Made by a program: the position numbers and the translations under genes
Shown: piece by piece, positions 1 through 64,000 of the stretch
Layout of the letters: every line of letters begins with the position of its first letter
Position numbering within the stretch: position 1 is the first letter of the stretch
Notes under the pieces: model-generated
Seen by the model: the letters and a program-made list of their open reading frames with translations, nothing else
Told to the model about the DNA's origin: nothing
Databases searched by the model: none
Origin: a virus
Taxonomy: Duplodnaviria > Caudoviricetes
IMG/VR virus record: IMGVR_UViG_3300021400_000034
Coordinates: 160,001-224,000 of that record
Strand: one strand, 5' to 3'
DNA: 64,000 nucleotides

Positions 1-173
1 CGAACGAAGAAGACAAGCGAGAAGTGATGGAGTACATGATGGGAACTGAGTTCAGGTCTATCTTGTCCCGCAAGTCGCAGGCGCAGGTCTCCTTCAGAAC
101 GCTCATCAACTTGTGCAAGCTCAAAGCATCTGATCCAGTCAACTGGAAGTCGTGCGCTGAGCTGGCTATCTAG
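1..173 (+). CDS. Partial CDS (3' end), hypothetical protein
   Basis: Open frame from position 3 (NEEDKREVMEYMM...NWKSCAELAI) to TAG 171-173, phage-typical codons. Confidence 0.6.
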   Translation, partial: NEEDKREVMEYMMGTEFRSILSRKSQAQVSFRTLINLCKLKASDPVNWKSCAELAI

Positions 174-183
174 AGGAGAGTCT

Positions 184-465
184 ATGAAAGAGAAGATGAC
201 ACTGAAAGAAGCTCTCAGCACTCTAAGATGCGAAGGCATACACTTCACGTATGACGAGATCAACCAGGCGTTCGACGAAGAGTCCAGGCTGTCTAACTTT
301 CCGGAGTATCTATACGAAGTCAGGGAGATGCTCGTTCGAAAGGGATTCAGCCGAGGAAAGCAAGCTGACAACTACGAAGAGCTGAGAGACATCGCTCACC
401 GATGCTGCAGACTAGGAAAGAGCAAAGAAGACTGCGTTGCCGAGATAAAGGCAGCTATCAAGTAG
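184..465 (+). CDS. Hypothetical protein
   Basis: 93-aa ORF with GAGGAG RBS. Confidence 0.7.
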   Translation: MKEKMTLKEALSTLRCEGIHFTYDEINQAFDEESRLSNFPEYLYEVREMLVRKGFSRGKQADNYEELRDIAHRCCRLGKSKEDCVAEIKAAIK

Positions 466-487
466 AGAACTGATACCAATAGGAACT

Positions 488-1336
488 ATGAAAGGCTACT
501 TCATTAACGATCTACACATAGACAAGTGGGTGAAGACGCAGTCTTCGTTCGCTAACACTGCTCAGTACAAGAAGCTGCTAGAGAAGTGGTGCATTCCGGC
601 AGACTGCCTCTTCATCGCTGGAGACGTAGCCTGCAGCGTCAACTCGATCTACTCGACATTCAAGGTTCTCTCTGAGATGTATGACCACATCTTCTACGTC
701 TACGGCAATCACGAGATGAGACTGAACGATGAAGATCGTCAGAGAAACCTCGACACTTACAGCAAGCGCGAGAGGATCGAGACGTTCCTGCACACCGCTA
801 CCTTCGACGAGCGAAAGAAGAAGGACATGCTCACTATCCTGAAGGGCAACGAGAAGTTCCACGAAGGAATCAGAGTCATCGGCGGCATGTGCTACGCTGA
901 CGCTATGATCTCGGATGATCCTAATGCTGCAGAAGAGAAGTGGAAGTCTAGCGGAGACAGCCAGAACTTCGACCTAGGATGGTCGGCTGATCTGTTCGAG
1001 ATCGCAAACTACGAGAATGAGGCTGTGGCGAAAGTAGCGAGCACGATCGACTCTGTCGTCATGACACACTTCGGTCCTCACCAGCTCGTCGAAATCGATC
1101 CAGAGCTCAAAGCTAATGGACTAGACTACGGTCTGAGCACTTTCGACGGCGAGAAGATCATAAACAAGCTGAGCTCAGACCTGACGATCTGGCACTACGG
1201 TCATCTGCACGACCAGACTAAGAAGGAGTACCGCGTCAACGGAAAGACGATCCTGGCTCTCAACAACTCGGTAGGAAGTCCAGACAAGCCGACAAAGCAC
1301 AAGCTCGACAAGTCCGAATTTCTCATCACTCTATAA
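488..1336 (+). CDS. Calcineurin-like metallophosphoesterase
   Basis: DLHID, AGD, YGNHE, MTH and GHLH motifs. Confidence 0.9.
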   Translation: MKGYFINDLHIDKWVKTQSSFANTAQYKKLLEKWCIPADCLFIAGDVACSVNSIYSTFKVLSEMYDHIFYVYGNHEMRLNDEDRQRNLDTYSKRERIETFLHTATFDERKKKDMLTILKGNEKFHEGIRVIGGMCYADAMISDDPNAAEEKWKSSGDSQNFDLGWSADLFEIANYENEAVAKVASTIDSVVMTHFGPHQLVEIDPELKANGLDYGLSTFDGEKIINKLSSDLTIWHYGHLHDQTKKEYRVNGKTILALNNSVGSPDKPTKHKLDKSEFLITL

Positions 1337-1371
1337 ATTCTATATTCAGAAAACTACTATAGGAGTCAACT

Positions 1372-1743
1372 ATGATCATCGTAGACGACAAGATTGCAAT
1401 CGAAGTTCCCAAGAAGACCCAGATCAAGGGCATCTACATCCCAGAAGAGCACAAGACTATCGGCCTAGTCGAAGGCACAGTCATCAAGACCGGTCCAGGA
1501 CGCTACTATCCTGACGGCCAGCGCAGACCTCCTAACGTGAAGGTCGGCGACCGAGTGATCATCAACAATATCGCTGCTCTCCATCTCAACTACGAGAAGG
1601 ACGGCGAGAAGAAGGATGTCTGGGTCTGCAAGGAACCAGAGATCATCATGGTGCTAGAAGATGGCGAACACGCTGACGAGTTCCTCGAGAACGTGAGCGA
1701 GCAGGCCAACGGAATGTCTAGATCTGGCATGTTCGGGATCTAA
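1372..1743 (+). CDS. groES: GroES/Cpn10 co-chaperonin
   Basis: DDKIAIE, GIYIP, GTVIKTGPG, VKVGDRV, EPEIIMVL pattern of Cpn10. Confidence 0.85.
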   Translation: MIIVDDKIAIEVPKKTQIKGIYIPEEHKTIGLVEGTVIKTGPGRYYPDGQRRPPNVKVGDRVIINNIAALHLNYEKDGEKKDVWVCKEPEIIMVLEDGEHADEFLENVSEQANGMSRSGMFGI

Positions 1744-1745
1744 TC

Positions 1746-2048
1746 ATGAAGAAGAAGTATGTCATATCGACGCTGATCGTCGTGTCTCTATACCTCGCGG
1801 TCGTCGCTGGCTGCGGGCTGTTCGGAGACACTGCGGCTAGCTTCATCAGAATGATCACGCCATACTTCTTCGCTACTCTCGGTCTGGCTCTAGCGATCAT
1901 CGTGCCTTACAGAGTCATGTGGGCGCTCGACCGCAACGCCGAGATCAAGAGAAAGATCGAGGAAGAGAGACGAATGGCTATGGCTGCAGCTAGGAACAAG
2001 AAGATGGTACAGGCTGCTAAGAAGTTCGACATGGAGAACATGGTATAA
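1746..2048 (+). CDS. Hypothetical membrane protein
   Basis: Two hydrophobic segments followed by a charged tail. Confidence 0.65.
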   Translation: MKKKYVISTLIVVSLYLAVVAGCGLFGDTAASFIRMITPYFFATLGLALAIIVPYRVMWALDRNAEIKRKIEEERRMAMAAARNKKMVQAAKKFDMENMV

Positions 2049-2515
2049 TGACCGACAACGTAAATCACCCGAAACACTACACCAACAGCAAGACTGGAAT
2101 TGAAGTCATCGAAGTGACCAGTCTTCTCAACTTCGACTTGGGAAACGCATTCAAGTACCTAGCACGCTACAAGACTAAGAAAGATCCTGCGGAAGACGTC
2201 AACAAGGCAGTCTGGTATCTCAACCACTACGCTACTCATCTCAACAGCATCGACCGCATCACTGTCGTGGACGACATGCTGAATCTGAGAGAGCTTCTCC
2301 GCAAGATGGAGAAGTTCGTAGGGGTCGAAGATGTGCCGTGCATCAAGCGCGCCCTATTGACTATCACTCAGACGGCTCAGGCTGAAGATGAGCTCTGCAA
2401 TCCTGAAGAAGATCTGCCTCTGCTTCGCGCTGATGAATGGAAGATCACGATCAAGGAACTGAAAGACTACGCTGAGCGGATCAAGGGCATGAAGCCAGAG
2501 GACTTCAATGGCTAA
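2048..2515 (+). CDS. DUF3310 family protein (T7 gp1.7-like nucleotide kinase family)
   Basis: DNVNHPKHY, IEVIEV, GNAFKYLAR, EDVNKAVWYL. Confidence 0.85.
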   Translation: MTDNVNHPKHYTNSKTGIEVIEVTSLLNFDLGNAFKYLARYKTKKDPAEDVNKAVWYLNHYATHLNSIDRITVVDDMLNLRELLRKMEKFVGVEDVPCIKRALLTITQTAQAEDELCNPEEDLPLLRADEWKITIKELKDYAERIKGMKPEDFNG

Positions 2516-4394
2516 GTCATACGACGCTAACGCGATCGAGGCGCTGCAGTACCCAGAGAACGTCAGAAAGCGTCCGGACATGTACATGGGCGCTACTACG
2601 GGAAAGTTCGCTCCAGCGCTCTACAGGTGCCTCAGAGAGATCCTAGACAACTCGCTCGACGAGTACCTGTGCGGTCACAACGACAAGGTCTACGTGTTCT
2701 ACGACACTAAGACAGCCGTCTGCACAGTCATCGACAACGGACGAGGCATTCCGACTGAGATAAACGAGAAGACTGGAAAGTCTGCTCTATTCCTCGTGTT
2801 CGGACAGCTTCACGCTGGCGGAAAGTTCGACCAAGACGCTTACAAGATCTCTGCAGGTAAGAACGGAATCGGTAACAAGGGAACTAACGCTCTGTCTGAG
2901 TGGCTAGTCGCTTTCTCGAACAACAACCGCTCTAAGGCATGGATGTGCCAGAAGTTCAAGAGAGGCATAGCAGTCGGCGGCGTCTCTGCTGCGGCTATTC
3001 CTCCGGAGTTCAAGAGCTGCGTAAAGAAGAACGGAACGATCGTCCAGTTCAAGCCCGATCCCGAGATCTTCAAGTCTGGAATCGAGATGGACATCGCACG
3101 CCTCAAGCGAGAGCTGAGAGACATTCAGTACCTGTGTCCTAAGCTTCACATCAAGCTCATCGTCGACGGACAAGAGACTGAGTACTACAGCGAGAGCGGT
3201 CTGACTGAGCTAGTCTGCGACGGAAAGCAGTACGAGTACGTCTTCTCTTACACGGAAGAGACTATCGACGCAGCTATCGCTTTCACTAAGAAGGACGGAT
3301 GCTCGTTCAAGTCATACGTCAACATCGTCTACACAGACATGGGCGGAACCCACTTGGCTGGTTTCAAGAAGATCATCTGCGACATCGTCAAAGAGAACTC
3401 TAAGAAGCCCATCGCTAACGACGACATTCTCGAAGGCATGGTAGGCGCTATCCACTACAAGATGTCGGAGCCTCAGTACCAGTCTCAGACGAAGAACGAG
3501 CTCACCTCGGCAGAGGCTAAGGATGACGTGATGAGGCTCTTAGAACAGCCTCTACGGCGCTTCTTCAAGAAGAACAAGAGTCTGCTAGACCGGATCGTCA
3601 AGTATGCTGAAGAGATGTACGCGAAGAAAGAGAAGATGAAGGCCGACAAGGACCTCTTGAAGGGCCTGAAGAACATCAACAACGCTGCACGCTATATCTC
3701 TGAGAAGTTCTCGGACGCCGACAGACGCAAGTACAGAAACGTGGACGACCTAGAGATGTTCGTCGTCGAGGGGGACTCTGCTGGTGGTCACTTCAAGCAA
3801 GCTCGTGAAGGATTCCAAGCCTGTCTGAAGCTTCGCGGAAAGATCATCAACGCCGCCAAGGCTACACAGACGCAGCTCTTCGGATCCACGAAGAAAGGAT
3901 CTGAGCAAGACGGCAACCGAGAGATCAAAGACTTGACGGCTGCGCTCGGCTGCGGAGTCCTAGACCAGTACAACGAGTCGAACTTGAGATTCGGAAAGCT
4001 GATCATACTGACTGACGCTGACCCTGACGGAAATCACATCACGAACCTCGTGCTAGCGTTTCTCATCAAGTACATGCCTGACCTAGTCAAGAACGGTCAC
4101 GTCTACACAGTGGACGCTCCTCTCTTCATGGCTAACGGCGCAAGCGCTAGAGCTTACGGAAACAGCAGAAACGAAGTAGAGAGGAAGATGAAGGAAGCGA
4201 AGTGCAAGCAGTACACGATCACTCGACTCAAAGGATGGGGAGAGTGCAACGCTGACGACTTGGCTACTCTCTGCATCTCTCCGAAGACGAGAAAGCTGAT
4301 CCGCATGAACTATGACGACAAGACCATCGAGACGCTAGAGCAGACGATGGCTGGAGACTCTGAGTTCAGAAAGGTTCTGCTCGACGTGAAGTAA
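2508..4394 (+). CDS. gyrB: Type IIA DNA topoisomerase subunit B (GyrB/ParE homologue; T4 gp39+60 equivalent)
   Basis: VRKRPDMY, EILDNSLDE, DNGRGIP, LHAGGKF, VEGDSAGG, LRGKIIN, TDADPDG. Confidence 0.95.
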   Translation: MAKSYDANAIEALQYPENVRKRPDMYMGATTGKFAPALYRCLREILDNSLDEYLCGHNDKVYVFYDTKTAVCTVIDNGRGIPTEINEKTGKSALFLVFGQLHAGGKFDQDAYKISAGKNGIGNKGTNALSEWLVAFSNNNRSKAWMCQKFKRGIAVGGVSAAAIPPEFKSCVKKNGTIVQFKPDPEIFKSGIEMDIARLKRELRDIQYLCPKLHIKLIVDGQETEYYSESGLTELVCDGKQYEYVFSYTEETIDAAIAFTKKDGCSFKSYVNIVYTDMGGTHLAGFKKIICDIVKENSKKPIANDDILEGMVGAIHYKMSEPQYQSQTKNELTSAEAKDDVMRLLEQPLRRFFKKNKSLLDRIVKYAEEMYAKKEKMKADKDLLKGLKNINNAARYISEKFSDADRRKYRNVDDLEMFVVEGDSAGGHFKQAREGFQACLKLRGKIINAAKATQTQLFGSTKKGSEQDGNREIKDLTAALGCGVLDQYNESNLRFGKLIILTDADPDGNHITNLVLAFLIKYMPDLVKNGHVYTVDAPLFMANGASARAYGNSRNEVERKMKEAKCKQYTITRLKGWGECNADDLATLCISPKTRKLIRMNYDDKTIETLEQTMAGDSEFRKVLLDVK

Positions 4395-4401
4395 CACAAA
4401 T

Positions 4402-4425
4402 ATGGCGCTGTCAGTTCAGCGCCAT
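4402..4425. terminator. Bidirectional intrinsic terminator
   Basis: ATGGCGCTG/CAGCGCCAT stem between convergent genes. Confidence 0.7.
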
Positions 4426-4437
4426 TGTTGTATCTAC

Positions 4438-4698
4438 TCAGTCGTCGAACGCTAGGTCAGCAGACCACGGTCGGTTGAAGAAGTCGCAGCTCTTTCGTAT
4501 CAGTCCAGACGCTTTCTCTTCGCGAGTCATGCGGCGGTTCGGATTTGATTCAGCCTTCGCCGAGATGAACTCGAAGTTGCCGCGCATGCAGCACTGCTTC
4601 AAGAAGTACTCGTTGACTTCGTCATTTCCAGGAAGGCCGCATATAGTGAAGTACTTCTGGTCCTTCTTCGGCTCTTTGTATATGACAGACACCCACAT
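4438..4698 (-). CDS. Hypothetical early protein
   Basis: AAGGAG RBS and own TTTAGA/TATATT promoter. Confidence 0.7.
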   Translation of the reverse strand: MWVSVIYKEPKKDQKYFTICGLPGNDEVNEYFLKQCCMRGNFEFISAKAESNPNRRMTREEKASGLIRKSCDFFNRPWSADLAFDD

Positions 4699-4731
4699 AG
4701 ATTACTCCTTTTTGTTTGAGTTTACAGTGTA

Positions 4732-4762
4732 AATATAAGTAAATCTAGAGAAATCTAAACCC
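4732..4762 (-). promoter_or_regulatory. Early (sigma70-type) promoter
   Basis: GGGTTTAGA-TTTCTC-...-TATATT, motif repeated through the window. Confidence 0.75.
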
Positions 4763-4783
4763 AAAAATCGGAGAAACTGAAAG

Positions 4784-5680
4784 ATGTTCCAAGGTGCAGA
4801 CAATATCAGGGGCCACAAAGAGAAAGTGGAGATGACGCCAGAGCAAGTCGAGGAGTACGCGAAGTGCCAGAACGACATATTCCACTTCGCTAAGTACTTC
4901 TACATCCTGACGCCGAAAGGCTCTAAGCCTATCCCTCTGCGTGAGTACCAGATCCGCGAGATCAAGACGCTGTGCGCTAAAGTCGAGGGCAAGAACAACC
5001 GAATCATCATGCAGGGTCGTCAGTCGGGAAAGACGACGATTGCGACACTGTATCTGACTTGGAAGGCTCTCTTCGAAGAGGACAAGACGATCGCTATCTT
5101 GGCTAACAAGCTCGCTCAGGCTCTAGAGATCATGGCCCGTATCAGAGACGCCTACATCAGACTCCCTCTATGGCTCCAGCAGGGAATCGATCCTCAGCGC
5201 GGAGGCTGGTCTAAGTCCTGCATAGGTCTCGACAACGGCACTAAGATCTTCGCTGCTGCTTCATCTACGAGCTCTATTCGTGGTAAGTCCGTCAACTACA
5301 TGCTCGTGGACGAGTTCGCTCACTTGGACGACTCGATCGCTGAAGACTTCATCCAGTCAGTCATGCCGGTGCAGACCTCTGACCCGGACGCTGAGCTGAT
5401 CCTCATCTCTACTCCTAATGGAATGAACCACTTCGCCGACATCTGGCAGAATGCTGTCGCTGGCGAGAATTCCTACATTCCGTGCAAAGTCCAGTGGTGG
5501 GAGATCGAAGGAAGAGACGAAGCTTGGAAGGCTAGAGTCATCAGAGACTATGGTGTTAAGCATTTTGCCCAAGAATATGCGTGTTGCGACAAAAATCAGA
5601 AAGTTAAGATAAGAAGAAACGGAATTGAGTCAATAGTTACGTTCGAAGAGCTACATTCTATCCTAGAACATGAGCTATAG
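4784..5680 (+). CDS. gp17: Terminase large subunit, N-terminal ATPase half, fused to split-intein N-fragment
   Basis: LREYQ, GRQSGKTT Walker A, ILANK, SIRG, VDEFAH Walker B, ISTPNGMNHF, FAQEY; nuclease domain absent. Confidence 0.93.
   Translation: MFQGADNIRGHKEKVEMTPEQVEEYAKCQNDIFHFAKYFYILTPKGSKPIPLREYQIREIKTLCAKVEGKNNRIIMQGRQSGKTTIATLYLTWKALFEEDKTIAILANKLAQALEIMARIRDAYIRLPLWLQQGIDPQRGGWSKSCIGLDNGTKIFAAASSTSSIRGKSVNYMLVDEFAHLDDSIAEDFIQSVMPVQTSDPDAELILISTPNGMNHFADIWQNAVAGENSYIPCKVQWWEIEGRDEAWKARVIRDYGVKHFAQEYACCDKNQKVKIRRNGIESIVTFEELHSILEHEL
5582..5677 (+). other. Split intein N-fragment (IntN, 32 aa)
   Basis: CCDKNQKVKIRRNGIESIVTFEELHSILEHEL directly after QEYA, intein block-A like, same site as known TerL split inteins. 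Confidence 0.8.
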
Positions 5681-5786
5681 TCATAAAAATCAGCATAAAA
5701 TCACATAAAAGTCAAATTTTTCTATATTCAAAATTGTAAATATCATATAAAATGGGTATGAACACTTTGAATAAGGAAATAAGACA

Positions 5787-7196
5787 ATGTTAGAGTGCAA
5801 GATATGCGGCAAGGATGACTTCGAAAAGATAACAGCTCTCACAACGCACATTCAGTTTCACCATAAGGAGTACACAGCTCAGAGCTACTATGACGAGTTC
5901 TTGAAGAAACCTGGAGAGGGAATCTGTCATACTTGCGGAGGTCCGACTCCTTTCCGAGGTCTCATCAAAGGATATCAGAAGTACTGCTCCAACAAGTGCG
6001 TATGGCAGGATCCAGAGGTCAAAGCTAAGCGTGCAGAGAGCATATCGAAGCTAACAGAAGATCAAATACGTGAGTGGAGACAGAAGAACATAGAATCTCA
6101 TAAGAACGCTGACGGAAAGTGCATATCATACGAAGAGCTAGAGAAGCGAAAGAAGATCAGCGAAGATTCATTCAAGAAATACTTCGAGAAAGCTGACTGC
6201 GAATTCATCAGCTACGAGCAGACAGAGAAGCAGCCAGTCACCTTCAGATGCAACAAGTGCGGAAACGAAGCGACATACGTCAGATCTCTCGTCGACCGCA
6301 TGGCTCGAAACGAAGACTACGGGATATGTCACTTCTGCAACAACAGAAAGTCTGTCAGCACCCCTGAGCGTGAGCTGAGAAAGTTCTTGACTGACAACTA
6401 TCAAGGAAAGATCCTGCTAAACGACAGAAAGATCCTCGTTGGAAAAGAGCTCGACATAGTCATTCCAGAGGCTAAGCTCGCTATCGAGTACGACGGATTC
6501 TACTGGCACAACGAGAATTCTGTATCAGCCAAATATCACCTAGAGAAGACTGAAGCATGCGAAGCTGCTGGATATAGGCTCATACACATATTCGAAGACG
6601 AGTGGAAGCAGAAGCGTTCGATAGTCGAGAGTAGACTCAGAGGAATTCTCGGCTTGAACGAGAGAGTCTACGCTAGAAAGACTGAATGCCGAGAGGTGAG
6701 CTACGAGGAGAGCAGAGAGTTCCTTGAAGAGAATCACATTCAGGGAAGCTGCATGTCAAAGTGGAGATACGGTCTCTTCTACAATGATCAGCTAGTCGCC
6801 GTGATGACGTTCGGAAAGAGCCGATTCGAAGACGGATTTGAGCTGTTGAGATTCTGCAACAAGTTGAACTTGAATGTCGTAGGAGGCGCTGGAAAGCTGC
6901 TGGCTCGTTTCAGAGCTGATCATCCGGAGATAGAGAAGATAGTAAGCTACGCAGACAGACGCTGGTCTATTGGTGGTCTGTACGAGAAGCTGAGATTCAG
7001 GCTAGTGCAGAAGACAGATCCGTCATACTTCTACATAGTGAACCATCAGAGAAAGTCGAGACTTCAGTTCCAGAAGCACAAGCTCGTCGCCGAAGGCGCT
7101 GATCCCTCTCTGTCTGAGCACGAGATAATGAAGCAGAAGAAGTGTCCACGCATATACGACTGCGGGACACTGAAGTACGAGTTGAGTAGAAGCTAA
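5787..7196 (+). CDS. Free-standing homing endonuclease (Zn fingers + Vsr/DUF559-like nuclease + Hef-like C-terminal domain)
   Basis: CKIC..H...H finger, several CxxC, ELDIVIPEAKLAIEYDGFYWH, LIHIFEDEW, SYADRRWS, RIYDCG. Confidence 0.85.
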   Translation: MLECKICGKDDFEKITALTTHIQFHHKEYTAQSYYDEFLKKPGEGICHTCGGPTPFRGLIKGYQKYCSNKCVWQDPEVKAKRAESISKLTEDQIREWRQKNIESHKNADGKCISYEELEKRKKISEDSFKKYFEKADCEFISYEQTEKQPVTFRCNKCGNEATYVRSLVDRMARNEDYGICHFCNNRKSVSTPERELRKFLTDNYQGKILLNDRKILVGKELDIVIPEAKLAIEYDGFYWHNENSVSAKYHLEKTEACEAAGYRLIHIFEDEWKQKRSIVESRLRGILGLNERVYARKTECREVSYEESREFLEENHIQGSCMSKWRYGLFYNDQLVAVMTFGKSRFEDGFELLRFCNKLNLNVVGGAGKLLARFRADHPEIEKIVSYADRRWSIGGLYEKLRFRLVQKTDPSYFYIVNHQRKSRLQFQKHKLVAEGADPSLSEHEIMKQKKCPRIYDCGTLKYELSRS

Positions 7197-7295
7197 AGCC
7201 TTGATGGGCACCAGTTGGTCAAGATCAGAAGAGACGGAGTGGAGTGCGTAGTCTCGATGGAGGAATTGGCTAGCATGCTTGAGCACCAGCTCTAG
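7197..7295 (+). pseudogene. Displaced second copy of the split-intein N-fragment
   Basis: Translates SLDGHQLVKIRRDGVECVVSMEELASMLEHQL*, 18/32 identical and ungapped versus 5582-5677; no start codon or RBS at its 5' end. Confidence 0.85.
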
Positions 7296-7607
7296 TTAGT
7301 TTCCGTGGTCCGCAGAGTCATCAGTGTTTCCGTTGTCACGTTCAGGTTCTGCCGGATCGTAGGTGATCGTGTAGATAGCGATCACAGTGTCGTACCTGCC
7401 GTTGTTGTGTCGGTTGAGTGTGTAAGTCGTGATCTTGATGTCGTGAATGACAGCAGGTTTGTTCTTCTCGATCCACTTGTTCAGCTTCCGGTCGATCTCT
7501 TTCTCCGTCACTGGAATCGCCTTGGGATTGTAGCTACCCGGGTCGTAGTTGTACACGAGGTTTCCGCCGAAGTTGGAAAGTAGGAACTGGAAAGTCTTGA
7601 TTTTCAT
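7296..7607 (-). CDS. Hypothetical early protein
   Basis: AAGGACC leader and own early promoter. Confidence 0.75.
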   Translation of the reverse strand: MKIKTFQFLLSNFGGNLVYNYDPGSYNPKAIPVTEKEIDRKLNKWIEKNKPAVIHDIKITTYTLNRHNNGRYDTVIAIYTITYDPAEPERDNGNTDDSADHGN

Positions 7608-7641
7608 GTTGTTGGTCCTTGTTGATTGTTTTTACGTAGTA

Positions 7642-7674
7642 AATATAAGAAAATCTGAGAGAAATCTAAACCCC
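7642..7674 (-). promoter_or_regulatory. Early promoter
   Basis: GGGGTTTAGA-N17-TATATT. Confidence 0.75.
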
Positions 7675-7680
7675 TAAAAT

Positions 7681-8130
7681 TCATTTAATGAGAAATTTCG
7701 ACTTTCGATCTTTCTTGCTCTTCCAAGTCTCTACATCCCATTCGAAGATGTCTGAGTTGACGAAGTTATGCTTTACGATATCTCTGACATCTTCGTCCGT
7801 GAAGTTCTTCATGAACTTGATGATGCGCTGTTGAGCGTATCTGTGAGTCGGCGGATCTAGCTCTACGCCGTAAGTGTTCTTGAGCGCAGTGATTGGATCT
7901 TGTCCGTGCTCTACGATCCTGCGGTACAGCATAGCGATCACGATGTTGCCAGCACCCATCGTCGGATCTAGCATAGTCTTTGACGGATCGTTCCAGTTAG
8001 CGATAGGCCACTTGTCCATCATCTTAGCGATCGTGTCGTATGGAGTCCATACCTGGCCGAGCTTCTGACGCTCCTTCTTGTCAGCGTGCTCATAGTGATT
8101 GAAGTCATTGTCGTAATCGTATATGCTCAT
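7681..8130 (-). CDS. Amino-DNA methyltransferase, SAM-binding half
   Basis: GQVWTP (motif X), LDPTMGAGN (motif I), YGVELD; no NPPY. Confidence 0.8.
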   Translation of the reverse strand: MSIYDYDNDFNHYEHADKKERQKLGQVWTPYDTIAKMMDKWPIANWNDPSKTMLDPTMGAGNIVIAMLYRRIVEHGQDPITALKNTYGVELDPPTHRYAQQRIIKFMKNFTDEDVRDIVKHNFVNSDIFEWDVETWKSKKDRKSKFLIK

Positions 8131-9188
8131 TTTCCAAGTTCCTTTACAGTGTCATGTAGGATCTTCTGCTCTTCTTCTGTGATGTCGAACAGGTTGAAGA
8201 GATCTTCGTCTGTCCAAGAACGTCTGTAGTCGGACATGTAAGGAATGTATGCAAGCGGGACGTGAAAGTCCCGCTTGATCGTGAGACCCAAAAACTTAAT
8301 GAAGTCCGTCTGCATATAGTTGAAGAAATTCTCGGCTTCTTCCTGGGTGTTGAAGTTCAAGCCACCAACCTTCTTAGCATTCTCGTCGAATGCTAGATTA
8401 TGATCAGGTGACAAGAATATATGCCAGTCATTCTGATGTTTATGACCATGAATATCACTAAATCTCATGAAAGGAATACTCATATCTAGTTCATCTCGGT
8501 CAAGATAGTGATCTGCTACTGAGTCATATAATCCATCTATCACTTTATCTACTACTTTCTCAATGAACCACTCGTTCGCATATAACTGCTTCGGATCAAA
8601 GTCTACTGTATTCTCTTCAGTTAGATGATATACTGCTAGATCAGTTGGTATTCTAGCGCCTTTCTTCTTAGAGTCTTTCTCAGTGTTTCCTTCGAAAATC
8701 TTTATAGCTTCAGCTGCTCCAACTACTTCGGCTTCTTTCAGCTTAGTCAAGATAGTGTCTTTGTACTTCAGCAGATCAGAAGTCTTCTTGTACTTAGCTA
8801 ACGGATCTTGAAGCCATCGAACAGGACTGATCCATACGATCTCTCTAGCGTAAGGAAGCAGGTGTTCAAGAATCTTCAAGTGAAGTGAACGGTCATAAGG
8901 AGGATTGCCAACGATCAAGTCGAATTTCATACCAGTGATCTCCTTCGTGTAGTCGCCTTTGTAGTCGACCAAGTGGACGGAGTCGTCCATTCCGAAATTT
9001 ACATTATTTAGAGGAGACACCATTTCTAAGAAGTCATAGTAGCACTGATGATCATCCGTGAGATAAGTGACAGAGTTATTTTGAGACAGCTTTAAAGCGA
9101 GCTGAAAGTCGTTCACGACCAAGATCTTCTTGTCGGTTACGTTATCAGTGTATTTAGCAGCCCAGTTCTTGTTCCAGCGATATGCCAT
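8127..9188 (-). CDS. Amino-DNA methyltransferase, catalytic/target-recognition half (Eco57I-like)
   Basis: FDLIVGNPPY, ISPVRW, C-terminal WTDEDLFNLFDITEEE; start moved to ATG 9188 because the promoter overlaps 9221. Confidence 0.8.
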   Translation of the reverse strand: MAYRWNKNWAAKYTDNVTDKKILVVNDFQLALKLSQNNSVTYLTDDHQCYYDFLEMVSPLNNVNFGMDDSVHLVDYKGDYTKEITGMKFDLIVGNPPYDRSLHLKILEHLLPYAREIVWISPVRWLQDPLAKYKKTSDLLKYKDTILTKLKEAEVVGAAEAIKIFEGNTEKDSKKKGARIPTDLAVYHLTEENTVDFDPKQLYANEWFIEKVVDKVIDGLYDSVADHYLDRDELDMSIPFMRFSDIHGHKHQNDWHIFLSPDHNLAFDENAKKVGGLNFNTQEEAENFFNYMQTDFIKFLGLTIKRDFHVPLAYIPYMSDYRRSWTDEDLFNLFDITEEEQKILHDTVKELGK

Positions 9189-9222
9189 AGCCTTCTCCAG
9201 TGATAGTTGTGATTTCTCCAAT

Positions 9223-9254
9223 AATATAAGAAAATTCTGGATTTCTCTAAACCC
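9223..9254 (-). promoter_or_regulatory. Early promoter
   Basis: GGGTTTAGA-N17-TATATT. Confidence 0.7.
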
Positions 9255-9276
9255 AAAATTTGAGAAAATCTTAATT

Positions 9277-10062
9277 TTATTGCTTCATGAGTTCAAGCGA
9301 AGCTTCCCAGAAAGACTTGTTAGGGACAGCGCCTTTTCCGAGCGCCTGGAACAGAGTCCAGCTGTCGATGACGATCACGTCAGGGAACTTCTTACTGAGA
9401 AATTCCCTGACGATGTTGTCAGTGAAGAGTACGCCAGAAGGGCAGTCTAGAGCTGCTAGAGCTGATTCTGGATCCTTCTTCTTGAGTTCCTTGACGACTT
9501 CACGGCTAGCGCTCTGAAGCTTCAGGAAAGCCTCAAATTCCTTGATTTCTTCGATCGTCTTATGCTTAGCGTTGACAGGGATCTTGATGCAGTAAGTCGG
9601 TTCAGTTAACCATGCATCCACGCCCTTGAAGTCCCAGTCTCCTCCGTTGACCTCTTCGTATCCAGTGAACTGCTGCAGTCTAGGGTCTCGCACATTAGCA
9701 TGTGCAAAGTAGCACTGCATGACTGCTTCGAAAAGATTTCCTACATACTTCAATCGAAGATCGAAGAAGTATTCGTCGATATTGACGATATTGATCTTCT
9801 TGTTGTCCTTGATAGCAGTCTCGATGTCCTTCTCCGACGAGATAGCGAGAAACTTGGTCTTGTACGCTTCATAGAACTTCTTTCCGAATTCGTTGATCGT
9901 ATTTCGGAGATACTCTGGATTGTCGTATTCAATGCAACCATTTTGAGTCATGTGTTCGAAGAAGTCCAAGTATGCACGGTTGTAGTCGAACTGAGAGTCG
10001 TCCATGACAGTATTTGGCTCGAGCACTGCAGTCATCGCTTTGTGGGTGAATAAGTGGTTCAT
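9277..10062 (-). CDS. Putative PD-(D/E)XK restriction-type nuclease
   Basis: GNLFE...DFKGVDAW...PVNAK resembles Mrr-like catalytic spacing; lies between helicase and MTase. Confidence 0.5.
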   Translation of the reverse strand: MNHLFTHKAMTAVLEPNTVMDDSQFDYNRAYLDFFEHMTQNGCIEYDNPEYLRNTINEFGKKFYEAYKTKFLAISSEKDIETAIKDNKKINIVNIDEYFFDLRLKYVGNLFEAVMQCYFAHANVRDPRLQQFTGYEEVNGGDWDFKGVDAWLTEPTYCIKIPVNAKHKTIEEIKEFEAFLKLQSASREVVKELKKKDPESALAALDCPSGVLFTDNIVREFLSKKFPDVIVIDSWTLFQALGKGAVPNKSFWEASLELMKQ

Positions 10063-10092
10063 GATTGGTCCTTTTGTTGAAGTTTCTCTTAT

Positions 10093-10121
10093 AATATAAG
10101 TAATTTCAAGAGAAATCTAAA
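10093..10121 (-). promoter_or_regulatory. Early promoter
   Basis: TTTAGA-TTTCTC-...-TATATT, 17-nt spacer. Confidence 0.7.
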
Positions 10122-10124
10122 TCC

Positions 10125-11762
10125 TTATTTAGAGAAAAGCTCTTCTTTTACCCAAGTTTTCAGAGAATTAAATACTTCCTTTGAGAAGTGATCGAATTCG
10201 TCACGTGCGAAGAGGGTCCATACCTTACCGATCTCTTGGCCAGCTCTCCACATCTTCCAGGCTTCGTCCTTGAAGTCATCGGAAGCGATCTCTCTCGCGT
10301 TGTCGGTATTGTACTCATCTACTGCCCTTACTACTGCGTTCTTGTAACGGAAGGCGATAGGAACGACGGATTTGAGCATGCTGATGTCGACTTCTTCAGT
10401 CTCCGTCTCTTTTCCAGCGCCAGTCTCGATGCCGTCTCCGAAGTCGATCATGTTCTCGAATCCGTTGACCATCTTGTCGAGGAATTCGTGAATCTGCTCG
10501 TCAGAGTCAGCAGTGACATAGATGTTGAACTTCTCTTTCCCAGGAGCAGTTCTGTCTCCACGGCAGATCGCCTGATAGAGATTGTTCTCACGCTTGTCGC
10601 AGAGAATGCATACGCCGTTGATAGACTTGATGTCTATTCCCTCTTGGATCTTGTAAGCAGAGAGAATGATTGTGTGCTTCTTGGAGTCTTTGATCTTCTC
10701 GAGGACTGCTCTGTCGTCGAGCTTCTCTCCGTTGAAGCTAGAGGATATGTCCTTCTTGTTTACTGGTTCGCCATGCAGATTCTTCACTGCCACTTCTTTC
10801 TCGGAAGCCAAGATAGCTACATCCATCTTGTCTACTGGATAGACCTTGCGAATTGTGCTCTCGTAGTTTCCGAGATAGTCGATGCTGTTGTCGAATACGA
10901 CTTCGACAGCTCGACCGCTGTTTCCGAGCCTTCTAGAGCTCTCGGCTTCGTTCACGTGATGCTTGATGCTAGCCATGATAGAAGTAGCTTTGTCTTTCTC
11001 TTTCTTCTTGTTGGTCTTCGAGACCAGATAGAGAGACGGTCTGACGACAACGCCGTCAGCGATAGCCCGACGGAATCCATAAGAGATTCTCTTCGTAGAG
11101 CAGAGCTCTGCTAATCTCTTAGACGGAGTAGCAGTGTAAGCGACGAAAGCGTTGCTCATATTCTTCAATTCACGAAGAACCGAGAGATCTATGTCTTTGT
11201 GGGCTTCATCTACGATGGTGAGATCGAAAGTGACTTCATGTCCGTTCTTCGTGCGATGAGAGGCCAGATTCATTATTCTGGACTCGACTTGACGAGCAGC
11301 GTTTTCGAAGTCCAGGTTGACTGATTTGTCGCAGGCTAAGATGATGTTGTGCTTGTTCGAATTGAGCTTGTTGGAGATTCCGCAGCCTGTAGACATAGCC
11401 ATGTCGAACTTAGCGTCTCCGAGCTCCCTAGAAGACATATCGAGAACGTTGAAGCGCTCTTCGAAGTCTTTGATCTTCGCTCTGCATTCATCGACTAGCT
11501 GCTCGTTGAGAAGAAGACGTGGCGAGGAGAGGAGAATCATCGCCTTCTTTCCCTCGGCTTCTCTCTGACGAGCCACGTAGTCGATAGTCAAGTGCTGAAC
11601 CGTAGTCTTGCCAGAACCGCAGGTAGCATCGACCAAGACAGAGATTCTCGGCTTAGCCATCAGCTGATCCAAGCTCTTCAACGCCTGAAGCTGCCAGTCA
11701 CGAAGCTTAATAGAGTTGTGTATTTCGTAGTCGGCGATGACGGTTTCAAGAATGTTTTTCAT
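10125..11762 (-). CDS. SF2 helicase (type III/ISP restriction Res-like)
   Basis: LRDWQ, ATCGSGKT, IVDEAH, TATP, QEGIDI, QAICRGDR. Confidence 0.88.
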   Translation of the reverse strand: MKNILETVIADYEIHNSIKLRDWQLQALKSLDQLMAKPRISVLVDATCGSGKTTVQHLTIDYVARQREAEGKKAMILLSSPRLLLNEQLVDECRAKIKDFEERFNVLDMSSRELGDAKFDMAMSTGCGISNKLNSNKHNIILACDKSVNLDFENAARQVESRIMNLASHRTKNGHEVTFDLTIVDEAHKDIDLSVLRELKNMSNAFVAYTATPSKRLAELCSTKRISYGFRRAIADGVVVRPSLYLVSKTNKKKEKDKATSIMASIKHHVNEAESSRRLGNSGRAVEVVFDNSIDYLGNYESTIRKVYPVDKMDVAILASEKEVAVKNLHGEPVNKKDISSSFNGEKLDDRAVLEKIKDSKKHTIILSAYKIQEGIDIKSINGVCILCDKRENNLYQAICRGDRTAPGKEKFNIYVTADSDEQIHEFLDKMVNGFENMIDFGDGIETGAGKETETEEVDISMLKSVVPIAFRYKNAVVRAVDEYNTDNAREIASDDFKDEAWKMWRAGQEIGKVWTLFARDEFDHFSKEVFNSLKTWVKEELFSK

Positions 11763-11795
11763 AGTTCCGGTCCTTGTTTTGAGTTTTACAAGTAA

Positions 11796-11827
11796 AATAT
11801 AAGTATATTTTTGAGAAATCTAAACCC
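11796..11827 (-). promoter_or_regulatory. Early promoter
   Basis: GGGTTTAGA-N17-TATATT. Confidence 0.75.
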
Positions 11828-11954
11828 TAAAATTGAGAAAATCCCAATCCGTCGTGCACCATATATGAGCACTATCTCACGAAATCTACAAAGGACATAT
11901 TTTACTATTATTTGACTATCTTCCAAACTATGGAAGAGAAGGAAAGTTACAAAT

Positions 11955-13271
11955 ATGGCAAAGAAAAAAGACAAGAAAGCAAAAGACATCGGCGCTACCG
12001 CAGCGACTAACGACTTCGGCACTGGCGCTAAGTCATTCACGAAGGCAGACGAGATCATCCGCGAGATCAAGAAAGACAAAGAGCTCAACAAGCTCGTCAT
12101 CGATCCCGAGACGATCAAGTACGAGTGGCTGAACACGAACGTGATCTCCCTCAACCTCGTCTTCTCCGGAAAGATCCGTGGCGGCATCAAGAAGGGCGCC
12201 ATCACGTCGATGGCTGCAGACTCTCAGCTCGGTAAGTCACTCATCGGCTACAACCTGCTCCAGTGCGCATACCGCTCGGGCATGGCCTGCGTCGTGATCG
12301 ACACTGAACACGCTATCAACCTCGAACTCTTGAAGCAGCTCGGCATCGATCTCTCCAAGATCGTCATCTACCAGACCTCCAAGATCAATGAGCTCAAGCA
12401 GATCTTCGCCCGCATCAACAAAGGCAAGACTCGTGAAGAGTCTCTCAACACCTTCGTCCTGATGGACTCCTGGGGTCCGATCGTTGAAGTTCAGGTTCTC
12501 GACAAGGCTGAAGAAGCTTCCTCCGCTAGAAACATGTCAGCTGCTGTCTACAAGAACGAGCTCGCTAACATCATCAACGCATGCGGCAACACTACGTTCG
12601 TGATCAACCACGTCTACGCTTCTCTCGAGCAGTACGGCGAGAAGGTCAAGATTCCAGGCGGCAAGAGACTGTTCTTCAACTCTGACTCTATCGGCTTGGC
12701 TTCTTCCGCTGCCAAGTACAAAGACGCTCAGGACAACATTCTCGGAAAGGTGGTCACGGTCGGCGTGAAGAAAGGTCGTGGCGCTAAGGAATTCCTCAAG
12801 ACCAAGTACCTCATCCGTCATGACGGCGGTCTTGATCCGTTCTTCGGTCTTCTCGACGACTCCATCGAAGCTGAAGTCGTATTCAAGCCGAAGCCGGGCT
12901 ACTACGCTAGAACCGACTACGACGTCGACAAGGAGACTGGAGAAGTCAAGAAGATGTGGAAGGAGTCTGAGCTCTACTGCGCTGCATTCTGGGTTCCGCT
13001 CTACCGCGACAAGAAGTTCGTAGACTTCTGCGAAGACAAGTACAGCTTCGTCAACGCCAAGCTCATCTCGTCAAGCGTGGACGTCATGGACCTCATCGAC
13101 AACGCTACAGACTTCGACGACACTTCAGTGCCAGTCATCTCTGCCGACGATGAAGAGGCTCAGTTCCAGGCCGAGTACGGCGACGACAAGGAAGACCTTG
13201 AACTCGATGCAAGCGGCATCTTCCAGAAATACAGCCAGGAAGAGATCGAAGCCGCAACTGACGAGGACTAG
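11955..13271 (+). CDS. uvsX: UvsX/RecA-like recombinase
   Basis: LNLVFSG, ADSQLGKS Walker A, IDTEHA, MDSWG, INHVY, GG motif; acidic tail. Confidence 0.92.
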   Translation: MAKKKDKKAKDIGATAATNDFGTGAKSFTKADEIIREIKKDKELNKLVIDPETIKYEWLNTNVISLNLVFSGKIRGGIKKGAITSMAADSQLGKSLIGYNLLQCAYRSGMACVVIDTEHAINLELLKQLGIDLSKIVIYQTSKINELKQIFARINKGKTREESLNTFVLMDSWGPIVEVQVLDKAEEASSARNMSAAVYKNELANIINACGNTTFVINHVYASLEQYGEKVKIPGGKRLFFNSDSIGLASSAAKYKDAQDNILGKVVTVGVKKGRGAKEFLKTKYLIRHDGGLDPFFGLLDDSIEAEVVFKPKPGYYARTDYDVDKETGEVKKMWKESELYCAAFWVPLYRDKKFVDFCEDKYSFVNAKLISSSVDVMDLIDNATDFDDTSVPVISADDEEAQFQAEYGDDKEDLELDASGIFQKYSQEEIEAATDED

Positions 13272-13285
13272 TTTCCTTCTCAATC

Positions 13286-13321
13286 GGGACTGGAGTCCAA
13301 TTCTAGGCTCCAGTCCTTTTT
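13286..13321 (+). terminator. Intrinsic terminator after uvsX
   Basis: GGACTGGAG/CTCCAGTCC stem followed by T-run. Confidence 0.8.
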
Positions 13322-13336
13322 CTATTTTAGCTAAGT

Positions 13337-14815
13337 ATGGTAAACGTTCAATTTCCGCATTTGATCCTAAAGACGCTCTACGTCAATCAGAGCGTTCGCA
13401 ATCGTGTAACCCCTTATCTCTCAGCTGACTGGTTCAGAGAGAATCAGAACATCAGCACAATCATAACTAAGATCTTAGAATACATGGAAAAGTTCGGCCA
13501 GTTCCCGACCGTCATCGAGTCGAGAATGATGCTCCGGACTGACGCTAGCATCCTAGAAGAGTTCGACGCTGCTATGGGAATTCCTGAAGAGGAAGCCTGC
13601 ACTGAGTTCATCCTGCAGGACATCGAGCAGTTTATTCGTCAGAAGCTCCTCTATGACGCTACAGTGAAGATTCAAGAGGCTCTGTTCTCTCACAGCGAGC
13701 CGACCAGCGACGAAGGATCGTTCGCACAGATGGTCGCAGACGCAGAGTCTTTCACGTTCGACACAGACATCGGATTCGACCTAGTAGACGATCTAGACCA
13801 AGTATACGAAGAGATGATCACAGCCGTGAGCATCATTCCTTCGGGAATCAAAGAGATAGACACTCTGCTCAACGGTGGTGTTCCCGACAAGGTGATGATC
13901 GGCATCATGGCTCCGACGAACGTCGGCAAGACTCTAATCATGTCTGCCTTGGCGTCGAACATGCTCACACAGGGACACAACGTTCTGTACATCACCTTCG
14001 AAGACTCTAAGACGAAGATCGCTACGAGAATGATGCAGAACCTGTGCGACATATCGCAAGAGCAGCTCAAGATGCTCAACCGGAACTCGTTCATCGCTCT
14101 CAAGGACATGATGAAGAAGAAGTCTTCACAGCACTTGAAGATCGCCGAAATGGAAGAGTGCACGGTCAACGCTATGAGAATCCGCACTCTCTTGAAGGAT
14201 CTCAAAGAGAAGAAGCACTTCGAGCCAGAGATCATATTCATCGACTACATCGGATGCATGATTCCGAACGGAAGGCCTAACCCGAACCTCAACTCTAACA
14301 CTATCCTGCAGAAGGTAGCAGCCGAGACTAGAGGCTCGATCTGCATGAAGCTGGGCATTCCTATCGTGACTGCTCTTCAGACGAACAGAGGCGGCTATGG
14401 AAGCGCTTCTGTCGATCTGAACGACGTCGCTGACTCTTACGGATCTACGATGAAGCTAGACGCTATCCTAGCTGTGACCCAAGACCAGACGATGCTGCAG
14501 AACGGCATGTACAAGATCAAGGTCGCGAAGACGAGAATCAAGAACAACAAGGGAACTGAAGTCATGATCGGCGTGAGCATCGACAAGCAGCAGATCTATG
14601 ACCTCAACGGCAGCACTCCGTCCGTAGGATCGACTCCAGTGGCTCCAGCAGCTACTCCTAGCCTGACGGACACGGCGACCATCACCGTTCCTACGACTCC
14701 GTCATCTGGAGCTCCGACTCACGCCGTAGAGATTGAACCGAACAAGGACGTAGCAGAGAACGCATACGTCGCTAGCGCAAAAGTTGACCTGGACAAGATA
14801 AATGCGATACTGTAG
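13337..14815 (+). CDS. gp41: Replicative DnaB-like helicase
   Basis: MAPTNVGKT, VLYITFE, IFIDYI, TALQTNRGG, VADSYG. Confidence 0.92.
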   Translation: MVNVQFPHLILKTLYVNQSVRNRVTPYLSADWFRENQNISTIITKILEYMEKFGQFPTVIESRMMLRTDASILEEFDAAMGIPEEEACTEFILQDIEQFIRQKLLYDATVKIQEALFSHSEPTSDEGSFAQMVADAESFTFDTDIGFDLVDDLDQVYEEMITAVSIIPSGIKEIDTLLNGGVPDKVMIGIMAPTNVGKTLIMSALASNMLTQGHNVLYITFEDSKTKIATRMMQNLCDISQEQLKMLNRNSFIALKDMMKKKSSQHLKIAEMEECTVNAMRIRTLLKDLKEKKHFEPEIIFIDYIGCMIPNGRPNPNLNSNTILQKVAAETRGSICMKLGIPIVTALQTNRGGYGSASVDLNDVADSYGSTMKLDAILAVTQDQTMLQNGMYKIKVAKTRIKNNKGTEVMIGVSIDKQQIYDLNGSTPSVGSTPVAPAATPSLTDTATITVPTTPSSGAPTHAVEIEPNKDVAENAYVASAKVDLDKINAIL

Positions 14816-14824
14816 GAGTAAGAT

Positions 14825-15202
14825 ATGCTAGTGGACAGCGACTACCGGATAGAGAGCTTGGAGAAGGACTCCGCTAAGAAGGAGTTCTTCGAGCTCATGA
14901 AGAAGAGAGGATACGACATGTACGACATCGACGAGAATTCCCGTCTACCCAAGTGTCTGCTTCCGATCATTCAGAAGAAGGATCTGAACTCCTTCATTCT
15001 GTTCAACAACATGCTAGAGAAAGTGCATCTATGCGACGACGTGAGCGTGATCGACATGTGCACCTACCTCATCGAAGACTTCTTCGAGCCCGAGCAGCTT
15101 CTCACGCTGTTGCAGACTAACCTCTATGACGCGCTCCGTCTAGAGCTCAAGAAGAAGAACGGGCAAGTAGCCGAGAGATTCAGCAAGTTCCTGATCAAAT
15201 GA
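14825..15202 (+). CDS. Putative late-transcription coactivator (gp33-like)
   Basis: C-terminal VIDMCTYLIEDFFEPEQLLTLLQTNLYDALRLE resembles gp33; T4 33-59-32 synteny. Confidence 0.45.
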   Translation: MLVDSDYRIESLEKDSAKKEFFELMKKRGYDMYDIDENSRLPKCLLPIIQKKDLNSFILFNNMLEKVHLCDDVSVIDMCTYLIEDFFEPEQLLTLLQTNLYDALRLELKKKNGQVAERFSKFLIK

Positions 15203-15900
15203 TAAAGAAGAGCGAAATATACTGCATCCTGTATCTCTTGAACAAAGAGGTTCACAAGCCCGGAAAGAGCGTCAGCTACGCTAACGCGTTCAATCCTATC
15301 TGCTGGGATGTCGCTATGGACGAGATGGAAGCCGCTAGAGCTTTCGGAAAGAACGAGAACATCGACCGCATCGGAATGGACCGCTGCGTCAAGGCTGCGA
15401 ACGCTCTAGAGTGCGGCCAGACGAACCTAGACACGCTCAAAGTCTATTTCCTCGGGGAATACATCAGAAAGAATCACGGCTGCTTCTTGAAGCGCAAGAA
15501 GGACGGTTCTATACAAGAGAGAAAGTCAAAGAAGTCTGACAAGACGAAGAAGATGTACAACGCAGTGGACGTCAAGGCGCTAGGAAATCTCGAAGGCATA
15601 GACTTCTACAAGCCAGAGAATCTTAAAGGACAGTTCGATACGCTACGCGAGGAAGCTGGAAAGACTGCGTCCCTTATAAACCTACGGCCTGACCAGACAA
15701 ACGGCTTATACGACCTCGTCTGCGCAGGCAAGATAGGGATCCACATCTACCTGCAGCTTTGGAGAAACAACGAGGGGTTCGGGATCGACCTGAGCAAGAA
15801 GAGCGTAAACGACGAGTACAGGAAGTTCGTCAAGATGGTGATGTTCTTGGACCACGACGGCGTCCAGCTGGAGAACGTCTGGTGCCACGACAAAGCGTGA
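15199..15900 (+). CDS. Hypothetical protein, possible helicase loader (gp59 position)
   Basis: Size and position between gp33-like and gp32; no motif recognised. Confidence 0.35.
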   Translation: MIKKSEIYCILYLLNKEVHKPGKSVSYANAFNPICWDVAMDEMEAARAFGKNENIDRIGMDRCVKAANALECGQTNLDTLKVYFLGEYIRKNHGCFLKRKKDGSIQERKSKKSDKTKKMYNAVDVKALGNLEGIDFYKPENLKGQFDTLREEAGKTASLINLRPDQTNGLYDLVCAGKIGIHIYLQLWRNNEGFGIDLSKKSVNDEYRKFVKMVMFLDHDGVQLENVWCHDKA

Positions 15901-15968
15901 GAGAAATTTGCGAGTCAAAAAATTTCCTATATATAAACTAGATCCGCTGGAAAATATCCAGTGAGACG

Positions 15969-16001
15969 AAAGGAACAATAAAGGAACAATAAAGGTACAA
16001 T
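15969..16001 (+). repeat. 11-bp tandem repeat x3 in SSB leader
   Basis: AAAGGAACAAT AAAGGAACAAT AAAGGTACAAT. Confidence 0.9.
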
Positions 16002-16932
16002 GATGATTGAAAGAAAATTCGACAATTACTTCGAACAGATCAAAGAGGTGGCTGCCAAGAAGAGTGGAAGCTCGTTTTCTATTGAAAACGAATTCGTCCC
16101 TGTGATGGTCAATGGCGAGTGCGAAGTCGTGATGCGACTCCTCCCTCAGCCGAGCACGGAAGCTGCACCGTTCGTCGAGAACAGAACGCACTCGTTCAAG
16201 GGCTCTGACGGCAAGTGGCACGTGGTTGACTGTCTCCGCAAGTCCGGCAGCAAGTGCCCGATCTGCGAATGGAACTCAGCCGTGTTCAAGGCATTCCCGA
16301 AAGAGAAGGCTAAGGACATCTGCAAGAAGAAAGCTAAGAGGTCGTTCATCTCCAACGTCTACATCGTGAAGAACACTGCTGCACCGAACACGGAAGGCAA
16401 AGTCTACCGCTTCAAGTACGGCATCCAGATCATGGAGAAGATTCTCGCCAAGATGTCTGACAAGGAAGATCCGGACAAGGGTTTCATCAAGGGAGTCAAC
16501 GTCTTCGACTACTACAACGGCGCTAACCTGATCTTCAAGGCTAAGGACGGCAACTTCGGCCCGAACCCTGAGGCATCATACTTCGGCGACGCAAAGCCGA
16601 TCAGCGACAAGAACAACGTTCCGCTGACTGATGAAGAGATCAAGGCAATCGACGACAGCCTCTACACGCTGAAGGACTGCGAGAAGGACACCTCTAACGA
16701 GACCTTCGAAAGCGTTCTCAACTTGTACGAGAAGTTCGTTGAAGGCGAAAAGCTCTTCGTCCGTGGCAAGGACGCTGAAGGCAAGACGACTTACGATCCG
16801 ATCATTCCGGGCGTGGCCGCAGGCAACACTGCTGCTCTGAACGACGCTGTCCGCAGCGAGTTCGACGTGGAAGAGCCGGATGTCCGTCCGACTGCCGAAG
16901 CTAGCGAAGATTTCTTCGACACCTTGAAGTAA
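16000..16932 (+). CDS. gp32: Single-stranded DNA-binding protein
   Basis: MRLLP, HSF, DCL..KCPICE, SNVYIVK..PNTEGKVYRFKYG, GANL, acidic EDFFDTL tail. Confidence 0.92.
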   Translation: MMIERKFDNYFEQIKEVAAKKSGSSFSIENEFVPVMVNGECEVVMRLLPQPSTEAAPFVENRTHSFKGSDGKWHVVDCLRKSGSKCPICEWNSAVFKAFPKEKAKDICKKKAKRSFISNVYIVKNTAAPNTEGKVYRFKYGIQIMEKILAKMSDKEDPDKGFIKGVNVFDYYNGANLIFKAKDGNFGPNPEASYFGDAKPISDKNNVPLTDEEIKAIDDSLYTLKDCEKDTSNETFESVLNLYEKFVEGEKLFVRGKDAEGKTTYDPIIPGVAAGNTAALNDAVRSEFDVEEPDVRPTAEASEDFFDTLK

Positions 16933-16942
16933 AGAGACTGGT

Positions 16943-16994
16943 TGGGCCGACGAAACTGATAATCGTCCTTTTACTCCTATTTTTAGTCGACCCA
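16943..16994 (+). promoter_or_regulatory. 3'-UTR stem-loop with anti-RBS loop
   Basis: Imperfect 13-bp stem, ~25-nt loop containing TCCTTTTACTCCT. Confidence 0.55.
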
Positions 16995-17006
16995 CGAAGT
17001 AAACCT

Positions 17007-17038
17007 AGGCCACGGGAAGTCAAATTTCCGTGGCCTTT
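17007..17038 (+). terminator. Intrinsic terminator after SSB
   Basis: AGGCCACGG/CCGTGGCCT stem. Confidence 0.75.
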
Positions 17039-17042
17039 CCTA

Positions 17043-17071
17043 TTTACGAAATCCGAGAATTTTCTTATATT
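17043..17071 (+). promoter_or_regulatory. Early/middle promoter
   Basis: TTTACG-N17-TATATT. Confidence 0.6.
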
Positions 17072-17100
17072 GTATATGAACTAGCAATAGAGGAGCCATA

Positions 17101-17994
17101 ATGGACCTTAGAGATCGAAACCTCAGAATCCTCAACTTCACATCATGGAGCATGAACGGAGCAGTGGCGTCAATCATTCTCAAAGCATACTACCCTAGGT
17201 GCAAGACGATATTCACGTCATACCGCACTCAGGAAAACGTGGTCAAGATGATGCTGACGGAGAAGAACTACGACGTCGTGATCTTCACGAACTTCGCTCC
17301 GACCGTCAACCGCGACTTCTACCTCCGCTCAGAGAAGCCTATCGTGATCTTCGACCATCACGAGAATGCGCTCTGGTGGAAGAGCAAGAACAATCCCGAC
17401 TTCCACGTCAATCAGGAATATTCTGGCGCTATGATGGTCTACATGTTCTACAAGCGATGGATGGCCGACATCGAACGCTATCAGGAACAGGCTTATCTGG
17501 CAGACGACTTCGAGCTGTGGAAGCTAAAGGACGCACGCTCGTTCCACTTCAACACGCTGTTCTGGAAGTCCGAGAGCGTCTATGACTTCATCAAGCGCTG
17601 GGCTGCTGGCGGTCCGCTCGCTCTCACTCAGGCCGAGAAAGATATGCTCACTGAGCACGTTCGCGACTGGAAGCTCTACTACGAGTCTCTCGCTCAGCTC
17701 AGTCTGGAGTTCAACGGAAGGTTCATCACTACGAACGACTATCACGCCGAGATCAGCAAGCAGATGGACATCGAAGGAGTCAACTACTTCATGATCTACC
17801 ATCCGAAGTCCAACTACGTGACTTTCCGCTCTTGCAACGCGCTCATCGACTGCAAGGAGATTCTCGGCAGCATGCAAGTCTACACCGCTTCGACTGGAGT
17901 CGGCGTCGTCCCGTGCAAGAACGTCGAAGAGGCTAAGAAGATCTGCAAGGACATCGAAAAGGCTATCCTCACACACATACCAAAAGGTGCTTAA
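17101..17994 (+). CDS. DHH-family phosphoesterase-like protein
   Basis: IFDHHE, YSGAMMVY, DDFELWK; N-terminal Asp motifs appear degenerate. Confidence 0.7.
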   Translation: MDLRDRNLRILNFTSWSMNGAVASIILKAYYPRCKTIFTSYRTQENVVKMMLTEKNYDVVIFTNFAPTVNRDFYLRSEKPIVIFDHHENALWWKSKNNPDFHVNQEYSGAMMVYMFYKRWMADIERYQEQAYLADDFELWKLKDARSFHFNTLFWKSESVYDFIKRWAAGGPLALTQAEKDMLTEHVRDWKLYYESLAQLSLEFNGRFITTNDYHAEISKQMDIEGVNYFMIYHPKSNYVTFRSCNALIDCKEILGSMQVYTASTGVGVVPCKNVEEAKKICKDIEKAILTHIPKGA

Positions 17995-17995
17995 C

Positions 17996-18352
17996 ATGGC
18001 TAAGAAGAAAGCTGTCAAGTATATGGCTGACGAAGAGGTTCAGAAGGACGAGTTCGTCAAAGAAGTTTATGACCTCATCTCTGAGAAATACTACAAGTAC
18101 AAGAAGGTCACTCGCGAGAACGCGATCAAGTACTTCACGGCTCAGTGCAAGAAGCTCAGAAAAGTCGTCGAGAAGCGTGGCAACATACACGCTTCTATCG
18201 CTCTGACTGAGATGCCGAACAAAGGAATGGTTCAGATCATCGTAGCTTGGCACACTGATGAAGAGATGGCGAGATCATACTACTTCGTTCACGCTACTAG
18301 CTATATTCCAGGAGACATAGGTCCAGACTGCAGAAAGCTCGGTGAATTCTAA
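17996..18352 (+). CDS. Hypothetical protein
   Basis: ORF coupled to neighbours, ATG at 17996. Confidence 0.7.
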   Translation: MAKKKAVKYMADEEVQKDEFVKEVYDLISEKYYKYKKVTRENAIKYFTAQCKKLRKVVEKRGNIHASIALTEMPNKGMVQIIVAWHTDEEMARSYYFVHATSYIPGDIGPDCRKLGEF

Positions 18353-19449
18353 TGACCCAAGTAGACGATCAGACTAAGACGTACATCCTAGAGAAGTATA
18401 TCCGCAGGGCTGTCGACGGAGTCAAGCACCGTGGAAGAGGACACGAGATCAAAGTCAACTGTCCGTTCTGCGGCGACAAAGAGATGAAAGGAACTCTGTG
18501 GCTGACGAACACGTACCGCTGGTGCTACACTTGCTGGCGTGCTTCATGCCGTTGCGCTGATCACGGCATTCTCGCTACTAAGTGGCTGAAGGAAGTCAAT
18601 CCTTCGCTGCATCAAGAGTATCTAGACGAGATCAAGTCTTACGGCAAGAAAGACAAGAAAGAGACAGACGCATTGAAGATGCTCATCGAGCGCCAGCGTG
18701 AAGATGACGCGATCAAGCAGAAGAAGATGCTAGAGAGCGACATGGAGAAAGACAAGCAGGCAACGAAGTTCTTCAAGAAGATCACGAAGCCTGGTCAGTT
18801 TCAGCAAGCCGCTGTCGAGTTCTGCAAGAAGCGCATGATACCTGAGGAAGTGTGGAAGAAGTTCTACTACTGCGACGAGGGAAAGTATCATGGACGAGTG
18901 ATTATTCCGTTCTACGACAAAGACGGCAAGATCGTGTTCTTCCAAGGACGAACCCTAGACGGTAGCAAAGCCAAGTACATGTCGAGAGTCGGACACACCG
19001 CTCTCTACAACTGGGACTTCATCGACAAAAACAAGGCGATCGCAGTTCTCGAAGGACCGATAAACGCCATGTTCGTAGAGAATGGAACCGCTACGGTCGG
19101 CGCTGGATCGTCTGGCGGACTTGACGACCAGCTGAAGGATCTAGACTGCTGGTACATCTTCGACAACGATGACGCTGGAAGGAAGCACGCTTACAAGAAG
19201 GTACAGGAAGGAAAGCCAGTCTTCATGTGGAACACCTTCATATTCTCTTACAATCTTCCGAGAGACATAAACGACATCAACGACGCGATAATGTACTTGA
19301 AGAGGACGAAGAAGTTCACAATCAAAGAGCTGCAGCACTGCTTCACTCGATACGTAGAGCAGTACAAAGCGCTAGAGCTCGCAAAGGTGAAGATGAAGCC
19401 TATCAAACCGAACGACAACGCCGAGACCGAAGAGGACGGCATAGACTAA
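18352..19449 (+). CDS. gp61: DNA primase
   Basis: CPFCGD zinc finger, RVIIPF, FQGR, KY, VLEGPINAMF, FDND TOPRIM, DIND. Confidence 0.92.
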   Translation: MTQVDDQTKTYILEKYIRRAVDGVKHRGRGHEIKVNCPFCGDKEMKGTLWLTNTYRWCYTCWRASCRCADHGILATKWLKEVNPSLHQEYLDEIKSYGKKDKKETDALKMLIERQREDDAIKQKKMLESDMEKDKQATKFFKKITKPGQFQQAAVEFCKKRMIPEEVWKKFYYCDEGKYHGRVIIPFYDKDGKIVFFQGRTLDGSKAKYMSRVGHTALYNWDFIDKNKAIAVLEGPINAMFVENGTATVGAGSSGGLDDQLKDLDCWYIFDNDDAGRKHAYKKVQEGKPVFMWNTFIFSYNLPRDINDINDAIMYLKRTKKFTIKELQHCFTRYVEQYKALELAKVKMKPIKPNDNAETEEDGID

Positions 19450-19460
19450 AGGAGAAGAAG

Positions 19461-19673
19461 ATGAACACCGACATCTACTGCGAAATCGACCAGAACCTCG
19501 TTGAAGAGATCTGCGTGCTGAAAGCCAAGAACTGCGATCTGGATCCAAATCCGAAGAGTCCGTTCGCTAAGTGGCTCAACAAGACGAAGAAGTGGCGTGA
19601 GAAGTGCATGAAGCGCATGCAGGAGAAGCCTTGGTCGGCTAAGAAAGACGTCTGGATCGCTCCTATCAAATAA
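19461..19673 (+). CDS. Hypothetical protein
   Basis: AAGGAG RBS before ATG 19461. Confidence 0.65.
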   Translation: MNTDIYCEIDQNLVEEICVLKAKNCDLDPNPKSPFAKWLNKTKKWREKCMKRMQEKPWSAKKDVWIAPIK

Positions 19674-19695
19674 ATTGAGATTTTCTTGATTTTGA

Positions 19696-19726
19696 GGTTT
19701 AGATTTCTCTGGTATTTTCTTATATT
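19696..19726 (+). promoter_or_regulatory. Early promoter
   Basis: GGTTTAGA-TTTCTC-...-TATATT, 17-nt spacer. Confidence 0.75.
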
Positions 19727-19759
19727 TACTATGTAAGAAACAATAACAAGGAGCTACTC

Positions 19760-20023
19760 ATGGCAAACATCGTCCTCGTCAAGAACCTCACCGCCGAAAA
19801 GACTATCAAGGAGCTCTTTAAGGCTGGTCTCTGCAGCAACGCTCAACTTCTTCCGATGGTAAAAGACGGCGTCATCGGGTTCGCTCCTACTAAGGGGTTC
19901 GCCGAGTTCCTGAAGCGCTGCGAAGAGTGGAGGATGCATGGTGAGTCCAAGACTACAGTCGACTGCGACGTCGCTCTCGGCAATCCTTCTGTCGAATATC
20001 GACACATCGAAATGGCCTTCTAA
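19760..20023 (+). CDS. Hypothetical early protein
   Basis: Own promoter, AAGGAG RBS and terminator. Confidence 0.75.
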   Translation: MANIVLVKNLTAEKTIKELFKAGLCSNAQLLPMVKDGVIGFAPTKGFAEFLKRCEEWRMHGESKTTVDCDVALGNPSVEYRHIEMAF

Positions 20024-20044
20024 TAAGTTTTCTCAACCCCGCAC

Positions 20045-20082
20045 GAGACCCGAGCTACACCCTTTGCTCGGGTCTTATTTTT
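20045..20082 (+). terminator. Intrinsic terminator
   Basis: GAGACCCGAGC/GCTCGGGTCTT stem plus T-run. Confidence 0.8.
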
Positions 20083-20097
20083 GTTGATAAATACTTT

Positions 20098-20640
20098 ATG
20101 TCTACCTTTGCGAAGAACTACTATCAGGGAACTTTCGTTCCAAAGCATCCGGAGAAGTGTCTCAACTACAACGGGAAGCTCTATCCCGACAAAGTTCTTC
20201 CTATAACTTACCGAAGCTCATGGGAGCAGATCTTGTGCAACTTCTGCGACATGGAAGTGTATGTGCTAGCTTGGGGCTCTGAGGTCGTCGAGATTCCATA
20301 CTACTCACAGATCGATCAGAAGACACACCGCTACGTTCTAGACTTTCTCATCATACTGAGGAACAAGCGTGGAGAACTGAAGAAGTGGGCTGTCGAAGTG
20401 AAGCCAGACAATCAGGCAGCTTATCTGGACAAGATGGGCAACGTGATCTACCCGCCAGCGCCGAAGAGAAAGACTCAGAAGGCGATGGCTAGATGGCAAG
20501 AGAAGTGCCGGGTCATCAGGAGAAACGCTGAGAAGTGGGACGCCGCGAAGGAATGGGCGAAGCGCCGTGGGTTCGAATTCTGTGTAAAGACAGAGAAAGA
20601 GATCTTCGGACTAGCTGGCGAGCACAGGGGCGATGTATAA
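20098..20640 (+). CDS. gp4: Head completion nuclease
   Basis: PKHPEK, YRSSWE, WGSE, HRYVLDF, VEVKP, NAEKWDAAKEW. Confidence 0.9.
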   Translation: MSTFAKNYYQGTFVPKHPEKCLNYNGKLYPDKVLPITYRSSWEQILCNFCDMEVYVLAWGSEVVEIPYYSQIDQKTHRYVLDFLIILRNKRGELKKWAVEVKPDNQAAYLDKMGNVIYPPAPKRKTQKAMARWQEKCRVIRRNAEKWDAAKEWAKRRGFEFCVKTEKEIFGLAGEHRGDV

Positions 20641-20643
20641 ATA
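20636..20643 (+). promoter_or_regulatory. T4-type late promoter
   Basis: TATAAATA 4 nt before portal ATG. Confidence 0.8.
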
Positions 20644-20647
20644 ATCT

Positions 20648-22258
20648 ATGAACCTTAACTTTCTAAACTTTCTAAGCAGCAACTTTCTCAAGAACGAAGA
20701 GGACGCACAGACCCTTCGTGAGCTTGAGGCTAGAAACAACTCAATCGGTCTAGACGAAGACCAGACGAACTGGGCATCCATTGGCGGCGGCTGGGGAATG
20801 ACTAACGGCGACGCAGTCAACCCAGACCAGCAGTCGATCCTGTTCGATTCAGTCTTCGAGAACAAGAAGCAGAGAATCGCTTTCTACCGCAGCATGTACA
20901 ACTATCCTCTCGTCAAGAAGGCCGTCACTATGATGGTCGACGAGATGTGCAAGCCTAACGCCGAGAACGAGGTCGCTAGCTTCAACATAAACAAAGCTTT
21001 CTCCGCACAGTTCAACTCGACAGAGTATGCGTCACTCAAGAAGGAGTTCGACTACGTCATGAACTGCGTCATCGGTCAAGACAACGTCCACGACATGCTG
21101 AGACGTTGGCTCGTTGACGGCGAACAGTTCGTCGAGAACTGCGCATCCGACGACGGAAAGAAGCTAGTCGGCATCAAGGTCCTTCCTGCGTACTGCTCTC
21201 TAGTCATCTACGAAGAGGGCAAGGCTACTGGCTACATTCAGGATCCTAGAATGATCGACCTGAACTCGACTGGCGAGATCAAGAAGTTCACGCTCGACCA
21301 GATCTCTTACTCGGACTACGGCCAGTGGGGCGCTAACCGAAACGACGTGAGAGGACATCTTGATCCAGCTATCCGTCCGCTCAACCAGCTGAGAGCCATC
21401 GAGGACGCCCTCACGGTTACGAGAATCAACAGAGCTCCTGAGCGCAGACTCTGGAACGTCTACATCGGCAGAGCTAACGACGCTAAGGCTACTGCGATGG
21501 TCAACGACATCAAGAACAAGTACCGCAAGACCATGACGATCGACCCGATAACGGGAATGATCCAGAGCTCCAAGAACGTTCAGAGCTTCACCGAAGACAT
21601 CTTCGTCGGAAAGACAGACCAAGGCAACGGCACTACGATCGAGCCGATCAAGTCCTCGACCGAGTTCAACGGACAGATGGACGACGTGAAAATGTTCCAG
21701 CAGCAAGTCATGGACGCTCTTCTCACACCTTCGATCCGCTGGGCGGAAGGAGAAGGCGGTGGCGGTCAGTACGCTGTCGCTCCCGAGCAGCAGCTCTCTG
21801 AGATCACTTACCAGGAGATGTGCCGCAGACTCGGACAGAGATACTGCAACCAGATCATCAAGCACACTTTCATAGTCCACCTCAAGATGTGCGGATTCAA
21901 GACTAAGTACTTGGATCCAGCTCTATACAACATCACCCTCAACGGCGCAAACAACTTCGAGAAGATCAGGCAGTTAGCCGTATGGGAGAAGATGGGTGGA
22001 ATCTTGGGTCAGCTCCAGACGATGCTTCCGTCTCTGGCTAACGCTAAGGCTGACTCCGAAGAAGCTAAGCCGCTCATCTCTCGCCAGTATCTCTACGAGA
22101 ACATTCTGCACATGAGCGACGCCGACATACTGAAGAATCAGCAGTGCATCAAGGAAGAGTGCGAAGCTCTCCTAGAAGATGCAAAGGCTGCACAAGAAGA
22201 AGCTGCACCTGAAGACCAGGATGAAGATCTAGAAGGCGGAGATGACATAGGGTTCTAA
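20648..22258 (+). CDS. gp20: Portal protein
   Basis: YRSM, RRWLVDG, AIRPLNQLRAIEDALTVTRINRAPERR, FTEDI, GQMDDV. Confidence 0.95.
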   Translation: MNLNFLNFLSSNFLKNEEDAQTLRELEARNNSIGLDEDQTNWASIGGGWGMTNGDAVNPDQQSILFDSVFENKKQRIAFYRSMYNYPLVKKAVTMMVDEMCKPNAENEVASFNINKAFSAQFNSTEYASLKKEFDYVMNCVIGQDNVHDMLRRWLVDGEQFVENCASDDGKKLVGIKVLPAYCSLVIYEEGKATGYIQDPRMIDLNSTGEIKKFTLDQISYSDYGQWGANRNDVRGHLDPAIRPLNQLRAIEDALTVTRINRAPERRLWNVYIGRANDAKATAMVNDIKNKYRKTMTIDPITGMIQSSKNVQSFTEDIFVGKTDQGNGTTIEPIKSSTEFNGQMDDVKMFQQQVMDALLTPSIRWAEGEGGGGQYAVAPEQQLSEITYQEMCRRLGQRYCNQIIKHTFIVHLKMCGFKTKYLDPALYNITLNGANNFEKIRQLAVWEKMGGILGQLQTMLPSLANAKADSEEAKPLISRQYLYENILHMSDADILKNQQCIKEECEALLEDAKAAQEEAAPEDQDEDLEGGDDIGF

Positions 22259-22280
22259 AGTTTCGTGATAGGAGGTTTCC

Positions 22281-23024
22281 GTGAAGTACTCGCTAGCTGA
22301 CTGCAACATGTTGTACAAGTTCTTCAACAAGGACTTCTTTCAGGAAGAACTAGGACAGAAGCTCGGACGCTGCAAGATCTTCACGGACGTCGGCGAAGCG
22401 GTTCAGGCATTCGGAAACGAAGATTACGATTCGCTGAGCGGAATCTCTAAGTATGACAACGGAAAGTCGTGGATCTGGATCAATAAGTATCTCTTAGAAA
22501 ACAAGAAGCTTCTCTCCAACACGATCCTTCACGAGATGATCCATCTCTACGTTGCTATAGTCGATCCAGACACTCGCTACTATCGTCTAGGACACGGCGC
22601 ACTGTGGACCAAGGTCGCCAACTACGCTACTAGCATCTACGGACACAAGATCGGAAAGATCGACAGGTTCGCAGACGAGAGCGAACAAGAGCGCAAGGAG
22701 CACTACAAGCTCATGCACACGACCAAGACCTTGGCTAACACGTTCATCGTGGTGCTGAGGTCTAGAGATCTAGTTCCAGTGAAGGATCTGACGCCAGAGC
22801 AGATCTCTGAGATCCAGAAGACGGACGCTAGAGCTATCTTCAAAGTGAAGCCTACGCTAGAGCAGTCGGCGAAGACGAGAGTGAAGAACTACGCTACCTT
22901 CGACATGCTCATGGACGACATCAAGTACGGAATCTCCTATGACGAAGAGCTCATGTACCAGGAGCTTGACCTGAAGCTCGGGACGGACTCTGAGAGAATA
23001 TGGATAAACCCTAAGAACAAATGA
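22281..23024 (+). CDS. SprT-like zinc metalloprotease
   Basis: FNKDFF, TILHEMIH, GHGALW. Confidence 0.8.
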   Translation: MKYSLADCNMLYKFFNKDFFQEELGQKLGRCKIFTDVGEAVQAFGNEDYDSLSGISKYDNGKSWIWINKYLLENKKLLSNTILHEMIHLYVAIVDPDTRYYRLGHGALWTKVANYATSIYGHKIGKIDRFADESEQERKEHYKLMHTTKTLANTFIVVLRSRDLVPVKDLTPEQISEIQKTDARAIFKVKPTLEQSAKTRVKNYATFDMLMDDIKYGISYDEELMYQELDLKLGTDSERIWINPKNK

Positions 23025-23056
23025 ATGTAAAATCTGCTTAACAGACAGAAAAGAAG

Positions 23057-23085
23057 TTTACAAATGGTGCTAAACGTATTATATT
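23057..23085 (+). promoter_or_regulatory. Sigma70-type promoter
   Basis: TTTACA-N17-TATATT. Confidence 0.6.
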
Positions 23086-23143
23086 GTCTATATGATGTTA
23101 GCACCGAGAGTATAAATGAACTATAACTCAAGGAAGAGCTGAC

Positions 23144-23440
23144 ATGAACAAGACTATCACGGTCGACACTCTAGATATGGTAAAACTAGACAACGGCTCA
23201 CACAACTGCGTGGCTATCTTCAAAGCAGTCATCAACGACTGCATCAGGATCACCGGAGTGAAGCTGTTCAATGATCCAAGCACAGACAAATGGTGGCTGA
23301 AGTTCCCAGTAAATGAGAGCAATCACAAGAAGTTACCCTTTTTCTCGTTCGTGAATCGCGACGACTACCAGTATCTGCTGGAGTGCGCCATGAACGAATT
23401 TCTAGGTAACTCAGATGAAGAAGAAGCACACATGGGCTAA
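23144..23440 (+). CDS. SpoVG-like nucleic-acid-binding protein
   Basis: VAIFKAVINDCIRITGVKL...WLKFP pattern and size of SpoVG. Confidence 0.65.
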   Translation: MNKTITVDTLDMVKLDNGSHNCVAIFKAVINDCIRITGVKLFNDPSTDKWWLKFPVNESNHKKLPFFSFVNRDDYQYLLECAMNEFLGNSDEEEAHMG

Positions 23441-23912
23441 TGCTATCCCAAAGACGAGGCGAGAGAAGGACATCATCCGTATCGCCAAGAACCCGGACGA
23501 GTTCAAGCGCATGAAAGACTTGCTCGAGTCCGCTACCCGCGTAACAGACAATATCAGTAAGTACAACCAAGAGGCGTTCAAGAGCGTCGAGGAGATCCTC
23601 GCTTTTGTCACCTGCAGAATCTCAGACGAGCTCCCGAGAAAGGATGTTCTGATCGAAGAGCTATACAAAATGCAGGAGCGCTATGAAGAACGAATCTTAC
23701 CTGACGAAGGAAGTAGTGAAGATACCACAGTTTGTGGTGGGCGGGGAGTACAAGGACGAACAGGGGAACGAGTACCGAGTTCTGTCGATAACGGGGGACA
23801 TGATGGAGGCGAAGTTCAACTTCGTGAAGAAGCGCTTCAAGATCATTCCGTACGGGTCGGTGATGGGTGCGATGAACAGCGGCAGAGTCTGGTTCAAGAG
23901 CGCCAAGAATGA
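23415..23912 (+). CDS. Hypothetical protein (3' part overlaps next gene)
   Basis: First ~90 codons have native codon usage. Confidence 0.5.
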   Translation: MKKKHTWANAIPKTRREKDIIRIAKNPDEFKRMKDLLESATRVTDNISKYNQEAFKSVEEILAFVTCRISDELPRKDVLIEELYKMQERYEERILPDEGSSEDTTVCGGRGVQGRTGERVPSSVDNGGHDGGEVQLREEALQDHSVRVGDGCDEQRQSLVQERQE

Positions 23913-24102
23913 TCCGAGCCTGATCGAGGCAGACGAGAGCTGCAACATTGTTCCACGCGGAAAGTACAACAAGCTCACCAAGATGACGCCGGAAGAGAAG
24001 AGAGCTTACCGTCGCGAGAGAGCCAGAAAGCGCAGAAGAGCGAGAAGGGCTGCGAAAGCTGCTATAAATAACACAGAACACTCTACAGAGGAGCACAACT
24101 AA
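23683..24102 (+). CDS. Hypothetical basic protein
   Basis: AGGAG RBS; Arg-rich C-terminus. Confidence 0.7.
   Translation: MKNESYLTKEVVKIPQFVVGGEYKDEQGNEYRVLSITGDMMEAKFNFVKKRFKIIPYGSVMGAMNSGRVWFKSAKNDPSLIEADESCNIVPRGKYNKLTKMTPEEKRAYRRERARKRRRARRAAKAAINNTEHSTEEHN
24063..24070 (+). promoter_or_regulatory. Late promoter
   Basis: TATAAATA. Confidence 0.7.
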
Positions 24103-24103
24103 T

Positions 24104-25060
24104 ATGGCATTCAGTGATTTTCTACACGATCACGAAATGAAGAAGTCTCGGAGAGCTGAAGAGTTCGAAGTACCCGAGATCGAAGAGAACTATGAGGAAA
24201 CTCCTAGAAGACCCGTACACGAGGTCGAAGAAGACGAAGTTCCGGCCGAGGATCGCAAGATCTTGAACGAAGTAGACTTCTACAAGAGCCGCCTCTATAA
24301 GAAGATCGACTCTTGCTTCCTGCGCTACGGTCTAGAAGGTCTGAAGCGCATCGACGAAGGAATCGCTAACTCGATCGCTAAGTACATCGACAGCCTGAAG
24401 GGAGGAAACCGATTTGAAGAGCGTCAGCCAGTCCGTGAGAGATACACTCCGAACTTCCGTCGTCCTCCTGATCGCGTCAGATACCGCGACGAAGAGCTTG
24501 ACGAGGCTGAAGACGAGATTCCGCCTAAGCCAGCTCCTAAGCCGTTCAAGAAGCCACAGAAGATCGAAGGATCTAACCCGAATCCAGCTCCAGTCAGAAG
24601 ACTTGGCGAGCCAAAGCTAGAGAGCAGCGCATTCAATCCAGATCTTCTCAACGCTATCCTGACAGACGTCATCCCGCCTACCGAGATACACGAGGTCGAA
24701 GTCAAGAGCAACATCCCTCGTCCTGAACAGAGACAGAAGCCAGTCGAAGAGAAGGTAGATTTCGCTCCTATGCCTGAACCGGAGGTCGAAGATGTTCCTC
24801 TCGTAGAGGAACCGACTATCGAAGAATCTGTTGAACAGCCGCAAGAACAGCCAGAGCAGACTTACGACATCGCTGACGAGATGCTCGCTGGAGTTCAGAC
24901 CGAAGATGTAGATCTGTTCGTCCCGCCCGTCATCGAAGAAGACACGCCAGAGACGTTCACGTCAGAAGAAGAGCTTGACGCTCCGATCGTAGAGTCTGAG
25001 ACTCAGACGCCGATCGAGATGCCAGCTCCTCAGCCAAGAAAGAGAAAGAAGAAGAAATGA
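24104..25060 (+). CDS. Glu/Pro-rich late protein, possible internal head protein
   Basis: Late promoter, GAGGAG RBS, MAFSDFLHDHE leader. Confidence 0.7.
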   Translation: MAFSDFLHDHEMKKSRRAEEFEVPEIEENYEETPRRPVHEVEEDEVPAEDRKILNEVDFYKSRLYKKIDSCFLRYGLEGLKRIDEGIANSIAKYIDSLKGGNRFEERQPVRERYTPNFRRPPDRVRYRDEELDEAEDEIPPKPAPKPFKKPQKIEGSNPNPAPVRRLGEPKLESSAFNPDLLNAILTDVIPPTEIHEVEVKSNIPRPEQRQKPVEEKVDFAPMPEPEVEDVPLVEEPTIEESVEQPQEQPEQTYDIADEMLAGVQTEDVDLFVPPVIEEDTPETFTSEEELDAPIVESETQTPIEMPAPQPRKRKKKK

Positions 25061-25251
25061 GCACTATCCCGTTAGAAGAGCTAGAGAATCAACCTTTCGT
25101 GCAGGCCCACAAGGACCTGTACAAGGTAGCTCTTGAGCGTGGAAAGTACTCGGACAGAGCCTTCTGGGAGGAAATGGATCCCGAGCAGAAGGAAGCTATC
25201 CAAGAGCAGATGAAAAAGTACGGAACGAAGCCCGTTTGGAGATTGCTGTGA
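25057..25251 (+). CDS. Hypothetical protein
   Basis: ATGA coupling to upstream gene. Confidence 0.6.
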   Translation: MSTIPLEELENQPFVQAHKDLYKVALERGKYSDRAFWEEMDPEQKEAIQEQMKKYGTKPVWRLL

Positions 25252-25793
25252 GCCTAGATATTCTAAATGTCTGTTTTAGGCGCCTAGAAGAGGCCTCTGG
25301 AGGCGACAACAAGCACTTCCTTGAGAAACTACAGCGTAACTGCAAAATGGCCGTAGCGGCTCTAGAATCAGACAATGTGATCGCCGAGGCACAGTCGTCT
25401 GTGAAGACCCTGAAGGCGATGAACAAGAAGATCTCCATGTCGACGCACCTCAGAACGATCGACAACATTCTAGTCTACGTCTTCTTGAAGAATCTCATGA
25501 CTGCTCCGTCCACGACGAAAGCCTACAAGCTGGGTCTGATCGACAAGGAAGGAAACCTGCTCCGTGAGCCGAAGACGCAAGAAGAGAATGACTGCATATC
25601 GAACCTAGACCTGTTCATCGGAAAGCTCAGAACCTGGCTAAGACCTTACATGTCCCGTCTGTCGAAGATGGCATGGGTCAAGAGCATGGACGCATCCTAT
25701 CGCGTCCAGAACGCGCTCGGAAACGCCGAGTCGCTATCCAAGAGAGCCACAGTGCTACGCGTCAACGACGAACTAGACAAGCTGCTGAAATGA
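25248..25793 (+). CDS. Conserved T4-like hypothetical protein
   Basis: TKAYKLGLIDKEGNLLR motif typical of T4-like phages; GTG start coupled to upstream stop. Confidence 0.65.
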   Translation: MSLDILNVCFRRLEEASGGDNKHFLEKLQRNCKMAVAALESDNVIAEAQSSVKTLKAMNKKISMSTHLRTIDNILVYVFLKNLMTAPSTTKAYKLGLIDKEGNLLREPKTQEENDCISNLDLFIGKLRTWLRPYMSRLSKMAWVKSMDASYRVQNALGNAESLSKRATVLRVNDELDKLLK

Positions 25794-26014
25794 GTTGCCC
25801 AGTCTGCGACAGAGCTTTCAAGCAATACGGCTTCTCCCTGAAGCCAGGTCTCAAGTGCTACACTGGAACCGCTCAAGCTTGCTGTCCGAAGAAGGTCATC
25901 GTCACTTCGTTCAGCGCGAGTGAAGTGAAGTTCACGACTAAGGACGGCGTCGAGCACTCAAAGCCGTTCATCGAGTTCATGAAGTCGTCTTGGATAGATA
26001 GAACTTCGCTATAA
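25790..26014 (+). CDS. Small Cys-rich hypothetical protein
   Basis: ATGA coupling; MSCPVC...CCP. Confidence 0.6.
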   Translation: MSCPVCDRAFKQYGFSLKPGLKCYTGTAQACCPKKVIVTSFSASEVKFTTKDGVEHSKPFIEFMKSSWIDRTSL

Positions 26015-26053
26015 TTTTCTATATTGTCTCTGAACTGAATTCAGGAGATCAAT

Positions 26054-27910
26054 ATGGATCTTAACTTTGTATTGTTAACAAAATGTTACGATAAGTACGA
26101 CCTTCAGTACTGGCTGGAGTACCATCACAAGAGATTCACAGACGCTAGATTCACGATAGTCGACAACGAGTCGATCGTAGACGTCCGCAGAGTCGCTGAC
26201 AGTGTTCTAGGTCCAGAAAAATACAGATATCTTCGCATCAACGGATTTCCAAACCAGAAGAAACTCTATGCTGACTTGATGAACGACCAGTATGGTCACA
26301 TCTTCTGGCACGGCGAGGTCGTCGCATTCTTCGACGATGACGAGTACTTCTACCTGCATGACCCTAACGCTGACGACAAGGACTTCGACTACGAGGAAGT
26401 CCTAGAGAAAGCTTTCGAGTACGAGAAGGATTATGAAGGATGGGACTGGACGAAGTATGACACTCTCTGCATTCCTCACATAAACATGTCGAGCAATCCG
26501 CTCTTAGACGACCGCAACACTTCTGCAAGCATGCCGTTCATTCTCACTAACCGCAGAGATGACAAGACAGCTACGGTCAAGTGCCTAGTCAGATACGATT
26601 CGTCCAACGAGTACGAGTGGAAGGTTCAGGAAGGAGTCGATGAAGCTGGTCACGTCCCGTTCGTCAACGGAAAGAGAAACGCTGCAGTCTTCACGGCATG
26701 GTATGACAAGAAGAAAGGACAGGTCGTCGCTCAGTCGTGGCCGCTAGGAAACACTTCGTTCGCAGAAGTCGACTACAACAGCAACGTCCGTCTCTACCAC
26801 TATCATCTCAAGTCTAGATGGGACTGGGACCAGAAGATCAAGCGCGGCTCTTGCTCTAGCCTGATTCCTTGGTACTCTGACAAGATCGAAGAGAACTGCT
26901 TCTACGACCACTACGACATCGTCGACAACAGCATGTGCGTCGAGTTCAACAGATTCGTCAATCCCGATGTCGTAGAGACGTTCCACGAAGTCTGGAATCC
27001 TATTGAAGAGAACGAGACGACTAAGAGACGTGATGCGCACGATCCGGAGTGGGACAAGATGCCTCACAAGATCAACTACGAGGACATCCGCTTCGCTAAG
27101 TCGTTCGAACAGAAGAGAAAGATGGGTGAGTTGTGGATCACACAGAACTGCCCGACCATAGACCTTGCATGTCCAGGATCTAACTTAGCGAACCAGATCA
27201 ACTACTGGAAGCTGAACGACATGAACCCGAAGAAAGTTCTCTGGGCTGACAAGTGCGCAGTCTACAAAGAGCTCTACGATCTAGGCCTAGAGAACATCAG
27301 AATTCCTATCCTGTACGAGAAGTACAAGCCGTCTGACAGCGACATCCGAGAGGTGATCGACTGCCTCTGCGTCAGAAACGACTGTATTCTCAAGTGCAAC
27401 CACGCGTCTGGGTACAACATCAGATTCAACGCTCTCGAAGGAGTAAACACAGACTTCCTTGTGAAGAAGATCCGCACCTGGCTAGACACTAACTACGCTT
27501 ACATAGCTGGGTACGAGTGGCACTATGAGCCGATCGTTCCAGCTATTCTCGTCCAGCCGTCTCTGACACGCAAGGACGTCGTCCCTATCGACTACCAGTT
27601 CTACTGCGTAGAAGGTAAGATCGTCGCTATCGAGATTCAACGCAAGGTCAGCAAGGTCCTCATCGAGCACCTCGCATTCACCGACGAAGATGGAAACGAT
27701 CTGGACTGGTGCTTGGGCAGCTGGCCTCTCCAGCACGGACTAGGAAAAGAACAGAAGGAAGCCGTCGAAGCGATGAAGCCAGTCGTGAAGAAGATAGCGT
27801 CTCAGTTCACGTTCGTTCGAGTCGACCTGTTCTGGATCAACAAGCGCATCTACTTCTGCGAGACCACGTTCTGTCCTTCATCCGGAGTTCTCGACTATCA
27901 AGAACGGTGA
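26054..27910 (+). CDS. GT-A glycosyltransferase (GT92/GT2-like) fused to TupA-like ATP-grasp domain
   Basis: WLEYH, IVDNES, FFDDDEY, LYHYHLKS; then ADKCAV, LKCNHASG, EWHY, DYQFYCVEG, FVRVDL, YFCETTFCPSSG. Confidence 0.85.
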   Translation: MDLNFVLLTKCYDKYDLQYWLEYHHKRFTDARFTIVDNESIVDVRRVADSVLGPEKYRYLRINGFPNQKKLYADLMNDQYGHIFWHGEVVAFFDDDEYFYLHDPNADDKDFDYEEVLEKAFEYEKDYEGWDWTKYDTLCIPHINMSSNPLLDDRNTSASMPFILTNRRDDKTATVKCLVRYDSSNEYEWKVQEGVDEAGHVPFVNGKRNAAVFTAWYDKKKGQVVAQSWPLGNTSFAEVDYNSNVRLYHYHLKSRWDWDQKIKRGSCSSLIPWYSDKIEENCFYDHYDIVDNSMCVEFNRFVNPDVVETFHEVWNPIEENETTKRRDAHDPEWDKMPHKINYEDIRFAKSFEQKRKMGELWITQNCPTIDLACPGSNLANQINYWKLNDMNPKKVLWADKCAVYKELYDLGLENIRIPILYEKYKPSDSDIREVIDCLCVRNDCILKCNHASGYNIRFNALEGVNTDFLVKKIRTWLDTNYAYIAGYEWHYEPIVPAILVQPSLTRKDVVPIDYQFYCVEGKIVAIEIQRKVSKVLIEHLAFTDEDGNDLDWCLGSWPLQHGLGKEQKEAVEAMKPVVKKIASQFTFVRVDLFWINKRIYFCETTFCPSSGVLDYQER

Positions 27911-27920
27911 TAAATAATGT

Positions 27921-28715
27921 ATGCTAGACAGTAGATTCATATACGACGTAGACGCGACGACGCTTCCGCTCTCTAGGGATCTCTTGAAGTCCTGCATAGA
28001 CAGCAAGCCGATTTTCTCGTTCGTGCTGTGCAAGTATGAGAACCTGATTACGACGATCAACACTATCAACCGTTCGCCAGAGATCTCTGGAACGCTGAAC
28101 GGCAATGTCTTGTTCGACACGATCAACAGCCCGGAGACGAGCTATGACTGTGTCATCAAGATCGAGGGTCTGAAGTCTACCGAGGACAACTACCTCAACA
28201 ATGTGCTACGCTCTAACGAGAACTGCACTTGGACGGACTTCAAGACATACTCGAGCATGCTCAGATCCGAGATCAAGGGCATGAAAGAGACCGTGTTCAA
28301 GAAGGCTCTCTGGAACAAGGACAACATCGACTCCTGGTTCGACAGCTCGACGATGCAGCTTCCAGACAGCGTCCGAGATGGACTCGCGAACGACTGGAAC
28401 GTCTTCAAGGCGACAGTCATCAGATCTAAAGACCTAGATGCTTTCGTCTCGGCATGCTCAGACGACGCTAAGAACCAGTACATCAGCTTGATCTACAAGA
28501 ACGCGAAGAATCTGCTCGACCGCTACAAGGTCGAGCTCATGGCGCACGTCCAGCAGCAGAACAAGAACGACGAGAACGTGACTATCTCTAAGCCCGTCGT
28601 ATCGAAGATATACATAATGTCAAACAACTACGCAAGATGTCAGAAGGAGTGGCCGACTCTCAGAGTCGCTCCGCTGAACAAGAAGAACTTAGAAACACTG
28701 GGGCTGTATCTGTGA
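27921..28715 (+). CDS. Hypothetical late protein
   Basis: GATAAATA 4 nt upstream; 264-aa ORF. Confidence 0.75.
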   Translation: MLDSRFIYDVDATTLPLSRDLLKSCIDSKPIFSFVLCKYENLITTINTINRSPEISGTLNGNVLFDTINSPETSYDCVIKIEGLKSTEDNYLNNVLRSNENCTWTDFKTYSSMLRSEIKGMKETVFKKALWNKDNIDSWFDSSTMQLPDSVRDGLANDWNVFKATVIRSKDLDAFVSACSDDAKNQYISLIYKNAKNLLDRYKVELMAHVQQQNKNDENVTISKPVVSKIYIMSNNYARCQKEWPTLRVAPLNKKNLETLGLYL

Positions 28716-29413
28716 TCAAGACTTTCGTTCCAACTAAAGATCCTAAACCGTATGACGAGAAGCGTGACATCACCTACCTCGATAACTCCTATGGCGACTC
28801 GATGTGCAAGAAGTACAACAGAGCCATCGACATGCTCGGAGACTATCAGGGCTGGGTCTGCTTCATTCACGACGACGCTGAGATCAGAACACCTGACGAC
28901 ATCGTCGAAGCTAGACTGAGACAAGCTTACGAGAAAGGACAGCTCATCGCTGGAGTCATCGGCACTTTCAACTTAGACTACACGATGCACTGGTGGTACC
29001 CAGACAGGGGCGTCAACGGCGCAGGCTACATTCTCCAGAAGGTTCTGGGTCCAGACAAGAAGCCAGTAGTGCCAGAGAAGTGCTACGAGATGAAGGACTG
29101 GCCAGGATTCCACGACGGACTCGCTACAGTGGACGGATGCTGCATGTGGATCCACACAGACGCTTTCAAGAAGATCCGTTTCGACGAGAATCTTCTCAGC
29201 TACCACTTCTACGACGTCGACATCTGTCTCCAAGCGCTCAGAAATAAGATGGGCGTCTGCGTCATTCCGGTCGTAGTCGTTCACGCGTCTCCTGGAGAGC
29301 TTCCGAAGAACATAGGGGAGCTTAGAGCCTACGTCTTCGACAAGTGGTCAAACATCGTAAACACGTTCCCTATCAACAAGTATAGCTTATTCAAGAAAGA
29401 GGAAGAGAAATGA
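28712..29413 (+). CDS. Glycosyltransferase, GT2-like
   Basis: KKYNRAI, FIHDD, TVDGCCM, FDE..YHFYDVDICLQA; GTG start coupled to upstream TGA. Confidence 0.85.
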   Translation: MIKTFVPTKDPKPYDEKRDITYLDNSYGDSMCKKYNRAIDMLGDYQGWVCFIHDDAEIRTPDDIVEARLRQAYEKGQLIAGVIGTFNLDYTMHWWYPDRGVNGAGYILQKVLGPDKKPVVPEKCYEMKDWPGFHDGLATVDGCCMWIHTDAFKKIRFDENLLSYHFYDVDICLQALRNKMGVCVIPVVVVHASPGELPKNIGELRAYVFDKWSNIVNTFPINKYSLFKKEEEK

Positions 29414-29994
29414 CTTTCGACAACTTCGACAAGATGGCTAGAATCAAAGATGAGCTGGGAAAGAACTATCTGAAGAAGCTCGGTCTAGATTCTGACCTAG
29501 AAGACACTGCACCAGCTTACGAGGTAGCGGATGAAGTCGTCCGTGCGTTCGAGTTCGCATACCCTGGAAAATACGCTAAGATGGAAGAAGAAATCAAGAA
29601 AGAGTATGAGGCTAGCTTAGATCCGACGATGTCGAGAGAAGAGACGATCGAGGATCTGATGAGCAAAGTCAGCGATGACGACATGGCTGACATCTACATG
29701 GACGACTACAAGTATGGCCGAAGCCCTAGGAGCAGAGAGTTCCGCTGCTGTCAGGAAGTCATTCTGAACACTCTGTTCGAGAAGAAGTTCAAGAACCTGG
29801 GCGAGATGATCGGAGCTCTCAGAAGCGCTCCTGGCAGCTACATAGGTCCTTACAACTACAAGAGGCTTCTGAACCACATCACGTTCGCGGTAAAGAGCCG
29901 CATCATTCAGTACTACCTCACTAGAAGACGCATCGCTCAGAGCGGAAAGAGGTTCTACTACGTGGATCCGTCGAGATTCCAGAGAGGCAGATAG
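29410..29994 (+). CDS. Hypothetical protein
   Basis: ATGA coupling, native codon usage. Confidence 0.75.
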   Translation: MTFDNFDKMARIKDELGKNYLKKLGLDSDLEDTAPAYEVADEVVRAFEFAYPGKYAKMEEEIKKEYEASLDPTMSREETIEDLMSKVSDDDMADIYMDDYKYGRSPRSREFRCCQEVILNTLFEKKFKNLGEMIGALRSAPGSYIGPYNYKRLLNHITFAVKSRIIQYYLTRRRIAQSGKRFYYVDPSRFQRGR

Positions 29995-30002
29995 GAGGAG
30001 AG

Positions 30003-30470
30003 ATGAAGAGATTTCTGAAGTTCGTAGACGAGTCAAACGTAATCAGCGAGAAAGAGACGCTGACTCAGCTCAGGGACAACTTCACTAAGGTGTTCCCTTA
30101 CTCTGACTACAAGAACTTGAAGATTCTCAACTCCACTAGCAAGGGCAAAGACACCCTTACTCTCGTCTGCCGTGGCACCGTCCAGTCATCTACGCTGGCG
30201 CACAACTACACCGTTCTCTGCCAGTTCCACAGAAAGACCTTGGAAGATCCGTGGGATCTGAACGCTATGGTCGAGATCAAGTGCACCTGCAACGCGTTCC
30301 GCTTCAACGTGGCTTACCCGCTGTTCAAGAACAAGAACTACGCAGGAACTGTTCCGGGAAACTCGAGGATTCCTAACAGGGTCCAGAACGCCCAGCAGGT
30401 CCCGACATTCTGCAAGCACATCTACGCTTATCTGCGATACCTGATTCAGCAGAAAGTCATAACTATGTAG
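30003..30470 (+). CDS. SWIM zinc-finger protein
   Basis: CTCNAF...FCKHI (CxC...CxH). Confidence 0.75.
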   Translation: MKRFLKFVDESNVISEKETLTQLRDNFTKVFPYSDYKNLKILNSTSKGKDTLTLVCRGTVQSSTLAHNYTVLCQFHRKTLEDPWDLNAMVEIKCTCNAFRFNVAYPLFKNKNYAGTVPGNSRIPNRVQNAQQVPTFCKHIYAYLRYLIQQKVITM

Positions 30471-30491
30471 AAATTTCTAAATTTAAACTGT

Positions 30492-31982
30492 ATGAGCAAG
30501 AAGAGCAAATTTCTAAAGACCGAAGAGCCGGTTCAAGAGGAATCGGTTGAACAAGATCTCTCGAACGTACTAGAGTTCAACATCAAAGAATACGGCATGT
30601 CCGTGATCGAGGACCGCATGATCCCATCGATTCGCGACGGACTCAAGCCTTCTCAGCGCAGACTTCTCAAGGCTATGTATGACCTGAAGGCTTGGTCGAC
30701 TTCTCCTACTGTGAAGTCCGCTAGAGTCACTGGTGACTGCATGGGAAAGTATCACCCGCACTCTGAAGCCTATGGCGCACTGGGCGGTCTAGTCAACCAG
30801 ACGTACAGTCTCGTTCAAGGACAGGGAAACTGGGGCAGCCTAGACGACGAGCCAGCTGCCGCGAGATACACCGAGTGCCGATTCAGCAAGCTCGGACAGA
30901 GGTGCTTCGAGAACTACGAAGTCGCCGACGAAGTTCCTAACTTCTCTGGCGAGTACATGGAGCCTATCGACATTCCGATGGACTTCCCTCTGTTCTTCGT
31001 CAACGGCGGAAAAGGCATCGGAGTCGCAGTCCGTCTAGAGACTCCAGACCACAACCTGCAAGAGATCGTAGAAGCGATGAAGATCGTTCTGAAGAAAGGC
31101 GACAAGACTAAGATGAGCGATCTGTTCAAAGTTTTCCACGGTCCGGACTCTGTCTATGGCGGAAAGCTGCTCACCAGCGAAGAAGAGCTGAAGACGATCT
31201 ACGAGACAGGATCTGGAAAGATCACTTACGAGTGCGACTACGAGATAGCACAGCAAGGACGCAACAAGTTCCTTCTCACAGTGACTGGGTACTGTCCAGA
31301 GTTCAAGCCGTCTACGTTCCAGAACGAGATGATCAAGCTCATGGCCGACAAGAACGACAGGAGCATTCTGAACGCCAACGACGCTTCGACGAAAGACAAC
31401 AAGTGCAACTTCCAGGTTCTCTACGAAGGCGAAGACACTTTCGAGAAGAAGATCCACAAGCATCTCATCAAGACGCAGAACGTGCAGTACTATGCGCTAG
31501 ACCGTCGAAAGAGCGCTAACCCTCAGCTGAGAGACATCGACACCGTTCTCCTGAAGAAGTCCTTCATCGAGTACATGCAGATCTGGCTAGACTGGCGCAG
31601 AGAGCAAGAGACTAAGCTTCTCTCCATTCGCGCTAAAGAGATAGACGACCGCATGTTCCACGTCGAGTGCCGCATGGACGCTGCAGAGAACGTGAAGATC
31701 ATTCAGGCTGCGCTAGCTGCTGACGACGCAGTATCGCACCTGATGAAGAACATGCCTTACCTCATGGGACACCAGAGAGCCAAAGAAGGCGCTGAGTACA
31801 TCCTCGATCTGAAGATCGGATCCATCAAGAAGACTGACATGCAGAAGATGCGCCTAGAGTTCGGCGAGCTCGATCAAGAGCTGCAGCGCATCAAGAAGGA
31901 CATGAGCGACATAGACAAGGTCGTTGCTAGAAAGCTCGACTCGCTAAAAGAGTTCTTCAAGCCCCGCATGCTGAAGTACTAA
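30492..31982 (+). CDS. gyrA: Type IIA DNA topoisomerase subunit A (GyrA/ParC homologue without C-terminal pinwheel; T4 gp52 equivalent)
   Basis: RDGLKPSQRR, KSARVTG, KYHPH, QGNWGS, AAARYTE catalytic Tyr, PDHNL. Confidence 0.95.
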   Translation: MSKKSKFLKTEEPVQEESVEQDLSNVLEFNIKEYGMSVIEDRMIPSIRDGLKPSQRRLLKAMYDLKAWSTSPTVKSARVTGDCMGKYHPHSEAYGALGGLVNQTYSLVQGQGNWGSLDDEPAAARYTECRFSKLGQRCFENYEVADEVPNFSGEYMEPIDIPMDFPLFFVNGGKGIGVAVRLETPDHNLQEIVEAMKIVLKKGDKTKMSDLFKVFHGPDSVYGGKLLTSEEELKTIYETGSGKITYECDYEIAQQGRNKFLLTVTGYCPEFKPSTFQNEMIKLMADKNDRSILNANDASTKDNKCNFQVLYEGEDTFEKKIHKHLIKTQNVQYYALDRRKSANPQLRDIDTVLLKKSFIEYMQIWLDWRREQETKLLSIRAKEIDDRMFHVECRMDAAENVKIIQAALAADDAVSHLMKNMPYLMGHQRAKEGAEYILDLKIGSIKKTDMQKMRLEFGELDQELQRIKKDMSDIDKVVARKLDSLKEFFKPRMLKY

Positions 31983-32003
31983 CAAACAAGCATCCCTTAC
32001 AAC

Positions 32004-32037
32004 AAGTCCGCTAGGCACTGAGGCTCTGGCGGACTTT
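32004..32037 (+). terminator. Intrinsic terminator
   Basis: AAGTCCGC/GCGGACTT stem. Confidence 0.7.
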
Positions 32038-32043
32038 CGTGCA

Positions 32044-32051
32044 TATAAATA
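32044..32051 (+). promoter_or_regulatory. Late promoter
   Basis: TATAAATA. Confidence 0.75.
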
Positions 32052-32078
32052 ACTCATCAAACTAATAGTGGTAACTTG

Positions 32079-32774
32079 ATGAGTCTAGAAAATTCTTTAG
32101 ATGCGCTATGCCGCGAGTTCGAGATAGACAACGTCGTGGCGCCAGATCCAATTCAGCAGGTGACTTCAGCAGCTCCCAATCCGATGAGCTTCTTAGACGA
32201 AGAGGCCCTCGGCAGCGATGCGCTCGTTCAGACGGTTCCTACGATCGAAGATGACGACAATCCTTCAGTCGCTGACTTGAAGAAGAAGGCGGAAGATGGT
32301 CACAAAGAGATCGTGAAGCTCGAAGAGGAAGTGAAGCTGAACACGATGACCCAGCGATACGACTTGGAAGATCGAGCCTACATGAAGACTCAGCTAAAGT
32401 CGCTCATCTCTGACAACCGCGCCGTGATGGACTGCATCGAGTCTCAGCTGAAGATAGGCACGAATCCACATCTGTTCGAGGTCTACGCGTCGATGTCAAA
32501 GACGGTCGCAGACAACATCATGCGCCTAGCTAAGATCGACCAGATGGTCACCGACTACAAGATCGTTGAAGACAAGGGCACTGGAAACATCAAGCACGAC
32601 GTGGTAGCTGAGCAAGCTGCCCAAGCTGCAGCGAATGGCCGGGGCGGCGGGAACACTTACATTCAGAACAATCTCTGCTTCTCGTCCGATGAGCTGCTCA
32701 AGATCGTCAAGAAGGCGATACCTCCACGCGAAAAGACCAAGATAGAAGATCTTCCGAAATTTGACCTGTCGTAA
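32079..32774 (+). CDS. Putative terminase small subunit (gp16-like)
   Basis: EDRAYMKTQL, NPHLFEVYASMSK, NTYIQNN..SSDELLK resemble T4-like TerS. Confidence 0.6.
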   Translation: MSLENSLDALCREFEIDNVVAPDPIQQVTSAAPNPMSFLDEEALGSDALVQTVPTIEDDDNPSVADLKKKAEDGHKEIVKLEEEVKLNTMTQRYDLEDRAYMKTQLKSLISDNRAVMDCIESQLKIGTNPHLFEVYASMSKTVADNIMRLAKIDQMVTDYKIVEDKGTGNIKHDVVAEQAAQAAANGRGGGNTYIQNNLCFSSDELLKIVKKAIPPREKTKIEDLPKFDLS

Positions 32775-32798
32775 CTTTTTCACTGTAAATAACTAAAC

Positions 32799-33122
32799 AT
32801 GGGAAGACCACTCTACACCAAGTTCTCGATTTTCTATCGAATCAGCAAGAAGGAAGACTTCCTTCGAAAGTTGATTATGAGCCTGTGCAATCGCGAGGAC
32901 CTGTCAAGCTATGACGTGTTCTACGAGATGTACTCGAAGACTTTCGACATCATCGCTGACGCGATCATGAAGAAGGACAAGGACCGCATTCTGGCTCTAA
33001 TCATGAACGAAAACGTAGATGCGAAGCTCAACAGGAGAATATACGACTATCTAATGTGCGCTAACACTTTCAAGCTCTCTAAGAAGAACCTTCAGGAAGC
33101 GCTAGAGCAACAGGAGCTGTAA
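32799..33122 (+). CDS. Hypothetical protein
   Basis: 107-aa ORF in head cluster. Confidence 0.7.
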   Translation: MGRPLYTKFSIFYRISKKEDFLRKLIMSLCNREDLSSYDVFYEMYSKTFDIIADAIMKKDKDRILALIMNENVDAKLNRRIYDYLMCANTFKLSKKNLQEALEQQEL

Positions 33123-33124
33123 TT

Positions 33125-33844
33125 ATGCTAGATGACATCAGAAAATTCATCAACGAGAGAGTCCAGCCAGTAGACTTTCTGACCCTACTCAAAGAAGACG
33201 AAGAACCGGCTCCTGCCGATGATGCAGGCGGCGGAGATGATGCTGGATTTGACGACGCCGGTGGCGGAGATGATGCTGGATTCGATGACGGTGGCGGATT
33301 CGATGACAGCGGCGACATGGGAGGAGGCCTTGATGGAGGTCCAGGCGGTCCGGACGGAGGTCCAGGAGGCGGCGAGTCGGGTGAAGATCTAGGCGACGAC
33401 ACCGAAGACAAGGGAAGCGACAAGTTCGCTGACCGTGAAGACGATCCGGACTTCAAGAACGGAATGCCGACTGACGGCAGCGCTGCCGAGACTGGACCTT
33501 CCGGAAACACGACCTACCAAGTCGAGGACGTATTGAGAAATCTCAACGGAATTGTCGACAGCGGCGACATCGACCTGGCCGAGATCGAACCTTCTAAGCT
33601 CATTCTGGAGCTCATCGCTAACGGAAAGAAGCTCAAAGAGGAAGATTTTGAGGAAATTCACCAGTACGAGTCGTTCTCGAACATCGTGAAGAAGTGCTTG
33701 GAAGGAGTAGACGACAGAACTCGCGACTACTTCAATCTGAAGATCAAGGAAGCAATTCTAGAGATCCAGAAGCAGAAAAAGATCGACGCAAGCAAGGCGA
33801 AAGGCGACGTGGATCAGCTTCGAAACATCGCAGACGAGTTCTAA
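33125..33844 (+). CDS. Acidic Gly/Asp-rich protein, possible prohead core component
   Basis: Upstream of scaffold; INE/LKE protease-type sites. Confidence 0.6.
   Translation: MLDDIRKFINERVQPVDFLTLLKEDEEPAPADDAGGGDDAGFDDAGGGDDAGFDDGGGFDDSGDMGGGLDGGPGGPDGGPGGGESGEDLGDDTEDKGSDKFADREDDPDFKNGMPTDGSAAETGPSGNTTYQVEDVLRNLNGIVDSGDIDLAEIEPSKLILELIANGKKLKEEDFEEIHQYESFSNIVKKCLEGVDDRTRDYFNLKIKEAILEIQKQKKIDASKAKGDVDQLRNIADEF
33217..33317 (+). repeat. Coding tandem repeat (DDAGGGDDAGF)
   Basis: 33-nt unit repeated twice plus degenerate copies. Confidence 0.8.
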
Positions 33845-33960
33845 ATCACACTTTTTGACAAAAATGTTGACAAAATATTAACATTTTTTCAAAAAAGTCC
33901 CGAAAAAGCAAATTTTTAGGGAAATCACAATGATATATAATACATAACGGAGGAAATTCG

Positions 33961-34986
33961 ATGGATAAAATCGTAGAAAAGCTCCAGTCCCTCGGACTGT
34001 CAGAAGATGACTTGAATGAAGTCAAGAAGTCTTTTGATGAAGCCGTGGAAACTAGAGTCAAAGCCGAAACCGATCAAATTTCCGAGAAAGCCGAGAAGTA
34101 TATCGCTATGCGTGTCGACGAGCTGGCAAAAGCTAAGACAGCAGAGCTCGAGACTCTCTCCGAGAAGTATCTTGAGATCAAGACTAATACGATCGCAAAG
34201 AACGCTAGCTTGAAGCTCAACGAGAAGACGGCAGAAGTCGAAAAGGCTTGCGAAGACTACATCAACGAATACTTCGAAAAGGCATTCGCGGAAAAATATG
34301 AAAAAGAGTTGGCTTTGATGGAAGAGTCGATCCTCTCGCAGCTTGACAAGTATCTTGACTATGCTATCACGGAGAACATCACTCCGGATCTCATCAAGAC
34401 GACTGCCGTCAACGAGACCTTCGCTCCAATCATCAAGGGTATCCAGAACCTCTTCGAAGAGCAGTATGTTCCGCTCAACGTCTCCGGCAAGAAGAAGATC
34501 AAAGAAGCTCAGGCTCACGTGGCCGAGCTCGAAGAGACTCTCAAGCAGCAGATCCAAGAGAACATGGCTCTCACCGACCGCACCGAGAAATACGCAAAGC
34601 GTGCTCTCATCGCTGAGAAGGTCGCTGACCTATCCGCCGCTGATCGCGCCAACGTTAGAAAGTTCTTCGCTGAGAAGTCTTTCGCTACGACGAAGTCGGA
34701 CATTGATTCTTACTGCGCTGTCCTCAAGGAATCAGCTCAGAAGATTCAGGAAGCCAAGGAACAAGCTATTCGTGAGAGCAAGGTCGACATGAAAGAGCGT
34801 CGCAGCCTTGTCACGGAGAGAACTAACTCAAGACCGAGACCGAGAACTGCAGTGAAGTCTTACACAGAAGACAACACCCCTGACTTGGTCACAGAACGCA
34901 TCAAAACCTACAAACAGTCGAGAAAAATCGACGAAGCAAGTGACGACTACCTAACCTCAGTGGCGAAGTATGTCGAACTAGACTAA
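33961..34986 (+). CDS. gp22: Prohead scaffolding core protein
   Basis: Coiled-coil acidic protein directly before capsid gene; FDEAVETRVK, LDKYLDY, IKGIQNLFEEQYV. Confidence 0.8.
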   Translation: MDKIVEKLQSLGLSEDDLNEVKKSFDEAVETRVKAETDQISEKAEKYIAMRVDELAKAKTAELETLSEKYLEIKTNTIAKNASLKLNEKTAEVEKACEDYINEYFEKAFAEKYEKELALMEESILSQLDKYLDYAITENITPDLIKTTAVNETFAPIIKGIQNLFEEQYVPLNVSGKKKIKEAQAHVAELEETLKQQIQENMALTDRTEKYAKRALIAEKVADLSAADRANVRKFFAEKSFATTKSDIDSYCAVLKESAQKIQEAKEQAIRESKVDMKERRSLVTERTNSRPRPRTAVKSYTEDNTPDLVTERIKTYKQSRKIDEASDDYLTSVAKYVELD

Positions 34987-35009
34987 GAATTTTCAAGGAG
35001 TAAAAGGAA

Positions 35010-36344
35010 ATGAAAATACTTAATTCCCAGAAGACAATCACTGAGGCATGGAGCGACAAGCCGAATGCTCTCTCTGTTGCATCAATCCAGGACAAGTATA
35101 TTCGTGCCAACACTGCAAAGTTGCTTGAAAACCAGGACCGCTGGGTCAAGAAAGGCATGAGACTTGACGAAGACTTCAGCATGGGCGTTGCTGGTGCTAC
35201 TGGCCTCAACCAGGGTATCCCGCACGGTGGCCCAGGCAAGGGCGTCCTTCCGAACATCTCTATGGCTATCGTCCGTAGAGCTTTCCCGGAAATGTTCGCT
35301 AACGTCCTCGTCGGTGTTCAGCCGATGGCCGGTCCGGTGTCTCTAGCCTGCGCAGTCCGCAGAATCTACAAGACGTCCAACCCGCAGGAAATCATCGAAG
35401 CTGCTTGGAAGCACGTTCCGCGCTTCTCTGGCTTCACTGGCTCTACTGCCAACGCCTCTGGCGAACCGGATGCCGGTACCGCCGTTGAGACGGAAGCTGC
35501 AGAACACTGGAAGCTCGGCGGTGACCCGAACAAGTTCGAGAAGTGGCCGGAACTCGGTCTCATGCTCGCTACTCAGGTGGTCGCAGCTAAGAGCCGTAAG
35601 GTCGGTTCCAGCTTCTCTATCGAGTCTGCTCAGGACATCGAGTCTATGCAGCACCTCGACATGATGGCTGAGATGATCAAGACCTGTCAGGAAGAGCTCG
35701 TTCAGGAAATCGACCGTGAAACGATCGCTCACTGTAAGGCTCTCTGCACGCCTAAGGTTTACAAGTTCGCCGAAGGCAAGGTAAGCACTGCTGAACAGGC
35801 AGGTGGTGTCGGTGACGGCTGGAACGGCCGCTGGTCTCAGGAGAGACTCGCCAACATCGTCGCTAAGCTCATCGGCGCTTCTAACAACATCCGTACCAGC
35901 ACTCGTACCGCTTCCGGTAACATCGCTGTCGTTTCTCCGGACATCGCTACTGCTCTGCAGATCGCTGCCCCGAACTTCAGCAAGATCGTTACCAACGTGA
36001 ACGGCAGCTCTGCTACCGCTAGCGCAGGTACCCTGAACGGCAACATCAAGGTCTTCATCGACAACAACGCTGTTGACCCGATCACTGGAATCGATAACGG
36101 TGAAGCACTCATCGCATACAAGGGCGAAGGCCTTTCCAACTGCGGTGTGGTATACTGCCCGTACATCACTAGCTTGACTCTTCAGGCTACGGATCCTCGC
36201 GACTTCTCTCCGAGAGTTGGCGTGATGAGCCGCTACGCTTTCGCTGACAACATGCTCGGCGCTGAGAACTACTACCGTCTTCTCAGATTCGAAGGTCTCG
36301 CTTCCAAGGTCGGATTCGATACGTCCGAAGAAGGCACGTGGTAA
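35010..36344 (+). CDS. gp23: Major capsid protein
   Basis: TAKLLENQ, IVRRAFP, GVQPMAGP, AKSRK, ESAQDI, EIDRE, YCPYI, FSPRVGVMSRY. Confidence 0.95.
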   Translation: MKILNSQKTITEAWSDKPNALSVASIQDKYIRANTAKLLENQDRWVKKGMRLDEDFSMGVAGATGLNQGIPHGGPGKGVLPNISMAIVRRAFPEMFANVLVGVQPMAGPVSLACAVRRIYKTSNPQEIIEAAWKHVPRFSGFTGSTANASGEPDAGTAVETEAAEHWKLGGDPNKFEKWPELGLMLATQVVAAKSRKVGSSFSIESAQDIESMQHLDMMAEMIKTCQEELVQEIDRETIAHCKALCTPKVYKFAEGKVSTAEQAGGVGDGWNGRWSQERLANIVAKLIGASNNIRTSTRTASGNIAVVSPDIATALQIAAPNFSKIVTNVNGSSATASAGTLNGNIKVFIDNNAVDPITGIDNGEALIAYKGEGLSNCGVVYCPYITSLTLQATDPRDFSPRVGVMSRYAFADNMLGAENYYRLLRFEGLASKVGFDTSEEGTW

Positions 36345-36383
36345 TCACAGAGTTGAAATTTAACAACAAGGAGAATTTTTACA

Positions 36384-36728
36384 ATGTACAAACTACCTTC
36401 TAAGTCACAGTATCACGTCGGTAACGACAAGGCTATCCCGGATAGCGCTTTCGTCGCCAGCAGCTGGTGCGACGGCATCTACACTCAGTTCGATGCGGAC
36501 AATGCTCCGAACGGCTGGGCAGATGTTCAGGACACCTTCAAGATGAATCTCCCGCAGGACAAGTGGCAGCTCGAAGACGAAAGAGCTGCAGCAAGTGGCT
36601 TCGCTACTTCTGCTCTCTTCACGGACGGTTACGGCACCGCTACCACGGGCAAGGTTCTTGACCAGTTCCCGGAACTGTTCACTTCTGGTCGTAGCGACTA
36701 CGTCGGAATCGAACAGTCTGCCGAGTAA
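36384..36728 (+). CDS. Small virion protein, possible capsid decoration
   Basis: Directly after capsid gene, strong RBS, high-expression codon bias. Confidence 0.6.
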   Translation: MYKLPSKSQYHVGNDKAIPDSAFVASSWCDGIYTQFDADNAPNGWADVQDTFKMNLPQDKWQLEDERAAASGFATSALFTDGYGTATTGKVLDQFPELFTSGRSDYVGIEQSAE

Positions 36729-36747
36729 TTGGCTGCACAAGCATACG

Positions 36748-36781
36748 AAGAAAGACCGAGCGGAAGCCCGGTCTTTCTTTT
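36748..36781. terminator. Bidirectional terminator
   Basis: AAGAAAGACCG/CGGTCTTTCTT stem between convergent genes. Confidence 0.8.
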
Positions 36782-36800
36782 GCGATTGATTCAAGAAGCT

Positions 36801-37073
36801 CTAGAGAGAAGCGATGATCTTCTGTGCGCGGCTGGTCTGATACTTGTCCCAAGTGGACTTGTTGCGCTTCCACTTCTTGGATTCAGCTCCAGCGATCCAC
36901 TTGTAGTCGGCTTCGCTGATGACCTTAGCATAACGTCCCGGAGTGACCTGAAGCTTGGTACCGTCCGTTAACTGGATATACCAACGACCCTGGCTCTCTT
37001 TGCTCAGACCGCGAGCAGCCATTTTCTTCTTGGTGTGGTAGAGGTAGATGGGGGAAGATTCGAACTTCTTCAT
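36801..37073 (-). CDS. Basic hypothetical early protein
   Basis: AAGGA RBS and own promoter. Confidence 0.7.
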   Translation of the reverse strand: MKKFESSPIYLYHTKKKMAARGLSKESQGRWYIQLTDGTKLQVTPGRYAKVISEADYKWIAGAESKKWKRNKSTWDKYQTSRAQKIIASL

Positions 37074-37128
37074 AGTTTATTTTCCTTTTCTGTTTAGATC
37101 TAACCAGCCATCTTGAGGCTGTAATGTG

Positions 37129-37157
37129 AATATAGGAATTTGTTGTAAATTTGTAAA
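37129..37157 (-). promoter_or_regulatory. Sigma70-type promoter
   Basis: TTTACA-N17-TATATT. Confidence 0.65.
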
Positions 37158-37260
37158 CAGTAAAATATCGTTAAAATTTCTTTACATACCTAGACGATGA
37201 AAATCTCAAGATAAGCATTTTGATTATATTTTCTCTTGAAAAGATAAATAACAGGAAACT

Positions 37261-38460
37261 ATGTTAAGAGTAAACAACAGTGACAACAAAAACTTGGTAA
37301 TTTTCTATCTAGCTGATAACAGTGGATGCAGTCATGTTCGTTGCCGTTTCTTCGCTGATTACATCAACGCTAACGACTTTGGACTCAAGGCTGTGATTCT
37401 GCCAGTCTACACGACTGACACGGCCATCTTGGCCTCAGCTAAAGCGATCATCTGGCAGAAGCCCAGCACCTTCAAGCACTTGTCCATCATCCAGAAGTAC
37501 AAGGGATTCCAGCAGAAGTTCGGATTCAAGCTCATCTACGAGATGGACGATCTGTTCTTCAAGAGCCCTTTCAGGGATCAAGCGCTTCCTCCTTACAACA
37601 TGTCTTACGTACGCCGCAGAGAAGCTCACATCGACGAAGAGATCGAAGAGGCGCTAGCTCAGATCCTTCCGCTCTTCGACACGATCATGTGCTCGACTGA
37701 CTATCTCAAGAAAGTCGTCACTCAGAAGTACAACTTGGACAACGTAGTCACTGTCAAGAACACTGTCCCGCGCTTCCTATGGTCCTGCGACAAGAGAAAG
37801 CCGATCACCGAAGACATCAAGAAACCTTCAATTCTCTACTCAGGCGCATCTGGCCATTACATGAACCCGATCCCAGCCCGTCCATCTTCTACTAAAGAGC
37901 CTAACGGATTCCCTGGCACTACTGGCGACTTCGGTGACTGGAAAAACTCTTGGCGTGAGTGGGTCATCAAGAACGTCAAGGAAGACAAGATCGACTTCAA
38001 GATCATGGGCGACTTCCCATACTTCTTCCGAGAGATCGCGCCGAAGCTTCAGTTCATCTCTTGGACTAACTCTTACAACTATCCTAGACGCTGTTGGAGC
38101 ACAAACGCTAACTTCCAGATCGCACCTCTCGTAGACAACGAGTTCAACCGCTCGAAGTCTGCTCTTCGATTCTATGAGTCTTCTATCGCGGGCATGGGAT
38201 TCTTCGGATCTGTGTTCGACGACTCCAACGACAGCCCTTACGAAGAGATCTTCCCAGACTGCAAAGTCAAAGTCGGAGCATCGATGGAAGAGCTTGACGA
38301 GAAGTTCTGGAACATGTGCAAGAAAGAGAACTACAATCAGCTCATCGAGTGGCAGTATGACAACCTGAACAAGTCTGGCTTGATCCTCGAGTCATCTGAA
38401 GCTATAAACAGGATCCTGTCGATCTGTGATCGCAGCACCGAGACTATGGAGACGATCTAA
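37261..38460 (+). CDS. Glycosyltransferase, GT-B-like
   Basis: ADNSGCSHVR, IYEMDDL, CSTDYLK, IAPLVDNEFNRSKSALRFYE. Confidence 0.8.
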   Translation: MLRVNNSDNKNLVIFYLADNSGCSHVRCRFFADYINANDFGLKAVILPVYTTDTAILASAKAIIWQKPSTFKHLSIIQKYKGFQQKFGFKLIYEMDDLFFKSPFRDQALPPYNMSYVRRREAHIDEEIEEALAQILPLFDTIMCSTDYLKKVVTQKYNLDNVVTVKNTVPRFLWSCDKRKPITEDIKKPSILYSGASGHYMNPIPARPSSTKEPNGFPGTTGDFGDWKNSWREWVIKNVKEDKIDFKIMGDFPYFFREIAPKLQFISWTNSYNYPRRCWSTNANFQIAPLVDNEFNRSKSALRFYESSIAGMGFFGSVFDDSNDSPYEEIFPDCKVKVGASMEELDEKFWNMCKKENYNQLIEWQYDNLNKSGLILESSEAINRILSICDRSTETMETI

Positions 38461-38681
38461 TGGCTAAGGAACAAGGAATCGTACTCAAGGGAAAAGTGCT
38501 TGAAGCTCTCGGAGGCATCAGATTCAGATGCGCTCTAGAGAACGGTCAAGAAGTGATATGCACTCTAGCTGGAAAGATGCACAACAGGTTTCACATCAGA
38601 ACGAATCCAGATGACACTGTCGAGATCGAGGTCTGTCCTTATGACCTGACTCGTGGACGCATAATCTATCGCGATAAATAG
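38460..38681 (+). CDS. infA: Translation initiation factor IF-1
   Basis: MAKE..IVLKGKVLEAL..FR..LENG..LAGKM..IR..DTV.IE..PYDLTRGRIIYR. Confidence 0.93.
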   Translation: MAKEQGIVLKGKVLEALGGIRFRCALENGQEVICTLAGKMHNRFHIRTNPDDTVEIEVCPYDLTRGRIIYRDK

Positions 38682-38702
38682 AAAGATAGAGGAGCACAGA
38701 CC

Positions 38703-39275
38703 ATGAGGATCAACAATCGTGAGCTAAGACAGCGCCTTCTAGACTACAACGCTGGAACTATTTCAGATAAAGATCATGCCCAGTTCTGGGACGATCTGCA
38801 AGAGATTTGCGCATACCAGATCAAGAAGTCGAAGAATGACAAAGCATACTATGACTTCATTCAGGACATGGTGATCTACATCATAGACCACTATCTCCAG
38901 AACTTCACTTACTATAAGCCCGATGGAACTGAGAACTCCGCTCTCGCATTCTTGCTCCAGTCCGCATACTTCTCTAAGCTGGTCCTCTGGAACAACAAGT
39001 ATAAGCATGAAAACAACGAATTCATGACGATGAACATAGCTTCTGCCGACAACGAAGGAAACTCGACTGAGATGGTCAACACCTGGTCTGAAGACTCTTA
39101 CGCTGAGATCTGGTCAAGAGCTTGGGGAAAGTCACTTCCAATCGGTCCCGACGACGGGAAGAAACGCAAGAAGAGAATCAAGGGTTATGACACAGACGGG
39201 AACCCTATTGAAGATGAAGTAGAAACTGAAGAGACCGAGGAAGAAGATGTCGAACTTTCTGAACAATCCGAATAG
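38703..39275 (+). CDS. gp55: Late-transcription sigma factor (gp55-like)
   Basis: INNRELRQRLLDY, DFIQD..YLQNF..ALAFLLQSAY; many TATAAATA promoters present. Confidence 0.65.
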   Translation: MRINNRELRQRLLDYNAGTISDKDHAQFWDDLQEICAYQIKKSKNDKAYYDFIQDMVIYIIDHYLQNFTYYKPDGTENSALAFLLQSAYFSKLVLWNNKYKHENNEFMTMNIASADNEGNSTEMVNTWSEDSYAEIWSRAWGKSLPIGPDDGKKRKKRIKGYDTDGNPIEDEVETEETEEEDVELSEQSE

Positions 39276-39858
39276 CGAAGCGGGTCTCCATGCGGAGAAG
39301 ACGTGCGCTGTTCACTTAGCCAACTTATTTCAAGAGTACAACGTTCCGGCGATAGTCATTCACTCTATCTGCTCGGACGACCAGTATCACGAGGCTCCAG
39401 GACTCTTCTGCTGGAAAGACTCCGTCGCTAGAAACTCTCAGATGGGAGACATCCGCATCTACAAGAAAGACATCAACGACCGTCCAGTACAGAACGCATG
39501 CGTATGCATAGACGTGAAGTACTCGAAAGACTGGGACTTCGGATCGATCACGTTCAAGAAGCGCTCAGAGAGTCCAAAGCAGGACGCTATGCTTCACTTG
39601 TTCGGATGGGTCGGTCGCGGCGTCGACAACACGTTCTGGTACCTGTCCTACGGAAAGAACGCGAAGGTCGTCATTCCTCTCATCAACGTGAGAGCTTTCG
39701 TCAACAGCTGCACCGAAGAAGAGATGCTCAAGATCTGCAAGAAGACGAAGTATGACGGAGTAGACAGCTGGTACTTCTCGCTGGGAGAAGTCAAGTCCCA
39801 TCTGTTACCGCTTGATGAGTGGGCGATGACTTACGTCAGAGGAATCATTGAACAGTAA
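39247..39858 (+). CDS. Putative PD-(D/E)XK nuclease
   Basis: AE...GDIRI...IDVK spacing. Confidence 0.45.
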   Translation: MSNFLNNPNSEAGLHAEKTCAVHLANLFQEYNVPAIVIHSICSDDQYHEAPGLFCWKDSVARNSQMGDIRIYKKDINDRPVQNACVCIDVKYSKDWDFGSITFKKRSESPKQDAMLHLFGWVGRGVDNTFWYLSYGKNAKVVIPLINVRAFVNSCTEEEMLKICKKTKYDGVDSWYFSLGEVKSHLLPLDEWAMTYVRGIIEQ

Positions 39859-40301
39859 TGCCCATAGAAGCATCAGAACGTGTCCAGAACGGCTACTTCT
39901 ACACGTTCATCTACAAAGCAGCCGACACTAGCCAGGAAGTCGACGAGACGCCTCTGATCTACTGCATAGGACCTTCGCTGAAGAATCGTAACAATTTCGT
40001 AGGTTTGAACCTGCACCATCTTCCAGAGAATGCGAGAGAGATTCTCATAAGGAAGATGGAGGCAACGAAGAAGGTCGTTTCCAGCGGTTCTAGAGCGGTA
40101 TTTACCGACACCGAACTAAACACTATGGTACCGGGCGCAAAAGCCGCTATACGTGAGTATAACCGCAAAAGAGTCTATAGCTGCTACAGGATCGACTCGA
40201 AAGAGATTCCGCTATACATCTACGGTGACGGCAAGAAGAGAACAAAGGTAGACAAGAGCAGACTATCTATGATTCTCCGCAAGCTCGGCATAGCAGTATA
40301 A
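39858..40301 (+). CDS. gp2: DNA end protector protein
   Basis: YTFIYK...DETPLI...FVGLNLHHLP..R. Confidence 0.7.
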   Translation: MPIEASERVQNGYFYTFIYKAADTSQEVDETPLIYCIGPSLKNRNNFVGLNLHHLPENAREILIRKMEATKKVVSSGSRAVFTDTELNTMVPGAKAAIREYNRKRVYSCYRIDSKEIPLYIYGDGKKRTKVDKSRLSMILRKLGIAV

Positions 40302-40304
40302 ATA
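40297..40304 (+). promoter_or_regulatory. Late promoter
   Basis: TATAAATA. Confidence 0.7.
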
Positions 40305-40324
40305 AACAAACGGAAGAGTGAAAG

Positions 40325-40813
40325 ATGATTAGAAAGATCGCAATTGACTTGGACGGCGTCGTGGTTGACTTTCTTCGCGGCGCATACTCTGCTGGAATTT
40401 TCGATCCAGAGACTGGCCGAATGGATGAAGCTAAGCTGATGGAAGCCGACGAGCGCTTCTGGGCTGATCTTCCTGCGATCGTCGAAGGTCTCTGGCTCTA
40501 CTCTAGACTATACGCTTTCTCTCGCAAGAAGGATCTTACGATCTACATTCTGTCTCATGCAATAAATGAAGCTTCTAAAGCTGGCAAGCGTGAGTGGATT
40601 CAGAAGAACTTGAAGACGAACCCGATGGAGATCGTATTTGTCGCTAAGAGAAAGGACAAGAACGAGTTCGCTGACTCTCAGACGCTGCTCATTGACGACT
40701 ACCAGAAAAACTGCGACGAGTTTGAAGCTGCTGGAGGACACGCTGTGTGCTTCCACCGCCAGGACTTCAAGAAGACATTGGAAGACTTGAGGGCCTATCT
40801 ACGCGAAATTTAA
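40325..40813 (+). CDS. HAD-family 5'(3')-deoxyribonucleotidase
   Basis: IDLDGVVVDF, GKREW, LLIDD..N...FEAAGG. Confidence 0.88.
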   Translation: MIRKIAIDLDGVVVDFLRGAYSAGIFDPETGRMDEAKLMEADERFWADLPAIVEGLWLYSRLYAFSRKKDLTIYILSHAINEASKAGKREWIQKNLKTNPMEIVFVAKRKDKNEFADSQTLLIDDYQKNCDEFEAAGGHAVCFHRQDFKKTLEDLRAYLREI

Positions 40814-40823
40814 GGAGAAGGAC

Positions 40824-41087
40824 ATGAATATCAAAGAAGCGCTAAAGATTCTCGATGAAGCTGATGTCCAGTATGATTATGAGAATCCGAGAAAGACCTG
40901 GAGAGACTGGATTGAAGAATATGAAGATCTTCATCCAAATGGCGAAGACTATAGCTCTTTGGTCATTGATCTGGCAGACGACTGCGACGAAGACTGGAGA
41001 AGACACTACTCTGAACCTGAGCAAGCAATCGATCTGTCATACGAAGACCTCTGCAAGATGTGGGGAACACCAGAAGAGGCAGGATGA
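40824..41087 (+). CDS. Acidic hypothetical protein
   Basis: AAGGAG RBS. Confidence 0.7.
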   Translation: MNIKEALKILDEADVQYDYENPRKTWRDWIEEYEDLHPNGEDYSSLVIDLADDCDEDWRRHYSEPEQAIDLSYEDLCKMWGTPEEAG

Positions 41088-41482
41088 AGTTCGACGACTA
41101 TGTAAAATCGATCACGGAAGCTGTAGAGGAAGTGCCTAAGATCACTTCTGGGGATCTCGGTGCAGTCGAAGACGACATTCAGGTCGCTCTAGCCGAGTCG
41201 GAGAACAAGTGGCTCTCGAAGCGCTTGTCCGACAACGCGATCTATCTCTTCAACAACCGTCACTACATCAACGTGACCGAGCTGCGCAACGAGATCGCTC
41301 ATCTGTACGCGTCTAAGGGCTTCACTGGATCCGGATTCGACAAGCTGACCGAAGAAGAGCTCATCGTCTACAAGACGGTCAAGGAGATCTTCGTCCAGCT
41401 CATCGCTCAGTCTCTCGGTCCGCAGCTCAGCGCTAAAGAGACAGCTCAGTCACTATTCGACCGTGAGATTTTCTACGCTTAA
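41084..41482 (+). CDS. Hypothetical protein, possible internal head protein
   Basis: ATGA coupling; MKFDDYVKSITE leader. Confidence 0.7.
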   Translation: MKFDDYVKSITEAVEEVPKITSGDLGAVEDDIQVALAESENKWLSKRLSDNAIYLFNNRHYINVTELRNEIAHLYASKGFTGSGFDKLTEEELIVYKTVKEIFVQLIAQSLGPQLSAKETAQSLFDREIFYA

Positions 41483-41491
41483 TCTTGATTG

Positions 41492-41527
41492 TGCTGCTGG
41501 ACAGAAATTTGATCCAGCAGCATTTTT
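41492..41527 (+). terminator. Intrinsic terminator
   Basis: TGCTGCTGGA/TCCAGCAGCA stem plus T-run. Confidence 0.8.
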
Positions 41528-41558
41528 GTAAATTGTAACTGAAATAGAGAGGTAACTC

Positions 41559-42026
41559 ATGAACGTAACTATCGACAACGCTACACTCGAAGGCTACAAG
41601 GCTTTCACCAAGAAAGAAGACCTGATCGTCTACTCCCAGATCGTGATCAAGACCACGGAAGATGGCCCGATCGAGCTTCTCCGCTACTTCAAGAACACGA
41701 CCGACCGTTCTGATCTCGAAAAGATCGCAGACTCCGACAGCTGGTCGAAGCACACCGTCGAGATGCATGATGAGATCGATCTCGAGTTCGGCGAAGCTAA
41801 GCTGCAGTGCAAGATCACAGAGATCGCTGTGAAGCGCAACCTGAAGAAGCAGAAGACGACTTACAAGCTGACGTTCGAGACAGACATTGCCGCAGAGCAA
41901 GTCAGCCAGATGGTCATTCCTTACTTCCATGCTCGTGAAGAAGATCTTGAACCTGAGAAGCCAGGCAAGATGCCGAAGGGTCCGAAGTACAAGAAGACCA
42001 TGTTCGTAGCTACTCTGAGCAACTAA
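41559..42026 (+). CDS. Hypothetical protein
   Basis: GAGG RBS, native codons. Confidence 0.75.
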   Translation: MNVTIDNATLEGYKAFTKKEDLIVYSQIVIKTTEDGPIELLRYFKNTTDRSDLEKIADSDSWSKHTVEMHDEIDLEFGEAKLQCKITEIAVKRNLKKQKTTYKLTFETDIAAEQVSQMVIPYFHAREEDLEPEKPGKMPKGPKYKKTMFVATLSN

Positions 42027-42035
42027 GGAGCTGAG

Positions 42036-42254
42036 ATGGAACAGGTCACTCTATACACCACGCACTGTCCTAAGTGCGAAGTCCTGAAGAGGAAGCTCAC
42101 CGAAGCACAGATCTCTTACACGGAAGTCGATGACACCGCAGAGATCCTGAAGGTCGCAGAGAAGGGCGGATTCACGATGGCTCCGCTTCTCCAGGTCGGA
42201 GACGAAATTCTAGACTTTAGCAAGGCAGTTTCATGGATAAAGTCTAAAAACTAG
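42036..42254 (+). CDS. nrdH: Glutaredoxin/NrdH-like redoxin
   Basis: LYTTHCPKC, TMAPLL cis-Pro; directly upstream of RNR. Confidence 0.85.
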   Translation: MEQVTLYTTHCPKCEVLKRKLTEAQISYTEVDDTAEILKVAEKGGFTMAPLLQVGDEILDFSKAVSWIKSKN

Positions 42255-42265
42255 ACTCCAGAAAG

Positions 42266-42273
42266 TATAAATA
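42266..42273 (+). promoter_or_regulatory. Late promoter
   Basis: TATAAATA. Confidence 0.6.
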
Positions 42274-42386
42274 ATCGACAATGCTACACGGAACTGCATA
42301 AAGACCGAGAAGATATGAAGCAGAATGAGGAGTTCATTCTGCTTTCATTGTGGCATAGTAAAGATTTCTGAACCTAAGGAACATAT

Positions 42387-44402
42387 ATGGCAGTCAACAA
42401 TTCTATTTTCAACATCCCACTAAAAGTAAACAAGGACTTCAACAAGGCTCTGTCTTCGATGATGGAGAAGTATGGAGAAGACTTCGAGATTCTCAATGGA
42501 TTCGCAGAGAAGAACCTGAACTTCTCGGACTTCATTGACGCATTCACGGCAAAGAACGCAGTCACGGCAGACGTGACAATCGACGCTAACGCAAACGCAT
42601 CGACTAAAGACATCAGAGCACTTCTCAACGAGAAAGACAAGCCGCTCGACAAGATCTTCGCATTCAACAAGCTCTTCCTGGAGCTCAAGCAGAAGTACGG
42701 TCTCAAGGTCGCTCGTGAGTGGCTGGAACAGGAATACAACGGCGGATTCTATCTGCACGACGCTTGCACTTCAACCTACATGGGCTACTGCTTCGCCTAC
42801 GATCTTACCCGTCTAGCTAAGGAAGGTCTCTTCTTCCTGAAGAACTACAACAACATCCCGCCTAAGCACCTCACGACGTTCTTGGACGACGTGATCGAGT
42901 TCGTCAGCTTCATGAGCAATCGCAGCTCTGGCGCTGTCGGCATTCCTAACATTCTCGTCTGGACCTACTATTTCTGGCGCAAAGACGTGCAGCAGGGCTT
43001 CTTTACCAAAGACCCTGACAGTTATCTAAGGCAGGCCTTCCAGAAGCTCATATACCGCCTGAATCAGCCCTTTATGCGCATCGACCAGACAGCATTCGTG
43101 AACGTGTCCATCTTTGACCGTCAATACTGCGAATCTCTGTTCGGCGGTCTAGAGTTCCCAGACGGCACACTGTTCATCGACTGCGTTGATGAGTTCATCG
43201 AACACCAGAAGATCTTCATGGAAGTCGTATCTCAGATCAGAAGCGAGAACATGTTCACGTTCCCTGTCCTCACTTACTCACTGCAGTTCAAGGACGGCAA
43301 GTTCGTCGATGAAGAGTTCGCTCGCTGGTGCTCTGACCACAACACTGAGTGGAACGACTCTAACTTCTTCGTCTCCAAGGACGTCACTACCTTGTCTAAC
43401 TGCTGTCGATTGCTATCCTCGACTACTGGATTGAAAAAAGACGGAAAGAAAGTCGTTATCGGACAGAACAACGAAAAGCTCAATGGGTTCATGAACTCCA
43501 TCGGCGGAACCTCGCTCTCTATCGGATCGATCAAGGTCAACACGATTAACCTCGTGAGAATCGCTATCGAGTCTGGAATCAAGAAGGACAACAAGATCCA
43601 CAGCATCAACGCTTTCCTCAAGCTGCTGAAGAAGAGAACCGAGCTCTGCTGCAAGCTTCTCGATGTCCAGCGCGAGATCATCAGAAAGAACGTCGAACGC
43701 GGACTTCTTCCGAACTACGTAGAAGGCGGAATCGACATCAACCATCAGTACAGCACGGTCGGCATCCTGGGACTCTACGAGACTATAAAGGAGTTCGGAT
43801 TCATCGAGACAGACGAGTTCGGCAACAAGTCATACACCAAGGAAGGAATCGATCTCGCTCAGGCGATCTTCGACACGATCAATGAAGTGAAGGACAACTT
43901 CACTCAGGACTACAGCTTCAACATCGAGTCCGTTCCTGCTGAGAGAGCTGCTGTCATTCTCTGTCAGAAGGACAACCTTCTCTATGACCGCAACGACGAC
44001 TTCATCTACTCCAACCAGTGGATCCCGCTCAAAGAGAAGTGCACGATCCAGGAGAAGATCAGTCTGTCCGCGATCCTCGATCCGATGTGCTCGGGCGGCG
44101 CTATCGCTCACATCAACGTCGAGAACAAGTTCCCGTCGAATGACGTCGCTTGGGAGATGCTGAACAAGATCGCTAGCGCTGGCGTGATCTACTTCGCCTT
44201 CAACACGAAGATCAACGTCTGCAAGAATCATCACGGCTTTGTAGGCAGAGACACTTGCCCAGTCTGTGGCGAGGGCATCTATGACCGATTCACTCGAATC
44301 GTCGGCTTCCTGACTCCGACTAAGTCCTACTCTAAGGACCGCAAGAAAGAGTTCGACGCACGCAACTGGTACGACTACGCTACTCAGCTGAAAGATCTCT
44401 AA
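42387..44402 (+). CDS. nrdD: Anaerobic (class III) ribonucleoside-triphosphate reductase
   Basis: YLHD, YCFAY, TFPVLT, SNCCRL, ESVPAE, SGGAIAH, Zn site C..H..CPVC, TRIVGFL glycyl-radical motif. Confidence 0.93.
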   Translation: MAVNNSIFNIPLKVNKDFNKALSSMMEKYGEDFEILNGFAEKNLNFSDFIDAFTAKNAVTADVTIDANANASTKDIRALLNEKDKPLDKIFAFNKLFLELKQKYGLKVAREWLEQEYNGGFYLHDACTSTYMGYCFAYDLTRLAKEGLFFLKNYNNIPPKHLTTFLDDVIEFVSFMSNRSSGAVGIPNILVWTYYFWRKDVQQGFFTKDPDSYLRQAFQKLIYRLNQPFMRIDQTAFVNVSIFDRQYCESLFGGLEFPDGTLFIDCVDEFIEHQKIFMEVVSQIRSENMFTFPVLTYSLQFKDGKFVDEEFARWCSDHNTEWNDSNFFVSKDVTTLSNCCRLLSSTTGLKKDGKKVVIGQNNEKLNGFMNSIGGTSLSIGSIKVNTINLVRIAIESGIKKDNKIHSINAFLKLLKKRTELCCKLLDVQREIIRKNVERGLLPNYVEGGIDINHQYSTVGILGLYETIKEFGFIETDEFGNKSYTKEGIDLAQAIFDTINEVKDNFTQDYSFNIESVPAERAAVILCQKDNLLYDRNDDFIYSNQWIPLKEKCTIQEKISLSAILDPMCSGGAIAHINVENKFPSNDVAWEMLNKIASAGVIYFAFNTKINVCKNHHGFVGRDTCPVCGEGIYDRFTRIVGFLTPTKSYSKDRKKEFDARNWYDYATQLKDL

Positions 44403-44423
44403 AATATCTTGACTGCACAAATG

Positions 44424-44454
44424 AAGAGAGGAAGATGAAAGTCTTCCTCTCTTT
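44424..44454. terminator. Bidirectional terminator
   Basis: AAGAGAGGAAGA/TCTTCCTCTCTT stem between convergent genes. Confidence 0.8.
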
Positions 44455-44478
44455 ATGTTTAAGATTTCTCTTGATTTC

Positions 44479-44715
44479 TTACAGACCCTTGAGCAAGCGG
44501 ATCAGATCCTTCTTGAACATCATCGCACGCTTGTACTCGCTAGTGAAGCAGATCTTGTGGATCGTCTCGCAAAGATCTGCGCACTCGTCGGCGCTCATGT
44601 CGTAGATTGTTTCGAAGAGCTGATCGTAAGTGTCGTTCGTGTAAGTGTCTGCATATTCCTTGATGACCTTGAGTCCAGAGTCCTTCAAAGTCTTTATAGC
44701 TTCTTTCTCGTTCAT
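44479..44715 (-). CDS. Small late protein
   Basis: TATAAATA (44733-44740, minus) and GAGG RBS before ATG 44715. Confidence 0.7.
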   Translation of the reverse strand: MNEKEAIKTLKDSGLKVIKEYADTYTNDTYDQLFETIYDMSADECADLCETIHKICFTSEYKRAMMFKKDLIRLLKGL

Positions 44716-44741
44716 AGTGGTACCTCTCGATTTATTTATAG

Positions 44742-44794
44742 AAAAAGTCCCGTCTCCTAAAGACAAGGACCAGTTGAATTGAAGGAGACGGGAC
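44742..44794 (-). terminator. Terminator with 24-nt anti-RBS loop
   Basis: Perfect 12-bp stem GTCCCGTCTCCT/AGGAGACGGGAC, T5 tract on minus strand. Confidence 0.8.
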
Positions 44795-44818
44795 CGAAAG
44801 GTTAAGCGGCAGCTTGCG

Positions 44819-45943
44819 CTAAGCGACCTTGGCCGCGATGGTGGTCTCGTAGAAGGTCTGGAGCTCTTCGTCGGAGATGTCGTAGACCCAGTCTTCCTGA
44901 GCCATCATGTCCTGGTAGACCAGGTTGTTGATGATGGCGACCTGAGCTTCCTTGCTCATGCCTTCACGGATGAAGGCAGAGAAGTTCTTCTTCCACTTCT
45001 CGGGAACATCCTTCTTGGTGTCCTTCTTGTAAGCAGTGACGAAGATCTTAATGTCGTTCGTGAGCTTGGTAGCCGTGGCGACGTCGAAGAGATCATCATC
45101 GTTCTTCGGCTTGATGGACTTCCAGTCGCGGAGGATGTCCTCAGCGCCAACGGCAGAGGAAGCGTTCTGGTAGAACGGAGCGTATTTGACCGCGATTGTC
45201 GGACCTACGTAGCCAGACATCATGTTGATGACGAAGGCGTTGTCAAGCTTCTTGACGTTCTTGACCTTCTCTGCGTTGTAGAGGTTGTCGGAAGCGTCGA
45301 ACCAAGAGCGGCGAGAAGGAAGGACGACGAGCTCGGAGCCGTCACCAGCGCCGACATCCATAGCCTTCGCGTTAGAGAACGGATCGAGGTCGGACTTGTT
45401 CTTGGAGAGGTAGTCGATGATAGAGGGGTGTATCTTCGCAGCCTTAGCGTGAGCCATCCATTCGTTGAAGGTCGGATCCAGCCAGTAAGCAGCGTAGCGG
45501 CTCAGCTGTGCGGGGTCAGGAATTTCGCCTTCGTAGCCGTGGAATCCCGGAGGGTTAGCGGCAGCGAATACGCGAGAGCCCGGAGCGAGCTTCTTGTCAG
45601 CGATGGTCTGGTCGAGGCAGAGGCTCATAAGAGCGTTGCGGACGTCCGGGTTAGCACGGAAGACTTCGTCGAAGAAGAGCAGCACCGGTTCGTCCGGAGA
45701 GTACCAGTAAGTGGGGTTGAAGACCGTCTTGCCGTCCTTGATAGACGGAAGACCGAGGATGTCGCCCACGTCGTTGAGGTGGGTGCAGTCGAAGCAGATG
45801 ACCTTGAGGCCGAGCTGTTTGCCGATCTGGCGGATGACTTGGGTTTTACCGATACCAAACTCGCCAATGGCGAGCATTGCCTTGTGCGACGGGCAGCAGA
45901 GGGCGAGGTCGGTGAATTCGGCGATGGAGACTTTTGCGAGCAT
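44819..45943 (-). CDS. MoxR/dynein-related AAA+ ATPase
   Basis: GEFGIGKT, DILGLP, LFFDEVFRA, AAANP, DPAQLSRY, PSRRSW. Confidence 0.9.
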   Translation of the reverse strand: MLAKVSIAEFTDLALCCPSHKAMLAIGEFGIGKTQVIRQIGKQLGLKVICFDCTHLNDVGDILGLPSIKDGKTVFNPTYWYSPDEPVLLFFDEVFRANPDVRNALMSLCLDQTIADKKLAPGSRVFAAANPPGFHGYEGEIPDPAQLSRYAAYWLDPTFNEWMAHAKAAKIHPSIIDYLSKNKSDLDPFSNAKAMDVGAGDGSELVVLPSRRSWFDASDNLYNAEKVKNVKKLDNAFVINMMSGYVGPTIAVKYAPFYQNASSAVGAEDILRDWKSIKPKNDDDLFDVATATKLTNDIKIFVTAYKKDTKKDVPEKWKKNFSAFIREGMSKEAQVAIINNLVYQDMMAQEDWVYDISDEELQTFYETTIAAKVA

Positions 45944-45987
45944 ATTTCTGGTCCTTGTTGAAGTGGCTCTTTTTATCTTACATATAC

Positions 45988-46020
45988 AATATAAGTAAAT
46001 TCAGAGAAACTCTAAACCCC
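45988..46020 (-). promoter_or_regulatory. Early promoter
   Basis: GGGGTTTAGA-N17-TATATT. Confidence 0.75.
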
Positions 46021-46024
46021 TAAA

Positions 46025-46264
46025 TCAAGATTTTTCTGATTTTTCTTCTACCCTGCTGAATATCGTGAGCAGATCCGAGAAGTCCTTCTTGAACTGGTCA
46101 ATGCCTATACCGTACTTTTCGAGCACTGCATGACAGTTGAACCCGTACTTGTTGCTATCCTGATAGTAGATCATAGCTTTTTCGATCTCGTTGTATGAGA
46201 TCAAATCGTGATATTTCCACTCAACGAATTCGTGTATGAATTTAGCGATTTCTCTCTTGTTCAT
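46025..46264 (-). CDS. Hypothetical protein
   Basis: GAGG RBS directly after vWA gene. Confidence 0.65.
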   Translation of the reverse strand: MNKREIAKFIHEFVEWKYHDLISYNEIEKAMIYYQDSNKYGFNCHAVLEKYGIGIDQFKKDFSDLLTIFSRVEEKSEKS

Positions 46265-46273
46265 GTTTACCTC

Positions 46274-47839
46274 TTAGTCGTCCCAGACATGAGTGAGTTC
46301 CTGAATCGAAGCGTGATGCCTGACGAACTGCGGCACCGAGTATTCCTTCTCCGAAGAGATGATGAATATCGGAGTGGGCGTGAGGTTGTTCTCCTTCCAG
46401 TCCCAGTAGCAGTCCGTGAAGATCACGACGCCGTCGTAGTGCTTGTTGTGCTGTTTGAGCCATTCACCGATGCAGGCAGGATCGGTACCTCCGCGACCCG
46501 GAGCTTCGATCTTCTGGATGTTCTTGGTGAGCTTCTTCGGCTCGACCATCTGAGCGTCCCAGAATGCCAGATCGATCTCGGTCTTCTTGTAGAAGTTGTG
46601 GAGGATAGCGCAGCCCTTCTCGATGTCGGACTGGCTCATGGATCCACTAGAGTCGATCGCGAAGAGCATGCGAGTCTTGCGGTCGGTTCGATAGCCAGGC
46701 AGGTATTCGTAGCGCTTGTTTACGCGGAGACGAGTGGAGATGCGCTTGCGAGAGCGGACCGTAGCGCCGAAGCCAGCGATGATCGGGACGATGTTGACCT
46801 TGCGCTTGTTCTGGAGCAAGATCTCTTCGACCTGATTGCCGCTGAGCTTGCCCCAGCCAGTGATCTTGCACTTGTTCTCCACGACGTCGCGGATCATCTC
46901 GTCTACGATATTGTTTTGGCCCCACTCTTCTGTGTTTTCTTCGCCTGACTGGTTCCAGTCGTCGAACTTCTCTTTTCCAGATCCGCTATTCGAGTCTTCA
47001 GAGTCAGATTCTCCACTGCCAGTTCCAGGCCGATGTTGAGCATCTCCATCACCACTGCCTTCGCCTTCGGAGTCAGACTGTTGATCTCCTCTGAGACCTT
47101 CAGAAGATCCTTCTGAGTCAGCGTCGTCCCCGCTGCCGTCTTGATCTTGGTCTTCTTGGCTTTCACCTTCTCCTTGACCTTGATCTTCTTGATCCTCGTC
47201 GCCTTCGCCGGAGTCTCCGCTTTCGCGATTATCGTTTTCGTCTTTGCCATTGTCGGCTCCTTTGTCCTTCTTGGACTTTGTTTGTTGAGACTGTTGACCT
47301 TCGCCGTCTTGGCTCTGGCCGTTCTGTTGAGATTGTTGCTGCTGTTCCTGATTCTGGTTCAGCATGTCGTAGACAGCTTCGTAGTAGAAGTCGTCCTTGT
47401 CGATTTTCTTGCCGATCTCGTCCTCGATGGTGATCTTGGACCAGACGGCCTTGCGTACGTATTCAGCGACGTCGCTCGGAGCGCTGCTGAGGAAGAACTG
47501 GAGTTCCTTAGAGTTGCAGACAGCGGTAGAGGCCTTGTAAGCGTTCGGGCCCTGAAGTTCGCGGTGCGTGCAGTGATGAAGAATGAAGCGGTAGAGCTCG
47601 ATGGCCATGATGAAGACGAAGACGGACTTGTCGATAGAGCAGACCCATTCCTCGTTGTATTCGAGGTAAGGAGTTACGTCGGTCTTGACGCAGATTCTCA
47701 TGGACTGGATGTTGTTGTTGACGCGCTTCGTGAAGAGAGCATAGAACGAGAGCAGGTTCGGGATGTAGAGCCCGAAGTAGTCCACCGCGTTGGTGAACTT
47801 GTTCTCGATAGCTTCTTTTGTGACTTCTATGGAGTTCAT
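46274..47839 (-). CDS. vWA-domain protein (DUF2201-type: peptidase-like N-terminus, acidic linker, vWA)
   Basis: AIDSSGSM MIDAS, GRGGTD, VIFTD; partner of MoxR ATPase. Confidence 0.88.
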   Translation of the reverse strand: MNSIEVTKEAIENKFTNAVDYFGLYIPNLLSFYALFTKRVNNNIQSMRICVKTDVTPYLEYNEEWVCSIDKSVFVFIMAIELYRFILHHCTHRELQGPNAYKASTAVCNSKELQFFLSSAPSDVAEYVRKAVWSKITIEDEIGKKIDKDDFYYEAVYDMLNQNQEQQQQSQQNGQSQDGEGQQSQQTKSKKDKGADNGKDENDNRESGDSGEGDEDQEDQGQGEGESQEDQDQDGSGDDADSEGSSEGLRGDQQSDSEGEGSGDGDAQHRPGTGSGESDSEDSNSGSGKEKFDDWNQSGEENTEEWGQNNIVDEMIRDVVENKCKITGWGKLSGNQVEEILLQNKRKVNIVPIIAGFGATVRSRKRISTRLRVNKRYEYLPGYRTDRKTRMLFAIDSSGSMSQSDIEKGCAILHNFYKKTEIDLAFWDAQMVEPKKLTKNIQKIEAPGRGGTDPACIGEWLKQHNKHYDGVVIFTDCYWDWKENNLTPTPIFIISSEKEYSVPQFVRHHASIQELTHVWDD

Positions 47840-47868
47840 CGGCTGGTCCTTGATGAGTTAACATATAC

Positions 47869-47901
47869 AATATAAGAACTTCTCGGAGAAATCTAAACCC
47901 C
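47869..47901 (-). promoter_or_regulatory. Early promoter
   Basis: GGGGTTTAGA-N17-TATATT. Confidence 0.75.
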
Positions 47902-47930
47902 TAAAATGAGAAAAATCTCAACTTTTTCTA

Positions 47931-47959
47931 TTTAGATTTTCACAAAATTTACCTATATT
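47931..47959 (+). promoter_or_regulatory. Early promoter (divergent)
   Basis: TTTAGA-N17-TATATT. Confidence 0.7.
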
Positions 47960-47991
47960 GTATATGTAGAACCAGCTAACAAGGACCAGAT

Positions 47992-48591
47992 ATGTTAGAC
48001 AACCGCAAGATCTATCCCCGCTCGAAAGTCGCCCTTCTCAAGGTCGCCAACCCAGATCTAGCTCCGCTGTGGGGTCTCATTCAGGGCAAGATCACCTCCT
48101 CACACTACGCTTCGATCGTCTTCCAGGAACAGAAGGCCCTGGACCGTCGCGGCATCGGCGGCTTCTTCACCGAGCACAAGTTCGTGAACATCCTCTATCT
48201 CTCGGACAAGTACTTGGACGCTGGCACGAACACTCTCAAGTTCGACACCGACGAGGATCTCGCTATATTCATTCACGAGTGCTCCCACTTCCTGCACCTG
48301 TCCTCGAACGGCGGCAAGTTCCTCATGAGGGACGTCGGAGATCTGCCTCCGCTCAGCGCTGCGAGTCGTCCTACCCCGAAGCAGCGCTACTGGGCTGAGC
48401 GCGAAGCTTGGTTCCGCTCCTTGGGTCTCAACCGCTGCTTCCATCTCGGTCTCGAAGACGCTATAAATACCGCTAACGCGAAGAACATGCTCGCCGTCGA
48501 GGTCAGCATGGGACTCCGCAAGGGAAAGCTCGAAGATCTCAAGAAGGAAGCTCGGTCGATGAAGATCACCGACTTCGTCCTCAAAGACTAG
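47992..48591 (+). CDS. Zincin-like metallopeptidase
   Basis: FIHECSH and downstream AEREAW. Confidence 0.7.
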   Translation: MLDNRKIYPRSKVALLKVANPDLAPLWGLIQGKITSSHYASIVFQEQKALDRRGIGGFFTEHKFVNILYLSDKYLDAGTNTLKFDTDEDLAIFIHECSHFLHLSSNGGKFLMRDVGDLPPLSAASRPTPKQRYWAEREAWFRSLGLNRCFHLGLEDAINTANAKNMLAVEVSMGLRKGKLEDLKKEARSMKITDFVLKD

Positions 48592-48608
48592 CGCAACGTC
48601 GTCCAAGC

Positions 48609-48616
48609 TATAAATA
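48609..48616 (+). promoter_or_regulatory. Late promoter
   Basis: TATAAATA 4 nt before ATG. Confidence 0.8.
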
Positions 48617-48620
48617 CTAT

Positions 48621-51353
48621 ATGAGCTTGGACTACACTAAGATAACGCATGAGAGTCTGCTAGCAGAGTGGAACAACCGCGTTCTAGCAGACGAGAGATA
48701 CAAGAATCTCAGTCACGCCAGCATCTACTCATTCTTCCAAGAATTCCTAGCTGGAACGATGGATCTGGTGAACTTCTACATTCAGAGAACTGCCGAGGAG
48801 AACTACCTCGACACGGCTAAGCTTGACTCTAGCGTGATCAAGCTAGCTCACAACCTAGGATATCAGCCGAAGCGTCCGATTCCAGCAGTCGCTGACATCG
48901 TTATAGAGCTGAGAGGTCCTCTTCCGAAGACGGTCCAAGCTGGAGACACTATCTGGCTGAACAACGAAGCTCTAACGTTCTCTTTCAACGGTCACGACTT
49001 CATGCTTGACGCTTGCTACTCTTACAAGTTGACCGCAAAAGACATCGCAGACGGAAAGGATCCGTCTTGGAGAAAGAGGATCAGATACGCTACTGACGGC
49101 TACGCTGGTCATCGTGAAGGCTACATCGCTCTAGACGGCCAAGTCAACAGCGTATCTGCTGCTAAGCTGTACACGATAGGAATTCTTCAGGGAAAGAAGG
49201 TCAAGAAGATCATCGAGCCGCTCGTCTACTCTAATCAGATCGGCGAGCCTTACCAGATCTACGACATCAACGACGTGAAGTTCTCGAACTACTACGGCGT
49301 TCGTGATCCGTTCGCTACGATAGACGGTCAATACTCCAAGAAGTTCGGCATGTGCCGCGTCGGCATTGGAAGAACAGAGACGGAGGCGATGCTTGAAGAT
49401 AACCTCTACGACATCGAAGAGCTCGCCGTCGAGATGAACTCCAAGTTCAAGAGAGAAGAACATCTCACGGAGAAGGAGATCAGCAACCAAGCTCAGATCG
49501 TCGCTTTGACCTCTAACTACGACAAGACTGTCCGCTTGGAGTTCGGAAACGGTGTAAGCACTTCCTGCGGCCTTAAGAGCACAGAAGACATTCTATGTGT
49601 CGAGTATCTCATCACTGACGGATCTGACGCTAACTATCCAGACGCTGAAGGTTCTGAGCTAAGAGTCGTCGGCAAAGTCTACGCTTCGGGCGAAGGACGC
49701 ATGACTAATCTGACGAACTACGTCTCGTTCATTCTAGACTCAGAGATTCATGGAGGTCAGGACTTCGAGTCACGCGACAGCATCAAGAGAAACGCTAGAA
49801 CGTTCTACGCTTCTAACGGAAAGCTTATCACTCTGCCAGACTATCAGTCTTGGCTGTTGACTATCACAGACCCAATCATCGTGAAGAACGCTATCGCTTA
49901 CGGCGAGAACCAGATCGAAGACAAAGGATATCAGCACGACGCTGGTATGTCAAACTTCGTTCTCTATACGATCTTCTCAGACGTCTACCGCAAGTATGAC
50001 GGACGCTATCGTCCTATCAACGTGTTCGATGAAGACGAAGATCTCAGCAACACGTTCTTGTACTTCGACTACAACACGTACATCAACCACTTGTCAGACT
50101 TCGTCAAGATGATGGCTGAGCCGAAGAACGGATGCACAGAGCAGCTGAACGACACTACGACGTTCGGAAAGTGGTGCAAGAGAATTCGAGATGTCGTCGA
50201 AGACCGAGTAGCGATCAACACTAAGCTTCTCAGCCTTCCACCCATCTTCCACTACTATGACGTTGTAGGCGACATTCAGGTCGACCGTCATATCGACATG
50301 TCTAAACTCAAAGATGAGCTAGAGAACAGCATCTACGAGTGGCTAGCAGAGAACACGTCATTCAATACGAAGATCTTCAAGTCCGACCTGATCGACCGAA
50401 TTCTTAAGCATCCAGACTGCTTGAGAGCTAACATCGACATTAAGGTCTCTGAGCTGATCAAGGGCGAGAGAAAGACATACAGATTCAACAACACTAGCGA
50501 AAAAGAGCGCATCACCGTCAACAGAGACATTCTGATTATCCCAGTCAGGGACATCAGAGGAAACGACATGAGAGATATTCTGAAAGACATGGTCGGACAG
50601 AGCATCGATCTAGAAGTCATTGACGGAACTGGCAACATCCAGTCTTACACAATCAAGAACTACAGCGCAGACGAAGAGCACGTCTATCTGAGAGTCAACG
50701 GAAGTCCTACTGTCAACGACGACTACATGTCAGACATCATTCTCGAAGAAGATTCCTTCAGCACTCGTGGCAATCTATCTAGCCTGACTGACAAGATGAA
50801 GGATCTGATCTACTACTGGATCAGCTCGAAGACTAAAGTCGAAGGGACAGAAGACAGACCTATCTCGCTACCGTACGAAATCAAGGTCGAGACATCTACA
50901 ACGAGAGATCAGATCGTCGATAAGATGAATGAGATAGATACCCAGATTAGAATCAGTCAGAGCAATGCTCGTAGAAGTGATGAGGATCAGGCAAGGCTTG
51001 ACGCGCTCAATGCCGAGTATCAAAGACTACTAGCACTCATCCAAAACTATGACGGAAAGCCAATCACTACCGACAGCACAGTCCGTCTGGAGACGTTCTT
51101 GAGAGTCGGCGCTAACTCTACTGACGTCAGCACGAACCTAAGCGAAGACTCGTTCTACTACATGCTCATCGACAACGTCAAGAGCGGAAATCTGTCTATG
51201 GACACTGTAAAGAGCGCTATGCCTTACATGTACCCTGCGCTCAAGGCTATCTTCGACGACAACGTTCTAGACGACAACAACAACATCGTATACTTCAGCT
51301 CTGAGAGAGAAATCCCAGTGCTGAGACTAAGATTCAGATACACGTACGCATAA
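48621..51353 (+). CDS. gp6: Baseplate wedge subunit
   Basis: ENYLDTAKLDSSVIKLAHNLGYQPK, LEFGNG, EYLITDGSDAN, GGQDFESRDSIKRNA, LITLPDY. Confidence 0.88.
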   Translation: MSLDYTKITHESLLAEWNNRVLADERYKNLSHASIYSFFQEFLAGTMDLVNFYIQRTAEENYLDTAKLDSSVIKLAHNLGYQPKRPIPAVADIVIELRGPLPKTVQAGDTIWLNNEALTFSFNGHDFMLDACYSYKLTAKDIADGKDPSWRKRIRYATDGYAGHREGYIALDGQVNSVSAAKLYTIGILQGKKVKKIIEPLVYSNQIGEPYQIYDINDVKFSNYYGVRDPFATIDGQYSKKFGMCRVGIGRTETEAMLEDNLYDIEELAVEMNSKFKREEHLTEKEISNQAQIVALTSNYDKTVRLEFGNGVSTSCGLKSTEDILCVEYLITDGSDANYPDAEGSELRVVGKVYASGEGRMTNLTNYVSFILDSEIHGGQDFESRDSIKRNARTFYASNGKLITLPDYQSWLLTITDPIIVKNAIAYGENQIEDKGYQHDAGMSNFVLYTIFSDVYRKYDGRYRPINVFDEDEDLSNTFLYFDYNTYINHLSDFVKMMAEPKNGCTEQLNDTTTFGKWCKRIRDVVEDRVAINTKLLSLPPIFHYYDVVGDIQVDRHIDMSKLKDELENSIYEWLAENTSFNTKIFKSDLIDRILKHPDCLRANIDIKVSELIKGERKTYRFNNTSEKERITVNRDILIIPVRDIRGNDMRDILKDMVGQSIDLEVIDGTGNIQSYTIKNYSADEEHVYLRVNGSPTVNDDYMSDIILEEDSFSTRGNLSSLTDKMKDLIYYWISSKTKVEGTEDRPISLPYEIKVETSTTRDQIVDKMNEIDTQIRISQSNARRSDEDQARLDALNAEYQRLLALIQNYDGKPITTDSTVRLETFLRVGANSTDVSTNLSEDSFYYMLIDNVKSGNLSMDTVKSAMPYMYPALKAIFDDNVLDDNNNIVYFSSEREIPVLRLRFRYTYA

Positions 51354-52387
51354 TGGATGAAGATATAGTAATAGAGATGGCTACCAAGAAGCTCGACAAC
51401 TCGAAAGAGGTGCGAGTGACTAGGTTAAAGAACAAAGTGATCACGCATCCTGCTGTTCACGAGAGCTGGGGCGATGTAGCTGCTTGGGACGAAGTCGTAG
51501 TCGACAAGATCGAAGACGCTGTTCTCTATCCTTACATGTATGACGCGACTAGGTTCTTCTACAAGGACAACATCGGAACGAATCTGTCTCTGAACAACGC
51601 AGTGAGCCACTTCGTGTTCTCACTAGGAGAGACTGTCGGTGAGCTCAAGTCTTTCAGTATGAACATGTCCACTAGACTAGACGAAGAAGGAGTCGATCAC
51701 TGGGACGAGAAGATCTACTACAGCGATACGTTCGCATACAATCCCGACACTGGCTTCTACTCGCTCGTGATCTACACTCCAGCGAAGTCCGTGGACTCTC
51801 ATGATAACCAGATCGGCTACAACGACTCTGTCATCTCAATAGAAGAGAACATGTCTGCTCCTCCAGAGAGCGCATTCTTGAGAGTGTCTGTTGAATATAG
51901 AACGAACTTGCCGCCCTGTCTCATCCAAGGAATCCCTAAGAAGTTCAATCCTGCCGAGGAGGATCCAGTCTTCCCAGTAGACGCAACTAGGGTAGACATC
52001 GGAGTCAACCAGATCCCAGACTACTTCCAGAACTCGCAGGGCTACACTCAGGACTATCTCTTCACGAACTCCTCGGCTATGTACGTCGCTGACGCGAGCG
52101 GATTCATTCCAGAGGAAATCTCAAACGACTACACATTCTCTGGTGTGAGCGCTTATCTTGAAGATAGTGATACTACGATGAAGATTCCTGTAGACTTCGA
52201 GGTTCTCTCCGACGAGCACATAAAAGAGAAATCTCTAGATGTCACCGTTGAAGGAACTTCAGCCTCTTACTCGGCTCAGCTAGAGAGGGTCATCTGGAGA
52301 ACGAAAATCAAGAATAGCATGAATTCGACGAACAAGAACATCCTGACAATCGAGGCTGCAGTCGAGCCGACAACGGACGAGGTATAA
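51353..52387 (+). CDS. Putative virion structural protein
   Basis: Coupled to gp6, between baseplate and tail tube genes. Confidence 0.6.
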   Translation: MDEDIVIEMATKKLDNSKEVRVTRLKNKVITHPAVHESWGDVAAWDEVVVDKIEDAVLYPYMYDATRFFYKDNIGTNLSLNNAVSHFVFSLGETVGELKSFSMNMSTRLDEEGVDHWDEKIYYSDTFAYNPDTGFYSLVIYTPAKSVDSHDNQIGYNDSVISIEENMSAPPESAFLRVSVEYRTNLPPCLIQGIPKKFNPAEEDPVFPVDATRVDIGVNQIPDYFQNSQGYTQDYLFTNSSAMYVADASGFIPEEISNDYTFSGVSAYLEDSDTTMKIPVDFEVLSDEHIKEKSLDVTVEGTSASYSAQLERVIWRTKIKNSMNSTNKNILTIEAAVEPTTDEV

Positions 52388-52390
52388 ATA
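52383..52390 (+). promoter_or_regulatory. Late promoter
   Basis: TATAAATA. Confidence 0.75.
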
Positions 52391-52426
52391 AAGAGAATAA
52401 ACACCTGTGTAGGAGAATTTTGAATT

Positions 52427-53056
52427 ATGGCTGAAACATCAAACGACATGAACGTGTTCACTAGCGAGATCGACAACTTCCAAGATCTCGCCAAGAACTT
52501 CCTATGGCAAGCCGTGATCATTCCCGAAGAGGGAACAGCTCTAGCTCAGCTGTTCAAGGCCCTAGGCGGCACCCGTCAGTTCACTTTACGCTGCAGAATG
52601 GCTGCTCTTCCGGAGAGATCCGTCGAATCTGAGCTCGAGACCCACTGGCAGGGCTCTAAGAAGGTCTTCCCTGGCCGTATGAAGCAAGACGGCGAGATGC
52701 AGATGAAGTTCGATGAGTTCCAGGACTGGACGACTTCTCACATGCTCCAGGCATGGATGAACCTCATGCACAACGCAAACATCAAGCAAGACGGAGGAGA
52801 TACGGCGGACTACTTCGGTCAGAAGACTGGCGCTGCTATTTCCAACTACATGACTCAGTACAGCGCAAAGATCCGTCTGACATGCTTCGACTCCAGACTC
52901 GAAGAAGGCCAGCCTCACGACTACACCTGCTACTACTGCTGGCCGAAGACGATGTCTCAGGTTCAGCTCGACATGGCTGGCTCTGAGAAGATCGAACGTG
53001 AAGTCACATTCAGATACTCTACGTTCCAGGAGACGAATCCTAAGCTCAGCAAGTAA
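52427..53056 (+). CDS. gp19: Tail tube protein
   Basis: LAKNFLW, CRMAALPE, WQGSKKVFPG, AWMN, CWPKTMSQVQLD, VTFRY. Confidence 0.85.
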   Translation: MAETSNDMNVFTSEIDNFQDLAKNFLWQAVIIPEEGTALAQLFKALGGTRQFTLRCRMAALPERSVESELETHWQGSKKVFPGRMKQDGEMQMKFDEFQDWTTSHMLQAWMNLMHNANIKQDGGDTADYFGQKTGAAISNYMTQYSAKIRLTCFDSRLEEGQPHDYTCYYCWPKTMSQVQLDMAGSEKIEREVTFRYSTFQETNPKLSK

Positions 53057-53072
53057 TTCGGAGGTCTGAGAG

Positions 53073-53885
53073 ATGGCAGTTAACAGCAATCCGAGAATTC
53101 CGAAGTTCTGCGAACACAGAGATCCCTACTATGACCTAGGGTGGATAGACAACCTATCCGCGTTGAAAGCCTATATTCTCCGACAGCTTGGGGCACCGAA
53201 GATCTGTGTTGAGCTAACTGACGAACAGCTGACTGACATCATAGGAGACACTCTCCGCTACTTCTGGAAATACTACAGCCAAGGACATCGAGAAGACTAC
53301 TTGGCTTTCGAGCTCGTTCCTGGCATGACTCACTACAAGATCTGTCAAGAGCTCGAAGAGGTCGTCGACTTAGAGCTAGCGTCATGGCTAGGAAACGTCG
53401 ACAACCTTCTGACGCCCGTCAACAACATGCTAGTGAACCAGTTCCTTCCGTATGGCGGAGGCAAGTACGTCTCCACGTGCTGGGGAACTTCTGACTATGG
53501 CGACATTCTAGGAAACTGGAACGCTACACTGACATGGCTCGAAGAAGCGAAGATGGACTTCGGACGCAAGTATCGCGTGAAGTACATCCGAGAACAGAAG
53601 GCTCTGTCTGTCTGGCCGACACCTAAGTTCCCAGAACGAGCTCTGCTGAGAGTCTACAAGCGTGAGCACTTCATGAACCTCATTCAGGATCCGCTGTTCC
53701 GTGAGCTGCTCGTCGCGAAAGCTGGATGGCTATGGTCGCTCGGAATGAGAAAGTACACGCTTCAGCTCGCTGGCGGCGGTCAGCTAAACGGCGACTCTCT
53801 CGCATCCGACTTCAAGCAAGACATCAAGGACATCAAGGATCGCATCGATCTAGAGTCTCCAGTCAACGAGATCATCGTAGGCTAG
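53073..53885 (+). CDS. gp13: Neck protein
   Basis: LKAYILRQLGAPKICVELTDEQL, RKYTLQLAGGGQLNG. Confidence 0.88.
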   Translation: MAVNSNPRIPKFCEHRDPYYDLGWIDNLSALKAYILRQLGAPKICVELTDEQLTDIIGDTLRYFWKYYSQGHREDYLAFELVPGMTHYKICQELEEVVDLELASWLGNVDNLLTPVNNMLVNQFLPYGGGKYVSTCWGTSDYGDILGNWNATLTWLEEAKMDFGRKYRVKYIREQKALSVWPTPKFPERALLRVYKREHFMNLIQDPLFRELLVAKAGWLWSLGMRKYTLQLAGGGQLNGDSLASDFKQDIKDIKDRIDLESPVNEIIVG

Positions 53886-53892
53886 TTTCCGC

Positions 53893-53900
53893 TATAAATA
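53893..53900 (+). promoter_or_regulatory. Late promoter
   Basis: TATAAATA. Confidence 0.75.
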
Positions 53901-53927
53901 ATCTGATAAAGAAACTAGTGGAGTTTT

Positions 53928-56030
53928 GTGATGCCTACAGGTATAATTCCAAATACTGACATAGAATTGAATCTTCTCTCTGGAGCACACTGGTCTAGAA
54001 CGACTATCGCGGACGGTAAGTGGCTGAACAGCAACACGATTCAGCCGCTCTTCAACAACGACTGCATTCTCGCTAGCGCAATCCACGACACATCAGCGGA
54101 TCTATACAACCGCATCGAGGAGTCTTCAGGCTATCTTCAGAATGAAGTAGACAAGATCAACGACGAGATCGACACTATCAACGCAGGCAGCGACGTGATT
54201 GACGTGGTCGGATCTTATCAGCAGCTCATAGAGTATACGGGCTGGACGACTGACAATGACGTCATCAAAGTCCTCAACGACGAGAGTGAAGGACACTCTG
54301 GAAATCAGACCTACTGGCGATATGTCGACCCGACACTAGAATCTGGTACTCTTCATCCTGACTCAGCTAACTGGGTTTATCTCGGCGATCTGTCTCCTTA
54401 CTATAACAAGACGACGATCGATGCGATGTCGGCATATCTCTACAACTACACGACTACTGCAAGCGGAAACCTGCACCAAGAGATAACTAACACGAGCGCA
54501 ATCCTACATCAGGAGATCTTAACTTCTGCCACGAACTTGCAGAATGACATCGACTACGTCTCTGGTCAGGCTGACTACAGCGCCGCTTACCTCTATAGTC
54601 TGATTCACGACACGTCGGGTAAGACTGAAGTATCTGGCGGAAAGTATGTTCAGGTGACTAAGCTTCCGCAGAAACCGGACGGAATGATCACTTACTCTGC
54701 TGATCTCAATGAGAACCAGATGGTCAACCTAGAAGCTAGCGGAGAACATCTCAAGATAGTCAACTCTGGAAACACATCGACGTTCGTCTGCGACGCATCT
54801 CAGATCTTGGCCGCGCCAGATGGAGTCAATATTCCAATTGATCTATTCATTAAGCCAGACAGAAGCGGCTATGACATCACAGGAAGTGGTATCACAGGAA
54901 GTGGTATCTCGGGATTCATTCCGTCTATTCCGCCTAAGACAGCAACTGGAATTGACAGACTAGTTCTCGGAAAAGACGGATCCGATACCGGAAGCAACTT
55001 CGGATGGATAGAAGCTGATCTAATATCGAAAACACTGCGTGAAGAGAATGGTGGTGCAATAGTTTCAACCGATAGACAACACGAATTAGATTTTGAAATT
55101 GCTACGTATCGATACTCTCCACTAAATCCTCTACAAGTCAGTGTATATACAACCGATGATAGCGGCAATAAGACGAATTATGGAAAATTGATTCCGCCTC
55201 CTCTGTATCCTCAGGATCCTGACTACATGAAGAGGGAGTACTTAGAAAAAAGTATTCGTATCAACAATGTAGGAAGAGTCGAATTAACCGAAGATCCGAT
55301 AAACTATCTTGAACATACACAGGATCAAGGCGATATAAGGCATCATAACGTCCATCTGTGTGGATATTACGGTGCAGCTAACGATCCACTTTACAGTAAA
55401 GATAAGACAGTCGAGGGTGATGCATTCGGCGTATCAGCAGACAATGGGTTCAGAGGCACTTACCTATCTTGGGCAGTGTGGCCTTCGAACAACAGTGAGG
55501 TAGAAGCTGGAGCATATCGAAAAGCCTCAAATCCGGCCGGATCAGTAGAATTTGTGAATAACGTTCAGGACTTCACTCAAAACGGGTCGATGTATCTCTG
55601 GTCAAAGAAGATACCTACTCTTTATATTCACGTCTCTAGAAATGGCGGAACTGGCGGATATAGAGTGAACAAGTTGATTGAGCTCCCTAAGGATCCTAGA
55701 AATGGTACAAAATATCCAAAGTTCGTTCACGGATCCGGAATGTTCAAAGTAGGAGATTCTAGAGAGATTCACATTATTCCCGGAAAGGCTCCTTATGAAG
55801 AAAATGGATATAATTATCTCAATTCTATTGACCACGTGCAGAACTACAACTGCTCTGGCTTCGTCTCTAACGAATGGAATCATATCTCATTCGACTTCAG
55901 CAGAACATCTGCTTGGTCTGAAACGGAACCAAACTATGAGTCAGACCTGAGATATATCGCGGTCAAGGGAAGGGATAACTCAGACTCTGAGATCACGGTC
56001 GAGAACTTGAGACTTCTCTGCTGGTACTAG
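53928..56030 (+). CDS. Putative fibre/whisker-like virion protein
   Basis: Late promoter, coiled-coil repeats in N-half, compositionally distinct C-half, next to neck genes. Confidence 0.55.
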   Translation: MMPTGIIPNTDIELNLLSGAHWSRTTIADGKWLNSNTIQPLFNNDCILASAIHDTSADLYNRIEESSGYLQNEVDKINDEIDTINAGSDVIDVVGSYQQLIEYTGWTTDNDVIKVLNDESEGHSGNQTYWRYVDPTLESGTLHPDSANWVYLGDLSPYYNKTTIDAMSAYLYNYTTTASGNLHQEITNTSAILHQEILTSATNLQNDIDYVSGQADYSAAYLYSLIHDTSGKTEVSGGKYVQVTKLPQKPDGMITYSADLNENQMVNLEASGEHLKIVNSGNTSTFVCDASQILAAPDGVNIPIDLFIKPDRSGYDITGSGITGSGISGFIPSIPPKTATGIDRLVLGKDGSDTGSNFGWIEADLISKTLREENGGAIVSTDRQHELDFEIATYRYSPLNPLQVSVYTTDDSGNKTNYGKLIPPPLYPQDPDYMKREYLEKSIRINNVGRVELTEDPINYLEHTQDQGDIRHHNVHLCGYYGAANDPLYSKDKTVEGDAFGVSADNGFRGTYLSWAVWPSNNSEVEAGAYRKASNPAGSVEFVNNVQDFTQNGSMYLWSKKIPTLYIHVSRNGGTGGYRVNKLIELPKDPRNGTKYPKFVHGSGMFKVGDSREIHIIPGKAPYEENGYNYLNSIDHVQNYNCSGFVSNEWNHISFDFSRTSAWSETEPNYESDLRYIAVKGRDNSDSEITVENLRLLCWY
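54876..54905 (+). repeat. 15-bp direct tandem repeat
   Basis: ATCACAGGAAGTGGT x2 (ITGSG). Confidence 0.9.
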
Positions 56031-57344
56031 CTAAGCGTAGACCTTAGCTAGGTCTTCCATATTCAGAAGATCAGTGTAGCCGACGTTGTACTCGTGGAGA
56101 TAGTTGACAATGTCCAAGTCTCTGCTAGTCTTGAAGCTGCTCATCGCGTAAGCTCCAGAGTAGATGTTCTCTCCGATCAAGATCGCAGAAGACATAGACG
56201 GCGGATCTGGAGTCTCATCCATGTTCATGACGTACTCATCAGTCTCAGACGGCTCTATAGGCAGTCTGACGTCTTTCACGTAGACGCCGTCCCTCTCGAA
56301 GTGCAGATCACTGAGCATCTCGTCGATGCTGTAGTACGTCGGCTTCACTGGAAGTCCGTTCCATGCGATCTTCAATGCTTCTACCTTCGTCTTAGCGTAC
56401 TTGAAGATAGGAATCTGCATAGGATCACCTGTCCAGACTGCTTTAGCGATCCCGACGATGTGTCCAGTCAGATTCAAGCAGTCTGTCGTAGGCTTCACGT
56501 TGCTCGGGTTTACGAACAGCTTGAGTCCGTTCTCGATAGCGTTAGCATAGTAGTCTAGCTCGCGAATCTTTCCATTCATGAACGAAGTGCACATCTTCTC
56601 GTAGTCTGGCTTGATGATCCAGTCGTTCGCTTTCGTGCAGTACAGCTTCATCTTCTCTGTGAACGTGCGGTAGTATGATCCAGCAGACTCGACTGATGCG
56701 CAAAGCTCGGTCTGGTCTAGAACGCAGTCGAACATCGCCTTGAGCTGATTGAGCAGATCGAACACACCCCAACGCTTCAGGCTGTCTAGATAGTATCTCA
56801 GCCACTTGTAGACCGCATCGACCTTTCTCTGAAGCCAGCGGAGCCACTTGTTGACTTGCGCCATGAAGTCTTGGAACAGACCAGTGATCGCAGACAGCGT
56901 CAAGTCTAGCGAGACGCCAGAGCATATCTGCCTCTTGAACTCCTTGAAGTCCTGTACTATCTGATACAGCTCTCGCTGAACGTTAGAGTAGCGGTCTTTT
57001 CCGTCAAGCTTGAACAGACCTCTCACAGCCTTCGAGAAGATGGAGTCAGGATTGAGAAGATAGTTAGTGAAGAAGTCGCACTTGAACAGATCCTTACACA
57101 TCTTAGAGTCTGAGAAGTCTCGAATCCACAATGAGCTCATGGACTTCATCAGCGATGTTATCGAAGCAGCGATGATCTTCAAGACTGGGTTCAGAACCTC
57201 TCTCACAGTCACTAGCGCTAGCTTCACGATTCCGTAGATCAAGTCAAGAATCTTGTCTGCTGCAGCCTGAGTGACCTCTAGGGCAGTCTTGATTGTCACG
57301 AAAGTCTGGTAGATGTAAGTGCAGATGATAGTGGAGACGTTCAT
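56031..57344 (-). CDS. Hypothetical helical protein
   Basis: 437-aa ORF with native codon usage exactly filling the gap between flanking genes. Confidence 0.8.
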   Translation of the reverse strand: MNVSTIICTYIYQTFVTIKTALEVTQAAADKILDLIYGIVKLALVTVREVLNPVLKIIAASITSLMKSMSSLWIRDFSDSKMCKDLFKCDFFTNYLLNPDSIFSKAVRGLFKLDGKDRYSNVQRELYQIVQDFKEFKRQICSGVSLDLTLSAITGLFQDFMAQVNKWLRWLQRKVDAVYKWLRYYLDSLKRWGVFDLLNQLKAMFDCVLDQTELCASVESAGSYYRTFTEKMKLYCTKANDWIIKPDYEKMCTSFMNGKIRELDYYANAIENGLKLFVNPSNVKPTTDCLNLTGHIVGIAKAVWTGDPMQIPIFKYAKTKVEALKIAWNGLPVKPTYYSIDEMLSDLHFERDGVYVKDVRLPIEPSETDEYVMNMDETPDPPSMSSAILIGENIYSGAYAMSSFKTSRDLDIVNYLHEYNVGYTDLLNMEDLAKVYA

Positions 57345-57351
57345 ATCAGAA

Positions 57352-57359
57352 TATATATA
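57352..57359. promoter_or_regulatory. Palindromic, probably bidirectional promoter element
   Basis: TATATATA within the 19 bp separating divergent ATGs. Confidence 0.5.
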
Positions 57360-57363
57360 CTAT

Positions 57364-58188
57364 ATGTACTCAGACTTTCAGGAAGAGTTCAATCGCTTGT
57401 GGGGTGATGGCGGATGCACCGTCAGCGGATGGGACTGGAACAAGCCTATGCCCTACGACAGCACAGACAAAGACAGCTGCTACGCTAACGAAGCAGCATT
57501 TCTCTCCTCGCTGACATCTGAAGCGTACAACATGTACGGCTTCGAGGTCGACTACTACATCAAGCAGATCTCGACGAAGAGAGATCGTCTGCTCGGCGAG
57601 GATCCGCTCGAGAACATCGTCCGCAGGTTCAAGCTGTCCGTCTACACTGACAGCATTCCCAACCTGCAGAAGCAGTATCAGATCCAAGGCATGCTATATG
57701 ACGAGGTTTTCGAGATACAGGCGACCATAGCCCACTTCAGAGAAGCTAGCCAGTATGACTACGAGAGAACCGAGATCAAGTACGAGGAGTACAAGCCGAA
57801 GATAGGCGACATCATCTACTTCCAGTATAACGACAAGTACTACGAAGTGATAAACGTGAAGGAGTTCAAGGACGGCACTGCTTTCCTTGGCACTCCGATC
57901 ACTTATACGTTCACTCTGAGAATCTGGAAGAACAACCACGAAGACGTGGACGTCATGAACCAGAATGACGACGACATGCCTATCGAGGACTTCACTGCCC
58001 TGGCTGAGTCGTTCGACATCGAGAACAAGACCTCCGAAGTGGCTTCTTCTGGAGACATTTTGGCGGTAAACGACTACGTAAAAGGCGAAGATCCGGGACT
58101 TCAGCGCTATGTTCCCAAAGACGAGCCTCCTGAGATCTGCAAACAGAAGAGAAAATCAGACCCGTTCGACCCGTTTGACGGCTGGTAG
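57364..58188 (+). CDS. gp14: Neck protein
   Basis: EAYNMYGFEVDYY, DRLLGEDPL, PKIGDIIYF, YEVINV, DPF ending. Confidence 0.85.
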   Translation: MYSDFQEEFNRLWGDGGCTVSGWDWNKPMPYDSTDKDSCYANEAAFLSSLTSEAYNMYGFEVDYYIKQISTKRDRLLGEDPLENIVRRFKLSVYTDSIPNLQKQYQIQGMLYDEVFEIQATIAHFREASQYDYERTEIKYEEYKPKIGDIIYFQYNDKYYEVINVKEFKDGTAFLGTPITYTFTLRIWKNNHEDVDVMNQNDDDMPIEDFTALAESFDIENKTSEVASSGDILAVNDYVKGEDPGLQRYVPKDEPPEICKQKRKSDPFDPFDGW

Positions 58189-58196
58189 TATAAATA
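58189..58196 (+). promoter_or_regulatory. Late promoter
   Basis: TATAAATA. Confidence 0.75.
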
Positions 58197-58220
58197 ACTA
58201 GAACATAAGAGGTGAAAACC

Positions 58221-58634
58221 ATGAAATGGAAAGAATTCCTTAACAAGGTCAACGAAGATCAGAACTACAATCCGGAAGTTTTCGAAGACGAGATCACCGG
58301 CGAAGTTCCGCAGACTGGAAACACTGACGTCTCCACGCCAGCTCCGGTTCAGCAGAAGTCTGAGATGGGCAACCTCATCGAGAAGTACTTCGGCAAGGGC
58401 AACAACGACGCTATCAAGTCTCTCGACGGCTTCTCTAACGACTTCGTCAACGCTATCACGGATTACGTGAACAATGTCTGGGTCGTTCCTGACGACTTCG
58501 TCGGTCGCGATGACGCTCTCGCTCAGTTCAAGAAGAAGGTGAAGGACATCACTGACGCTCGTGTCAACAAGATCGGCACAGCTATTCACGACCTCGGTGT
58601 CCAGCTCCAGAACGCAAAGAACCTAGCTAAGTAA
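58221..58634 (+). CDS. Late protein, possible internal head protein
   Basis: MKWKEFLNKVNE leader, GAGGTG RBS. Confidence 0.7.
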   Translation: MKWKEFLNKVNEDQNYNPEVFEDEITGEVPQTGNTDVSTPAPVQQKSEMGNLIEKYFGKGNNDAIKSLDGFSNDFVNAITDYVNNVWVVPDDFVGRDDALAQFKKKVKDITDARVNKIGTAIHDLGVQLQNAKNLAK

Positions 58635-58656
58635 GTCAAAAGAGTAGAGATCTAAG

Positions 58657-60189
58657 ATGGCAGACAAGAATCGCAAGACTCCCCCAGGTCCTCCAGGTCC
58701 GCCTCACAAAGGACCGCATGGACCGTGGCCTTCGGTGTTTCCGCCAGACGGTCATAGGCCGCCTCATCCGGGCTATCCGCCCAGATGGAACGACACTGAA
58801 CCAGTGATCGGGGTCAGACCTTGGGAGAACTGCTGTGATGGAGAGAGTGAGTGCGTATGCGTCACTTCCGGAGATGTCGTCCGCTGGGACGATATCTCGT
58901 CTGCCGTTGTAGAAAACTCTGCTGCTTGGAATCAAGGCGGCGGAGACGACTCTTGGAAGACATCTGCTGACAACTGGAACTCGACCTATGTCACTGTCGA
59001 AGAGAATTCCGCTTTCTGGACTTCTGCTTACCAGATGGTCGAGAACATCGACTCTGGAAGACTAGAAGATCTCTACAATCTCGTCGCTCAGACGAGCTCC
59101 TTCCTCGAGTCCTACAAGGGACTGCGCTACGTAGCTACGAAGAAAGAAGAGATCCAAGGCTTTGGAACATCTGGATCTCCTCTACAGCTTTCTGAAGACG
59201 TCAGAGCAAGCCTAAGATCCTTGAACAAGCTGATCGTAGACCTCTATGTGAACGCTATCATCGACCCGCAGAAGAGAAAGTGGGTCAGCCAAGATCAGGT
59301 AGATGAGCTCTACTCTTGGATCGAAGATCACGACAAGCTGTTCTGGGAGACTAATCCCAACATCGAGCATGACGGCAGAAGACCTGACGGCGTGTTCGAC
59401 CAGCTAGAGAAGATCTGGAAGATTCTCAAGTCTCACGGCGGCATAGTCTATCGTGCTGGCAAGTGGATCAGCATCGACCACGATGTGATCTCGGTCTCCG
59501 GAATGGATCCAGTCCGCTGGGACAAAGTAGCTGACATAGTCGAGGAGAAAGCTGACTACTGGACTTCGGCATACGAGACTGCATCTGCTGCGCTAGAGAT
59601 CGCAGAGAAAACTGAGGAGAAAATCAAGGGGATCGAAGATGTAGTCGACAACGTATCAGCGAAAGTCGAAAAGATTGACAAGACCCTAAACTCAGTGATC
59701 GACGACATCGACTCTACTTCTGGCAACTGGAATTCAGCCTACGACACGGTCTATGCAAACTCCGCTAACTGGGACTTCGCTTATGAAGTAATAAGCGACT
59801 CTGCCACGACGTGGAACGCTGTAACAGACATCGTATCAGAGAGTGGAGACTACTGGAACGAAGCCTATGACTTGTCTAAGCAGACAGCCGAGACTGTAGA
59901 AGGGCTCGTAGAGACGGTTTCCGACCTGTCTGAGAGCGCTACGCTGTGGAACTCGGCTTATCACATTGTCGAAGATCTAAACAGCTCTGCAGAGCTCTGG
60001 AACAGCACTTACGAGACAGTCAGCATCACATCGGCTGAGCTAGTCGACGCCAAGGACGTCGTTCAAGAGAATTCGGCTTACTGGTCGAGCGGCGGACGAG
60101 AAGAATGGGTTTACGCTAAGAACATGGACTACACCAATTACAGCGCTTATGCTGACCAGAAGAAGATTTATTTCAATTTCTCAAATTAG
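58657..60189 (+). CDS. Trp-repeat coiled-coil virion protein
   Basis: Pro-rich N-terminus; many SAxWNSAY repeats with ~14-aa period. Confidence 0.7.
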   Translation: MADKNRKTPPGPPGPPHKGPHGPWPSVFPPDGHRPPHPGYPPRWNDTEPVIGVRPWENCCDGESECVCVTSGDVVRWDDISSAVVENSAAWNQGGGDDSWKTSADNWNSTYVTVEENSAFWTSAYQMVENIDSGRLEDLYNLVAQTSSFLESYKGLRYVATKKEEIQGFGTSGSPLQLSEDVRASLRSLNKLIVDLYVNAIIDPQKRKWVSQDQVDELYSWIEDHDKLFWETNPNIEHDGRRPDGVFDQLEKIWKILKSHGGIVYRAGKWISIDHDVISVSGMDPVRWDKVADIVEEKADYWTSAYETASAALEIAEKTEEKIKGIEDVVDNVSAKVEKIDKTLNSVIDDIDSTSGNWNSAYDTVYANSANWDFAYEVISDSATTWNAVTDIVSESGDYWNEAYDLSKQTAETVEGLVETVSDLSESATLWNSAYHIVEDLNSSAELWNSTYETVSITSAELVDAKDVVQENSAYWSSGGREEWVYAKNMDYTNYSAYADQKKIYFNFSN

Positions 60190-60214
60190 GATTTAAACAG
60201 GAGCATCGACTAAG

Positions 60215-60640
60215 ATGAAGAATTACGACAAACTACAGGATTTCCTTCTCAACGAGTCTACGGTGTTCGAGAAGAAGGAAGACACGAACCCGCTCTACTA
60301 CATCTGGGCAGTGATCAAGAGCGTCAACGGAAAGACCGAAGAAGAGATCAAGAAAGACCCAGATCTTAAGAAGCTCTTCAAGAAGCTCGACAAGTTCTGC
60401 GACGAATATCCTAAGCAGATCAAGCAGTTGAAGGACCGCTTCACACCGTCCGAGTTCTTGATGTCTTTCAAGGATCAACCTGTCGACGAACAGCGCAAGA
60501 TGGTCGACTACAAGCTCGACGACATGCTCAACTGCATGACTTACGGCATCAAGAGCTTCAACGAATACTCTGAAATTCTCAAGGATTTCAAGGAATTGAA
60601 AGATTCCGAAGAAATGAAGATCGTCATCGCTGGCATCTGA
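60215..60640 (+). CDS. Hypothetical late protein
   Basis: AGGAG RBS; LQDFLLNE leader. Confidence 0.7.
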   Translation: MKNYDKLQDFLLNESTVFEKKEDTNPLYYIWAVIKSVNGKTEEEIKKDPDLKKLFKKLDKFCDEYPKQIKQLKDRFTPSEFLMSFKDQPVDEQRKMVDYKLDDMLNCMTYGIKSFNEYSEILKDFKELKDSEEMKIVIAGI

Positions 60641-60648
60641 TATAAATA
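60641..60648 (+). promoter_or_regulatory. Late promoter
   Basis: TATAAATA. Confidence 0.75.
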
Positions 60649-60679
60649 ATCTAAAAGCAATACTAGAAGGGTGTTATAT

Positions 60680-61606
60680 ATGACTATTAAGAACAAAAAA
60701 GCGCTTCTAAACGAGGATTTTCTGTCGGACGTGAATCAGCCTACCCTTACGGCTGACCAGATCGCCGGCGCCCAGGAAACAACCGAAGGCGATGACGACT
60801 TCGCAGATCTTCTCGGCGGAAGCACTGAGAAAGTCGAAGACACTGAAGACAAACAGGCTGAAGCTACGACAACTCTCGTCGACACTATCGCTTCCCTCAA
60901 GGATGTCATCAACGGCGTGAACGTCGGTCTCCAGAAGCTCTCTGACAAGATCGACGGCATGGGTGCTGCTCCTGCAGCTGAAGCTCCGGCTGAACCTGCA
61001 CCAGAAGCCGCTCCGGCACCGGAAGGTGATGCTGCATCTCAGGACGCTCCTCCCAACATCGATCTCGATCTCGACAACGCTGCTGAAGCTGGTCAGGACG
61101 AGCCCGCTGCTGAAGGTGACGGCACTGCTCCAGCTGATGAAGGCAACGTTGAAGACAAGCCAGCTGAAGGTGGAGAAGAAGCTCAACAGCCAGAATCCAA
61201 CCCGGGCGACGAACAGAAGACTGAAGCCTATCGCGCTAACAAGATGCCTGGCAAGCTGCTCAACAGCAACACTGGCAGCATCATCGGAATCGTCGAGTCT
61301 GGTAAGCTCTACAAGCTTGACGAGCGTCTCATGACTGTCGTCAAGGCTAAGATCCGTGAGCGCATCAACGAAGCTAAGAAGCAGCTCAAGGCTGAACTTC
61401 TCGGCGAAGAGTACAAGCCAGCTGAACCGGTCGTAGAGCCGGCTGAGAAGCAGATCGACGAAAAGAAGGGAACTTCCTTCCTCGAGCAGATCAAGGCTGC
61501 TAAGGCTTGCAAGTCTGGCAAGTGCGACTCAGAAGAGAAGAAGGACGACGAAAAGAAGTCCTGCGACGAAGCTGAGAAGCCAGCAGAAGAGAACAAGGAA
61601 GCCTAA
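60680..61606 (+). CDS. Acidic Ala/Glu/Pro-rich late protein, possible prohead core component
   Basis: Late promoter, multiple (L/I/V)xE sites. Confidence 0.7.
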   Translation: MTIKNKKALLNEDFLSDVNQPTLTADQIAGAQETTEGDDDFADLLGGSTEKVEDTEDKQAEATTTLVDTIASLKDVINGVNVGLQKLSDKIDGMGAAPAAEAPAEPAPEAAPAPEGDAASQDAPPNIDLDLDNAAEAGQDEPAAEGDGTAPADEGNVEDKPAEGGEEAQQPESNPGDEQKTEAYRANKMPGKLLNSNTGSIIGIVESGKLYKLDERLMTVVKAKIRERINEAKKQLKAELLGEEYKPAEPVVEPAEKQIDEKKGTSFLEQIKAAKACKSGKCDSEEKKDDEKKSCDEAEKPAEENKEA

Positions 61607-61609
61607 TCT

Positions 61610-62083
61610 GTGCTGAACGAAACTCAAATGGGTGCGCTTCGCGTACTAGAGGCACTAGAAGGAGAAGAGGATCAGACTGCTTACACGGTCAATCTCTCTA
61701 ATCCAGTGTGCCCTTGTTGCGGAGCCAAACTGATCATTCAGGACGACACAGAACCAGGACAGAACGAAGAGCTGAACACCGACATGATCGATGAGCAGTT
61801 CGCTGATCCAGACGTCATCCTTCCGCTGGTCAGAGAAGCTGCTTCAGACATCGTCGAAGGATATGTTGCTTACGCTAGAGAGTCAATGCTTGACGACCGT
61901 CAGATCGCCAACTCTCTCTGCTATCCGCAGGATCCAGAGCTTAAAGATGCAATTCAGAGAAAGTCAAAGGAGCTGAAGTCTATCTTCTCTAGCGCCTATG
62001 GCTTGCTCGTCAACGAGCAGATCATCGTCCAGGATCTTCGGGACGCGATCAAGAGAATAGTAACAGGCGGTCGAAGATCTTGA
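61610..62083 (+). CDS. Hypothetical protein
   Basis: CPCCG motif, native codons. Confidence 0.7.
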   Translation: MLNETQMGALRVLEALEGEEDQTAYTVNLSNPVCPCCGAKLIIQDDTEPGQNEELNTDMIDEQFADPDVILPLVREAASDIVEGYVAYARESMLDDRQIANSLCYPQDPELKDAIQRKSKELKSIFSSAYGLLVNEQIIVQDLRDAIKRIVTGGRRS

Positions 62084-62084
62084 G

Positions 62085-62092
62085 TATAAATA
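62085..62092 (+). promoter_or_regulatory. Late promoter
   Basis: TATAAATA. Confidence 0.75.
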
Positions 62093-62124
62093 AAAAGATT
62101 TTAACAAACAAAGAGGTTAACCAA

Positions 62125-62535
62125 ATGAAAGACTCTAAAATCACTAAAGAACAGCTTGACGAAGCTATCAAGGTTGCAGAGGCTCACGGCTACAAGGTGG
62201 TCGACGAGTCTGCTGAAGAGACTAAGGACAAGAAGGCTCTGCTCGCAGAGGCCATCGAAGTCGCTAAGGCTCACGGCTACAAGGTCGTGAACGAAGAGGA
62301 CGAAGAAGTTGGCGCTACGGCAGAGACTGAAGAAACCGGTACAGAAGTCACTCCGAAAACCGAAGAGGATGACGGCGAGATCTTCACGATCCAGGTTACC
62401 AAGTCTGAGCTCGAAGCCATCAAGTCTATCCTTGACAAGGTCGAATACGAAGACGACGGTTCCGCTGACGCTGAAGCTGCTGCTGCAGTCGTAAGCGCTA
62501 TGGACGACGAAAACGTCTACGGCTCGATGGACTAA
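62125..62535 (+). CDS. Acidic late protein with internal duplication
   Basis: EAIKVAEAHGYKVVDE / EAIEVAKAHGYKVVNE; GAGG RBS before ATG 62125. Confidence 0.75.
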   Translation: MKDSKITKEQLDEAIKVAEAHGYKVVDESAEETKDKKALLAEAIEVAKAHGYKVVNEEDEEVGATAETEETGTEVTPKTEEDDGEIFTIQVTKSELEAIKSILDKVEYEDDGSADAEAAAAVVSAMDDENVYGSMD

Positions 62536-62554
62536 GTCTGGCTGGTCGAATATA

Positions 62555-62592
62555 AAGCTGAGATCTGGGCTAACCGCTCAGATCCAGTTTTT
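62555..62592 (+). terminator. Intrinsic terminator
   Basis: GATCTGGGC/GCTCAGATC stem plus T-run. Confidence 0.65.
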
Positions 62593-62595
62593 GTG

Positions 62596-62603
62596 TATAA
62601 ATA
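62596..62603 (+). promoter_or_regulatory. Late promoter
   Basis: TATAAATA. Confidence 0.75.
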
Positions 62604-62625
62604 AACTAAGGCATAGAGGAACTAT

Positions 62626-64000
62626 ATGGCAATTTGGACTAGCAAAGATGCAGTAGAGTGCTTCAGAAGCGCAGACAGCATCAGAAACATGTATAAGAAG
62701 CGCTTCATGGGATTGACGCTCTCAGTTCTGGGCAAGAGCGAGAAGCTGAAAGGCGTCGATCCTATGAAGATCAAGAAAGAGAATCTCCAAGAGGCATTCG
62801 ACGGTCTCAAGGACTTCGAGATCTACGACAAGCTCGGATCTACTGACGCGGCTATCAGAGTCGCAGTCGTCAACTCGATCGCGAAAGAAGGTCCAGACAA
62901 GGGAAAGTTCAACTATGCTAACCTTGACAAGCAGATCAAAGGAAAGGACATCAACGACAAGTTCGTAGCCGAGATCTCGAAAGATCCTTCATACGCTAAG
63001 ACGAAAGAACAGCTCGACAAGCTCTGCGACGAAGGCGAGCAGGAAGCGAAGAAGGAGATCGCTAAAGGCGAGAAGATCGAATTCTCTGATCTAGACAAGC
63101 GCATGCTAGAGAACTCGCTCGGAAAAGACAGCGCTACCGCTGCACTGAACGCTGCATCTCAGTACGTGACCTGGAAGAAAGTCGAAGAGACTGGCGCACT
63201 AGACGCTATGAAGGGCACTAAGCAGGGCAGCAAGTTCTGGAGCGACGACGAGAAGTATCACGACTGGACGGACATGGCGGCAAAGACTAAAGATGCTGCA
63301 TACAACAGCGTCATGGGCGCTGAGACGAACATTCTCACTGCGCCACTCAAGATTTTCTTCTTCGGCCTACACGAGCTTCTCAATCCTAACTCGTTCTTCC
63401 GTAGAAACGTTCTAGGAAAGCTCATCAAGAACATCAAGAACGTCAAGAGCAACAAAGAAGCTCAGGAAGAGTACAAGAAGATGGGTCTAGCCATCGAAGG
63501 AATGGAAGGAGAAGGAAGCCAAGAAGAGCAGAGCGCAGAAGGACAGAAGAAGACAGTCACTAAGGCCGTCAAAGAGATCCAGCGTGAGCTCATGAAAGGC
63601 TACGACTTCAAGAAAGACATGGAGTTCCTAGGCGCTGAGCCTGGCAAAGAAGAACAGCCTCAGGAAGAGGAGAAAGAGCAGCAGCCGACTCAGAAAGCTG
63701 AGTCGTGGATCAGAGAAGCTGACGGAGATCAGCAGAATCAGACCAACGTGGACGCTGCAGCAGACGCTGGTGAGGACGAGAAAGAAGAGGAACCGAAGCA
63801 AGAGCAGCCTAAAGAAGAGAAGAAAGAAGACGGTCCGTCTATCGAAGAGATCCAAGACACGGTCTCTGCAGTAGTTCTACGATACAACTGCTTGATATAC
63901 ATTCTCATGAGAGCTTTTGCTGGCGCTTACGGTCACGACGAGGCGTTCAAGATATTCAGCTTCCATCCGTTCACTATCTCTAAGAACGACGAAGAGACAC
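62626..64000 (+). CDS. Large late protein, partial (runs off the window; missing from the ORF track)
   Basis: GAGGA RBS, ATG 62626 (MAIWTSKDAVECF...), no stop to window end. Confidence 0.8.
   Translation, partial: MAIWTSKDAVECFRSADSIRNMYKKRFMGLTLSVLGKSEKLKGVDPMKIKKENLQEAFDGLKDFEIYDKLGSTDAAIRVAVVNSIAKEGPDKGKFNYANLDKQIKGKDINDKFVAEISKDPSYAKTKEQLDKLCDEGEQEAKKEIAKGEKIEFSDLDKRMLENSLGKDSATAALNAASQYVTWKKVEETGALDAMKGTKQGSKFWSDDEKYHDWTDMAAKTKDAAYNSVMGAETNILTAPLKIFFFGLHELLNPNSFFRRNVLGKLIKNIKNVKSNKEAQEEYKKMGLAIEGMEGEGSQEEQSAEGQKKTVTKAVKEIQRELMKGYDFKKDMEFLGAEPGKEEQPQEEEKEQQPTQKAESWIREADGDQQNQTNVDAAADAGEDEKEEEPKQEQPKEEKKEDGPSIEEIQDTVSAVVLRYNCLIYILMRAFAGAYGHDEAFKIFSFHPFTISKNDEET

Follow-up and report, generated by a model that had tools for sequence, protein, structure and literature searches.

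A free-standing homing endonuclease gene that carries its own intein N-fragment (IntN) very probably homes into the split-intein gene for the large terminase (TerL) of a large gut phage, with the native IntN left downstream as a relic. The window (i.e., the whole 64,000-nt stretch of DNA analyzed) is part of a 243-kb genome record in which TerL is trans-split. The features of the locus are as follows (window positions):

4784..5581, plus strand: TerL N-extein (ATPase half), ending in FAQEYA; Pfam Terminase_6N (E = 2.2e-20; profile positions 1 to 198 of 215).
5549..5581, plus strand: last 11 extein codons, A/T-ending (GC3, 0.27 versus 0.69 for the remaining extein).
5582..5680, plus strand: IntN1, cassette-borne and presumed to be the working N-fragment; joined to the extein in the same frame, with 32 codons (Cys1 is tgt) and a TAG stop.
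5681..5786, plus strand: AT-rich spacer within the cassette, ahead of the endonuclease gene; 22% GC.
5787..7196, plus strand: free-standing homing endonuclease; 469 aa, TAA stop that abuts IntN2.
7197..7295, plus strand: IntN2, the stranded native relic; no start codon, 32 codons of which the first is AGC (formerly Cys), and a TAG stop; adjoins the endonuclease stop.
7296..7607, minus strand: convergent 103-aa open reading frame (ORF) whose stop abuts that of the relic, which indicates where the native TerL-N gene ended.

The TerL-N ORF, including the fused IntN, spans 4784 to 5680, and the N-extein was assigned by PHROG to the terminase large subunit. Its last 32 codons (5582 to 5677) constitute the intein N-fragment, which opens with Cys1 (tgt, 5582 to 5584) directly after the N-extein and is closed by TAG (5678 to 5680). 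Terminase_6C is located 129 kb from Terminase_6N in the same 243-kb record (G000:C1:35539-36006), and each domain is present in one copy. The C-half ORF starts with a 116-aa intein C-fragment (IntC), followed by the nuclease half of TerL. This IntC holds SDGH (block B; T/S-x-x-H) and ends in HHN followed by CEF (i.e., HN and then Cys+1). A short IntN (about 30 to 33 aa) followed by a stop was found in the relatives as well (22/22 with a readable gene end). Judged by these motifs and this layout, two separate genes encode one host protein through an atypical naturally split intein (i.e., short IntN and long IntC), and the TerL halves would be rejoined by protein trans-splicing. The Pfam search of IntC alone returned no family, and that of the whole C-half returned Intein_splicing with an E value of 0.038, far under the cut-off; the best match of IntC among solved structures was CatC (6DSL; E = 0.014). 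A model of the IntN1-IntC complex had an ipSAE of 0.82 (best of three controls, 0.01), with at least 82% agreement of contacts between runs and a partner pLDDT of at least 75. Of the solved complexes, 51 of 78 attain the ipSAE mark applied, as do 2 of 108 mismatched pairs. Since the similar complex CatN/CatC (6DSL) has already been solved, the pass of this model may reflect likeness to that complex.

The endonuclease contains N-terminal Cys/His clusters, a Vsr/DUF559-like nuclease core (residues about 187 to 285), and a Mom-like C-terminal region (about 300 to 440). It matched PHROG 3339 ("homing endonuclease"; E = 3.3e-116) and Pfam DUF559 (21.4 bits; cut-off, 20.6), while Vsr remained under its cut-off (E = 4.9e-4) and the match to the nuclease domain of I-Bth0305I (3R3P) was weak (E = 0.085). 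A putative catalytic motif (ELD, IEYDG-YWH, and FEDEW) was read by eye. On the basis of these matches, we predict that the enzyme is a Vsr-like (EDxHD-type) homing endonuclease. Its gene is present in a single copy in the genome.

The original prediction described the sequence behind the endonuclease as a paralog of the fused IntN, and the ungapped identity of 18/32 residues was reproduced. IntN2 begins with SLDGHQ in the same frame as the endonuclease ORF. The likeness between the two copies is not due to chance, as judged by the tblastn E values (1.9e-8 against the loci; 9.4e-8 against the whole 243-kb genome), and these are the only IntN copies in the genome by tblastn. Their longest identical run is at most 7 to 8 bases. 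The predicted codon contrast is also real, GC3 being 0.34 in the fused IntN1, 0.72 in IntN2, and 0.69 in the TerL-N body. The same pattern extends to the relatives: GC3 is 0.56 to 0.75 in the relics, 0.59 to 0.62 in the fused IntNs of endonuclease-free alleles, and 0.28 to 0.44 in the fused copies beside an endonuclease. IntN1 is 85 to 94% identical at the nucleotide level to the fused IntNs of the endonuclease-plus loci L009 and L041, while the nearest relatives of IntN2 are the L011 relic (86%) and the fused IntN of the endonuclease-free L008 (77%). The AGC codon at the head of IntN2 derives from TGC, as had been proposed; the relatives carry TGC or TGT at this position.

The locus is not an assembly artifact. 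One 8,018-nt contig from another sample differs from the window at 34 sites over positions 5300 to 7700, which it spans without a break, and the same layout recurs in a contig from another study that covers 5787 to 7297. That the locus is an assembly chimera of two strains is almost certainly wrong: contigs in the likely source run do break within the endonuclease gene (6666 to 6698), but both junctions are well inside contigs, the contig from the other sample spans the whole stretch, and five independent assemblies agree.

The same layout, with a relic that starts from codon 1, was found in the window, L011, L010/L048, L041, and L053. In all five assemblies the junction is at the Cys1 codon, in agreement with the predicted insertion point, and TGC or TGT is retained in three of the four non-window assemblies. 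The empty allele that the original prediction called for exists: the endonuclease-free loci L008/L052 and L004/L005/L042 join QEYA directly to a relic-type IntN (CTDGHQLVKIRRNG or CCDGEQLVKIRRNG). Compared with the endonuclease-free fused IntNs of L004 and L008, the stranded copies are 74 to 93% identical in nucleotides and the cassette copies 56 to 65%, as expected if a replacement IntN is carried with the endonuclease and the resident one is pushed downstream. These identities indicate that the native copy is the relic and not the fused IntN1. The clearest case is L041, which is 95.9% identical to the endonuclease-free L004 in the extein (99% in its last 114 nt) and 93% identical in the relic, while the fused IntN is only 58% identical; L041 and L004 may be read as close to a before/after pair. 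Furthermore, the uvsX upstream region that follows the relic stop of L010 is the one that follows the fused stop of the endonuclease-free L006. Four different sequences follow the relic stop among five of the relic-bearing contigs, L041 and L053 sharing one.

The original prediction also held that the cassette brings a recoded 3' end of the extein. Recoded codons are present in the window, and the identity of its extein to all relatives falls in the last 114-nt bin, but they are specific to this genome. L009, L011, and L041 have host-like extein codons up to Cys1 (L010 has a different variant); thus, the 11 recoded codons of the window represent a co-conversion tract rather than a fixed part of the cassette. 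The spacer is homologous in the window, L009, and L041 and partly so in L011 and L010, and it is missing from the endonuclease-free alleles. Its one sigma-70-like match (5700 to 5728) is a sequence match and not evidence of function, and no terminator-like site was found in 5400 to 7800. While IntN1 and the spacer are AT rich, the GC3 of the endonuclease gene is host-like (0.60); the A/T-ending IntN is therefore not simply the sign of a foreign donor, and a description of the cassette as one foreign block is too simple. The convergent 103-aa ORF had no Pfam or PHROG match and was not found beside TerL-N in the loci of the relatives.

If the composite had arisen once, in an ancient event followed by vertical inheritance, the relic would be a neutrally decaying pseudogene. 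Such a history, which we regard as very unlikely, would account for the common junction codon in all five assemblies, for the RRDG shared by the relics of the window, L011, and L010, and for the RRNG in every fused allele. However, dN/dS among the relics is 0.04 to 0.13 (dS, 0.7 to 1.8), compared with about 1 under neutral decay; the low values are as expected if each relic had been a working IntN until recently. Moreover, of the alleles that are 94 to 96% identical in the extein, some carry the endonuclease and others lack it. The relics go with the host background rather than with the endonuclease lineage: L041 and L053 agree in the relic (97%) and in the flank behind it (90%), yet the identity of their endonuclease genes is only 70%. 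The junction type varies with the endonuclease lineage, and the two patterns together fit repeated homing. The relic does not always track the extein, since L011 has a relic like that of L008 (84%) and an extein like that of L004 (94%). A low dN/dS would also be expected if the stranded IntN were still a working product able to bind IntC, e.g., as a free peptide or as an endonuclease tail made by read-through. The reading frame is intact in 5/5 relics and, in the window, L011, and L041, continues that of the endonuclease across a single stop. We nevertheless consider a working relic very improbable, given that its head has no start codon or ribosome-binding site, that Cys1 is lost in the window and L011, that codon 2 is deleted in L053, that in L010 and L053 it is out of frame with the endonuclease, and that L009 keeps the endonuclease but has lost the relic entirely.

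The polarity of the event might also be reversed, the A/T-ending IntN1 being native and the endonuclease having arrived behind it and brought IntN2 along from an earlier host. In endonuclease-plus clades that are more distant, the endonuclease gene is merely located behind the IntN stop, with L019 as the corresponding empty site, and no relic was found there in any frame within about 260 nt past the endonuclease stop (L014-16, L021-24, L027/L031, and L032). In addition, the IntN of the endonuclease-free L003 is partly IntN1-like. It and the IntN of the endonuclease-free L006/L007 are partly of the cassette type, which counts against our main account; they may reflect either endonuclease loss or the source lineage. 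However, it is IntN2 and not IntN1 that matches the codon usage of the gene body. The nearest endonuclease-free relative of L041 has the relic type fused, with the identity breaking exactly at Cys1, and the native downstream flank continues from the stop of the relic rather than from that of IntN1. A reversed polarity is thus highly improbable.

We propose that the endonuclease gene travels with the IntN-coding segment situated between it and the extein. The enzyme would most likely cut endonuclease-free alleles at, or a few bases from, the extein/Cys1 boundary, and repair would copy donor sequence that runs from the extein across the imported IntN and the spacer and on through the endonuclease gene. 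The IntN of the recipient, which starts at the break, would then be kept downstream without an extein, a start codon, or a function. The TerL gene would remain intact because the resident IntC accepts the imported IntN as a partner, as suggested by the complex model and by the conservation of IntC, which is nearly identical in G001 (endonuclease-plus) and G002 (endonuclease-minus) despite their differing fused IntNs. Nearly all synonymous sites differ between the imported IntN and the relic, and this divergence would shield the new junction from recutting and prevent the repeats from recombining the endonuclease out. When five endonuclease-plus and six endonuclease-minus junctions were compared column by column (-45 to +60) for immunity determinants, only the third base of Cys1 differed (T in plus, C in minus), and one base is too little to name an endonuclease target. 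It also counts against our account that single substitutions have little effect on I-Bth0305I. This enzyme cuts immediately beside its insertion site (PMC3239194), which fits a cut at the first codon of the relic. The composite, moreover, could only have come into being through a single illegitimate join, a further point against our account. A more tentative proposal, which we rate somewhat short of an even chance, is that the stranded IntN is the built-in right-hand homology arm of the element: the left end would find the extein, and the recipient IntN would anneal to the donor relic. If so, any phage that has this split terminase would be open to homing by the cassette, regardless of its downstream gene, and the relic body would be renewed in each recipient, with a few junction bases traveling with the endonuclease. 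A mosaic of donor 5' and recipient 3' sequence was sought by eye in the L041 relic, where the differences from L004 are evenly scattered.

Comparison with the endonuclease-free alleles thus largely supports the original interpretation, although the kind of element is not new. The relic represents a natural, codon-exact footprint of the entry of a free-standing endonuclease into an essential phage gene, so that the cut site is directly testable. The locus also illustrates a way for a selfish gene to move between phages with differing neighbor genes. In addition, several natural, diverged 32-aa IntN variants apparently serve one IntC; they are of practical interest because split inteins with a short IntN are used in protein labeling and semisynthesis.

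In intronless homing, as in T4 seg/mob, a free-standing gene by an essential gene spreads by cutting the allele that lacks it, and flanking markers are co-converted. The mobE gene in nrdA of Aeromonas phage Aeh1 is reportedly another case of such homing by a free-standing endonuclease. The window endonuclease resembles these in being a free-standing gene that adjoins an essential gene; to our knowledge, the T4 seg/mob and mobE cases leave no displaced duplicate of the end of the target gene. The intein itself resembles the atypical split inteins AceL-TerL, GOS-TerL, and the consensus "Cat" (PDB 6DSL), which we take to be linked to TerL inteins, in its short N-fragment, long C-fragment, and terminase host; the similarity is weak, and the sequence comparison concerns CatC only.

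Like I-Bth0305I, the prototype EDxHD (Vsr-like) homing endonuclease (Taylor et al. 2011, PMC3239194; PDB 3R3P), the window enzyme is phage-borne and has a Vsr-like nuclease core. I-Bth0305I is intron-encoded in recA and its nuclease domain is C-terminal, whereas the core of the window enzyme is central and followed by the extra Mom-like region. Fractured genes, which combine a split intein with a free-standing homing endonuclease, include the GOS terminase locus, for which Dassa et al. (2009, PMC2677866) described a free-standing Vsr-like endonuclease next to a terminase intein with an atypical split. The window locus shares with it a gp17-like phage terminase, a Vsr-like endonuclease gene directly behind the N-part, an unusual break of the intein after motif N1, and a long C-part (122 aa in GOS; 116 aa in the window phage). 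In a fractured gene, IntN, endonuclease, and IntC lie in this order in one locus; in the window phage, IntC and the C-extein are 129 kb away, and the relic IntN and the convergent ORF follow the endonuclease. The window locus works like a fractured gene without having the fractured-gene layout. The 2009 text (PMC2677866) makes no mention of a remnant or pseudogene and mentions duplication only for other things, and the literature covered, mostly outside subscription journals, held no description of an intein fragment that is duplicated or left over beside a phage endonuclease.

The closest parallel to the relic is provided by mitochondrial mobile endonuclease ORFs (mORFs) that bring a replacement gene 3' end, i.e., in Allomyces atp6 and in Glomus atp6, atp9, cox2, and nad3 (Beaudet et al. 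2013, PMC3630166). In both systems the resident gene continues in frame into a foreign C-terminal segment, the endonuclease ORF comes next, and the original gene end lies farther downstream. It is this displaced end, rather than the inserted segment, that resembles relatives without the ORF, and the two copies are strongly diverged in DNA (63.5% identity in mitochondria; 55 to 61% in phages). The mitochondrial enzymes belong to the LAGLIDADG or GIY-YIG type and are found in fungal mitochondria, while that of the window phage is Vsr-like. The replaced part is the end of the mature protein in mitochondria and, in the phage, a 32-aa intein fragment that must pair with a distantly encoded partner. 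Thus, fractured genes and mitochondrial 3'-end replacement are known, and what is new is their combination in a phage split intein, which extends the mitochondrial strategy to phages and to split inteins.

The window covers bases 160001 to 224000 of a phage record (243,336 bp, with direct terminal repeats) and includes T4-like replication and recombination genes (i.e., those for topoisomerase II, UvsX, and a DnaB-type helicase). The phage's large terminase (TerL) is encoded in two distant pieces, and the features concerned are as follows.

4784 to 5680: TerL-N ORF, matching Terminase_6N (the N-terminal ATPase domain of T4-type large terminases; E = 2.2e-20)
5681 to 5786: spacer of 106 nt (22% GC) between the fused IntN stop codon and the endonuclease ORF
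5787 to 7196: endonuclease ORF, 469 aa, ending in TAA
7197 to 7295: stranded IntN, 32 codons plus TAG, in frame after the endonuclease TAA
G000:C1:35053-36132 (i.e., in the phage's own record; = L001:1015-2094): TerL C-half ORF

TerL-N ends in FAQEYA, followed by a 32-codon peptide beginning with Cys (5582 to 5584) and a TAG stop codon. The single Terminase_6C match in the whole genome lies 129 kb away, in an ORF whose first 116 residues include intein block B (SDGH) and end in HN; Cys and the nuclease domain come next. Since Terminase_6N is joined to a very short intein N-fragment (IntN) and Terminase_6C to a long C-fragment (IntC), TerL is trans-split by an atypical split intein. Hit coordinates place the two halves about 125 kb (G001) and roughly 100 kb (G002) apart in the genomes of two relatives, so the wide separation is conserved rather than a rearrangement peculiar to this genome. 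The predicted docking of the fused IntN to IntC scored an ipSAE of 0.82, whereas none of three controls exceeded 0.01. Among solved complexes, 51 of 78 attained the mark of 0.82, as did 2 of 108 mismatched pairs; contact agreement between runs was at least 82%, and partner pLDDT was at least 75. Because the best solved relative of IntC is CatC, an engineered atypical intein (6DSL_B; E = 0.014), this pass may mirror likeness to a solved complex. IntC is nearly identical in an endonuclease-plus and an endonuclease-minus genome despite their differing fused IntNs; an imported IntN would therefore seem to require no matched partner.

The stranded copy is a genuine paralog of the fused IntN, as originally noted (ungapped, 18/32 identical; E = 1.9e-8). 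The genome contains exactly these two copies, whose longest run of identical bases is 7. The proposed codon contrast also holds, with G+C shares at third codon positions (GC3) of 0.34 in the fused IntN, 0.27 in the preceding 11 extein codons, 0.72 in the stranded copy, and 0.69 in the remaining extein. The A/T-ending extein tract, which had been taken as a recoded 3' end of the repaired gene, is present but peculiar to this genome. Assembly error was rejected: one contig from another sample spans 5300 to 7700 with 34 differences, and the endonuclease together with the stranded copy (the relic) lies on a contig from another study. In the likely source run, contigs break within the endonuclease gene (6637 to 6727), where short 60-mers are as much as fourfold deeper than the flanks; this points to a mixture of related endonuclease variants in that sample.

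We compared 26 related TerL-N loci (L-numbered below). A short IntN (about 30 to 33 aa) plus a stop codon occurs in every locus with a readable end, while the endonuclease is present in some and absent from others, including plus/minus pairs with exteins 94 to 96% identical at the DNA level (L041+/L004-, L009+/L006-, and L011+/L004-). A stranded IntN directly 3' of the endonuclease stop codon was also found in L011, L010/L048, L041, and L053. It always begins at IntN codon 1 (TGC in L010, TGT in L041 and L053, and AGC in the window and L011), which bears out the claim of insertion at the Cys1 codon. In L009, with the endonuclease present (92% identical), the relic has been removed by deletion. 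In more distant clades, no relic was found in any frame over about 260 nt after the endonuclease, which simply stands behind the IntN stop codon; there, L019 is a matching empty site for L014.

The reverse polarity (i.e., the fused copy being native and the stranded one a passenger) was rejected because codon usage, nearest relatives, and flanks agree in marking the relic as the native IntN that was pushed downstream. GC3 is 0.56 to 0.75 in all relics and 0.59 to 0.62 in the fused IntNs of the endonuclease-free L004 and L008, versus 0.28 to 0.44 in every fused copy adjoining an endonuclease. The exteins of L041 and the endonuclease-free L004 are 95.9% identical (99% over the last 114 nt), and the L004 fused IntN is 93% identical to the L041 relic versus 58% to L041's own fused IntN; the similarity thus breaks exactly at Cys1. 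The spacer is common only to endonuclease-plus alleles, and the L010 relic is followed by the uvsX upstream region, which follows the fused stop codon in the endonuclease-free L006. Recombination is evidently frequent in this region, since partly cassette-like IntNs also occur in L003 and L006/L007, where the endonuclease is absent, and the L011 relic is out of step with its extein lineage.

The interval from TerL-N to the next conserved gene (a 149-aa minus-strand ORF, or uvsX) is hypervariable in the window (5681 to 7680) and in L003 to L011. Because its small ORFs differ in each relative, it is an exchange hotspot adjoining the endonuclease site. A 34-nt element at 7639 to 7672 (+) is repeated at 19696 to 19729 (-) with 3 mismatches, where chance predicts no such repeat. 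Further copies lie elsewhere in the genome and in contigs from other runs. A minus-strand sigma-70-like match (7670 to 7642) overlaps the element, which probably represents a promoter region that has been reused.

The endonuclease gene is present in a single copy, and its product matches PHROG 3339 "homing endonuclease" along the whole length (E = 3.3e-116). A Vsr/DUF559-type core occupies about residues 187 to 285, and the protein is weakly similar to the nuclease domain (3R3P; E = 0.085) of I-Bth0305I, the prototype of the EDxHD family (Taylor et al. 2011, PMC3239194), which was first spotted in fractured genes (Dassa et al. 2009, PMC2677866). The C-terminal third (window 6690 to 7110; residues about 300 to 440) is similar to DNA-modification proteins of the Mom family (PF25680, E = 2.2e-5, below cut-off; PHROG 1384, E = 9.8e-7); this odd partner for a Vsr-like core may serve as a module for DNA binding or recognition. 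In L010 (2141 to 3547; also in L048), an internal stop codon divides the endonuclease gene into pieces of 195 and 269 aa while the relic keeps Cys1, so that endonuclease decay is seen here next to a relic in good condition. In a more distant phage (L032:1161-2971), TerL-N with its own short IntN is overlapped by a shorter endonuclease (307 aa) with the N-terminal zinc-finger region in common, and this endonuclease lineage appears to be specialized on the split terminase site. Since the endonuclease gene, unlike the fused IntN, is not AT-rich, the recoding of that IntN may stem from selection against recutting or repeat recombination and not from the composition of the donor.

Differences among relics are mostly synonymous (dN/dS, 0.04 to 0.13; dS, 0.7 to 1.8), a pattern that a single ancient event followed by neutral decay would fail to produce. 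L041 and L053 have relics 97% identical and downstream flanks 90% identical over 519 nt, with endonuclease genes 70% identical; between the window and L053, the endonuclease genes are 84% and the relics 76% identical. Junction bases vary with the endonuclease lineage (AGC TAA|AGC, TAA G|TGC, TGA|TGT, and TAG CC|TGT). On these comparisons, repeated homing is the simplest account. A break would occur at the extein/Cys1 boundary, the donor would be copied from the extein through the fused IntN, spacer, and endonuclease gene, and the recipient's own IntN would be kept as the relic. A donor-copied relic might also act as the right-hand homology arm, which we consider slightly short of an even prospect; it would explain the exact junction although downstream sequence differs among contigs. 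We infer the cut site, immunity, and splicing.

Fractured genes have been described, including a gp17-like terminase with an intein broken after motif N1 and a 122-aa C-part, alongside a Vsr-like endonuclease family (Dassa et al. 2009, PMC2677866), and I-Bth0305I cleaves immediately beside its insertion site (Taylor et al. 2011, PMC3239194). In fungal mitochondria, mobile endonuclease ORFs arrive with a C-terminal gene segment of foreign origin, and the native segment ends up downstream, the two copies having 63.5% DNA identity (Beaudet et al. 2013, PMC3630166). The phage cassette follows the same logic of import and downstream displacement; in the literature searched, we came across neither a displaced intein fragment nor a phage using such a strategy. 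Since its parts are known from these systems and their combined form was not found described, the cassette appears to be a combination built from known kinds, for which the comparative evidence is unusually clean.

Follow-up and report, generated by a model that had tools for sequence, protein, structure and literature searches.

A conserved hairpin in the gp32 3'UTR of large T4-like phages and the complementarity of its loop to the major capsid gene start

Known RNA elements at ribosome-binding sites and the gp32 locus

Hairpin loops rich in C and U pair with Shine-Dalgarno (SD) sequences in the Staphylococcus aureus RNAs RNAIII and RsaE/RoxS, and the sar RNA of phage P22 is an antisense RNA that covers a ribosome-binding site (RBS). 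The late structural genes of T4-type phages are controlled at the level of transcription, by a late sigma factor and the sliding clamp, and by repressor proteins, among them RegA, gp32, and gp43. In the S. aureus icaR mRNA, an anti-SD motif in the 3'UTR pairs with the SD sequence in the 5'UTR of the same molecule (PMC3868564). CisR is an sRNA derived from the 3'UTR of prtV that acts on the cep mRNA of CTXphi (PMC13250501). The c4 RNA of P1 and P7 is mentioned as a phage antisense RNA over an RBS (PMC12197685). The T4 gene 32 mRNA is controlled through a pseudoknot operator at its 5' end and through RNase E sites, and RNase E cleaves it close to the stop codon (PMC3014915). No trans-acting RNA that gates capsid synthesis appears in a 2025 review of phage sRNAs or in the other literature that we searched.

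The element described here is a hairpin in the 3'UTR of the mRNA for gp32, the single-stranded-DNA-binding protein (SSB) of a large T4-like phage, with a loop that is complementary to the start of gp23, the major capsid gene. By analogy with known systems, it looks most like the anti-SD 3'UTR of icaR, but one that would act in trans. As in icaR, the 3'UTR contains, ahead of the terminator, a pyrimidine-rich anti-SD stretch that complements an RBS. Unlike in icaR, the long match is to the leader of another gene 18 kb away, with only 4-7 nt matching the mRNA's own leader, and the motif sits in the loop of a covarying hairpin. The complement to the mRNA's own SD sequence that marks icaR-type pairing between 5'UTR and 3'UTR was not found here.

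The other systems each share part of this arrangement. Like CisR, the element has its seed between a stop codon and the terminator of the same transcript, aimed at the start region of another mRNA; in contrast to CisR, the seed is enclosed in a loop of 29-40 nt instead of forming a free 5' end, the element is known from sequence alone, and both the regulator and the target come from a lytic T4-like phage. What it would share with c4 and sar, on the mechanism proposed here, is inhibition of translation by a phage RNA that pairs over a phage RBS. Those RNAs, however, are dedicated small transcripts from the immunity regions of temperate phages, whereas the present element is part of the mRNA of an essential replication gene and its candidate target is the major capsid gene. 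With RNAIII and RsaE/RoxS it shares a C+U-rich apical loop as an anti-SD seed on a stable stem, but their loops are about 6-10 nt long and reach many targets through UCCC, whereas the loop here is long and has 11-15 nt of gene-specific complementarity.

T4 gene 32 is the same gene in a related phage family, and it is subject to heavy post-transcriptional control. The T4 3'UTR is short, about 20 nt before the terminator is added; it lacks a hairpin of this kind and matches the T4 gene 23 leader over 7 nt at best. In these phages, as in T4, the gp32 leader combines a hairpin with tandem A-rich repeats. In the window's own lineage, the leader (15940-16001) contains a covarying hairpin, CTGGA...TCCAG, for which relatives have different stems; it is followed by three tandem 11-nt units, AAAGGAACAAT, that run into the start codon and number two to five in relatives. 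This leader looks like the counterpart of the T4 gene 32 operator, with a structured nucleation site and an unstructured A-rich tract.

A covarying hairpin between gp32 and its terminator

The window, by which we mean the whole stretch of 64,000 nucleotides that was analysed, comprises bases 160001-224000 of G000, a virus record of 243,336 bp that is complete and has direct terminal repeats. WIN denotes the window's own lineage in comparisons with relatives, and the features of interest are listed in Table 1. A T4-type scaffold gene precedes gp23. DNA of the gp32 region gave zero matches to 50,697 GenBank phages, and the protein matches of this region among GenBank phages were all at 31% identity or less, and for these reasons we regard a cultured relative as absent. 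Together they are large T4-like phages for which metagenomes are the only source.

Table 1. Features of the gp32 3'UTR element and of its candidate target, in window coordinates
Feature	Position	Strand	Basis
gp32 single-stranded-DNA-binding protein gene, source mRNA of the element	16000-16932	+	Pfam PF08804 gp32, E 1.2e-20; ORF list
Whole conserved 3'UTR element: 5' flank ACTGGT, 9-bp stem, long loop, 3' flank CACGAAGT	16934-17003	+	covariance model R1, 74 bits
Stem 5' arm TGGGCCGAC	16943-16951	+	sequence and fold; pairing 95.6% of cells, 10 sequences
CU-rich loop of 34 nt, predicted largely unpaired; AACT near 5' end and core TTTTACTCCTAT	16952-16985	+	invariant alignment columns; folds
Candidate seed: 13 nt exactly complementary to gp23 ribosome-binding region	16966-16978	+	sequence; RNAduplex
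Stem 3' arm GTCGACCCA	16986-16994	+	sequence and fold
gp32 intrinsic terminator: 12-bp stem with 7 GC pairs (17007-17036), then T-run	17007-17046	+	fold and scan
Nearest T4-type late box TATAAATA upstream of gp23	32044-32051	+	box scan of window
gp23 translation initiation region: SD AGGAG, spacer TAAAAGGAA, ATG (leader type A)	34996-35012	+	sequence; leader types in relatives
gp23 major capsid protein gene, candidate target	35010-36344	+	Pfam PF07068 Gp23, E 4.9e-60

On the mRNA strand, the element follows the gp32 stop codon (16932) and precedes an intrinsic terminator, a layout that is the same in all relatives. Because the strong terminator lies downstream of the hairpin, by 12 nt, the hairpin is inside the gp32 transcript, as an earlier note on this DNA had proposed. 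That note also gave the stem two mismatches on the plus strand; there is only one, a C.A mismatch that becomes a G.U pair on the minus strand. Its remark that the minus strand folds better was borne out: the minimum free energy (MFE) is -15.9 kcal/mol on the minus strand (z -2.8), compared to -9.7 kcal/mol on the plus strand (z -1.3), a value that is unremarkable by itself. The element was ruled out as a Rho-independent terminator, since its loop measures 29-40 nt and its stem is followed by CACGAAGT without a U-run. An Rfam cmscan search of 15850-17150, with E-values up to 10, returned only the snoRNA sR39, at 11.8 bits compared to a gathering score of 50.

Relatives were found by gp32 searches of IMG/VR and of metagenome assemblies, and represent eight stem lineages (WIN, L003/L016, the L004 group, the L005 group, L009, L010, the L022 group, and the L025 group) among which gp32 identity is 68-83%. 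All eight have one element between the gp32 stop codon and the terminator, with the consensus of a flank AC(T/C)GGT, a 9-bp stem, a 29-40-nt loop, and a flank CAC(G/A)A(A/G)GT. Given that the spacer after the stop codon and the sequence of the terminator vary freely among relatives, the element is an island of conservation. In a model-based alignment of 10 distinct sequences from the 8 lineages, 95.6% of stem cells are paired and five of the nine stem pairs show compensatory changes on both sides, so that the check for covariation in relatives suggested by the earlier note came out in favor of the hairpin, which was present in every relative found. The covariation score is 0.519, compared to 0.216 in shuffles, with none of 500 shuffles reaching the observed value, and the signal is lost when the partner is slid by one to three columns. 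Covariation thus excludes the possibility that the hairpin is not a real feature.

With the covariance model, the element is present as a single copy per genome in G000, G001, G002, G004, and G005, and no second copy was found in these five related records. Scanning IMG/VR with the flank pattern yielded 59 stretches, among which the model identified one new true member (L141, of the same type as L025); six IMG/VR hits of about 25 bits have no hairpin and were set aside as unrelated. The best-conserved part of the element is its loop, namely the 5'-proximal AACT and the core (C)TCTTTTACTCCTAT. The core TTTTACTCCT is conserved and predicted to be unpaired, and the loop is fully open in the plus-strand folds of most lineages. 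The hairpin is therefore a new conserved RNA structure, supported by covariation and not represented in Rfam, even if gp23 is not its target. The flanks ACTGGT (16937-16942) and CACGAAGT (16993-17000) and the loop AACT (16954-16957) vary little or not at all across the clade, show no obvious sequence with which they could pair, and are left unexplained by every model that we considered.

Of the two strands, only the plus strand has candidate promoters and a terminator suitably placed around the element. All of its neighboring genes are on the plus strand, gp32 itself has conserved promoter-like boxes upstream (candidate sigma-70-like) and its own terminator downstream, and the gene after gp32 has a TTTACG-17-TATATT promoter beyond that terminator. 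The T4-type late box TATAAATA occurs 14 times in the window compared to 0.43 expected, with 13 occurrences on the plus strand (for example at 20636, 24063, 32044, and 40297), and this excess suggests that the phage probably uses T4-type late transcription. No such box is present upstream of gp32, which therefore looks early or middle, whereas gp23 looks late and is probably read from the box at 32044 as part of a late operon.

An alternative is that the conserved feature has its role on the minus strand or at the DNA level, as a fossil start or the start of a small ORF, as an antisense transcript, or as a hairpin in single-stranded DNA. By row, folding energy is better on the plus strand in four cases and on the minus strand in five (WIN, L003, L004, L010, and L021), and in two lineages, WIN and L004, a C.A or A.C mismatch on the plus strand becomes a G.U pair only on the minus strand. 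The loop read on the minus strand resembles an SD-spacer-ATG arrangement in L003, L005, and L010, and antisense transcription of gene 32 has been reported for T4 (reference in PMC3014915). However, five lineages have G.U pairs on the plus strand that would be mismatches on the minus strand. The only minus-strand late box in the window is at 44733, 27 kb away, and no sigma-70-like site was found on the minus strand in the scanned interval 15500-17500. The minus-strand start codon is missing in five of the eight lineages; in this genome none follows the RBS-like sequence, in agreement with the earlier statement that it leads into no ORF. Where ATG is present, the ORFs have 4 codons, 12 codons, or an open end, and L010 has no shared frame. 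Given the missing start codons and these tiny or unshared ORFs, we read the minus-strand pattern as the mirror image of an anti-start-site loop. A cis-antisense RNA or a small ORF on the minus strand was rejected, having neither a sigma-70-like site near the element in the scanned interval nor a conserved start codon or frame, and the minus-strand and DNA-level explanations together seem to us very improbable.

Complementarity of the loop to the gp23 start

The sequence TCCTTTTACTCCT (16966-16978, plus strand) is the exact reverse complement of AGGAGTAAAAGGA (34996-35008, plus strand), which ends one base upstream of the gp23 ATG at 35010; the perfect 13-nt antisense match from which the analysis departed is thus confirmed. 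This 13-mer has exactly two sites in the 243,336-bp genome, on opposite strands, and these are the loop and the gp23 leader. The gp23 start is the longest loop-complementary site genome-wide in G000 and the joint longest in G004, and the energy of the 13-bp duplex is -18.8 kcal/mol (about -18 to -19). An antisense match of at least 13 nt to some leader is found for 7 of 153 3' regions of this genome, and dinucleotide-shuffled loops reach such a match to one of 355 leaders in 3 of 300 cases, or in 7 of 300 for the G004 loop. Taken in this one genome alone, the match is borderline, marginally above chance.

Duplex energy does not single out gp23 in a comparison with all leaders. By RNAduplex energy the gp23 leader ranks only 4 of 355 and 4 of 365 in two genomes, and with a crude accessibility term it ranks 10 and 2. 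Energy ranking was accordingly discarded as a pointer to gp23 alone, several GA-rich leaders having about equal scores. Two further targets had been named, a gp33-like gene and groES; the matches exist (TAGGAGTAA at 14813 and ATAGGAGT at 1359) but are at chance level, and the one at 14813 is not kept in relatives.

These results bear on the possibility that the loop is a general anti-SD decoy for many strong SD leaders, of phage or host, and is not specific to gp23. CUCCU is present in every loop, many leaders lie within 1-5 kcal/mol of the gp23 duplex energy, and matches of 9-10 nt to other leaders exist, all as a decoy would have it. The matches to other leaders, however, are not kept between genomes, conservation runs well past the SD sequence into the gp23-specific spacer, and the 3' regions of this genome show no enrichment of anti-SD words. 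The match itself reaches into the spacer between SD and AUG (UAAAAGAG), and this part is not explicable by resemblance to the anti-SD sequence of 16S rRNA. A decoy function is, in our estimation, improbable.

Conservation distinguishes gp23 from the other leaders. Among 206 ortholog pairs of G000 and G004 (median 64% identity), gp23 is alone in having a leader that complements the loop over at least 10 nt in each genome (13 and 13), the runner-up having 9 and 9. None of the other matches of at least 13 nt between a 3' region and a leader in G000 is retained in G004, in which the corresponding matches measure 5-7 nt. As second conserved targets, a 9-nt match at G000 51130, with no known function, and the best site for the L005 loop in G002, which is not orthologous to it, were considered and rejected. 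Separately, the minus-strand leader at G004:C1:66464-66500, of the gene at 65829-66464, contains two segments (12 and 10 nt) complementary to the G004 loop, for which no counterpart was seen in G000.

The gp23 leader is highly conserved in the clade and has two main types, plus one variant that is one base shorter. Type A, AAGGAGTAAAAGGAAATG, ends in …AAAAGGA and is present in WIN and L046; type B, AAGGAGTAAAAGAGAATG, ends in …AAAAGAG and is present in all others. In five cases, a loop and a gp23 leader could be traced to one phage, with the leader read in four and inferred in one. Complementarity extends over 13 nt both in WIN (type A, read; loop TCCTTTTACTCCT) and in G004/L004 (type B, read; loop CTCTTTTACTCCT), and over 11 nt in L022 (loop TTTTACTCCTT), for which a type B leader was read on the same contig after stepwise exact-protein look-ups along it. 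In G002/G003, of the L005 lineage (type B, read; loop TCTCCTTTACTG), it is 6 contiguous nt, or 13 of 14 if one mismatch and a bulge of 2 nt are allowed. In L003/L016 (type A, inferred; loop CATTTCCTTAAACTCCT), it is 9+6 nt including the AUG, around two A.A mismatches. The L003/L016 leader was assigned to type A because the exact gp32 of this lineage and the exact gp23 of the type A contig L046 occur together on one 121,896-bp contig of ENA ERZ27257204, on which the spacing between gp22 and gp23 is the same 23 nt. With an assumed type B leader, the loops of L009/L021 and L010 would have 15 and 14 complementary nt. In L003, L009/L021, and L010 the predicted complementarity extends toward the AUG, in a manner specific to each lineage.

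Leaders and loops also vary together. GGA-ending leaders (type A) are accompanied by TCC loops and GAG-ending leaders (type B) by CTC loops, and when the loop and leader types are swapped, the match drops from 13 to 11. This co-variation is essentially one event, in the clade of WIN and L003, and the two WIN positions would match by chance with a probability of about 1 in 16. A conserved open seed that co-varies with its target, as in a trans-acting 3'UTR RNA, was found in four of the five lineages and only weakly in L005. The expectation that each loop would follow its own gp23 leader therefore held in part: most lineages are complementary and one co-variation is seen, but L005 has lost the anti-SD part of the match.

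Another explanation is that the loop pairs in cis with the leader of gp32 itself, in an icaR-type interaction between 5'UTR and 3'UTR that would form part of gp32 autoregulation. The earlier note had suggested a weaker pairing of this kind, and UCCUUU in the WIN loop does complement the AAAGGA repeats of the gp32 leader. In L005 the duplex with its own leader is stronger (-15.6 kcal/mol) than that with gp23 (-13.1 kcal/mol), and the uvsX 3'UTR in these phages is complementary to its own RBS. In the gp32 mRNA, however, the own-leader match comprises 4-7 contiguous nt in a register that is not conserved, and it is weaker than the gp23 match in eight of nine rows. Because of these short matches, we rate cis pairing as extremely improbable.

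In uvsX, the 3'UTR begins with TTTCCTTCTC (13272-13281), the complement of the 10-mer GAGAAGGAAA (11936-11945) in the gene's own leader. A 9-nt complement is kept at the same place in G004 uvsX (TCCTTCTCA compared to TGAGAAGGA). The case is one of cis complementarity and involves no hairpin, and it suggests possible 5'-3'UTR pairing of the icaR kind. Complementarity between a 3'UTR and a start site may thus be used more than once in this clade.

A candidate link between replication and head-protein synthesis

The reading that we prefer, tentatively and at somewhat less than an even chance, is that the early gp32 mRNA, either whole or as a processed 3' fragment, uses its loop to pair in trans with the start of the late gp23 mRNA and occludes it. 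The sequence match, the covarying structure, the conservation of the loop, its single copy and fixed position, its co-variation with the leader, and the strand context are established; that the RNA would accumulate and would pair with its partner in infected cells, which way control would run, and a role in timing are inferred. The 9-bp stem would hold the pyrimidine-rich loop of 29-40 nt open, and the loop would serve as an antisense copy of the gp23 start region, comprising the SD sequence, the spacer, and in some lineages the AUG. As regulator we envisage either the gp32 mRNA, with its candidate sigma-70-like promoter and without a late box, or a fragment consisting of hairpin and terminator, which an RNase E cut near the stop codon, as in T4, would release. 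Pairing of the loop in trans with the region from SD to AUG in the late gp23 mRNA would cover the RBS and exclude 30S subunits. Capsid protein would then become abundant only once gp23 mRNA exceeded the pool of gp32 3'UTR, or once gp32 mRNA decayed, and titration would place a threshold between genome replication and the synthesis of head proteins. The direction could also be the opposite, with pairing marking gp32 mRNA for decay late in infection.

In this way the hairpin may link the replication phase to head-protein synthesis. The more specific proposal of an mRNA-to-mRNA timing circuit, in which antisense in the 3'UTR of the SSB mRNA titrates the late capsid mRNA and loop and leader co-evolve, is one that we advance with a little more reserve. 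A stoichiometric antisense RNA would have to rival the very abundant late gp23 mRNA. The L005 lineage also speaks against trans pairing, as it keeps the hairpin but has lost the anti-SD part of the match. Moreover, because loop and leader are both conserved, a coincidental match in the ancestor would persist.

Such a coincidence is part of the main alternative, in which the hairpin is a functional element of the gp32 3'UTR with another job, such as mRNA stabilisation, processing, or service as a protein platform, and the gp23 match is merely inherited. The bound protein could be gp32 itself, which would use the long, open pyrimidine loop, or else ribosomal protein S1 or an RNA chaperone of the host. 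Neither the conserved flanks (ACTGGT and CACGAAGT) nor the loop AACT have a partner in the gp23 leader, several loops are made of ACTCTTTT repeats, and gp23 is not unique by duplex energy. In T4, gp32 binds the gene 32 mRNA, which is also processed close to its stop codon (PMC3014915), and the retention of the hairpin in L005 while the match weakens is likewise consistent with another job. However, gp32 binding is not sequence-specific and so would not hold TTTTACTCCT invariant. Another job also leaves unexplained the co-variation of leader and loop, the extensions toward the AUG in L003, L009/L021, and L010, and the position of gp23 as the only conserved long match. We consider this alternative rather unlikely, a rating that applies jointly to stabilisation, processing, and the protein-platform candidates.

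If pairing in trans with gp23 is true, the hairpin would couple the replication phase to assembly through one compact RNA element, and would be a natural case in a virus of the 3'UTR of one mRNA regulating another mRNA. Natural compensatory pairs exist in the clade, in which leader type A goes with loop type TCC and leader type B with CTC.

Other features of these phages were observed near gp32 or in the same records. A relative of the L022 type (L086/L090/L093, JAEEGK010001110.1) carries, in a stretch of about 32 kb around gp32, at least five OrfB/TnpB (Cas12f-like) genes of the IS605 type, one of which is inserted between a gene of the head-protease region and the scaffold gene, just upstream of gp23. 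The record JAEEGH010000336.1 (297,951 bp; L021 and L023) contains two gp32 alleles with two hairpin types about 250 kb apart, and is probably two related phage genomes joined in assembly. Outside the window, a tRNA cluster at G000:C1:131497-139168 comprises at least 27 genes, as predicted by ARAGORN.

Follow-up and report, generated by a model that had tools for sequence, protein, structure and literature searches.

Why does the terminator behind an early ATPase gene of an uncultured T4-like phage display, in a large loop, the complement of the ribosome-binding site (RBS) of that same gene? The locus lies in a genome recovered as a single contig of 243,336 bp with 48.6% G+C, and bases 160001-224000 of this contig, the 64,000-nt stretch that was analysed, are referred to here as the window. 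The contig carries T4-like genes, including uvsX, SSB, a gp23-type capsid gene, and an anaerobic NrdD. A blastn search of a phage GenBank collection returned no similar record; relatives were found only among metagenome and IMG/VR contigs, which may come from rumen or gut samples. The reading that we favor, with modest confidence, is that this terminator, termed T1, is an intrinsic terminator with a conserved anti-leader loop that would pair with early leaders and occlude their RBSs. The elements of T1 and the gene that it follows are given below.

44819-45943, minus strand: AAA_5/MoxR-like ATPase gene, 374 aa (PF07728, E 7e-7; bpMoxR below the cut-off)
44742-44794, minus strand: T1, intrinsic terminator of the AAA_5/MoxR gene, recognized from its fold and from relatives
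44794-44783, minus strand: T1 5' arm GTCCCGTCTCCT, perfectly paired in a 12-bp stem
44782-44759, minus strand: T1 loop UCAAUUCAACUGGUCCUUGUCUUU, 24 nt
44758-44747, minus strand: T1 3' arm AGGAGACGGGAC
44746-44742, minus strand: U5 tail
44763-44773, minus strand: anti-leader core CUGGUCCUUGU within the loop; its sub-core UGGUCCUU is invariant in all relatives

The perfect 12-bp stem and 24-nt loop described in the original prediction agreed with both the coordinates and the computed fold, which had a minimum free energy of -24.8 kcal/mol (z -5.5 against 200 shuffles) and left the loop essentially unpaired. With 8 G-C pairs in its stem, a U5 tail, and a position at the end of a gene, T1 has the features of an intrinsic terminator. 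The hairpin begins 24 nt past the ATPase stop codon, which places the loop 36-59 nt and the anti-leader core 45-55 nt past the stop in a 3'UTR of ~75 nt; the anti-RBS motif is the terminator loop itself. Downstream follows a small gene that uses a GAGAGG RBS of its own. Between the stop codon of the ATPase gene and T1, the spacer is constant only in a CYUUC directly 5' of the stem, and in two lineages it contains a ~14-nt tandem duplication (TAGCGCAAGCTTC...; L140, 3620-3662, and L145, 3610-3654). A further 12-bp hairpin (AAGAGAGGAAGA / TCTTCCTCTCTT) at 44424-44453, between the convergent nrdD and the small minus-strand gene, is probably a bidirectional terminator, and in lineages that do not have the small gene its counterpart lies ~20 nt downstream of T1.

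The significance of the loop depends on what it complements. The word AAGGACC or AGGACC precedes 24 of the 311 called genes, mostly behind promoters of the form TTTAGA-N17-TATATT, and canonical GGAG/GAGG words precede another 162. There are ~22 promoters of this sigma-70-type class genome-wide (GGGTTTAGA(TTTCTC)-N-CTTATATT), and downstream of them the early leaders read ...TGTAA...CAACAA(A)GGACCA followed by the start codon. The spacing between the leader word and the start codon is fixed at 2-6 nt; where the leader is longer, as in two genes, the word remains near the ATG and not near the promoter, and it also serves an operon-internal gene that has no promoter of its own (genome position 21080). 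Because its distance is fixed to the start codon and not to the promoter, the word acts at the translation level, and judged from this placement AAGGACC is a translation-initiation signal, i.e., a private ribosome-binding word. The tail of a standard 16S rRNA (the anti-Shine-Dalgarno [anti-SD] sequence) can pair with the AAGGA part only. The conserved CC(A) that follows is thus unexplained by ribosome binding, and the loop pairing, if it works, would offer an explanation.

Over the whole genome, TAAATA and ATAAAT rank with the most frequent hexamers immediately ahead of start codons (~20 genes), which fits T4-type late promoters (TATAAATA) located near the genes. Outside the window, at genome positions 142845-142873, 145360-145389, 57515-57541, and 147845-147877, perfect 7-11-bp hairpins followed by a T-rich stretch hold the -35 TTTAGA of the next early promoter in their loops, and these look like compact terminator-promoter cassettes.

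The leaders in the window that are complementary to the T1 loop, with their genes and promoters, are as follows.

45948-45958, minus strand: ATPase leader/RBS word ACAAGGACCAG, 11 of 11 nt complementary to the T1 loop
45988-46016, minus strand: early-type promoter of the ATPase gene, TTTAGA-N17-TATATT
46274-47839, minus strand: vWA-like (DUF2201) gene, first of the upstream operon
47843-47853, minus strand: vWA leader UCAAGGACCAG, 10 nt complementary, one mismatch to the 11-mer
47869-47897, minus strand: early-type promoter of the vWA gene
47931-47959, plus strand: early-type promoter of the divergent gene
47979-47989, plus strand: leader ACAAGGACCAG of the divergent gene (47992-48591), 11 of 11 nt complementary
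7612-7622, minus strand: early leader ACAAGGACCAA of the gene at 7296-7607, 10 nt complementary, one mismatch
10065-10075, minus strand: early leader AAAAGGACCAA of the gene at 9277-10062, 8 nt complementary, two mismatches
11767-11777, minus strand: early leader ACAAGGACCGG of the helicase-like gene at 10125-11762, 9 nt complementary, one mismatch

The exact 11-nt complementarity that had been claimed between the loop and the leaders of its own gene and of the gene at 47992 was verified by a word search, in which the 11-mer ACAAGGACCAG occurred exactly three times in the window, namely in these two leaders (minus and plus strand, respectively) and, as its complement, in the T1 loop. The shorter matches of 8-10 nt claimed for the genes starting at 47839, 7607, 11762, and 10062 hold as well, at 10, 10, 9, and 8 nt. 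Genome-wide, the loop matches at least 8 nt in 17 of the 21 promoter-linked AAGGACC leaders. Folding predictions give the leaders no structure (0 to -1.8 kcal/mol), so they should be open for pairing; predicted duplexes between loop and leader range from -17 to -25 kcal/mol, while the 8-nt core match to the wider leader class reaches only about -13 kcal/mol.

If the loop is selected for pairing, loop and leaders would be expected to change together in related phages; covariation in relatives was one of the checks suggested in the original prediction. We compared eight versions of T1 behind the orthologous ATPase gene, with relatives at 93, 88, 81, 80, 69, 67, and 57% protein identity. A collection-wide DNA pattern for T1-like hairpins was too loose: of the 120 stretches that it returned, just 6 proved to be true T1 copies, all from known lineages. 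Since MAFFT misaligned the loops of the distant lineages, stem pairs were tabulated directly from coordinates. All 12 stem pairs are kept in the eight versions, with double compensatory changes at 6 of the 12 and none broken (stem variants GGTCCCGCCTCC, GGTCCCTCTCCC, GGACCCTCACCC, and GGTCCCACCCTC), and the U-rich tail is present in seven of the eight lineages. The loop measures 23-28 nt, and its flanks differ around the invariant core.

It is in these flanks that the lineage-specific pairing is seen. The loop of the 57% lineage complements the vWA leader over 16 consecutive nt (AACAAAAGGACCAAUU) and the divergent leader over 13 nt. That of the 69% lineage complements its own leader in two places, over 12 nt at the 5' end (UGUAAAACAAAA) and over 9 nt at the RBS, and the divergent leader over 11 nt; in the 67% lineage, the loop matches its own leader over 11 + 9 nt. 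Closer to the window, the loop of the 81% relative (G001) matches the divergent leader over 12 nt plus 5 more across the start codon, and that of the 93% lineage matches the vWA leader over 10 nt plus 6 nt over the start codon. In contrast, non-cognate combinations reach only 7-9 nt (window-group loops against leaders of the 57% lineage) or 7-11 nt (the reverse). The base after CCA in the ATPase leader illustrates the change best: leader and loop bases there are G and C in the window, A and U in both the 57% and the 69% lineage, and U and A in the 67% lineage, giving three types of base pair at one position. Not every lineage fits: at 80-81% identity, the loop C faces an A or U of the own leader, a mismatch at the 11th position, and in lineage L146 the loop reaches only 10 nt with all three module leaders. 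The expected covariation was thus found, with few independent events, because most changes trace to one deep split plus a few single-base events. On this comparison the loop-leader complementarity is not to be read as coincidence, and the pattern supports a selected RNA-RNA pairing of the icaR or anti-SD-loop kind.

The favored reading of T1 as an anti-leader element draws on four properties together: complementarity at the RNA level, unstructured leaders, stable predicted duplexes, and a large loop. A loop of 23-28 nt is large enough for a helix of ~10-16 bp. The T1 loop would pair with the short unstructured leaders of the MoxR-ATPase/vWA/divergent module, covering AAGGACC and its flanks, and the invariant 8-nt core could also pair with ~20 other early leaders bearing AAGGACC. 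The most likely consequence of such pairing would be RBS occlusion, first in the finished mRNA that carries both partners (in cis, as in icaR), with possible action in trans from a nuclease-resistant terminator hairpin; in either case, the outcome would be negative feedback on early-gene translation. Pairing in vivo, repression, and its site of action are what we infer from the sequences.

The antisense of AAGGACC, relative to transcription, occurs in intergenic DNA at only two places in the whole genome, T1 and a second terminator, T2, and both times in a terminator loop.

Genome positions 21750-21782: T2 terminator, with an 11-bp stem, an 11-nt loop UCCUGGUCCUU, and a U5 tail

In the operon that T2 closes, the first leader also reads ACAAGGACCAG. 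The antisense 9-mer CTGGTCCTT is present in two copies in 10.35 kb of 3'UTR versus 0.029 expected, and none of 2,000 dinucleotide shuffles reached two copies. Two relatives also have T2, with a single compensatory change in the stem and a different gene in front of it, and each of the two complete genomes examined has exactly two anti-leader terminators, T1 and T2. An 11-nt loop is sterically unable to pair over its full length. Upstream of T2 in the genome under study (21700-21790) are a TGnTATATT -10-like box and a 10-bp hairpin with an anti-SD-like CCACCU loop, and box, hairpin, and T2 could together be a free-standing two-hairpin small RNA of ~70 nt. The box and hairpin are not conserved in the relatives G001 and G002, which have a CCTAGG-stemmed hairpin instead, and no convincing RBS target was found for the hairpins preceding T2 (loops GUCCACCUAU here and UUCUUUUGGUCAUUU in G001).

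The existence of T2 raises the alternative that the loops regulate the whole early class in trans, i.e., that the T1 and T2 hairpins outlive early mRNAs, or that T2 is produced as a small RNA of its own, and that they accumulate and titrate all AAGGACC leaders until early translation is shut off. This would be an RNA counterpart of the T4 proteins RegA, a translational repressor, and RegB, an endoribonuclease that cuts GGAG in early SD sequences. The occurrence of the core in two separate terminators fits this alternative, as do its matches of at least 8 nt in most promoter-linked leaders and the candidate promoter and CCACCU hairpin before T2; in G001, moreover, two unlinked leaders have 11-nt matches to the T2 loop, and the best partner of the T1 loop is not its own gene. 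Nevertheless, all extended matches (12-16 nt) are to the MoxR/vWA module beside T1, and the candidate T2 promoter is confined to one of the genomes compared. We regard a dedicated trans regulator as rather doubtful.

Could such elements form a general system? T1 had been grouped in the original prediction with elements behind uvsX and SSB as three 3'UTR anti-RBS elements of an undescribed control layer. The companion elements are these.

13272-13281, plus strand: uvsX 3'UTR word TTTCCTTCTC / UUUCCUUCUC, 10-nt complement of the uvsX RBS GAGAAGGAAA at 11936-11945
16943-16994, plus strand: SSB 3'UTR hairpin, with the loop core TCCTTTTACTCCT at 16966-16978, 13 of 13 nt complementary to the capsid RBS
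34996-35008, plus strand: major capsid RBS AGGAGTAAAAGGA / AGGAGUAAAAGGA, complement of the SSB loop

The positions of all three elements were correct, but the SSB loop complements the RBS of the major capsid gene and not its own, and the uvsX word is conserved without covariation. The latter lies right after the stop codon in five of six readable related loci (9-10 nt), where the spacers have otherwise diverged, and is disrupted by a C-to-A change in lineage L176. The SSB/capsid pair reads UCC.../...GGA in the window lineage and CUC.../...GAG in three others, again over 13-14 nt, while the stems of the SSB hairpin are completely different across those lineages; in one lineage the pair has decayed to 9/13. 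The 13-nt match is not significant by a generic 3'UTR/RBS test alone, and it is the covariation that supports a pairing between the SSB loop and the capsid RBS. In lineage L169 the SSB loop is UCCUUAAACUCCU, for which the pairing model predicts a capsid leader of AGGAGUUUAAGGA.

Two further observations concern these genes. In the SSB leader (15965-16002), AAAGGAACAAT / AAAGGTACAAT is repeated in tandem about three times immediately ahead of the start codon, with the same repeats in relatives, an arrangement that recalls the repeated operator of T4 gene 32 autoregulation. Lineages L170, L172, and L174 have a uvsX terminator loop (UGUAAAUA) with a 9-10-nt complement to ATATTTACAT, which lies at the uvsX promoter/-10 region, a match that is absent in the window's genome and is possibly due to chance.

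When complements between 3'UTRs and leaders were counted against shuffled controls, as had been suggested along with the control layer, the AAGGACC antisense 9-mer was enriched, whereas complementarity between any 3'UTR and any RBS was enriched just 1.16-fold at k = 8 and not at all at k ≥ 12. Of the 42 3'UTR hairpins with large loops, T1 (11 nt) and the SSB hairpin (13 nt) are the only ones to lie beyond the shuffled distribution. The broad genome-wide layer is rejected because the generic enrichment is weak and disappears at k ≥ 12, and the findings support a small set of loop-displayed anti-RBS elements in its place.

A different use of the same pairing would be protective. By closing the ends of the mRNA, a 5'-3' duplex might shield the leader from 5'-end-dependent RNases and so tune stability and not ribosome access, and a comparable 5'UTR-3'UTR interaction has been described for the hbs mRNA of Bacillus subtilis. 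The loops of the 57-69% lineages, which complement the extreme 5' end of the leader in addition to the RBS, lend this explanation some weight. However, what stays invariant in the loop is its anti-RBS core and not the part facing the 5' end, and the loop of the window lineage does not reach the leader 5' end. We therefore consider protection unlikely as the main role.

An invariant 8-nt word in the loop of a conserved hairpin also resembles a protein-binding hairpin, so T1 might be a protein-binding site, either in RNA (like boxB or an operator hairpin) or in DNA, or a recombination or inversion site, with the leader complementarity being incidental. Several lines of evidence speak against this: (i) the complementarity exceeds the core and tracks lineage-specific leader flanks; (ii) the motif tracks the start codon and not the promoter; and (iii) in DNA, the loop word is repeated directly in the divergent leader and in inverted orientation in the vWA and ATPase leaders, whereas at the RNA level the complementarity is uniform for leaders on either strand. 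Such mixed orientation in DNA with uniform complementarity in RNA indicates an RNA-level relation and argues against a DNA site or inversion system. An invertible segment or terminal inverted repeats were considered and rejected for the same mixed orientation and because all relatives share one gene order and orientation. A gene start on the opposite strand within the loop (TTG-AAT-TGA after the motif) was likewise rejected, since it is not conserved in the 67% lineage. Altogether, an incidental protein or DNA site is very unlikely. A chance match of a pyrimidine-rich loop to purine-rich RBSs, for which it can be said that 10-13-nt 3'UTR/RBS matches are common here (90 ten-mers versus 65 in shuffles, with 13-mers not enriched), is hardly credible given two copies of the 9-mer, both in terminator loops, and conservation with covariation across lineages.

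Returning to RBS occlusion by the T1 loop, the closest known parallel is the icaR mRNA of Staphylococcus aureus, in which a 3'UTR UCCCCUG pairs with the mRNA's own SD sequence, blocks initiation, and creates an RNase III substrate (PMC3868564). As in icaR, one mRNA carries both the anti-RBS word of T1, in its 3'UTR, and a leader that this word complements at 11 of 11 nt, and by analogy a block of initiation, possibly with an RNase III duplex, would be expected. The differences are that icaR has a long 3'UTR (>100 nt) with its motif outside the terminator, whereas the T1 motif is the loop of the terminator in a far shorter 3'UTR, and that T1 would target a private, non-canonical word shared by ~24 genes of a lytic T4-like phage, including neighboring leaders on both strands.

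RNAIII has terminator-proximal hairpins that are likewise of the anti-SD-loop kind. Small RNAs of Firmicutes with C-rich loops (the UCCC motif of RsaE and its relatives) also bind SD sequences (reviewed in PMC9266662). In these, as proposed for T1, an anti-SD word in a hairpin loop pairs with the RBSs of several mRNAs, and T2 with its 11-nt loop is the most similar. However, RsaE-type RNAs are independent genes with UCCC seeds for canonical SD sequences, whereas T1 is an mRNA terminator whose seed, UGGUCCUU, is specific to the phage leader and is not the C-rich UCCC/CCCC of RsaE/RoxS-like loops. A promoter scan found no promoter before T1; before T2 there is the TGnTATATT box, in this genome only.

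Among phage systems, the c4 antisense RNA of P1/P7 also has loops that pair with RBS-overlapping sites on a transcript of the same region. It differs in that it belongs to temperate phages, arises by processing of the 5' part of its target transcript, and controls an antirepressor and not an early-gene class; a cmscan search of the T1 and T2 terminator regions gave no Rfam match (E ≤ 1), C4 included. By analogy, RegA and RegB would share the goal of selectively shutting down the translation of early messages in a T4-like phage, but they are proteins, while the candidate effector here is an RNA loop whose selectivity would come from a private RBS word.

In enterobacterial 3'UTR-derived sRNAs, as in the candidate regulator T1, the regulator shares the terminator of its parental mRNA (reviewed in PMC7821165). 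In T1, the candidate seed is the terminator loop itself. The enterobacterial RNAs, in contrast, mostly have their seeds in single-stranded segments upstream of the terminator. A published catalogue of phage non-coding RNAs, UTR-derived ones among them, presents these only as candidate regulators to which no functions are assigned (PMC10914365). A literature search found no description of the arrangement seen here, which is not proof of absence; what appears to be new is that, in a lytic T4-like phage, a terminator-loop location, a private non-canonical RBS word, multiple targets on both strands, and co-evolution occur in combination.

More tentatively, T4-like giant phages might possess a private translation code, consisting of an early leader word and its antisense in the loops of early-transcript terminators. 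As early mRNAs finish or decay, accumulating nuclease-resistant hairpins would switch off the early class, as an RNA-only equivalent of RegA/RegB, and the SSB loop with the capsid RBS would be a second use of the same principle. This broad version is possible at best.

If the pairing works as proposed, this phage group would time or limit early protein synthesis by an RNA device built into a terminator, and because the RBS word is the phage's own, host messages would remain untouched. Control of a 5'UTR by a 3'UTR, known from a few bacterial mRNAs, would then extend to lytic phages and to terminator loops, and the leader word with its loop may represent a compact, portable, and orthogonal repression module.
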